32,000 nt of DNA, taken from positions 2,760,001 through 2,792,000 of the forward strand of contig NZ_CP195536.1 of the NCBI RefSeq assembly GCF_051307035.1. The letters run 5' to 3'. Of this stretch, positions 1 through 32,000 are shown piece by piece. Source of the DNA: Psychrobacter sp. DM4. Lineage in GTDB: Bacteria; Pseudomonadota; Gammaproteobacteria; Pseudomonadales; Moraxellaceae. A model generated the notes under the pieces. That model saw nothing but the letters and a program-made list of their open reading frames with translations. It ran no database searches and had not been told where the DNA came from. The stretch's first letter is position 1. Every line of letters starts with the position of its first letter. A program made the position numbers and the translations under genes.

Positions 1-110
1 CTATCTTGTTTGCTAACTTATTTGCGCCTTTGTTTGACTATTTTGTGACGCAAGCCAATATCAAGCGTCAAACCGCACGGAGGGTTCGTTATGTCCAAGC
101 CCAAAAGTAA
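1..110 (+). CDS. nqrB: Na+-translocating NADH:quinone oxidoreductase subunit B, 3' end only (gene begins upstream of the window)
   Basis: The frame is open from base 3 to TAA at 108-110. It reads [35 protein letters not shown], which resembles the conserved NqrB C-terminus (FVVQANIKRR-type). It overlaps the nqrC start by 20 nt. It is absent from the ORF track because it is 5'-truncated. Confidence 0.7.
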
Positions 111-996
111 TAATGCAAAAACCATCAGTGTCGCACTTACGCTATGTTTGGTGTGTTCGGTACTGGTCTCAGCAGTTGCTGTCGGTCTCAAGCCTGCACA
201 AGTTGAAAACGCGCGCCTTGATCGTAACAAGAATATTTTGGTAGCAGCGGGTCTTTATAACGCTGAGTCTGACACTGCTGAAGACGTAGTTGAGCGCTTC
301 AAAGAATTTGATGTCGAGATTGTTGACCTAACCAAAGGCAGCTATCTGGACGACAATGCACTTATAGATGTCGGTATCCCAGATCGTAATGCTTATGACG
401 CCAGTCAAGCGACCAAAAACGCAGCGTTGAGCGAAGACTTAGGTAGCAATGACCCTGCAAGTATCGGCCGCGTGCCAAAATATGCCAAAGTCTATGTCAA
501 AAATGACGAAGCGGGCAACCCTGAAATGGTTGTATTACCTATCCAAGGCTATGGCCTATGGGGCACTATCTATGGATTCTTGACGCTTGAGAGCGATATG
601 AATACCATTAAGGGCATCAGCTTTTATGAGCATAAAGAAACTCCAGGACTTGGCGCTCGTATCGAAGAGGCTGATTGGCGTGCCAAATGGCAAGGCATTC
701 ACTCTTATGATGAAAGTGGGAATGTCGCCACTGGCGTAACCAAAGCGGGTAATCCAAAAGAGAACTGGGTCGATGGTATTAGCGGTGCAACCCTTACCGG
801 ACGCGGCGTGAGTAACATGATTCAGTTTTGGTTAGGTGAGCAAGGCTACAAGCCTTACTTAGACGCTTTGCGTCAAGAGAGCGGTGAAACTATCGATAAT
901 ACTGAAGCGCAAGCTCAATTATCAGATGACAAAGCTGCACAACCCACCACCGATCTGGCAGCAAAGTCGCCAGTAGCAAACGGCAAGGAGGCATAA
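91..996 (+). CDS. nqrC: Na+-NQR subunit C (covalent FMN subunit)
   Basis: N-terminal membrane anchor; FMN-attachment motif [12 protein letters not shown]; sits between nqrB and nqrD. Confidence 0.9.
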
Positions 997-997
997 C

Positions 998-1669
998 ATG
1001 GCTGACACAAAAGGTATTTTAACCTCGCCTATTTTTGATAATAACCCTATTGCCTTACAGATCTTAGGTATCTGTTCGGCGCTAGCGGTGACAACCAACA
1101 TGTCCAACGCATTGGTTATGTGTGTGGCATTGACACTGGTGACAGCGTTTTCTAGTTTCTTTATCTCTATAATTCGCAAAAATATTCCCTCAAGTATTCG
1201 TATTATCGTGCAGATGACGATCATTGCTTCGCTAGTCATCTTGGTTGATCAGGTGCTCAAAGCGGTCGCTTATGATATCAGTAAAGGACTATCGGTATTC
1301 GTCGGTCTAATCATTACCAACTGTATCGTCATGGGTCGAGCTGAAGCCTTTGCGATGAGCAACCCACCCGTACCGAGCTTTTTGGATGGTATTGGTAATG
1401 GCCTTGGTTACTCTGCGGTACTATTATTTGTCGCGACTATTCGTGAAATATTAGGCTCGGGAACTTGGTTTGGCATCACTATTTTGCAGCCAGTATCAGA
1501 CGGCGGATGGTACTTACCAAACGGTCTACTACTATTGCCGCCATCTGCTTTCTTTATTATCGGTCTGTTCATTGCCATCGTACGTATTTGGAAACCTGAA
1601 CAAATCGAAGAAGCTGACTTTGTTATGAAGCCGCAATCTAAAGGCATGGCACACGGAGGCGGTCACTGA
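998..1669 (+). CDS. nqrD: Na+-NQR subunit D
   Basis: Polytopic membrane protein of the NqrD/RnfE family ([26 protein letters not shown]). Starts 1 nt after the nqrC stop. Confidence 0.92.
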
Positions 1670-2277
1670 TGGGACATTATGTTAGTTTATTTATAACCTC
1701 GGTCTTTATTGAGAATATGGCGCTAGCCTACTTCTTAGGTATGTGTACCTTTTTGGCCGTATCAAAAAAGGTCTCGACCGCTATTGGTCTTGGGGTTGCC
1801 GTCATCGTGGTTATGGTCATTACCGTACCGCTTAACAACTTGCTATTTCAGTTCATCCTAAAAGATGGTGCTCTAGGTTGGGCGGGCTTTCCCGGTATTG
1901 ATCTAAGTTTCTTAGGTTTACTGAGCTATATTGGTCTTATCGCTGCAACGGTTCAAATTCTAGAGATGTTTTTAGATAAGTTCGTACCCGCTCTCTACAA
2001 TGCGCTTGGCGTGTTCTTACCGCTTATTACAGTAAACTGTGCCATCTTGGGCGGCGTACTGTTCATGGTTGAGCGAGATTATAACTTTAGTGAGTCAGTC
2101 GTTTATGGTGTTGGTGCAGGTTTTGGTTGGGCCGTCGCCATTGTTGCCTTGGCTGGTATTCGTGAAAAGCTTAAATATTCAGACATTCCAGGCCCTCTTC
2201 GCGGCTTGGGTATCACCTTTATTACAGTAGGCCTTATGTCACTTGGCTTTATGTCTTTTGGTGGTATGTCGATTTAA
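1669..2277 (+). CDS. nqrE: Na+-NQR subunit E
   Basis: NqrE/RnfA-family membrane protein ([14 protein letters not shown]). Its ATG overlaps the nqrD TGA (TGATG). Confidence 0.92.
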
Positions 2278-2374
2278 ACTTAAACCCTTATTAATTGTTC
2301 ATTTATTTATAAGGTAGCGGTGTGAGAGGCAAAGTGCGCTCTTACGCCGCTACTACCTATTAAGGATACCTATC

Positions 2375-3610
2375 ATGGATTATGCTACGGCGATTGGTGG
2401 CGTTGCTATGTTTACCGTGATCATCATGGGTCTGGTTGCCATTATTTTGGCAGCGCGCTCAAGATTGGTCAGCTCAGGTGACGTAACTATTCGCATCAAC
2501 GAAGATCCTGCTAATGATGTGGTCACGCCAGCAGGCGGCAAATTACTACAGACTCTCGCCAGCGAAGGGATATTTTTGTCTTCAGCTTGTGGCGGCGGTG
2601 GTACGTGCGCGCAGTGTCGTTGCCGCGTTATCGAAGGCGGCGGCTCTATCTTGCCTACTGAAGAAGGTTATTTTACCCAAGGCGAGATCCGCGATCATAT
2701 GCGCCTAGCGTGTCAGGTTGCGGTCAAGCAAGATATGGAGATCGAGATCGATCCTGAATTCTTTGATGTGCAAAAATGGGAATGTGAAGTTGTCTCCAAC
2801 GACAACGTAGCAACCTTTATCAAAGAGCTGGTACTCAAAATCCCAGAAGGCGAAGAAGTGAACTTCCGCGCAGGTGGTTATGTTCAACTTGAAGCGCCGC
2901 CCCATGAAGTGCACTACAAAGACTTCGACATCGCTGAGGAATATCGCGAAGATTGGGAAAAATTTGATATCTTTAAATATGTATCAAAAGTTGATGAACC
3001 TGTTATCCGTGCTTACTCTATGGCTAACTACCCTGATGAAAAAGGTCTCATCAAATTTAATATCCGTATCGCAAGTCCGCCGCCGCGTGGTCCTGACAGC
3101 ATCCCACCCGGGCAGATGTCATCGTGGACGTTTAGCTTAAAACCTGGTGATAAAGTAACCGTATCTGGTCCTTATGGTGAGTTCTTTGCCAAAGAGACTG
3201 AAGCTGAAATGATCTTTGTTGGCGGCGGCGCTGGTATGGCACCAATGCGCTCGCATCTATTCGATCAGCTCAAACGTCTCCATACAGATCGTAAGATTAG
3301 CTTTTGGTACGGTGCGCGCTCTGTACGCGAGATGTTCTACGTCGAAGATTTTGATCAACTCGATGAAGAGTTCGATAACTTTGAGTGGCATGTAGCGTTA
3401 TCGGATCCAACGCCAGAGGACAATTGGGATGGACCGACTGGTTTCATTCATAACGTCTTACTTGAAAATTATCTAAAAGATCATCCAAACCCAGAAGATT
3501 GTGAATACTATATGTGCGGGCCGCCAATGATGAACGCCGCTGTCATCGATATGCTACACAGCATGGGCGTAGAAGACGAAAACATTATGCTTGATGACTT
3601 TGGTGGTTAG
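2375..3610 (+). CDS. nqrF: Na+-NQR subunit F (2Fe-2S ferredoxin + FAD/NADH reductase)
   Basis: N-terminal TM helix; 2Fe-2S cluster motif [12 protein letters not shown]; FAD motif RAYSMANY; NADH motif [12 protein letters not shown]; C-terminal CGPPMM. Confidence 0.95.
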
Positions 3611-3685
3611 AGTAGATGACTGAAAACAGTGACTACGTTTAGCTATTAAGTAGATACTATTCGCTTTATAATTTGTGCTAAATTA

Positions 3686-3712
3686 AGAGTCTCCATTGAG
3701 GCTCTTTTTTTT
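3686..3712 (+). terminator. Rho-independent terminator after nqrF
   Basis: Stem agagtctc / gaggctct (8 bp, one G-U), loop catt, followed by a T7 run. Confidence 0.6.
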
Positions 3713-3833
3713 GTCTCACTATAAATAGCTATGCGTATCTCAAAACTTAGCTTTAGCACTTATTACTAGTCGTTCAACAATAATCGCTCAATACTAATCA
3801 CTTAATAATAATCGCTCAACATTGTAAGAAAGG

Positions 3834-4640
3834 ATGCTTATGAAAACCAAATTCAAAAACCTAACTATTTGGATCACAGGCGCGTCAAGTGGGCTTGGTA
3901 CTGCCCTATCCATTGCTTTTGCCAAAAAAGGTGCGACCATCATTTTGAGTGGACGCGATCGCCAAAAGTTAGAGAATGTCAAAGACAAGTGCAAACGTTC
4001 GCACAAACACATCGTGATTCCTTTTGATATTGTTGATAGCGAACAGGCAAAACAAGCGTATCAGTTGGTCAAAATGCAAGCAGGTAAAGTCGATTGGCTT
4101 ATTAATAACGCCGGTATCTCTCAACGCTCACTAATTATGGACACGGATGAAGAAGTTGAACGCCAAATCATGGAGATAGATTATTTCGCTCAAACGCGGC
4201 TGACGAGGTTGGTACTAGCAGATATGATTGATCAAGGCGGCGGCAAGGTAGTCATGATCTCAAGCGTAGCCGGTCTAATTGGTACGCAGTATCGCGGTGC
4301 TTATGGCGCAGCCAAGGCGGCGCTCCATATGTGGGCAAATAGTCTACGCGCCGAATTATACGATCAAGGGATAGATGTCGCTACTATATTTCCAGGATTT
4401 ATCAAAACCAATGTCTCAATCAATGCCTTGACAGGTGATGGTAGCGCACAAGGTACAATGGATGAGGCGACCAATGCAGGTTTGAGTGCTACTGAGTTTG
4501 CAAAGCAAGTAACAAAAGCCTTAGGCAACGGCAAAGAATACATCACCGTCGCCGGCTCTAAAGAAAAAATGGCCATGAGAGTCAATCGCATATCACCGCC
4601 TAAACTTTATAAACTTATTCGTAAGTCACAAGTCAAATAA
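3834..4640 (+). CDS. Short-chain dehydrogenase/reductase (SDR) family oxidoreductase
   Basis: Rossmann motif TGASSGLG, NNAG, and catalytic YGAAKAA (YxxxK). An AGGA sits 6 nt before a second ATG at 3840, so the true start may be 3840. Confidence 0.85.
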   Translation: MLMKTKFKNLTIWITGASSGLGTALSIAFAKKGATIILSGRDRQKLENVKDKCKRSHKHIVIPFDIVDSEQAKQAYQLVKMQAGKVDWLINNAGISQRSLIMDTDEEVERQIMEIDYFAQTRLTRLVLADMIDQGGGKVVMISSVAGLIGTQYRGAYGAAKAALHMWANSLRAELYDQGIDVATIFPGFIKTNVSINALTGDGSAQGTMDEATNAGLSATEFAKQVTKALGNGKEYITVAGSKEKMAMRVNRISPPKLYKLIRKSQVK

Positions 4641-4929
4641 GACTAGAGCATGTCCTCATCTCAAAAATGGTGATAAAAATGAAATAAATTATAGTCAGAT
4701 AAGGAAAATAACGCAGATAGTATCGAGATATTTACCAGTTATTTAACGCTGCATGACAAGATTTAGCCATTTTTAACCCATTGAGATATTATCTTTTAGA
4801 TTGAGGCGTTCAGATTTAGGACACGCCCTATACATACTATTTGACTTACAAAGATACTTATTGGCATTGAGTCTTTGAAGGGGTGTAAAATGTGTCCTAC
4901 ATTTGCCCCTATTTTATTCAAAAGCCCTT

Positions 4930-6066
4930 ATGAAAAACTCTAAACCTTGCGCCTCTTATACCTTTGGTAATTCTTATGCCTTCAATAATAAAGCTATCGT
5001 TATTACCTTTTCTATTGCCAGTCTTTTAAGTTTAAGCGCCTGCCAGCAAGCGCCCGAGTATAACTATTTGAGCGGCGAGACCATGGGTACTAGCTACCAT
5101 ATTAGCTACCAGCTGCCAGACGACACTGACGAAAGTGAGATTCAAACCGCTATTGATCAGCGCTTGGAGCAGATCAACGATAGCATGTCCACTTATATAG
5201 ATAACTCAACTATTTCTACCTTTAATCGACTAACGGCGGATACCCCCTTAACGATCGATGCAGACTTTAGCCATGTGTTACAAATCTCGCGTCAGGTCTA
5301 TGAGCAATCAGCTGGGGCTTTTGATCCTACCGTCATGCCGTTGATAGAGACTTGGGGCTTTGGTAGTACGATGACCGTCGAGCGTCTGCAAAGTCCGCCA
5401 ACTGCCCTAGAGATTGCAGAGGCAAAAGCTTTGGTAGATTTCGATAGTATCGTGCAAAAGGATAACGTCTTATATAAAACTAAGGACGGCGTCGGTCTTG
5501 ATTTTTCTGCGGTAGCAAAAGGCTATGGTGTCGATGTCATCGCTGATGTGTTAAGACAGGACTACAGCATTCGTAACTATATGGTTGAGATTGGCGGGGA
5601 GGTGGCGACCTCTGGCGTTAGCGTGCAAAAGCAGCCATGGCAAATTGCTATCGATGCGCCGATTGAGGACAGTACAGTCCGCGAACGCCAAACTATTGCA
5701 GCTATTCGTCAACCCGTCGGTAGTGCAATGCATCTGGCAACCTCTGGTAACTATCGTAACTCTATTACCTTTGATGGCAAACGCTATAGCCATACGATAG
5801 ACCCTACGACAGGCGAGCCTATCGTTGGCGGCGCGCCATCGGTAACCATCGCCGCTGATTCGGTAGCGCTTGCTGATGCGTGGGCAACGGCATTGACTGC
5901 TATGCCTTATGACAAAGCATTAATGACTGCTAAACAACAAAACTTAGCAGCGTTGTTTGTGATTAATGCTAATAAAGCTGATGAAGTAGGTTCAAATCGC
6001 TTAGAAAATTGGAAGATGGTGCAGACTCCTGCTATGAAGACGCTTAGAGCAGGACAAGTTGATTAG
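4930..6066 (+). CDS. apbE: FAD:protein FMN transferase (flavinylates NqrB/NqrC), lipoprotein
   Basis: Lipobox LSLSAC; ApbE motifs AVAKGYGVD, TSGNYRN, HTIDPTTGEP. The ORF-track start at 4903 is TTG; the first ATG (MKNSK...) is at 4930. Confidence 0.85.
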   Translation: MKNSKPCASYTFGNSYAFNNKAIVITFSIASLLSLSACQQAPEYNYLSGETMGTSYHISYQLPDDTDESEIQTAIDQRLEQINDSMSTYIDNSTISTFNRLTADTPLTIDADFSHVLQISRQVYEQSAGAFDPTVMPLIETWGFGSTMTVERLQSPPTALEIAEAKALVDFDSIVQKDNVLYKTKDGVGLDFSAVAKGYGVDVIADVLRQDYSIRNYMVEIGGEVATSGVSVQKQPWQIAIDAPIEDSTVRERQTIAAIRQPVGSAMHLATSGNYRNSITFDGKRYSHTIDPTTGEPIVGGAPSVTIAADSVALADAWATALTAMPYDKALMTAKQQNLAALFVINANKADEVGSNRLENWKMVQTPAMKTLRAGQVD

Positions 6067-6259
6067 TACGTTTTACTTGTTGTCACCTTTAAAAGGTTAA
6101 CTTCAAGTCATCCTTCTGATAGCTAATCTGTTATTTTTCATGAGATTTTGCTTGTATTTATCAAGTCATTATTACTGCGTGTAATGTCTAACATAAATAG
6201 TTAAACTATTTCCCTTTGGTTAACTGTTGTTACCGTATTATTACAAATAAGGGTACTTA

Positions 6260-7774
6260 ATGATTTACTCCTTGATGGCTGTGGTCTTTGTGCTTGGCTA
6301 TATCGCTATTGCTTTAGAGCATAATTTTCACGTTGATAAGGCGGCCTCTGCACTACTAACGGCAACTATCATCTGGACGCTACTAGTCATTGGATCAGAT
6401 ACCTTACTCGTTGAAGATCTATCCGCTGTCAATAGTCCTGGCGCCACAATCCTATTGAACGCTGAGCTACGTCATCATTTGGCTGAGATTGCTGAAATTT
6501 TGTTTTTTTTGATGGGTGCAATGGTCATCGTTGAATTGATCGATGCTCATGATGGTTTTTATGCGATTACCAGTCGTATTCAAACCACTAATGCGGTTAC
6601 GCTACTCTGGACAATCGGGGCGCTGACCTTCTTCTTCTCAGCACTACTTGATAACTTGACTACCACTATTGTGATGGTATCACTGCTACGCAAACTGGTC
6701 GCTGACAAAGAGCTGCGTTGGTGGTTCGTCGGTACAGTGGTCGTCTGCGCCAATGCGGGCGGCGCGTGGTCTCCGATTGGTGATGTGACAACGACTATGC
6801 TATGGATTGGTAGTCAGATTACGGCTAGTCGCATCATCGTTGATTTGATTGTCCCAAGCTTGGTAGCAGCAACCGTACCGCTCATTATGTTAACGGTTAT
6901 CTTTAAGGGCAAGAAAGTACTACGCCCTGTGGATGACAAAGAACCTGTACTCTCATCCAACACCAACTATCTGGGTGATTATACAGCGACGACGGCGACG
7001 GCTTCTGCCATCAATGGTATCGATATACCTGCTACTATGCCCTCTACTACCCCATTGAGTGCTAATAGCAGCGCGGTAACGGTAGAGCCTAGCGACGTTA
7101 TTACCAATAGAATGCGTCTAAGCGTCTTGGCGCTCGGTTTGGGAGCACTAGCCTTTGTTCCTGTGTTCAAAACCGTCACTCATCTACCGCCTTACATGGG
7201 TATCTTATTCGGCGTTGGAGTACTTTGGGTCTTTACTGAACTCATGCATCGTCATCAAGATTGGTATGTTAAACAGCATATGACCGTTGTCGGTGTCCTC
7301 ACCCGCGTTGATATGCCAAGTATTTTGTTCTTTTTAGGCATTCTACTCGCAGTATCAGGACTGGCGACTGCTGGACATTTAACTGATATGGCGATGTGGC
7401 TGGATAATACCTTTGGTAACTTATATGTCATCAATGTGTTGATCGGTCTGTTGTCCTCGCTGGTCGATAACGTACCGCTCGTCGCTGGTGCGATGAAAAT
7501 GTATCCGTTACTAGGCGATGCGGCTATGGCAGGACTCACAGGTGATGAGCTGGCGCGTCAAAGTCAGTTTATGCAAGATGGTAAGTTTTGGCACTTTTTG
7601 GCGTATTGTGCAGGCGTGGGCGGCAGCTGCCTAATCATCGGTTCGGCTGCTGGTGTGGCCGCTATGGGTATGGAGAAAATTCCGTTTATGTGGTATCTCA
7701 AACGTATTAGTGGTCTTGCTCTAGTCGGTTATCTGGCAGGTGCGGCGACTTATATCCTGATACATACCATGTAA
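6260..7774 (+). CDS. nhaD: NhaD-type Na+/H+ antiporter (ArsB/NhaD permease superfamily)
   Basis: About 12 predicted TM segments. The N-terminus (YIAIALEHNFHVDKAASALL) and the motifs LDNLTTT and NAGGAWSPIGDVTTTMLW are typical of NhaD. Confidence 0.7.
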   Translation: MIYSLMAVVFVLGYIAIALEHNFHVDKAASALLTATIIWTLLVIGSDTLLVEDLSAVNSPGATILLNAELRHHLAEIAEILFFLMGAMVIVELIDAHDGFYAITSRIQTTNAVTLLWTIGALTFFFSALLDNLTTTIVMVSLLRKLVADKELRWWFVGTVVVCANAGGAWSPIGDVTTTMLWIGSQITASRIIVDLIVPSLVAATVPLIMLTVIFKGKKVLRPVDDKEPVLSSNTNYLGDYTATTATASAINGIDIPATMPSTTPLSANSSAVTVEPSDVITNRMRLSVLALGLGALAFVPVFKTVTHLPPYMGILFGVGVLWVFTELMHRHQDWYVKQHMTVVGVLTRVDMPSILFFLGILLAVSGLATAGHLTDMAMWLDNTFGNLYVINVLIGLLSSLVDNVPLVAGAMKMYPLLGDAAMAGLTGDELARQSQFMQDGKFWHFLAYCAGVGGSCLIIGSAAGVAAMGMEKIPFMWYLKRISGLALVGYLAGAATYILIHTM

Positions 7775-7887
7775 AAGCAGCCGTTAAGCTATTGATATTT
7801 AACTCGACTACATGTGCTAGAATAGAGCTATCAATTTTAGGATCATCGACAGTTATAGATGGTCTGATATGAGTCGAGGTCACCTCC

Positions 7888-8133
7888 ATGCTTAGTCAAT
7901 TAATTCCAATGTTCGCCATTACCTTTACCGTATTTGTACTGTTTTTTATCTTTATGGGCATTGGTTACATGTTCAAAAAACAACCGTTAAAAGGCTCTTG
8001 TGGCGGCGTGGCCAAACTGATGGGCGATGAGCAGTGCTCGTTTTGTGGTGATGATCCTAATAAGTGCGATTCACTGATTGCAGAGCAACAAGCGACCTCT
8101 CTCAATGCCGCCAAGTTAGGCAAATCTGTCTAA
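7888..8133 (+). CDS. nqrM: (Na+)-NQR maturation protein NqrM
   Basis: 81 aa with a single N-terminal TM helix, then LKGSCGG and CSFCGDDPNKC cysteine motifs characteristic of NqrM/DUF539. Lies in the nqr/apbE neighbourhood. Confidence 0.75.
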   Translation: MLSQLIPMFAITFTVFVLFFIFMGIGYMFKKQPLKGSCGGVAKLMGDEQCSFCGDDPNKCDSLIAEQQATSLNAAKLGKSV

Positions 8134-8494
8134 CCTCTGGTTTTATTTAATCATAACTTCTGTCTCAAACTTGAGTATTTCACTATCTAGACTCTGTGAC
8201 CAATCATCATTCATATAGGCTATTTCAGTTACTTAACGCTGGTAGCATATAGTCTCTCGTAGATATACAATAGTGCTCAGTGTTGTTTGATACTCAACGC
8301 TACTACAACCTCTTATCTTCCTTTACGATAACCCAGCCCTGTCACTCTTGCCTTTTGAAGGTGAAGAGTTTTTGTGGTTTATATTGCTATTTTTATATTG
8401 CCCACTTTATAAGTGGCATTTTTTTATCGTCGTTTTAAAAGTGCTCATTTGTTAATCCTTTTATACTGACCTATTTAATGGTAGCCCTGTTGCT

Positions 8495-9751
8495 ATGTCT
8501 ACTTCACCTCACTCCCCGCTCAGATCAAACGCAGATACTCGCCCCTCCTCTAGCTTGCCATCGTCAAAATTTACCTTTTGGATAGTGCTGTGTGCGATTG
8601 TTCTGCTCGCGACCAACATGCGCGCGCCTATAGTAGCGCTAGGCTCCATCGCTCCTGTTGTGCAAGAAGCACTGAATATCTCTGAAGCGGAGATTGGTTG
8701 GCTTGGCGCAGTGCCGATGTTGGGCTTTGCCGTCGGGTCATTTATCTCGCCCACTATCGGTAAGCGTTTTGGGCTTGAGAATACTTTGATTGCTATGATT
8801 GCACTGCTGACCTTTGGTATGGTGGTACGCTCTGTTATACCGACATGGACGGGGTTTTTGAGTGGTACGATCATGCTGACTTTGGCGATTGGCTTTGCTA
8901 ATACGTTGGCCGCACCTGTGATCAAGCAACGTACGCCCAAGCATATCCCACTAATTACCGGTCTATTTAGCCTGACTATGACGGTCATCGCCGGTATCGT
9001 TGCAGGTATCGTACTGCCTTTGTCCGAGTATATCGGTTGGCAATGGGCGTTAGGCGGCTGGTCGTTTTTGGGAATTCTAGCGCTAATTATTTGGATGTTT
9101 TTGCGTTTGCGCTTAGGATCTTCTAACAAATTAGCCGCGCCGTTAGCAGCACAAAGCTCATCTGATGTCGTTATATGGCGCAACGCTTTTGCTTGGCAGA
9201 TTGCCGTGTTTATGGGTTTGCAGTCTCTGCTTTATTATACGGTCGCTAGTTTCTTGCCTTCGATCTGGGTCAGCAAAGGATTGACAGCCATCAAAGCGGG
9301 GCAAATGGGTTCAGTGTTTCAGTTTATGGCGCCGGTCGCCATTATCAGTTTGACGTGGCTGGTCAACCGCGGTCGCCCGATTCAGGCTTTGACGGTGCTC
9401 GCAGCGGTACTAAACGTAGTCGGTGTCTTGGGTATGAGCTATCTGTCAGCTGATCTGGCTTGGCTATGGTCAGGAATGATGGGCGCGGGCTGCTCGGCGA
9501 TCTTTACTTTGAGTATGATGCTGTTCTCACTGCGAACCTATACCCCCAATCAGGCCAGCGAGCTGTCTGGTATGGCGCAGACAGTTGGTTATTTGATTGC
9601 GTTTTTTGGTCCACTTGGTGCAGGCTGGCTCCATGAAACGTCAGGCGATTGGAGCTTACCGCTACTATTGATATCGGCATTGATGATTATCAACGTCGTC
9701 GTTGCTTGGCTGATTAGTCGCCCTATGATGATTGATGGACGCGCCGCTTAA
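8495..9751 (+). CDS. MFS transporter, CynX/YeaN-like family
   Basis: Twelve-TM-like hydrophobic profile; the N-terminal NMRAPIVALGSIAPVV resembles the CynX signature (NMRP...GPLLP). Confidence 0.75.
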   Translation: MSTSPHSPLRSNADTRPSSSLPSSKFTFWIVLCAIVLLATNMRAPIVALGSIAPVVQEALNISEAEIGWLGAVPMLGFAVGSFISPTIGKRFGLENTLIAMIALLTFGMVVRSVIPTWTGFLSGTIMLTLAIGFANTLAAPVIKQRTPKHIPLITGLFSLTMTVIAGIVAGIVLPLSEYIGWQWALGGWSFLGILALIIWMFLRLRLGSSNKLAAPLAAQSSSDVVIWRNAFAWQIAVFMGLQSLLYYTVASFLPSIWVSKGLTAIKAGQMGSVFQFMAPVAIISLTWLVNRGRPIQALTVLAAVLNVVGVLGMSYLSADLAWLWSGMMGAGCSAIFTLSMMLFSLRTYTPNQASELSGMAQTVGYLIAFFGPLGAGWLHETSGDWSLPLLLISALMIINVVVAWLISRPMMIDGRAA

Positions 9752-10233
9752 GTCTTGAGCATTATAAAAGGGATGATTATGAGTGCTATAGTCAATTTTA
9801 AATAAAATGGATGCGTTACTTAATAACGCGAAACTGGTATAAATTTTTCTGGCTTGCTGTGCCTACGCCGACAGAGGCTGCAAAAAATTCATCCCAGTCC
9901 CGCTGTATCTTTTTCATATTGAACTGACTATATTATATAAATACTATTAATGGACAAACAGCAACAGATAATGCAACTCAGGCTGACTTACTACCCGCCG
10001 TTGCTCGTTACTTAAAGGTACTCAACGAGCAAGTATTACCTGCTTTTATCAAAACAGGTAGTGCGCCCCACGCTATTAATGCAAGAGACGGCTTGGCAGA
10101 CTTGATCCATACTTCAAACGACAAAGTTGGGAAACAACACTCACCAATCCTAGACAAGCTACTAGCCGCAAAATTGCTACTATAGTCTATCAACGCTAAT
10201 AGACAATAAAAACAGCCCCGTAACGGAACCGCT

Positions 10234-11043
10234 ATGTCCCTATCTCTAAAACCTTTTTCATTCCTATCACTAAAGACAATTAGCCTAGCGCTATTAGCTA
10301 GCCTGTCTCTGATTGCCTGTAGTCCAGCCGCTGAGGAGACTACTGACGACACCGTTAGCGCTCCTATCACAAATACGACTCAAGTAGAAACTGCCAACAT
10401 AGAATCTGTTTCACGTGAAACAGAACCAACCAGTGTGACTATTATAGAGCAGCCTATTACTATATTGGCACTTGGTGATTCATTGACCGAAGGCTTGGGT
10501 GTTGATCCTGATGACAATTATCCCGCTCAATTAGAAGATAAGTTAAAAGAGATGGGCTATGTCAATGCTACTGTAGTCAATTCAGGGCTCAGCGGTGAGA
10601 CCAGTACTGGTCTGGTCAATCGCTTGGACTGGGTGAGTCAAACCAAACCTGATATTACTATTCTGACTATCGGCGCTAACGATGCGATTCGCGGTCTAGA
10701 TGTGGCAACGATTGAAAAAAATATTCGCACTGCGGTGACCCACCTACAGGACAATGGTAGCGAGGTCATATTAGGTGGTATGCAGATCTATGACAATCTA
10801 GGCAACGATTACGTCAGATCGTTCTCAGACATTTACCCGCGTATCGCTGAAGATATGGATTTGGCGATGATTCCTTTTTTCTTAAAGGGCGTAGGCGGTA
10901 TTGCTACTCTCAATCAGGCTGATGCCATTCATCCGACTAAAGAGGGCTATGCCATTATCGTCGATAATAATATTTTGCCTGTGCTGAAGCCTGAGCTTGA
11001 AAAAATGGTAGCCACTAAAACTACCGCTACAGAGAACTCATAA
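10234..11043 (+). CDS. tesA: SGNH/GDSL hydrolase, TesA-like arylesterase/lysophospholipase, lipoprotein
   Basis: Lipobox SLIAC. SGNH blocks: ALGDSLTEG (I), SGLSGETS (II), GANDA (III), DAIHP (V). Located directly upstream of ybbA/ybbP homologues. Confidence 0.8.
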   Translation: MSLSLKPFSFLSLKTISLALLASLSLIACSPAAEETTDDTVSAPITNTTQVETANIESVSRETEPTSVTIIEQPITILALGDSLTEGLGVDPDDNYPAQLEDKLKEMGYVNATVVNSGLSGETSTGLVNRLDWVSQTKPDITILTIGANDAIRGLDVATIEKNIRTAVTHLQDNGSEVILGGMQIYDNLGNDYVRSFSDIYPRIAEDMDLAMIPFFLKGVGGIATLNQADAIHPTKEGYAIIVDNNILPVLKPELEKMVATKTTATENS

Positions 11044-11750
11044 TGACTGAACTAGAAAATAGTGATAACAAAGAAGTACTACTACGTGCCACAGGCTTAA
11101 CTAAAACTGTCTCGGTAGGTGAGCGCGCGCTTACTATTATTAAAGACGTCGATATTTATGTCAATGCGGGTGAATTTGTGGTCATCATGGGTAAATCAGG
11201 CTCAGGTAAATCGACTTTGCTTGGCTTACTTGCCGCATTAGATTACCCCAATAGTGGCTCGGTTGAATTAGCAGGACAGCCGCTCACCACACTTGATGAA
11301 GACGCGCTAGCGGCTATTCGTCAGCGCGATATGGGTTTTGTGTTTCAGTCCTTTCATCTATTACCAACGTTAACCGTCGCTGAAAATATTGCGTTTCCGC
11401 TAGATATCGCACGTCGTCCTGATCAAGCGCGTGTTGATGAACTCATCGAAGCCGTTGGGCTCGGTCATCGCCGTGATAGCTTGCCAAGTCAACTATCAGG
11501 GGGCGAGCAGCAACGTACTGCCGTCGCACGTGCGCTGGTCTCACGACCAAAAATTGTCTTCGCTGATGAGCCTACGGGTAATTTAGATGAACAAAATGCT
11601 GATCAAGTCATGCAACTGTTGTTAGATCTGCGTCAGCAAACCGGTTCGGCACTCGTCGTAGTGACTCATGATCCTGCGCTTGCAGAGATGGCGGATCGAG
11701 TGATTATCATGCACGACGGAATGATAGATGGATCAACAATTAATGGATAA
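11043..11750 (+). CDS. ybbA: ABC transporter ATP-binding protein (YbbA/LolD family)
   Basis: Walker A GKSGSGKST, signature LSGGEQQR, Walker B IVFADEPTGNLD. Its ATG shares one base with the upstream TAA. Confidence 0.88.
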   Translation: MTELENSDNKEVLLRATGLTKTVSVGERALTIIKDVDIYVNAGEFVVIMGKSGSGKSTLLGLLAALDYPNSGSVELAGQPLTTLDEDALAAIRQRDMGFVFQSFHLLPTLTVAENIAFPLDIARRPDQARVDELIEAVGLGHRRDSLPSQLSGGEQQRTAVARALVSRPKIVFADEPTGNLDEQNADQVMQLLLDLRQQTGSALVVVTHDPALAEMADRVIIMHDGMIDGSTING

Positions 11751-14343
11751 TAGTGTTCACAATAATACTAACCAATCTCATGGTAAATTTGGTCAAATGT
11801 TTACGTCTACTTTAGGAACCAAAGCCCTCAGCCGCAGCTGGTGGCGGCGCTGGGTGTATCCTGTCTTATTTCTGATTACTTTGACCTTGTCGCTTGCGAC
11901 TTATCTCACCCTCGACTCTATCCAGCAGTCAGTCGATGGCTATATTACTGATAATCAGCGCGCGCTCGTCGGTGGCGATCTGGTACTTGAGAGTAATCAA
12001 GAGTGGCCGGCACAGATATTGGAGCAAGTACGCACCCTACCCGATGACAAGATAGTTTACGATTATCAGTTTAGCTCAATGGCCGTGACTGATGAGCAAA
12101 CTCTGCTGGTGCGTATCAAAGGGGTCACGCCTGCTTATCCTCTGTATGGCAAAGCGGAGACCGCCTCAGGCAAACCCTTGTGGCAACAGCTGAAGCCTGA
12201 CACGGTAGTTGTCGCGCCAGAAGTATTGCAAGGTCTCAATGCAAGCGTAGGTGATCGCATCAGTATCGGTGAGGGTCAATTCACTATCAGCGATGTACTG
12301 ACCAAAGAGCCCGATCGTCCGCTTAGTGCTTTTGACTTAGGTGGTCATGTGCTAATGCAAGAGGATGCGCTAGCCGCCACTGAGCTACTCGGTCAACGTA
12401 GTCGCGTGCGGTATCGTATAGAGATGGCAGGTAATGATGAGACTATAGCGTTATTAGGTGAGCAATTAGAGCAGACGTTGACCAGCTATCCTGATATTCA
12501 GCTCTCTGATATCGATTCTGAGGAAACCGCCGTCTCGCGTATCTCTGATAACGTCTTGATGTTTTTAAAACTACTCGTCATTGCGGTATTGCTACTATCA
12601 GCCGTCGCGATGTACGGGGTTATCACCGCTTTTGTCACCAAGCAGCAAGCCAATAACGCTATACGTATGGCGATGGGTGAACCGGTTAAGCAGATCAAAG
12701 CCAGCTATTATCGATTGCTATTGACCACCTCTATTATCTCAAGTATTGTCGCTGTGGTGCTCAGTTTAGGGCTCATACAGATCGGTCAGCCTTATCTTGC
12801 GGCTATCTTGCCTGCTGATGTCGGTTTGGCTATTGATCCTATTAGTATTGTCAAAACCTTAATCATCGCTATCATATTAACGATGGTCATTACGCAGCGC
12901 GGTCTTAGTGAGCTAAGCACGACTACCCCTGCTACCCTACTCAATCAAGGGGCTAGCCAAGCTGCAACCGACCAATCTTGGTATCAACGTCTGCCGCTGC
13001 TCTGGTATAGCGTTATGCTCGTTGGTCTATATCTGTTCTTTGCTTATGAAGTCGGCTCATGGATATTCTCTGCGCAATTACTCATTGGCTTGATTGCTTT
13101 TGTCGCGGTGTTTTGGTTATTAGCACGCGGGTGGTTATGGCTACTTGCGAGTATTGCTAAGCGTCGTAACATCAGTTGGATGCAGCGTATCGCTATTCAT
13201 AATCTGGCGCGTAAAGGTAACCAATCGGCGCTATTTTTTGTGACTTTAGCGCTATCGGTAGCCGTACTCACGCTGATTACGACTTTGAATTACAGTATTA
13301 ACGCGCAGTTCGTTGACGCTTACCCTGAAGATGCGCCCAATATATTCCTGCTCGATGTACAAACCGAACAGCACGATGATATCAACCAAATCATCGCCGC
13401 ACCTGTCGATTACTACCCTGTGATTCGAGCGCGCGTCGTCACTGCCAATGGCGTAGCTGCGGCAGATATCGAGGCTCCTGATAATCAAGATGATCCGACG
13501 CGAGTGTTTAATTTAAGCTATACCGATACGGTGATGGATACAGAGTATATCGTTGATACGGTGTCCAAAAATGAGCTCTATAGTCCTATCGACGCTCAGG
13601 ATCCACAACAATCAAAGCTACAGCAAGTACAGCCGTTATCTATCCTAGATACTTCGGCTGATATGCTAGATGTCGGTATGGGCGATCAAATTGTCTTTAA
13701 CATTCAAGGCATTGAGCTAACCGGACAAATCACCAGTATTCGCTCAAGATTTGAGCGTGGTCCTAGTCCGTACTTTTATTTCTTGTTTGAGCCTGATGTA
13801 TTGTCCGCAGCTCCGCAAATCCAGTTCGCTACTGCGCATATACCAGAGGCAAACATCGCTAAAGTGCAAGGTGAGCTAGTCCGCCAGTTCCCTGCGGTGA
13901 CCACTATTGATGGTACAGCTATAGCTGAGCAAGTCCAAGACTTAGTGACGCAAATGAGCCGCTTGGTCTATGTGTTCACCTTACTCGCCTTATTAACTGG
14001 CATTATGGTGCTCATCAGCTCACTACTCTCTACTTCGCAAGATCGTATGCAAGAGAGTGCGTCATTCCGTCTACTCGGTATGCAAAAGTCTGATCTGTAT
14101 AAGCTCAATATGTTAGAGATTGGCGTCCTAGGCGTTAGCGCGTCACTGTTTGCGGTGACTATCGCTAGTGTCGGGGCATGGCTTGCGATTACGCAATGGT
14201 TCAATCTGCGCTATAGCGTACCGTGGATGAACCTAGGGATTGGCGGTGCAGCGTTGGTCGCTCTGCTATTAGGCATCGCTATTATTTATGTAAGATTGGT
14301 GATTGGGCGCGGGATTATGGCGCGGGTTCGGGCTATGATTTGA
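11728..14343 (+). CDS. ybbP: ABC transporter permease with two FtsX-like domains (YbbP family)
   Basis: 871 aa with a duplicated FtsX-type 4-TM module and large periplasmic loops. Overlaps the ybbA 3' end. An alternative ATG lies at 11743. Confidence 0.82.
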   Translation: MDQQLMDNSVHNNTNQSHGKFGQMFTSTLGTKALSRSWWRRWVYPVLFLITLTLSLATYLTLDSIQQSVDGYITDNQRALVGGDLVLESNQEWPAQILEQVRTLPDDKIVYDYQFSSMAVTDEQTLLVRIKGVTPAYPLYGKAETASGKPLWQQLKPDTVVVAPEVLQGLNASVGDRISIGEGQFTISDVLTKEPDRPLSAFDLGGHVLMQEDALAATELLGQRSRVRYRIEMAGNDETIALLGEQLEQTLTSYPDIQLSDIDSEETAVSRISDNVLMFLKLLVIAVLLLSAVAMYGVITAFVTKQQANNAIRMAMGEPVKQIKASYYRLLLTTSIISSIVAVVLSLGLIQIGQPYLAAILPADVGLAIDPISIVKTLIIAIILTMVITQRGLSELSTTTPATLLNQGASQAATDQSWYQRLPLLWYSVMLVGLYLFFAYEVGSWIFSAQLLIGLIAFVAVFWLLARGWLWLLASIAKRRNISWMQRIAIHNLARKGNQSALFFVTLALSVAVLTLITTLNYSINAQFVDAYPEDAPNIFLLDVQTEQHDDINQIIAAPVDYYPVIRARVVTANGVAAADIEAPDNQDDPTRVFNLSYTDTVMDTEYIVDTVSKNELYSPIDAQDPQQSKLQQVQPLSILDTSADMLDVGMGDQIVFNIQGIELTGQITSIRSRFERGPSPYFYFLFEPDVLSAAPQIQFATAHIPEANIAKVQGELVRQFPAVTTIDGTAIAEQVQDLVTQMSRLVYVFTLLALLTGIMVLISSLLSTSQDRMQESASFRLLGMQKSDLYKLNMLEIGVLGVSASLFAVTIASVGAWLAITQWFNLRYSVPWMNLGIGGAALVALLLGIAIIYVRLVIGRGIMARVRAMI

Positions 14344-14383
14344 GAAGCGTTAAAAAATTGTGCTCCATTTTGGCTTTGCAAAG

Positions 14384-14408
14384 AAAAACCCCTTAATTGG
14401 GGTTTTTT
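14384..14408. terminator. Bidirectional rho-independent terminator after ybbP
   Basis: aaaaacccc-ttaatt-ggggttttttg: a GC stem flanked by an A-run and a T-run, so it is usable on both strands. Confidence 0.75.
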
Positions 14409-14449
14409 GATTGTTGATTTATTGAAGGTTGGTTATGGTTTATCTGCTG

Positions 14450-14464
14450 TAGCTAATCCTGCTA
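14450..14464 (+). repeat. 15-nt near-direct repeat, copy 1 (TAGCTAATCCTGCTA)
   Basis: 13 of 15 positions are identical to 16445-16459 (TAGCTAATGCTACTA). The two copies bracket the AT-rich insert. Confidence 0.35.
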
Positions 14465-14593
14465 TCCGCTATTATCTGCCAGTCTAGGCGAGGCGGTCGT
14501 TATCGTTTGAGCCGTTCCTGTTACCTCGATATCGTCTCAAAACGATACGTCCGCAACTCGCCTAGTCCGTCAGGATAACCGCTGCTATCAGGG
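14458..14593. repeat. Long imperfect palindrome (hairpin A, about 136 nt)
   Basis: By hand pairing, the arm cctgctatccgctattatctgccagtctaggcgaggcggtcgttatcgtttgag matches ctcaaaacgatacgtccgcaactcgcctagtccgtcaggataaccgctgctatcagg. Perfect blocks include ctaggcgag/ctcgcctag and atcgttt/aaacgat. Appears GC-normal by eye, unlike the adjacent AT-rich genes (not counted). Confidence 0.6.
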
Positions 14594-14700
14594 CTAAAAA
14601 ACTCATTAGGTTGATGTTAAGCTAGCATAAGAATCTATATTAAAGTAATAGTGTTAAATTATTTTCATCAATTTTAAATAAGAGTATAATTCACATACAA

Positions 14701-15183
14701 TCACTTAAAACAATCATCAAACTCTCTAAGTAGCTCAAACGTATTTATATAATCCACACCTACTTCACGACAAATATTAGGTATAAGTATTTTCTCACCT
14801 TGTAACTTATACCTTTCTTCAGTAACAACCGTTGAACCATCTGTCATGGCTCTGGCAATCAGCCAAGGATCTGCTGAACCTAAAAAATTTATATTTTTCT
14901 TATGACCTAAATTATATTTTGATTGACATAAATTTGCAATAATACGGAAGTTCTCTTGACATGCATTATCACTTTCAGAATGGAAGTAATGATTATACTG
15001 TCTAACCCAATCTGCTAATTCATCTCCAAAATCTTTGAGTTCATCATAAACTGATCGAATACTATATAAATTCCCTTTATTCTCATGATCACGTAACCAT
15101 TCCCAAAAAACAGGACAAAAATCCAAACCATAATAACGTTTGTTTGCCTCAAGAAATACGTTAGTATCTAAGACATACCTCAT
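14701..15183 (-). CDS. DUF4411-family PIN-like nuclease (putative toxin/effector)
   Basis: The N-terminus MRYVLDTNVFLEANKRYYGLDFCPVFWEWL matches my memory of the DUF4411 signature, including the PIN-type acidic LDTN. About 30% G+C. Its ATG overlaps the stop of the upstream gene (ATGA). Confidence 0.7.
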   Translation of the reverse strand: MRYVLDTNVFLEANKRYYGLDFCPVFWEWLRDHENKGNLYSIRSVYDELKDFGDELADWVRQYNHYFHSESDNACQENFRIIANLCQSKYNLGHKKNINFLGSADPWLIARAMTDGSTVVTEERYKLQGEKILIPNICREVGVDYINTFELLREFDDCFK

Positions 15184-16322
15184 AGTTTCATACTTACTTT
15201 TTGAGCAAACTTCTCAATATTACTAGGGTTCGTGCCTAAAATATTACCAGCATCTCTATAGAGCATTCTCCCAGACAAGGTCTGTGAAATAACTGCTTGA
15301 GATAGCTGTGAGCTAAGTTTGAAATTTTTGACTACATAGTAACTAGGTCCACTTTCGCTCCTATTCTTACTAGCTAGAAATTCTTCGCGAATTCTATGAA
15401 TGTACTCATCATATTTTTTCTTATCAATATAGTTTAAATCCAATGCTCTTCTTGCAACAACATGACGGCTCACATGGAAGTTTTTCACCAATACCTCAAA
15501 AGTTAAGTCCAAATTAGTACTATGTAATTCACTCCATTTTTTATGGAACTCTTTTTTAGGTACTAAGAACTCTCCAGCAACCGCATTACAGAATTGCTCA
15601 GTAGGATTTACCGAAAATATACTATTATCAGAAACGCCTGACTCTCCCTTGAGGATATGAGCCAATTCATGGATCAAAGTGAATAATTGAGCATTTAAAC
15701 TATCCGCAGTATTTATGAATATGAGTGGTGCAACCTCATCAGCTATAGCAAACCCTCGAAATTCCTCAACATTCAAAGGTTTAGTATAATGACCTAGATC
15801 ACTATCCTGTATTACCATTATCATTAAGTCTTCAATAGAGTTGACTAGTTTTCGATGATAGTCCTTAGCATCTTTAGCCTTATCTGACTTTAGCTTTTCA
15901 TTCAGAAAAGCAATCATTTCATTCATGTTAGCTTTGGATAAGTAACCTACATAAGGATTTCTTTCTATACCTTGCTCTTTCAAATAGTTTCTATACCATT
16001 CTACTCTTTCTTGATTTATACAGATAACTTCTTTTAAAGCGTTACTTGGTTTTTCTAATTCTTTACTATCTACAGTCCGCAAATCGGGGATTCTAAGAGC
16101 TTCCTCTTCTGGTATTTCATTCAGAAACAAAAAACCGAATGGTATATTAGTAATTTTGGCAAACTGTTTGGCCTTACTAAAAGCTATTTCTTCTTTACCT
16201 CGTTCAATCTCAGCTAACTTTTCTTCTCTTATAGAAAGTTTTTTTGATATCTCAGACATAGCTAAGCCTGAGCGTTTGATAGCCCAGCTGATAATATCAG
16301 GATTGATAAGAGCATATGCCAT
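15180..16322 (-). CDS. XRE-family HTH fused to an ImmA/IrrE (COG2856, M78-like) zinc metallopeptidase
   Basis: N-terminal HTH (LAMSEISKKLSIREEKLAEIERGK); HExxH zinc motif in FTLIHELAHILKGE; about 150-aa C-terminal extension. Confidence 0.8.
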   Translation of the reverse strand: MAYALINPDIISWAIKRSGLAMSEISKKLSIREEKLAEIERGKEEIAFSKAKQFAKITNIPFGFLFLNEIPEEEALRIPDLRTVDSKELEKPSNALKEVICINQERVEWYRNYLKEQGIERNPYVGYLSKANMNEMIAFLNEKLKSDKAKDAKDYHRKLVNSIEDLMIMVIQDSDLGHYTKPLNVEEFRGFAIADEVAPLIFINTADSLNAQLFTLIHELAHILKGESGVSDNSIFSVNPTEQFCNAVAGEFLVPKKEFHKKWSELHSTNLDLTFEVLVKNFHVSRHVVARRALDLNYIDKKKYDEYIHRIREEFLASKNRSESGPSYYVVKNFKLSSQLSQAVISQTLSGRMLYRDAGNILGTNPSNIEKFAQKVSMKL

Positions 16323-16351
16323 AAGAAACTCAATACGACTGAAGGTAGCTT

Positions 16352-16413
16352 AATATAGTTATATTCTAGCACTTTTCTTATTATCTTCGTCCTAAAATTG
16401 TACCTGACAGGTA
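16352..16413 (-). promoter_or_regulatory. Putative promoter/operator region of the immA-PIN operon
   Basis: On the minus strand there is an extended -10 (TGcTAGAAT, 16371-16363). It overlaps the palindrome AATATA-GT-TATATT (16352-16365). A 13-bp perfect palindrome TACCTGACAGGTA lies at 16401-16413. No convincing -35. Confidence 0.4.
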
Positions 16414-16444
16414 TGATCGTTTTACTTTATGATTAATTAATCAA

Positions 16445-16459
16445 TAGCTAATGCTACTA
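16445..16459 (+). repeat. 15-nt near-direct repeat, copy 2 (TAGCTAATGCTACTA)
   Basis: See copy 1 at 14450-14464. Confidence 0.35.
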
Positions 16460-16498
16460 ACAATACTCGCTTCGGAGAGCGGTTTAGACCAGATTGAA

Positions 16499-16611
16499 GC
16501 GGTAGCTTGGTAGGCTGTGGCGTTTACAGCACCTTGCACAGGAGTGGTCGCTTGGACGTTGGAACGCTACTGTGCAAGGTGCTGTGCGCTACAGACTGCC
16601 AACTACAAGCG
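16499..16611. repeat. Long imperfect palindrome (hairpin B, about 113 nt)
   Basis: A perfect 15-bp core, cagcaccttgcacag (16527-16541), pairs with ctgtgcaaggtgctg (16570-16584). The outer arms ggtaggctgtggcg / cgctacagactgcc and gcggtagctt / aactacaagcg pair imperfectly. The apical region is 28 nt. Confidence 0.6.
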
Positions 16612-16654
16612 AAAAGCAGGATCAGCTCCAAAGCCCCTAAAACAGCAAACCCAA

Positions 16655-16687
16655 AACGCTCGCTATTAACTTAGTGAGCGTTTTTTC
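16655..16687 (+). terminator. Rho-independent terminator with no annotated plus-strand gene upstream
   Basis: Stem cgctcgct / agtgagcg (8 bp, one G-U), 8-nt loop, then a T6 run at 16681-16686. Confidence 0.7.
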
Positions 16688-16706
16688 GTTCAACACAACC
16701 CTCATT

Positions 16707-16715
16707 TGCTATAAT
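16707..16715 (+). promoter_or_regulatory. Putative extended -10 promoter element for avtA
   Basis: TGcTATAAT lies 43 nt upstream of the avtA ATG. The -35 is weak. Confidence 0.45.
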
Positions 16716-16757
16716 AGCGCCACTTTATACAACTAATACCAACCTCACGGTAACGCT

Positions 16758-18077
16758 ATGAAATTCTCAAAGTTCGGTCAGAAATTTACCCAGCCCACTG
16801 GCATTTCACAATTGATGGATGACTTAGGCGATGCGCTAAAGAGCGATCAGCCAGTCAATATGCTAGGCGGCGGTAATCCTGCCAAGATTGATGCTGTCAA
16901 TGAGCTGTTTTTGGAGACGTATAAAGCACTTGGTAATGACAATGATACAGGCGAAGCCAATAGTAGCGCTATCACTAGCATGGCGAACTACTCTAATCCG
17001 CAGGGTGATGCGGCTTTTATCGAAGCTTTGGTTGGCTTTTTTAACCGTCATTATGACTGGAATTTAACGTCAGAAAATATCGCCCTGACCAATGGCTCAC
17101 AGAATGCGTTTTTCTATCTGTTTAATCTATTTGGTGGTGCTTTCGTTGACGAAAAGAACGAATCTATCGATAAATCTATCTTGTTGCCATTAACCCCTGA
17201 ATATATCGGCTATAGCGATGTGCATGTCGAAGGTCAGCATTTCGCAGCCGTATTACCACATATCGATGAAGTCACTCACGATGGCGAAGCAGGGTTTTTT
17301 AAATATCGCGTAGACTTTGATGCGTTAGAAAACTTGCCCGCGCTAGTTGAAGGTCGTATTGGCGCGATTTGTTGCTCGCGTCCGACCAATCCAACGGGTA
17401 ACGTGCTGACCGATGAAGAGATGGCGCGGTTAACTGAGATTGCCAAGCGCTATGAGATACCGCTAATTATCGATAACGCCTACGGTATGCCCTTCCCTAA
17501 TATTATCTATTCAGACGCGCATCTGAGCTGGGATCATAATACGATTCTTTGTTTTAGCTTATCGAAGATTGGTCTGCCCGGTATGCGTACGGGTATTATC
17601 GTCGCTGATAGCGAGGTGATCGAAGCGGTCAGCGCGATGAATGCGGTAGTTAATCTTGCGCCGACACGTTTTGGCGCAGCGATTGCGACGCCACTAGTCG
17701 CCGATGATCGAATCAAGCAATTATCTGACGACGTGATCAAGCCGTTCTATCAGCAGCAAGCTAAGACAGCAGTTACACTACTTAAAAAGGAATTAGGCGA
17801 ATATCCGCTAGTGATTCATAAGCCAGAAGGCGCGATATTTTTGTGGCTATGGTTTAAGGATTTGCCGATTAGTACCTCTGAGCTGTATGAAATACTAAAA
17901 GAAAAAGGCACGCTTATCGTGCCAAGTGAATACTTCTTCCCTGGTGTCGATATTAGCGATTATCAGCACGCGCATGAGTGTATTCGTATGAGTATTGCCG
18001 CCAATGAAGACACGTTGACTAAAGGTATTGCGGTGATTGGTGAGGTGGTAAGAGAGTTGTATGATAAGGCTAAATAG
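16758..18077 (+). CDS. avtA: Valine-pyruvate aminotransferase (transaminase C)
   Basis: The N-terminus MKFSKFGQKFTQPTGISQLMDDLGDAL...MLGGGNPAKI parallels E. coli AvtA. PLP-lysine motif FSLSKIGLPGMRTG. Confidence 0.88.
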   Translation: MKFSKFGQKFTQPTGISQLMDDLGDALKSDQPVNMLGGGNPAKIDAVNELFLETYKALGNDNDTGEANSSAITSMANYSNPQGDAAFIEALVGFFNRHYDWNLTSENIALTNGSQNAFFYLFNLFGGAFVDEKNESIDKSILLPLTPEYIGYSDVHVEGQHFAAVLPHIDEVTHDGEAGFFKYRVDFDALENLPALVEGRIGAICCSRPTNPTGNVLTDEEMARLTEIAKRYEIPLIIDNAYGMPFPNIIYSDAHLSWDHNTILCFSLSKIGLPGMRTGIIVADSEVIEAVSAMNAVVNLAPTRFGAAIATPLVADDRIKQLSDDVIKPFYQQQAKTAVTLLKKELGEYPLVIHKPEGAIFLWLWFKDLPISTSELYEILKEKGTLIVPSEYFFPGVDISDYQHAHECIRMSIAANEDTLTKGIAVIGEVVRELYDKAK

Positions 18078-18103
18078 ATAGCTTAAAAGTCGTGTCTTTG
18101 AAA

Positions 18104-18137
18104 ACGAAAAAACGGACTATTAAATAGTCCGTTTTTT
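18104..18137. terminator. Bidirectional terminator between convergent avtA and hchA
   Basis: cgaaaaaacggactatt-aa-atagtccgtttttt: a perfect stem flanked by an A-run and a T-run. Confidence 0.8.
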
Positions 18138-18162
18138 AATACAATTACTGTATCAAAACAGT

Positions 18163-19065
18163 TTAGCTGAGCGCTTTTAGTAACGCTTTAGCACTCATTT
18201 TACCAAACTCATTAGCTGCCATTGGTCCATCACCTGTGATCAGCTTTCTATCTTGATGCGTCTGTCCTGAGGCGAGCTTATTGCTAATCGTCATACCTAG
18301 ATTCTCTAGCTTATCGCCAAAGTACCATGGCATCGTCCCTGGCAGGTAACCTAGTTTTGGCATTTGCTTATCCATACCCGTAGGGAACGCGACTAGCTTA
18401 TAACCTTTAAAGATAAAGTCTTGCTTAGCGTTATCGTCTTTGTCAGGACCATCTAAACTAGCCGCCAATAAAGCCGCAGGGCCATGACATAATGACAAGG
18501 TAAATAGATCTTTTTTGTGACCCCAACGGAGCAATTCACCGAGGTTTTTATCTTCGGGTAAGCCTAGCATCGCGCCATGACCGCCCGGAATAAAGATTGC
18601 GGCATAGTCACTACTATCAGCCATGTCATTTTTGACAAAGTCAGCGATACTTTTTGGATTCTCAAGTTTTGACTCGTACTCGTTATAAATCTCTTTAACG
18701 TCTTCATCTTCTTTTGGCATTGCCCACTGCTCGACTTTGACAGACTCGCCCGTTGGCGTAAACACGTCGATTTCAAAACCAGCTTTTTTAAAGTGTAATA
18801 AAGGCACCATCATCTCTACAGGATGGTTACCGGTATCAAACTTATTACCGTTTTCCATGGTCATATATTGCTCTTGGGTACAGACCATGAGTATTTTTTT
18901 GCTGCCAGCATAAGGCGTATCGTACTCGGTATTATCGTAGTTGGTTTTATTCGGCGCTGCCAATTTAAGCGATGATGTCGAGGGAATATAAATGCCTGCC
19001 TCCACTTCTTGCGGCTCTAACCCTAACGTATCTTTGGCTTTGTCTAAGAGGTCTTGGATATTCAT
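18163..19065 (-). CDS. hchA: Hsp31-type glyoxalase III / protein deglycase (DJ-1/PfpI superfamily)
   Basis: Collinear with E. coli HchA from memory: FDTGNHPVEMMVPLLHFKKAGFE, AAIFIPGGHGA, nucleophile elbow SLCHGPAAL, and LITGDGPMAAN. Confidence 0.88.
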   Translation of the reverse strand: MNIQDLLDKAKDTLGLEPQEVEAGIYIPSTSSLKLAAPNKTNYDNTEYDTPYAGSKKILMVCTQEQYMTMENGNKFDTGNHPVEMMVPLLHFKKAGFEIDVFTPTGESVKVEQWAMPKEDEDVKEIYNEYESKLENPKSIADFVKNDMADSSDYAAIFIPGGHGAMLGLPEDKNLGELLRWGHKKDLFTLSLCHGPAALLAASLDGPDKDDNAKQDFIFKGYKLVAFPTGMDKQMPKLGYLPGTMPWYFGDKLENLGMTISNKLASGQTHQDRKLITGDGPMAANEFGKMSAKALLKALS

Positions 19066-19304
19066 AGTTTTTCCTTTTTTATTACTTATATGGATTTAAT
19101 CATTAAAAATGATACGTTTAAAGTAACAAAAGGAAGCGACGTTAAATAGAGGAGAGTTTTTATGTTTCGTAATCTTTGTAAAGTGGAGGTTGTAAAGTTA
19201 CAGCGAGCAGTCGAATAACAGCTATTTTGGAAGCCATTTATGTGCTTATTTATATGTGGTCAGGATTGATTAATAGACATTAGAGAGTGTCAACGTTCTA
19301 AAGA

Positions 19305-19682
19305 CTAAGGACGTTTTCTCAAGGACTGACTGGGTAATACGGTAGGATGAAAAATACTTGTCCACTTATTTAATGCAAAAATAATATATGGTAGCAAGCA
19401 TGTATTAATTAGATCACGGATACTGCCAGTGAGTTGTCCGCGGCTCAGACCAGTTACGCCTAGCGCGTCAATCGTGTTTTGATTATCCAGATACTCACCT
19501 AATAGAGCAATACTAGTCACTACGATTAGTGCCATAAAGGTTCTGACACCTTGCCCTTTAAAAATAGGACGTAGAATAAGCAAGCAAATCAGGTACACGC
19601 CAACACCGACATAGATATGCAGCGCATCTTTGGCAAGGCCCGTTACTTCGATAATATTGATTTTGAAGATTTGAAAATCCAC
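19305..19682 (-). CDS. Hypothetical small membrane protein (about 3 TM segments)
   Basis: Open frame with hydrophobic segments and a GTG start. No motif recognised. Confidence 0.45.
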   Translation of the reverse strand: MDFQIFKINIIEVTGLAKDALHIYVGVGVYLICLLILRPIFKGQGVRTFMALIVVTSIALLGEYLDNQNTIDALGVTGLSRGQLTGSIRDLINTCLLPYIIFALNKWTSIFHPTVLPSQSLRKRP

Positions 19683-19770
19683 TTGTTTCTCAAATTTTGT
19701 TATAAATAATAAAAAAGGCGAGTTACGCTTACGCTAACCCACCCTACCGTTAAATTTACTCTTTATCCAA

Positions 19771-20415
19771 CTACACTTTCCACTCTACAAAGTTCTTTAA
19801 CAGTTGCAAGCCCGCAGTATGACTCTTCTCTGGATGAAACTGCGTGGCAAATAAATTATCTTGAATGATACTCGCGCAAAACGGTTGACCATAATCACAA
19901 ATGGCGGCAGTTTGAGTCGTATTAGCAGGATCGCAATAATAGCTATGCACAAAATAAAAATGCTGATTATCATCAATACCATTCCACAACGGATGCGCCA
20001 AATCCATACCTGTAATGGTATTCCAGCCCATGTGCGGCACTTTAATCGTCGCGCCTTGTGCGTCTTGCCACGTCGGATCAAAGGCTTCTACTGTACCATC
20101 CAAGATGCGCAAACAGTTTGTGCCGCCATTCTCACTTGATTGCTCAAATAGGGCTTGCATACCGACGCAAATCGCCATGACAGGTTTGTTAAATATGGCC
20201 TTGCGCACGACGTCGTCAATGCCCGCATCCGTCATGCCGATCATACAATCGCGCATCGCACCGACACCCGGAAAGACGATTTTGTCTGCGCTAGCGACGA
20301 CTTTTGGGTCGTTAGTGATAGACACGTCTGCGCCAACATTCGCTAGTGCTTTACTGACTGAATGCAAGTTGCCCATACCGTAGTCTAATAGTGCAATTTT
20401 AACGACTTTGCTCAT
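19771..20415 (-). CDS. hisH: Imidazole glycerol phosphate synthase, glutamine amidotransferase subunit
   Basis: DYGMGNLHS, catalytic Cys in [14 protein letters not shown], and FHPEKS. Start overlaps the hisB stop (TAATG). Confidence 0.93.
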
Positions 20416-21053
20416 TAAAACGCCTCTTTGGTTGACGGCAAAGTATTCAATGCACGCTCATCATATTCACAAGCCATGCGTAGCGCACGAGCAAACGCTT
20501 TAAAGGTGGACTCAATTTGGTGGTGACTATTTTTACCTTTGAGATTGTCCAAATGCACCGTCATCCACGAGTGATTGACAAAACCGTAAAAGAATTCACT
20601 AAACAGATCAACATCGAAACGACCAACGTGCGAGCGGGTAAAGGGAATATCCATGTGTAGACCTGGGCGACCCGATAAATCAACGACCGCGCGGGTCAAG
20701 GCTTCATCGAGTGGCGCATAAAAATGTCCATAACGACGAATGCCTTTTTTGTCACCCAGTGCTTTATTGAATGCTTGACCCAGCGTAATACCCGTGTCTT
20801 CGACGCTATGATGATCATCGATAAAAGTGTCACCCACACATTTTATGTCTAAGTCGAATAGACCGTGACGCTTGATCTGATCGATCATATGATCCAAAAA
20901 CGGGACGCCCGTGTCGACCACTCCTTGTCCCGTACCATCCAGATTGACGGTACAAGTGATCTGCGTCTCAGCCGTATTTCGCTCGACGGTAGCGATACGT
21001 GCTGGACGACCATATTGGTTTAGAATCGAATTTTGGTTAGCATCAGTAGACAT
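20415..21053 (-). CDS. hisB: Imidazoleglycerol-phosphate dehydratase
   Basis: [29 protein letters not shown], and the IGPD fold motifs. Confidence 0.93.
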
Positions 21054-21272
21054 GACGGCTCTCTATATAAAATAATTTTTGATGTTTTAAGATAGTATTT
21101 GTAAGATGATAGTGATAAGTAGCGCTATCATAGCAAAACGGTATTAAAACAGCTATGGCACGCGCGTAAAGCTCGCGCTATTCTGCTAAAATAGTGCGTT
21201 TAGTATTATCAATGATACTCTCCCATTTGTGATTTTTACCTTTATAAAAGTACTCTGTTATAGGATTCGACG

Positions 21273-21695
21273 ATGCCCCTAGAAGCCATTGCTATTAATA
21301 GTTTGGATGCAAAGCTAATCAAGAAGCCTGCCCGCGATAATGAATTAGCTGAACGTTTGCAAGCGCTCTATGATAGCGACGATAGTCAACCAGATGGTAA
21401 AGCTATCTTAAACATTATTGAGCAAGGCTTTAAGCGCGGACAGTATCTGTATGTCGGTATGTTCAATGACAAGCCTATCGCTGCGGTGGGCTGCTTTGAC
21501 GACGGGCAAACCGATGCCAAACGTTTACAATATCTGACTATTCATGAGCAAAATCGTGGCCGTGCTATCGATGCTAAGTTTATCAAGCTGGTTTATGATG
21601 CGGAAGTCAAAAAAGGCGTGCGCCAGTTTGTCCCTGTAGATAGCAACATTCATAAGATTATGAACGACTATGAGCTACTACGCGTCAAAGACTAA
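21273..21695 (+). CDS. Small conserved hypothetical protein, possibly GNAT-fold / PanZ(PanM)-like
   Basis: 140 aa. The segment FNDKPIAAVGCF...LQYLTIHEQNRGRAI resembles the acetyl-CoA-binding beta4-alpha3 region of small GNAT proteins. Weak recognition only. Confidence 0.45.
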   Translation: MPLEAIAINSLDAKLIKKPARDNELAERLQALYDSDDSQPDGKAILNIIEQGFKRGQYLYVGMFNDKPIAAVGCFDDGQTDAKRLQYLTIHEQNRGRAIDAKFIKLVYDAEVKKGVRQFVPVDSNIHKIMNDYELLRVKD

Positions 21696-21808
21696 CTGCG
21701 CGTCACAACTCGAGTGAGTGGTTCTATTTGCTCATATTATAGTAGAAAAGGCAAAAATGACTTGACACTAGCGCGTATATTTAGTTTAATAGCGACCTCA
21801 ACGAAGAC

Positions 21809-21884
21809 GGCTCGATAGCTCAGTAGGTAGAGCAACGGATTGAAAATCCGTGTGTCGGCAGTTCGATCCTGCCTCGAGCCACCA
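21809..21884 (+). tRNA. tRNA-Phe (anticodon GAA), CCA encoded
   Basis: 76 nt. Acceptor stem GGCTCGA/TCGAGCC, D-loop AGCTCAGTAGGTAGAGC, anticodon loop TTGAAAA (GAA), T-arm GGCAGTTCGATCCTGCC, 3' ACCA. Confidence 0.95.
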
Positions 21885-21905
21885 TTCGTTAACTTCATTC
21901 AAAAA

Positions 21906-21937
21906 AGCCCCGAACAGCTATGTTTGGGGCTTTTTTA
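21906..21937 (+). terminator. Rho-independent terminator after tRNA-Phe
   Basis: agccccgaaca-gcta-tgtttggggct followed by a T-run, preceded by an A-run. Confidence 0.8.
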
Positions 21938-22058
21938 TGGCTGGTAATTGTTCAAAATAGACACTCATTCATAACACTTTTACGCTACTTTCCATTATGA
22001 CTTGCTCAGTATACTGATTAGCACTACTGATAAAGGGTACTACGATAGGAGCGTTTAG

Positions 22059-22559
22059 ATGAGAGAGTTTGATTATGATTTAGACTATAAGAATTTAGAT
22101 CTGCGCGCGCAGCCTGAGTTGTATCGTGTGGGGCGAGGTGAGCAAGGCGTATTACTCGTAGAACCCTATAAATCTGAGATTCTGCCGCATTGGCGCTTTG
22201 CTACGCCTGATATTGCCACTGAGAGTAGTGAGACAATTTATCAGATGTTTTTGGACTACTTAGCAGATGATGACTTTGTTGGTGCGGATATGGCGCGCAA
22301 ATTTATTCAAATGGGCTTTACCCGTGCTCGTCGTTACGCCAATCACAAAGGCGGTAAGAAGTACAAAGGGGCGGTCCCTGATGATAAAAAAGGTCAAAGT
22401 GGCGCGCATGGGCGTGATGAGTTACCTCGTCAAGAGCAAGACCCAGTCAAAGCAGAATCAGCACGTATCTTTAAAGTGAAGTGGGACGACTGCCGCGCTA
22501 ATGAGGACTATCTTAGAATGAAAAAAGAGCATCGCGAGCGTTATAAAGAGATAGAGTAA
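22059..22559 (+). CDS. DUF4385 domain-containing protein
   Basis: YRVGRGEQGVLLVEPYKSEILPHWRF and FIQMGFTRARRYANHKGGKKY match my memory of the DUF4385 family signature. Confidence 0.7.
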   Translation: MREFDYDLDYKNLDLRAQPELYRVGRGEQGVLLVEPYKSEILPHWRFATPDIATESSETIYQMFLDYLADDDFVGADMARKFIQMGFTRARRYANHKGGKKYKGAVPDDKKGQSGAHGRDELPRQEQDPVKAESARIFKVKWDDCRANEDYLRMKKEHRERYKEIE

Positions 22560-22603
22560 GACGGACACGTCAACAACTAATACTATAAATAAAAGGTAAC
22601 ACA

Positions 22604-23287
22604 ATGGATAAGCAACTTTTAATCTTTGATTTTGATGGTACGTTAATTGACAGCGTTCCTGACCTGGCAGATGCGACCAATACGATGTTAGAAGAGCTTG
22701 GCAAACCCATCTACTCGCTGGATACTATTAAAGAATGGGTCGGTAATGGCTCACGTTTACTGGTCGAGCGTGCGCTAGTCGGTAAAACAGAAGTTGTAGC
22801 GGGTGCGTTGACACAAAAAGAGGCAGATCATGCTGAATCTATATTTTTGGAAGCTTACAATAATATCAGTGATAGTAAAACAGTCGCTTATCCTGATGTC
22901 GATAGCGGGTTGCGCCAGTCAAAAGATATGGGCTATACGCTAGCATTGGTCACTAACAAGCCGATACGCTTTGTTCCCAAAATACTAGAGAGCTTCGGTT
23001 GGACGCCGCTGTTCTCAAGCGTGCTCGGCGGCGATAGCTTATTGGTTAAAAAACCTGATCCTACCCCATTGCTCCATACTTGTCAGACGCTAGGTTTTAC
23101 TGCTGAACAAGCATTTATGATTGGCGATTCTATCAATGATATGCTGGCAGGTAAAAACGCTGGCATCGATACTTTAGCGCTCTCTTATGGCTACAACTAC
23201 GGTCAAGATATTCGGGACAGTCAGCCTACTCAAGCATTCGATAACTTTGCAGATTTATTGACTTATTTGGTAAAAGAAAAAGTCTAG
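22604..23287 (+). CDS. gph: Phosphoglycolate phosphatase (HAD superfamily)
   Basis: HAD motif I LIFDFDGTLIDS, motif II VTNK, motif IV GDSINDMLAGKNAG. Confidence 0.8.
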   Translation: MDKQLLIFDFDGTLIDSVPDLADATNTMLEELGKPIYSLDTIKEWVGNGSRLLVERALVGKTEVVAGALTQKEADHAESIFLEAYNNISDSKTVAYPDVDSGLRQSKDMGYTLALVTNKPIRFVPKILESFGWTPLFSSVLGGDSLLVKKPDPTPLLHTCQTLGFTAEQAFMIGDSINDMLAGKNAGIDTLALSYGYNYGQDIRDSQPTQAFDNFADLLTYLVKEKV

Positions 23288-23296
23288 TTGATAGCG

Positions 23297-23962
23297 TCAT
23301 TTGCTACGGTAACTGAGCGCCTCAGACACATGAGCACTCGTAATATCGATACTATCAGCGAGATCTGCGATAGTACGCGCGACCCGCAATACCCGATGAT
23401 AGCCGCGCGCTGATAAATTTAAACGTTGCTGCGCCATCTGTAGTATCTTTTGCTCGCCTTCCCCTAATTGAACATGTTCATCAAGCTCGCTGGGACTTAG
23501 CTCATTATTGACCTTATTTTGCCGTGCTAACTGGCGCTGATGAGCCGCTGACACTCTGGTTTGCACTTGCTCCGAGCTCTCTCCTGCTTGAGCGCTTTGT
23601 AGGTCAGCTATCGGTAACGCTGGCACCGTAATATGCAAATCAATGCGATCTAACAAGGGTCCTGATAGCTTGTCTTGATACCGCTTAATCTGCTCAGGAC
23701 GGCAGCGACAACGTCCTGATGCATCACCATCATAACCGCAAGGACAAGGATTCATCGCGGCCACCAGTTGAAAATTGGCCGGAAAGGTCATTTGAGAGTT
23801 GGCGCGGCTAATGGTGATTTGTTTGGCTTCTAGTGGCTGGCGCAGTACTTCTAATACCGTACGCTCAAATTCAGGTAACTCATCAAGGAACAAAACCCCT
23901 TTATTAGCAAGGGTAATCTCCCCAGGTTTAGGTCGTGAGCCGCTGTCAATTCCAACAATAGA
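23297..23962 (-). pseudogene. comM: comM (YifB-type Mg-chelatase-like AAA+ competence protein), 3' fragment truncated by transposon insertion
   Basis: Encodes only the C-terminal ~221 residues: Walker B GVLFLDELPEF, MNPCPCGY, and the C-terminal RVLRVARTIADL. The N-terminal half is missing. The ORF-track ATG at 23966-23968 lies inside the transposon terminus (TGTCAT). Confidence 0.85.
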
Positions 23963-24079
23963 TGTCATAATTAAAGTATTTTTTTTGGCCTAAAGCATAT
24001 TATTGCCTAAATTAAATGTCAAATATTACCAGTAATAGCTGTCATAATCTTACAAATTACCAGAAATAGGTGTCATAAT
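23963..24079 (+). repeat. Transposon end with candidate TnsB-binding repeats
   Basis: TGTCATAAT occurs at 23963, 24040 and 24071, and TGTCAAATAT at 24017. A 24-nt direct repeat ATTACCAG(T/A)AATAG(C/G)TGTCATAAT lies at 24025-24048 and 24056-24079 (22 of 24 identical). Confidence 0.7.
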
Positions 24080-24725
24080 GTTCAAACATCAAACCCGTAA
24101 AATAAAACCGACAAGAAGGAGTGTTTCAGGTGTCATTTCTTATAAGAAAAAGCCGCTTGCTTACGAATCGACTTTAGAAAGAGACTTTATCATCTATCAT
24201 GCTTTTCGAGAGGATGTTAAGAACATAACCCCTCAGCCTATAAAGATTCCTTTTACTAAAAATGGTAGAACCTATCATTACACGCCTGACTATTACGTGG
24301 AACTAGATGCTAAATCAGGTAAGTCGTTTATTGCAGAAGTTAAACCTAAAAGTGAGTGGCAACTAAACTGGCGTGATTGGTCTGATAAGTGGAAAGCAGC
24401 TAAGCGATATTGTCAGGGGGAAGGTATTAGGTTCATCATATTCGATGAGGATAGGATTCGGCATGATGCCCTTGAGAATATCAACTTTCTGAGGGCTTAT
24501 GAGTCCATAAGCGTTAGTAAGGAAGAGATTAAAGTAATACTTGCTGATATCAAGCAGCGTGGTATTACCACTGCTGACTACATCTTGGCGAGATACTTTA
24601 AATCGGCACTTTATCGGCCTGATGGGCAGGCATTAATTTGGCACTTAATGGCAAATAAACAAATCGGGTTTGATGTTTGGAGCGACGTTCGAGACCCGCA
24701 AATGGAGGTCTGGCATGTTGAATAA
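24078..24725 (+). CDS. tnsA: Tn7 TnsA-like endonuclease
   Basis: Restriction-endonuclease-like catalytic pattern: YESTLERDF (E), YTPDYYVEL (D), AEVKPKSE (E/Q-x-K). First gene inside the TGT end. Confidence 0.85.
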   Translation: MFKHQTRKIKPTRRSVSGVISYKKKPLAYESTLERDFIIYHAFREDVKNITPQPIKIPFTKNGRTYHYTPDYYVELDAKSGKSFIAEVKPKSEWQLNWRDWSDKWKAAKRYCQGEGIRFIIFDEDRIRHDALENINFLRAYESISVSKEEIKVILADIKQRGITTADYILARYFKSALYRPDGQALIWHLMANKQIGFDVWSDVRDPQMEVWHVE

Positions 24726-26736
24726 CGAAGTAGTAACCAAACCAATAGGGTTAAGAATGAGCACTCATTTCGATACTAGCAGTCCATATAGCCGTGATCA
24801 TATTCAAATGGTGCTAGGTGGCATATATCGTAATAAAACCGATGACGATGAATACCAGCTTATCGAATATCTTGACGACTTAAATCAGGCGGTGTTTAAA
24901 AATTTAAAAACACTGAGTAATCAGGTTTTATCCATCCATGACTTTGATAACGTAACAGATGGTGCAAATACCTCGTTTGTCATTGACCTTAATGACATTG
25001 GTGATGATGAGTGGCAAGAAGCCCAAAAGAAGCACCTAGCTATTACCCCACTCATTTTGGAAGACGACTGGTATGGTGAGGATCACTATCGAGGTGAGCA
25101 AGGCTATATTAGAAGAGCCGAGGAAGTAGGTGTTTCTACTCGTACTCTTAGACGATGGGTTAACGCTTATCAATCAACAGGCTCAATTGGCTCTTTAATT
25201 GACCAAAAAAGAGGGTGGAGAAAAGGGGCTAAACGTCTAGATGACGATATAGAAAATATCATCAGCGATATCATTAATAATTTTTACCTTACGGTTCAAA
25301 GACCTAATGTACAGGCTGCCATCAGAGAGATCTTTAGGCGTTGTCACTTAGAGGGGATCGATAAACCTAGTAAGAACACCATCCGTAACCGTATCAGCGA
25401 GATTAAAGAAAAAGATTTGTTGCGCGGGCGTGGTCAAAGAAAGCGTGCAAAACAAAAATTTACCCCTAAAGCAGGTCAATTCCCTGACGCCAACTACCCT
25501 CTTAGTGTTATTCAGATCGACCATACACCAGTAGATTTAATACTGGTTGATGATAAGCACAGAAAGCCTATTGGTAGGCCATTCATTACAGTGGCTATTG
25601 ATGTTTATAGTCGCATGGTCACAGGCTATTACATATCATTAGATGCACCATCTGTTACCTCAGTAAGCATGTGCATCTCACGAAGTATTTTACCAAAAGA
25701 TGAGTTGTTACTTGAGTTTGGATTATCCGATATTAAATGGAATGTCTTTGGTGTGCCCAAAAAGATCCATGTTGATAATGGTTCTGACTTTAGAGCCCAA
25801 AGTCTGCAAAAATCTTGCGCTTTTCATGGTATTAATCTTGAATTTAGACCAGTAGCAAGACCTGAATACGGTGGTCATATTGAACGATTGATTGGCACTA
25901 TGATGAAGCGTGTCCATGAATTGCCCGGCACTACCTTCTCTAACATTAAAGAAAAGGATGAATACAACTCTGAAAAACATGCCAGTTTGACCTTGCATGA
26001 GTTTGAAATGTGGTTTCTTACCTATGTCACGATGGATTATCACGAAAGCATACACTCAGGTATTGATCGCAGCCCTAAAGAGCAGTGGCGCATAGGTATA
26101 TATGGTGATGGCTTTGAAAGTGGTGTTGGATTGCCATCTATTCCATCAGACCCTCATACACTAGTACTAGATTTTATGCCTAGTATTGAGCGCACTATTC
26201 AAAGAAATGGCGCAACAATAGATGGCTTGCAGTATTACGATGCTTGTTTAAACAACTTCATTAATCATACTGATGATAATGGCAATAAGACTAAATTTAT
26301 CTTTAGACAAGACCCAAGGGACATTACTAGAGTGTGGTTTTACGACCCTGAGTTACTTCAATACTTTCCTGTGCCGCTGGCAAATCAAGTTCTGCCACCC
26401 ATTAGCCTTTGGGAGTATAGGCGCGTTTATAGGCAGGTGAAGCAGGAGTCAGGAACCGTCAACGAGGCACTAATATATCGAGCATTGCAAGATATGCAAA
26501 CGCTCGTTGAAGAGTCCAAGAGTGCGACTAAGAAAATGCGTAGAAGTGAGCAGCGTAAAAAAGCCCATACTAAATCCCAGACGATGTACGGCAAGTTGCA
26601 AGCAGATGAAAGTATAGAGGTAGATGTATTGGACACGTTGCCTGAATCAACTAGGGTTTTAGGTAAAAAAGCAGTAGAGGCAGGCGGTGATGAGTCTGAC
26701 GATAATGGTGACTTATACTTTGAGGATATTGACTGA
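24715..26736 (+). CDS. tnsB: Tn7 TnsB-like DDE transposase
   Basis: N-terminal HTH region (VSTRTLRRWVNAY). DDE triad candidates IQIDHTPVD, IHVDNGSDF, GGHIERLIG. The ORF track starts at TTG 24670, but ATG 24715 has a GGAGG 8 nt upstream and overlaps the tnsA stop (ATGTTGAATAA). Confidence 0.88.
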   Translation: MLNNEVVTKPIGLRMSTHFDTSSPYSRDHIQMVLGGIYRNKTDDDEYQLIEYLDDLNQAVFKNLKTLSNQVLSIHDFDNVTDGANTSFVIDLNDIGDDEWQEAQKKHLAITPLILEDDWYGEDHYRGEQGYIRRAEEVGVSTRTLRRWVNAYQSTGSIGSLIDQKRGWRKGAKRLDDDIENIISDIINNFYLTVQRPNVQAAIREIFRRCHLEGIDKPSKNTIRNRISEIKEKDLLRGRGQRKRAKQKFTPKAGQFPDANYPLSVIQIDHTPVDLILVDDKHRKPIGRPFITVAIDVYSRMVTGYYISLDAPSVTSVSMCISRSILPKDELLLEFGLSDIKWNVFGVPKKIHVDNGSDFRAQSLQKSCAFHGINLEFRPVARPEYGGHIERLIGTMMKRVHELPGTTFSNIKEKDEYNSEKHASLTLHEFEMWFLTYVTMDYHESIHSGIDRSPKEQWRIGIYGDGFESGVGLPSIPSDPHTLVLDFMPSIERTIQRNGATIDGLQYYDACLNNFINHTDDNGNKTKFIFRQDPRDITRVWFYDPELLQYFPVPLANQVLPPISLWEYRRVYRQVKQESGTVNEALIYRALQDMQTLVEESKSATKKMRRSEQRKKAHTKSQTMYGKLQADESIEVDVLDTLPESTRVLGKKAVEAGGDESDDNGDLYFEDID

Positions 26737-27629
26737 TGAGCGAATCTCCATATAACCACATTCATGAGAAGTTTAGGCATATTGCTCATCTACCCGATAA
26801 ACAGAGGATTGAATTTATCCATTCTCCAAGGTGGGTGGGTTACAACACTGCCAATCAGGTTATTGATGTGATGCAAGGGCTCATGAATCATGTGAAGCAG
26901 CATCGTATGCCAAACTTGCTACTTATTGGTGATTCCAATAATGGCAAAACCACAATCATAAATCGATTTTATGACAAGTTTGGAGAGAATTATACGGCTG
27001 ATGAGGAATTAATCATTCCTCTAATCAAAATACAAGCACCCCCGACTGCCAGTGAAAAGGATCTGTACATCTCTATTATTGAGGCGTTTCAATTGCCGTA
27101 CAGACCCACCGATGCTGCTAGTAAATTAAGATATCAAGTCGTTAATGCGTTTAGACACACCAACGTCAAAATGCTTATTATCGATGAGGTTCATTCAATG
27201 CTCACAGGTACTGCTAGACAGCAAAGATCGATCATGAATGTGATCAAGTTCTTATGTAATGAGTTGCTTATGCCTATCGTACTATGTGGCACTAAAGACG
27301 CTATTCGTATTCTACACACAGACCCGCAACACGCGAGTCGCTTTGATGTTGCCGAGCTTTCTCTATGGTCAAATGATAAAGAATTTAAACGTCTGGTTGG
27401 TAGTTTTGAGAAGATTTTACCGCTTAAAAAGCCCTCTAAACTTATTGAGACTGAAAAAGTTAATCTGATATATAGCATTAGCACAGGCAACCTTGGCGAT
27501 GTTAAACGCTTAATTAATGATTGTGCTATTAGCGCCATCGAATCAGGTGAAGAAGAAATCACTGTTGAAAATATTAGGGGTAAGTCGTGTCTGAAACCTA
27601 CCAAAGGGCTACGCAAAATTATTGGGTAA
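26736..27629 (+). CDS. tnsC: Tn7 TnsC/TniB-like AAA+ ATPase (short form)
   Basis: Walker A GDSNNGKTT, Walker B MLIIDEVH. Its ATG shares one base with the tnsB TGA. Confidence 0.85.
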   Translation: MSESPYNHIHEKFRHIAHLPDKQRIEFIHSPRWVGYNTANQVIDVMQGLMNHVKQHRMPNLLLIGDSNNGKTTIINRFYDKFGENYTADEELIIPLIKIQAPPTASEKDLYISIIEAFQLPYRPTDAASKLRYQVVNAFRHTNVKMLIIDEVHSMLTGTARQQRSIMNVIKFLCNELLMPIVLCGTKDAIRILHTDPQHASRFDVAELSLWSNDKEFKRLVGSFEKILPLKKPSKLIETEKVNLIYSISTGNLGDVKRLINDCAISAIESGEEEITVENIRGKSCLKPTKGLRKIIG

Positions 27630-28744
27630 AACCACTGACTTTTGCAACACCTTTTTTATATGGCGAGAGCTTAACGTCTTGGCTGGTACGAGCCGCGCTT
27701 AAGCATGGGTGTAGTCCTTTGACCTTTACCTACTATTATTGGCCCCAGTATCGGATATGGACGTATGATGCTGACAAAGGCTTTAGTCACTTCGATGGAC
27801 AAATCACCTCGGATATCGCGATATTAACGGGTCATAACGTCGATACTTTTGATGATCAGATATTAATTGATTTCTCAGAGGATACGTCTATTAAGTCAGA
27901 CAACAAATCACCCCTGCAATGGACAACCCCTTTATCAAAACGCAACCGCTATTCAAGACTAGGCTATCCCTACTGTCCTGATTGTATGGAGGACGATAAG
28001 GAGGCTTACCTTAAATTGCAGTGGCGCTTTACATGGTCTGTTTGCTGCACTAAGCATAAGACTTTCTTGCAGGTGAATTGTGGGCACTGCAATCAGCCCT
28101 ACCAACCCCAGCTTTTGAGTCCAGAACAGCGGTTTATCAATCGCTGTCACTCCTGTCTTGGCAAGATGGATCAGGCTATATCAAATGCTATACCTAGCGA
28201 GGCGCTTCATAAGTTTCAACAGCTTGCAGATGAGGCTTTTTACAGTAAGCAAGGTATCGTCTTAGGCCAAGTTGTTAGTATGGTTCAGTGGTTTGAGCAC
28301 CTGTTATTTTTAATTAATTTGGTTAGGCGAGGTCTGAAAAACCCTAACTATATGTTTGGCAAGCTTATAGCTGCATTAGGGATTGATACCGATACCCTAT
28401 CCCTACCTAAAACAGCGCTTAGATTTGATTTTTTGCCTGTTGGTGAGAGAGTGGCACTGCTTGAATGCGCCTATCGCTTACTACAGGTAGATGCTAATGA
28501 TTGGATTAATGTCTGCTTTGATCTTGATATTACTCAAAATAGCTTTCAATGGTCAAAAAGTACGGTTACCCCTAAAGCTTTTAGTGAGGTGCACGACCAA
28601 CTTCATAGAGTACCTACGCGGAGTTATGGGGCGCAGTCAGAGGATATGAAGCCTGCCTCACCCAAGGTAGTAATGGCGTCATGGAATAGACTTAAGCGCA
28701 AGATGCAAATGAGGGATAGTTATGATAAACATAAAAAAGGCTAA
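27587..28744 (+). CDS. tniQ: TniQ/TnsD-family target-selection protein
   Basis: TniQ N-terminal signature PFLYGESLTSWLVRAALKHG. Cys clusters CPDCMEDD...CCTKH and CGHCNQPY...CHSC. GTG start with an AGGGG Shine-Dalgarno 7 nt upstream. Overlaps tnsC by 43 nt. Confidence 0.8.
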   Translation: MSETYQRATQNYWVKPLTFATPFLYGESLTSWLVRAALKHGCSPLTFTYYYWPQYRIWTYDADKGFSHFDGQITSDIAILTGHNVDTFDDQILIDFSEDTSIKSDNKSPLQWTTPLSKRNRYSRLGYPYCPDCMEDDKEAYLKLQWRFTWSVCCTKHKTFLQVNCGHCNQPYQPQLLSPEQRFINRCHSCLGKMDQAISNAIPSEALHKFQQLADEAFYSKQGIVLGQVVSMVQWFEHLLFLINLVRRGLKNPNYMFGKLIAALGIDTDTLSLPKTALRFDFLPVGERVALLECAYRLLQVDANDWINVCFDLDITQNSFQWSKSTVTPKAFSEVHDQLHRVPTRSYGAQSEDMKPASPKVVMASWNRLKRKMQMRDSYDKHKKG

Positions 28745-30146
28745 GCATCAATGCGACTCCTGCGGTAATAAAGATGTTGAGATAAAAAGACGCTATAAAG
28801 ATGATACTTACTGCGCTAATTGTTATCGGATATGGTTTATCAAAAAGCCTTGCAGTCAGTGCAGCGAGATAAATCGTCTGCACAAAAAGGAAGATTTTGC
28901 CGTCTGTAGAGCTTGTCGTATGAATCAGCCTTGTACTCGCTGTGGCGGCGAGGCGGTTAAAGATGGGGCTAATACTGAATACGGGCGCGTGTGCCAAACC
29001 TGTTATCAGGGCTATTTTAAGACCAAAAAAGAGTGTTTTGAGTGCGGTAAGTTTAAAAGAGGGGTTTGTAGCTATTCAAAATTGTCTCATGATCATGGGG
29101 TATGCGTAAGCTGCTACCAAAGTCATTTTAGAGAAACTTGTCCTCTTTGTCACAAATATAGAGAGCTTGTCACTACTGATACAGGTGTTATGTGTCACAA
29201 ATGCCATGAGTTCGGTGAGATACCCTGCGAGAGTTGCCACAAGCTTATGCCTGCTGGTATGGGTAAAAGATGTGATAGTTGTTATTGGTCACAGAGACTT
29301 GAGCATGAGGCCAAGATTAATACTTACCTTTTGACTGATGGTGTGATGAGACAAGCTTATACTGCTTTCACAATATGGTTCGAGACCGAGCTTGATAGCA
29401 AGACTGCTGTGCTTAAACATAATAATTATATCGATTTCTTTGTTCGCTGTGATGAGCTATGGGGCAAAATACCAAATTATGAGTCATTGCTACAAGAGTT
29501 CAAGCCTAACGGCCTACGTGTGTATCTAACAGCGCTACGATGGCTGATTAAAACCAAGCAAGTTGTGGTAGATCCTGATGTCAAAAGTCAGATTGCAGAA
29601 GAAGAGCGTATCGTGAATTTACTGGCTAAATTTGATGGCAAAGCGCCTCACTGCATCAGTGATTATCACAATTATTTAGAGCATAAGTTACTTAATGGTG
29701 AAACATCGCTTAAATCAGTCAGGTTAGCCTTGCAGCCTGCAATAGACCTATGTACTCAGTTTAGACTTGAAGGCTCAAATACGCCAATTCAGGAACAAAT
29801 AGACGGGTATTTGCTGATTAAGCGAGGTCAACGTAATGCGCTCTATGGCTTCGTGATGTTTTTGAATAGAAAATGTGGGTCAAGCCTAGTTTGCGTAAAA
29901 CCCTCTAAAGATTCAGTCTTAAAAGCCAATCGAGGTGAGATTGAAAGGCAGATGATGGCGCTCAGTAACCAGCCTAAGCCATTGTCGGACAAAGATAAGT
30001 TGACTTGGTTGCAGCTTGGTATGGCTTATTTTCATCAAGTAAATATTCAGTTAAAGATACTCAAGACATTAACTATCCATCCATGCGATGAAGAGATGTC
30101 AAAAATAATATTTAATGACAAAGAGTATTGGTTGCCAATACTCTAA
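28722..30146 (+). CDS. Six-zinc-ribbon protein with alpha-helical C-terminal domain; candidate TnsF/TniE-like target selector
   Basis: Six consecutive CxxC-x(13-20)-CxxC units in residues 11-187, then about 285 aa with SAM-like/recombinase-N-like helical repeats. ATG with a GAGGGA Shine-Dalgarno. Overlaps tniQ by 23 nt. Fifth gene of the transposition operon. Confidence 0.6.
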   Translation: MINIKKAKHQCDSCGNKDVEIKRRYKDDTYCANCYRIWFIKKPCSQCSEINRLHKKEDFAVCRACRMNQPCTRCGGEAVKDGANTEYGRVCQTCYQGYFKTKKECFECGKFKRGVCSYSKLSHDHGVCVSCYQSHFRETCPLCHKYRELVTTDTGVMCHKCHEFGEIPCESCHKLMPAGMGKRCDSCYWSQRLEHEAKINTYLLTDGVMRQAYTAFTIWFETELDSKTAVLKHNNYIDFFVRCDELWGKIPNYESLLQEFKPNGLRVYLTALRWLIKTKQVVVDPDVKSQIAEEERIVNLLAKFDGKAPHCISDYHNYLEHKLLNGETSLKSVRLALQPAIDLCTQFRLEGSNTPIQEQIDGYLLIKRGQRNALYGFVMFLNRKCGSSLVCVKPSKDSVLKANRGEIERQMMALSNQPKPLSDKDKLTWLQLGMAYFHQVNIQLKILKTLTIHPCDEEMSKIIFNDKEYWLPIL

Positions 30147-30176
30147 AATTAGCTCTAAAAACTAAAATATGTGATT

Positions 30177-32000
30177 TCATTCACCTGAATATTCATATAC
30201 TAACCTTTGTAAAGATTGCATTACGTATTCTATTTTTAAAAAGCGACCAAATGCAAAATTTTGTAGTACTCTATATAAGAACTTTCGATGGTTATTGTCG
30301 CTGCATACAATCATAAATCTTAAAACGAGCTTCGCAAGCCTATCTTCTGCAACTAAACCATCAATACTTTTTATAGCTTTTGTCATACATGCTGATATTG
30401 CCTGCTCTATTATAATACGATGTACCTTATTACCCTGCACACCATACATATTATTTACGATTGAAGCTTCTAGGTAAATCTTACCAATTAAGCTGTTATG
30501 AACTATCCTTTTATTGAATCCTATAAGTACTATGTTTTTCATTAAGCTTGCCAATAATGATACCGCTATTTCAGAGTCGGGAAAGTTTATAGTCGTATCG
30601 TTCAAAAGGTTCGTAAGTATAATTAAATCATCTATTTCCTTAGATAGCTCAATAAGGTCAGTTAAGTAATACTGGAAATAAAGTCCGTAGAAAGCCATGT
30701 ATTTTAAAGCGTTTTTTCTATCATCAAACGTTAAATATTTTTCATCAGTAAATTTCATCACTAAATGATGAAGGCTGATCAGATTACATTCAGTGCCAGT
30801 TTTTATAAATCCGCCGATAACGGAATCTAGGCATAGCCAAGGTATTTCGTGAGATAGTGCAATTTTTATGCTACTGAAAACAGAATCACTGACCAATCCT
30901 AAGTTTTTGACCTCAGAAACGATAGTTGGTAAATCAAACTCCTTAGGTTTTTCTATAATAGAGTTATCTAGCAGTGTTTGCAGGGCACAAATTAGTTCGC
31001 CATGAAAATAGTGAGTGCTATTAGAATTGATTGTGCTAACTTGACCTTCGTATTCATTAATTCTTAGAAAACTATCGTTAGTTACATTACTTATCCAAAG
31101 CCTAATTGCTCTGTCTGTTTCTTCACTGACGTAAATTGATGTTCCTAAAAGGAGCATGGATTTATACAAGTTAGTCACACATAAATATAGTATGCCGTAA
31201 ATATCAACTGTTAGAGCATTGAACTCTGTTATATCGCTATACGACTTAGTTAAACACTTGTTGGCGTTTTTATTTAGCAACAGGCTATGTACTATTTCTA
31301 CTTCTTCCTTAACCATACTACTTTGTATAGCTTTCATACCTTTTACATAGAGAGGTAAGTCAGACTTACGCAAGAACTCTTCAATACTCTCTTCAATAGG
31401 GTTATCTTGCTTAATTTTTTGTAGATAAGCACTCAAATCTTCAAGAGGGCTAACCTCACTTAATTTAATTTTTTCAAATAACGGTTTAGGGTAATTGTGC
31501 TGTGATTCATCAACAATTTTCATAGCAAGATCGTATATAGTGGCACTAACAGTCTCACGTTCTAAAAGTTTAACCGTTTCTAAACGGTACTGAGCTTCGC
31601 CACCTATATCTAAATTATTCAACTTTTTCCCAAGCTCACTTTCGATGCTAATTAAATCTTTATGTATGGCTAAATTACTATCGACTAATAGCTTTAAATA
31701 TTGTTTGCCATCTATCTCATAGGTAACGCCTCCATAGACGTTTTCAAAAACTTTGTCCTCTTCAAAGTTATTATTAACGCGACTGCTAAAAGAGTTTAGA
31801 TAGAAATTGGTTATTATAGGGGCGCTTTTGTACGGGTTATCTATGAATAGTTTGACTATAACAGCTTCTATAAAGTCAAAATCTATAAAGAAACCAACTT
31901 GGAATAGAAAAAACTCAAACTCATGTTTATCTAACGAGAATAAAGGAGTAGGAATACGAGATAGTTGCTGTTTTGCTAGCTTTGGATCTTCTCCACCTTC
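30177..32000 (-). CDS. Large hypothetical protein, transposon cargo, 5'-partial (at least 607 codons)
   Basis: The ORF-track entry starts at TTG 31622. My translation of the reverse strand from 32000 to 31623 gives 126 further in-frame sense codons (EGGEDPKLAKQQLSRIPTPLFSLDKHEFEFF...) with no stop and no ATG/GTG. About 28% G+C in one counted line. No motif recognised. Confidence 0.65.
   Translation of the reverse strand, partial: EGGEDPKLAKQQLSRIPTPLFSLDKHEFEFFLFQVGFFIDFDFIEAVIVKLFIDNPYKSAPIITNFYLNSFSSRVNNNFEEDKVFENVYGGVTYEIDGKQYLKLLVDSNLAIHKDLISIESELGKKLNNLDIGGEAQYRLETVKLLERETVSATIYDLAMKIVDESQHNYPKPLFEKIKLSEVSPLEDLSAYLQKIKQDNPIEESIEEFLRKSDLPLYVKGMKAIQSSMVKEEVEIVHSLLLNKNANKCLTKSYSDITEFNALTVDIYGILYLCVTNLYKSMLLLGTSIYVSEETDRAIRLWISNVTNDSFLRINEYEGQVSTINSNSTHYFHGELICALQTLLDNSIIEKPKEFDLPTIVSEVKNLGLVSDSVFSSIKIALSHEIPWLCLDSVIGGFIKTGTECNLISLHHLVMKFTDEKYLTFDDRKNALKYMAFYGLYFQYYLTDLIELSKEIDDLIILTNLLNDTTINFPDSEIAVSLLASLMKNIVLIGFNKRIVHNSLIGKIYLEASIVNNMYGVQGNKVHRIIIEQAISACMTKAIKSIDGLVAEDRLAKLVLRFMIVCSDNNHRKFLYRVLQNFAFGRFLKIEYVMQSLQRLVYEYSGE

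Follow-up and report, generated by a model that had tools for sequence, protein, structure and literature searches.

Two overlapping minus-strand genes in Psychrobacter sp. DM4, one for a regulator-like protein with a zinc-peptidase motif and one for a small PIN-like protein, raise the question of whether they form an uncharacterised toxin-antitoxin (TA) or anti-phage module or belong to a known system, and what kind of genomic setting they occupy. The window, i.e., the whole stretch of 32,000 nucleotides that was analysed (positions 2,760,001 to 2,792,000 of NZ_CP195536.1; coordinates below are window positions), carries the two open reading frames (ORFs) precisely as an earlier reading of the letters alone, here called the sequence-only reading, had given them:

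14701..15183, minus strand: toxin gene, 160 aa, starting MRYVLDTNVF..., for a DUF4411 PIN-fold nuclease, homologue of VapC52
15180..16322, minus strand: antitoxin gene, 380 aa, starting MAYALINPD..., homologue of VapB52
15180..15183, minus strand: ATGA stop/start overlap (translational coupling), read from the ORFs and the sequence

The antitoxin-first, translationally coupled operon that it described is borne out, as is the foreign composition, with a GC content of 0.34 in the cassette versus 0.43 in the remaining window. Gene pairing and overlap are conserved far above chance: the same pair occurs at 85 of 94 related loci, 75 of these 85 with the same 4-nt overlap, and at 31 of 33 loci on viral contigs. 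The families themselves are large, with 7,426 clusters at 50% identity for DUF4411 and 547 confirmed relatives of the antitoxin clade in species-representative genomes.

Profile and structure comparisons agree with the domain calls made from the letters. DUF4411 is matched in the 160-aa protein at 4.5e-46 (157 bits versus a Pfam cut-off of 23.5), and the AF2 model of this protein (pLDDT 94.5) resembles VapC toxins of Rickettsia, Shigella and M. tuberculosis (Foldseek probability 1.0, TM 0.6-0.68). Of the acidic PIN residues, D6, D105 and E123 are invariant and E48 is almost invariant among 48 homologues; exchange of the residue equivalent to D6 (D6A) inactivates VapC52 (PMC13273310). The 380-aa protein consists of an N-terminal XRE-type HTH, a flexible linker, an M78 (ImmA/IrrE) zinc-peptidase middle domain and a helical C-terminal domain. 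Peptidase_M78 is clearly matched (3.6e-15, 56 bits versus a Pfam cut-off of 22), while HTH_3 stays below threshold (16.6 bits, cut-off 23), the HTH being recognised from the AF2 model (pLDDT 82.8, pTM 0.79). Here, five helices (residues 8-18, 22-29, 33-40, 48-58 and 62-66) build an N-terminal domain similar to the HTH of ImmR, C.Csp231I and DdrO (Foldseek probability 1.0), which would be expected to bind DNA. The elements of the antitoxin that matter for the argument are:

16125..16301, minus strand: HTH domain, residues 8-66, five helices (AF2 and Foldseek)
16074..16088, minus strand: PDLRT motif, residues 79-83, in the linker between HTH and peptidase, with the predicted self-cleavage site between L81 and R82
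15597..15671, minus strand: zinc-peptidase active site H218-E219-L-A-H222 (HELAH, residues 218-222) with E242 as third ligand, invariant in 45 of 45 homologues

PDLRT is likewise invariant in all 45 clade members and lies in a low-pLDDT linker of the AF2 model. No cysteine lies between H222 and E242; this interval instead holds a loop, G226xSG229xS231D232, that is invariant in 45/45 and takes the place of the Cys-switch loop of VapB52.

Both proteins correspond end to end to VapBC52 (Rv2515c-Rv2514c) of Mycobacterium tuberculosis, for which structures are available (PDB 9vzy and 9vzz; Singh et al., NAR 2026; PMC13273310). The profile of 45 antitoxin homologues matches VapB52 (9vzy_A) at E=3.5e-33 (profile 8-379, chain 2-387) and the toxin family profile matches VapC52 (9vzy_D) at E=7.7e-20 (3-155/12-156); in direct BLASTP comparisons, the antitoxins share 23% (E=3e-16) and the toxins 27% identity (E=1e-15). 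The two modules have in common a long three-domain antitoxin, encoded first, and a DUF4411 PIN toxin, the HExxH+E signature (H218/H222/E242 aligning with VapB52 H216/H220/E245), the PIN residue D6, and, within the linker between N-terminal and middle domain, a hydrophobic-Arg motif, PDLRT aligning with D-F75-R76-R, the 'FR motif' of VapB52. They differ in that identity is only 23-27%, in antitoxin length (380 aa here versus 415 aa), in the motif itself (L-R here versus F-R), and in the absence here of the Cys-switch loop around C229, replaced by the invariant GxSGxSD; in two alignments, C229 falls either opposite the invariant S231 or inside a four-residue insertion missing from the clade. Moreover, our pair resides in a gammaproteobacterial host and a defence hotspot, and its clade is known from sequence alone. 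The combination of HTH-DUF955 and DUF4411 was described bioinformatically in 2017 (PMC5499597), toxicity of Rv2514c and its rescue by Rv2515c were shown in 2019 (PMC6504116), and the VapBC52 structure followed in 2026. The statement in the sequence-only reading that the DUF4411 pairing had not been characterised experimentally is thus outdated, and the novelty it proposed for the pair falls with the finding that this is an already named and characterised system; its appeal to type II TA and defence logic, and to a nuclease gated by a peptidase, is judged correct. The family is that of VapBC52, and the new part is the genomic setting. In our view, the pair is probably a gammaproteobacterial VapBC52-family type II TA module, carried as cargo of a Psychrobacter defence hotspot and operating by the mechanism proposed below.

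A link to RosmerTA (RmrT/RmrA; Millman et al. 2022; Ernits et al. 2023, PMC10440598), also raised in the sequence-only reading, has to be weighed against this assignment. The systems are alike in having an antitoxin with HTH and ImmA/M78 peptidase within a two-gene TA-like defence module, and NetFlax places ImmA-type antitoxins and PIN-like toxins in a 'Rosmer/ImmA zone' (PMC10440598). Fourteen PADLOC models of RmrA match our antitoxin, but the best (2.6e-16) covers residues 184-322 of 380 only, i.e., the peptidase core, and full-length RmrA matches are weak (31-41 bits); the antitoxin is matched over its full length by VapB52, not by RmrA. The 160-aa toxin has no PADLOC family match at E<=0.1, RmrT included. 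The link is one of domain-level resemblance, confined to the antitoxin, and we consider it improbable that the locus encodes an RmrA antitoxin with a new RmrT toxin acting in anti-phage abortive infection (Millman et al. 2022). The PIN-fold toxin is also what connects the pair to canonical VapBC systems; their antitoxins, however, are DNA-binding peptides of 8-13 kDa, whereas the antitoxin here is a 43-kDa enzyme, with a stoichiometry of 1:2 in the homologue.

For the VapBC52-family module we propose the following mode of action. At rest, one 380-aa antitoxin would hold two molecules of the DUF4411 PIN toxin as a dimer, as shown for VapB52/VapC52 and suggested here by end-to-end homology. In the VapBC52 crystal structure, the antitoxin directly occludes the toxin active site at an antitoxin:toxin stoichiometry of 1:2 (PMC13273310); as in that complex, the HTH domain would grip the toxin exterior and the C-terminal helical domain would cover the active site, with the HTH probably repressing the operon as well. 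The M78 zinc peptidase would then be switched on in response to stress or infection, with single-stranded DNA, to which VapB52 and CapP respond, as the most likely signal. In M. tuberculosis, ssDNA activates the VapB52 peptidase, which cuts off its own N-terminal domain, the very domain needed to bind the toxin (PMC13273310). Correspondingly, the peptidase may cut its own linker between L81 and R82 of PDLRT and so lose the domain needed for toxin binding. This position is predicted because PDLRT aligns with F75-R76 of VapB52 and because IrrE cuts DdrO between L106 and R107, the same P1-P1' pair, and CapP cuts CapH between F82 and R83. The freed toxin (D6, E48, D105 and E123; Mg2+/Mn2+) would cleave tRNAs, as VapC52 does (PMC13273310), and stop translation, leading to growth arrest and possibly to aborted phage infection. 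Since identity to VapBC52 is only 23-27%, both trigger and target could differ from those of the mycobacterial pair, and since the clade has the invariant GxSGxSD instead of a Cys-switch loop, the off-state of the peptidase may be controlled differently too. The Cys-switch residue missing here is at the centre of the activation proposed for VapB52 and CapP, although it is present in only 33% of CapP proteins and IrrE lacks it. CapH/CapP and DdrO/IrrE employ the same peptidase family, with an M78 peptidase, activated by ssDNA or damage, cleaving an HTH repressor between a hydrophobic residue and Arg. Unlike in these systems, HTH and peptidase form one polypeptide here, entailing self-cleavage, and the output would be release of a bound toxin rather than de-repression of an operon.

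Two elements upstream of the operon, both identified by eye, are candidates for its control:

16363..16371, minus strand: TGcTAGAAT, a candidate extended -10 element of the operon promoter
16401..16413, no strand assigned: palindrome TACCTGTCAGGTA, upstream of the -10 element, candidate operator for the HTH

Of seven upstream regions compared in Psychrobacter, six keep the extended -10 element; a scan for two-hexamer consensus promoters missed it and reported no promoter on the minus strand ahead of the operon. The palindrome is identical at two other loci (L011 and L013) and has one mismatch at two more (L001 and L015). A conserved palindrome would also fit a fused ImmR/ImmA- or DdrO/IrrE-like transcriptional switch of a mobile element or damage regulon, with the DUF4411 protein as effector or accessory nuclease instead of a toxin. 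Also in favour of this reading, ICEBs1, CBASS operons and the radiation response of Deinococcus are under the control of M78 peptidases with HTH partners. Yet the homologue Rv2514c is a toxin rescued by Rv2515c (PMC6504116), occlusion of its active site is direct (PMC13273310), and neither integrase or excisionase genes nor other mobile-element or regulon genes were found in the 2.25-kb insert described below. We regard such a switch as very improbable. Nor does the locus fit a CapH/CapP-type regulator, where a peptidase-HTH-GAF protein cuts a separate HTH repressor in trans and an immune operon downstream is controlled: HTH and peptidase are fused, Pfam detects no GAF domain in the 380-aa protein, and the sole downstream gene is the toxin gene.

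Returning to the VapBC52-family module, its setting was defined by comparison with the empty FtsX/avtA site of P. celer (L196), homology to which stops at window position 14385 and restarts at 16636. The intervening insert and its structural elements are as follows:

14386..16635, no strand assigned: whole insert of about 2.25 kb, comprising hairpin, repeat, toxin, antitoxin and repeat
14383..14408, plus strand: terminator-like hairpin across the left insert edge, now serving the FtsX gene
14441..14609, minus strand: Flavo-1-like structured repeat on the FtsX side, 5' end towards the cassette (RF01705, 45.4 bits)
16472..16637, plus strand: Flavo-1-like structured repeat on the avtA side, 5' end towards the cassette (Rfam, 28 bits), its 3' end being the right edge of the insert

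According to the alignment with the P. celer site, the ancestral FtsX terminator has been shifted to about 16653-16686. The slot that is empty in P. celer carries CD-NTase plus NUDIX genes (CBASS-like), AIPR, or PIN_8 plus a transposase in other strains, and an adjacent slot is occupied in some strains by an AriA/PD-T4-4-like ATPase pair. An initial interpretation of the cassette as merely an old, vertically inherited resident was revised after the empty site and the alternative cargos had been found.

The repeats at both ends of the insert share with Rfam Flavo-1 (Weinberg et al. 2010) its outer helices as well as the sequence modules conserved on the 5' and 3' sides. They depart from it in their length, about 150-170 nt as opposed to a 76-nt model, in the long inner hairpin, which is variable, and in their gammaproteobacterial instead of Bacteroidota host. 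Relative to the RF01705 gathering score of 42, the left repeat scores above and the right one below, but with a model derived from this locus (R1) they reach 171 and 144 bits, respectively, making the right repeat a clear member as well. Both fold preferentially on their own strand (z=-7.1 versus -3.5 on the opposite strand for the left repeat, and -7.0 versus -3.0 for the right one). Psychrobacter-type repeats have a fixed polarity and lie between core genes and defence cargo, and the family elsewhere adjoins SIR2, Avs2, GmrSD, AIPR and NACHT genes. In view of this polar placement beside defence cargo, the Psychrobacter-type copies were rejected as ordinary dispersed intergenic repeats; that description does fit Bacteroidota-type copies of low GC, since those tested did not flank defence cargo in one constant orientation. 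The repeats are not specific to the TA cassette either, as an antitoxin-like ORF was present in 3 of 65 repeat-bearing metagenomic stretches and a DUF4411 ORF in 0 of 65. Integron attC or Xer/pdif sites were judged unlikely: by eye, the termini resemble neither the RYYYAAC/GTTRRRY cores of attC nor the half-sites of XerC/D, and the two copies are arranged as inverted instead of direct repeats.

A rival reading takes the pair as a plain addiction or stabilisation TA that plays no part in phage defence; its peptidase would only tune antitoxin turnover, and the pair would persist because its loss kills the cell. Homologues in 49 plasmid records, 27 of them conjugative, which fit the VapBC52-family module as well, would be in line with this, as would the retention of the pair at one locus across Psychrobacter strains (antitoxins 63-79% identical) and the orphan antitoxins at seven loci, which are expected from TA decay. 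Furthermore, VapC52 alone protected against phage D29 but did not when VapB52 was co-expressed (PMC13273310), so that anti-phage defence by an intact VapBC52-family system is no more than a possibility. On the other hand, other strains have bona fide defence genes in this slot, the bounding repeats belong to a family found next to defence genes elsewhere, and a peptidase responding to ssDNA is a type of sensor also seen in CapP. We hold a mere addiction module to be rather unlikely.

For the VapBC52-family pair as a defence-associated module, the repeats point to a further, more tentative proposal. The pair might be cargo of undescribed Psychrobacter defence cassettes of 2-4 kb with inverted, outward-pointing ends of about 160 nt, structured in a strand-specific manner and related to Flavo-1, an orphan Rfam motif, inserted at several core-gene hotspots (putatively FtsX/avtA, purL, lplA and 2-hydroxyacid dehydrogenase) and carrying interchangeable cargo that might comprise VapBC52-like TA, CBASS-like, AIPR, SIR2, Avs2, GmrSD and NACHT modules. 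Separately, control of the peptidase in this clade, with GxSGxSD and no Cys switch, might differ from that in VapB52 and CapP. We see this combination as possible rather than probable. If the cassette proposal were true, the repeats would represent recombination or transposition termini or insulators, and Flavo-1-type elements would gain a first functional context.

The pair's own value is modest. It places the VapBC52 architecture, so far investigated in M. tuberculosis only, within a very large family. The gammaproteobacterial branch of this family keeps the self-cleavage motif without the cysteine switch, and the pair lies in a genuine defence hotspot, so that the clade lends itself to the question with which the work on M. 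tuberculosis ended, whether the two genes together, as an intact system, detect infection and protect the cell. The genomic context may outweigh the pair itself. Structured repeats of fixed polarity mark where core genes give way to defence cargo, and their family could become a handle for locating defence islets in Moraxellaceae as well as a clue to the exchange of such islets.

The cassette consists of two coupled minus-strand genes, and both ORFs and their overlap are as the sequence-only reading had placed them:

15180-16322, minus strand: antitoxin gene, 380 aa, begins MAYALINPD
14701-15183, minus strand: toxin gene, 160 aa, begins MRYVLDTNVF
15180-15183, minus strand: ATGA overlap of both ORFs

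The foreign composition ascribed to the pair was likewise evident, GC being ~0.34 over both ORFs versus 0.43 in the remaining window. The proposed domains were upheld by Pfam for Peptidase_M78 in the 380-aa protein (3.6e-15; HELAH at residues 218-222) and for DUF4411 in the 160-aa protein (4.5e-46); HTH_3 scored below threshold (16.6 bits), yet the N-terminal domain of the antitoxin comprises five helices in the AlphaFold model and resembles the HTH domains of ImmR, C.Csp231I and DdrO, which sustains the HTH call as well. The toxin, modelled at pLDDT 94.5, adopts the PIN fold of VapC. Full-length PHROGs families cover both proteins (phrog_2439, 8.6e-52; phrog_11126, 2.9e-43).

Structure searches led to one solved entry, 9vzy, with a chain of 393 residues labelled 'HTH cro/C1-type' and another of 162 residues labelled 'DUF4411 family protein'; each window protein matches the chain of its own kind. 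In M. tuberculosis this pair is Rv2515c-Rv2514c: 9vzy represents its VapB52-VapC52 complex, and 9vzz represents VapC52 (PMC13273310). Identity between single sequences is weak (antitoxin 23%, toxin 27%); profiles built from homologues match the VapBC52 chains end to end (45 antitoxins against 9vzy_A, E=3.5e-33, profile 8-379 on chain 2-387; 48 toxins against 9vzy_D, E=7.7e-20). These end-to-end matches, together with the VapC PIN fold of the toxin, identify the pair as a member of the VapBC52 family, a membership that is well supported. The earlier claim that the DUF4411 pairing was novel thus fails, since VapBC52 is already known and characterised: the HTH-DUF955 + DUF4411 association was published in 2017 (PMC5499597), Rv2514c was found to be toxic and rescued by Rv2515c in 2019 (PMC6504116), and the NetFlax network noted ImmA-type antitoxins with PIN-like toxins in 2023 (PMC10440598). 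Of the likeness to RosmerTA and its antitoxin RmrA, only the domain level stood: PADLOC RmrA models do match the antitoxin, the top match (2.6e-16) spanning only the peptidase region (residues 184-322), and no PADLOC model matched the toxin, for which reasons we do not class the pair as RosmerTA.

According to the structural study of 2026 (PMC13273310), the HTH-like N-terminal domain of VapB52 grips the outer face of the VapC52 dimer, the middle domain is the M78 peptidase with Zn ligands H216, H220 and E245 along with a 'cysteine switch', C229, and the C-terminal domain blocks the toxin active site in a complex of 1:2 stoichiometry. Single-stranded DNA sets off HExxH-dependent self-cleavage of VapB52, probably at F75-R76, with loss of the N-terminal domain, and VapC52 cuts tRNAs, including those of phage D29 (PMC13273310). 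Protection against phage came solely from overexpression of the toxin by itself, and none was seen with VapB52 co-expressed (PMC13273310), so that intact VapBC52 is at most a putative defence system.

In the clade of 45 antitoxins that are 43-79% identical to the window protein, H218, E219, H222, E242, C245-N246 and E251 are invariant, as is P79-D80-L81-R82-T83, which aligns with D-F75-R76-R of VapB52 and sits in a low-confidence linker of the antitoxin model. This PDLRT motif carries L|R, the exact bond that IrrE cuts in DdrO; CapP cuts CapH at F|R, where the Arg is essential. The cysteine switch of VapB52 was not found in the clade by alignment, its position corresponding either to an invariant Ser in a GxSGxSD loop or to a site inside a 4-residue insertion that the clade lacks. 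This absence is unexceptional in the wider family, as only 33% of CapP proteins possess the Cys-switch loop and IrrE has none; it could mean, though, that the gating step differs from that of VapB52. In the toxin family (48 sequences), E48 is nearly invariant, and D6, D105 and E123 are fully so. A VapBC52-type mechanism is most likely for the pair, with trigger, cut site and target inferred by homology at 23-27% identity. The resting antitoxin would hold the toxin dimer until a signal, probably ssDNA, switches on its own peptidase; cleavage at L81|R82 would then shed the HTH domain, and the freed PIN toxin would cleave tRNA.

Antitoxin homologues number 3,110 at E<=1e-5, and an entry with 100% identity belongs to Psychrobacter sp. 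DM4. A separate scan of species-representative genomes yielded 547 relatives, mostly of marine and soil Gammaproteobacteria; DUF4411 amounts to 7,426 clusters at 50% identity in an exhaustive profile search. The DUF4411 gene directly follows the antitoxin gene in 85 of 94 loci, 75 of them with the identical 4-nt overlap. Seven loci with space for a partner hold an orphan antitoxin (L026, L034, L049, L066, L068, L071 and L072), one adjoining a transposase-like ORF and one with an apparent HipBA-like pair, consistent with toxin-gene decay in some lineages. Homologues also occur on 49 plasmids (27 conjugative) and 33 IMG/VR contigs (31 paired with a long antitoxin), and rarely in deposited phage genomes (2 records).

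Every close relative carries the cassette next to an FtsX-type ABC permease gene, on its 3' side. The other flank is avtA (valine-pyruvate transaminase), whose homologues reveal a variable slot:

14344-16757 in the window: FtsX|avtA intergenic slot, housing the cassette
L196, P. celer: slot empty
L195, strain M13: CD-NTase + NUDIX pair (CBASS-like)
L193, P. immobilis: AIPR protein
L194, strain AH5: PIN_8 + transposase + DUF6530
L001 4107-6076, minus strand, also L002 and L003; L194 7421-9408, plus strand: AAA_15/AAA_21 ATPase and its small partner in a second slot

Alignment to the empty site delimits the insert to ~14386-16635 and shows the ancestral FtsX terminator displaced to ~16653-16686. 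The alternative cargos provide clear guilt-by-association for a defence role of the pair. In some strains an AriA/PD-T4-4/HEC-02-like ATPase (465-472 aa; PADLOC HEC-02A, PD-T4-4_A, AriA-like) occupies the second slot, beyond avtA, together with a small partner of 190-191 aa without family match; in the window, a DJ-1/PfpI gene (18163-19065) takes the place of this pair. A tRNA-Phe (GAA) gene lies at 21809-21884 (plus strand), ~5 kb from the cassette, and is kept in related loci; as it does not adjoin the insert, we rejected it as the integration site. Near the window end, a second low-GC stretch (30000-32000, 0.32-0.34) contains a 481-aa ORF (30177-31622, minus strand) that gave no match in Pfam or PADLOC.

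The operon itself may be composite. From ~nt 1000 onward (antitoxin C-terminal domain and toxin, ~14701-15320) it is ~90% identical to L011, L013 and L015, three related loci, versus only 70-80% upstream (HTH/peptidase part). This contrast implies different histories for the toxin plus occluding-domain unit and the sensor part, and suggests either a mosaic whose recombination breakpoint falls within the antitoxin gene or a sensor part that evolves faster.

Both cassette sides carry structured elements related to Flavo-1 (Rfam RF01705), the sole such matches in the 32 kb:

14441-14609, minus strand: FtsX-side repeat (Rfam match 14451-14599, 45.4 bits)
16472-16637, plus strand: avtA-side repeat (weaker Rfam match 16482-16627)
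L195 977-1142, minus strand, and 3725-3893, plus strand: repeats
L194 5684-5852, plus strand: repeat
L193 3799-3953, minus strand: repeat
L011 5539-5615, L012 4756-4832, L014 259-335: 77-nt short repeat
L095-L159, metagenome loci: further copies

The copies are inverted, their 5' ends facing the cassette, and form imperfect hairpins of ~150-170 nt in which the outer modules are conserved and the inner stem varies. Each copy folds with z ~-7 on one strand versus ~-3 on the other. Covariation is strong, with both sides changed in 33 of 47 pairs and 0/500 shuffles reaching the observed values, and collapses in slid-register controls. In some strains the antitoxin gene is preceded by the 77-nt form, which has the outer modules only and comes near the Rfam model in size; L005-L008 lack the repeat altogether, as does the empty P. 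celer site. A model built from four copies matched only in Psychrobacter loci, invariably at cassette edges. In strain M13, inverted copies likewise flank the CBASS-like cargo, and an orthologous avtA-side copy, 89-92% identical, lies beside three different cargos. Specificity of the repeat for this cassette is ruled out: among 65 metagenomic stretches that contain it, just 3 have an antitoxin-like ORF.

In the higher-scoring metagenomic tier (GC ~0.5), the 5'-side gene is often a defence gene (~10 of 20 tested: SIR2-like (twice), caspase-like peptidase, AIPR, ResIII/SNF2 helicase, GmrSD, SMEK-NACHT, Avs2, PDC-M54A), versus 0 of 10 on the 3' side, where housekeeping genes reside (purL four times, lplA and 2-hydroxyacid dehydrogenase twice each, avtA-like once; one-sided Fisher p=0.006, with loci partly non-independent). 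In Psychrobacter-type DNA the repeats separate defence-type cargo, CBASS-like included, on the 5' side from core genes on the 3' side. This defence link does not reach the low-GC copies (L113, L125, L126, L130, L133, L150 and other metagenome loci). The low-GC copies match Rfam Flavo-1 clearly (55-70 bits), are of apparent Bacteroidota origin, and have a long inner hairpin (~140-150 nt versus the 76-nt model) and housekeeping genes on the 5' side. In a Flavobacterium transcriptome, Flavo-1 matches take both orientations with respect to transcripts, and some fall outside (PMC9723704). The Psychrobacter-type repeats may be cassette termini, recombination sites or insulators. What is new here, and most worth following up, is the setting of this VapBC52 family member in a defence hotspot with polar Flavo-1-like repeats at the ends of its inserts.
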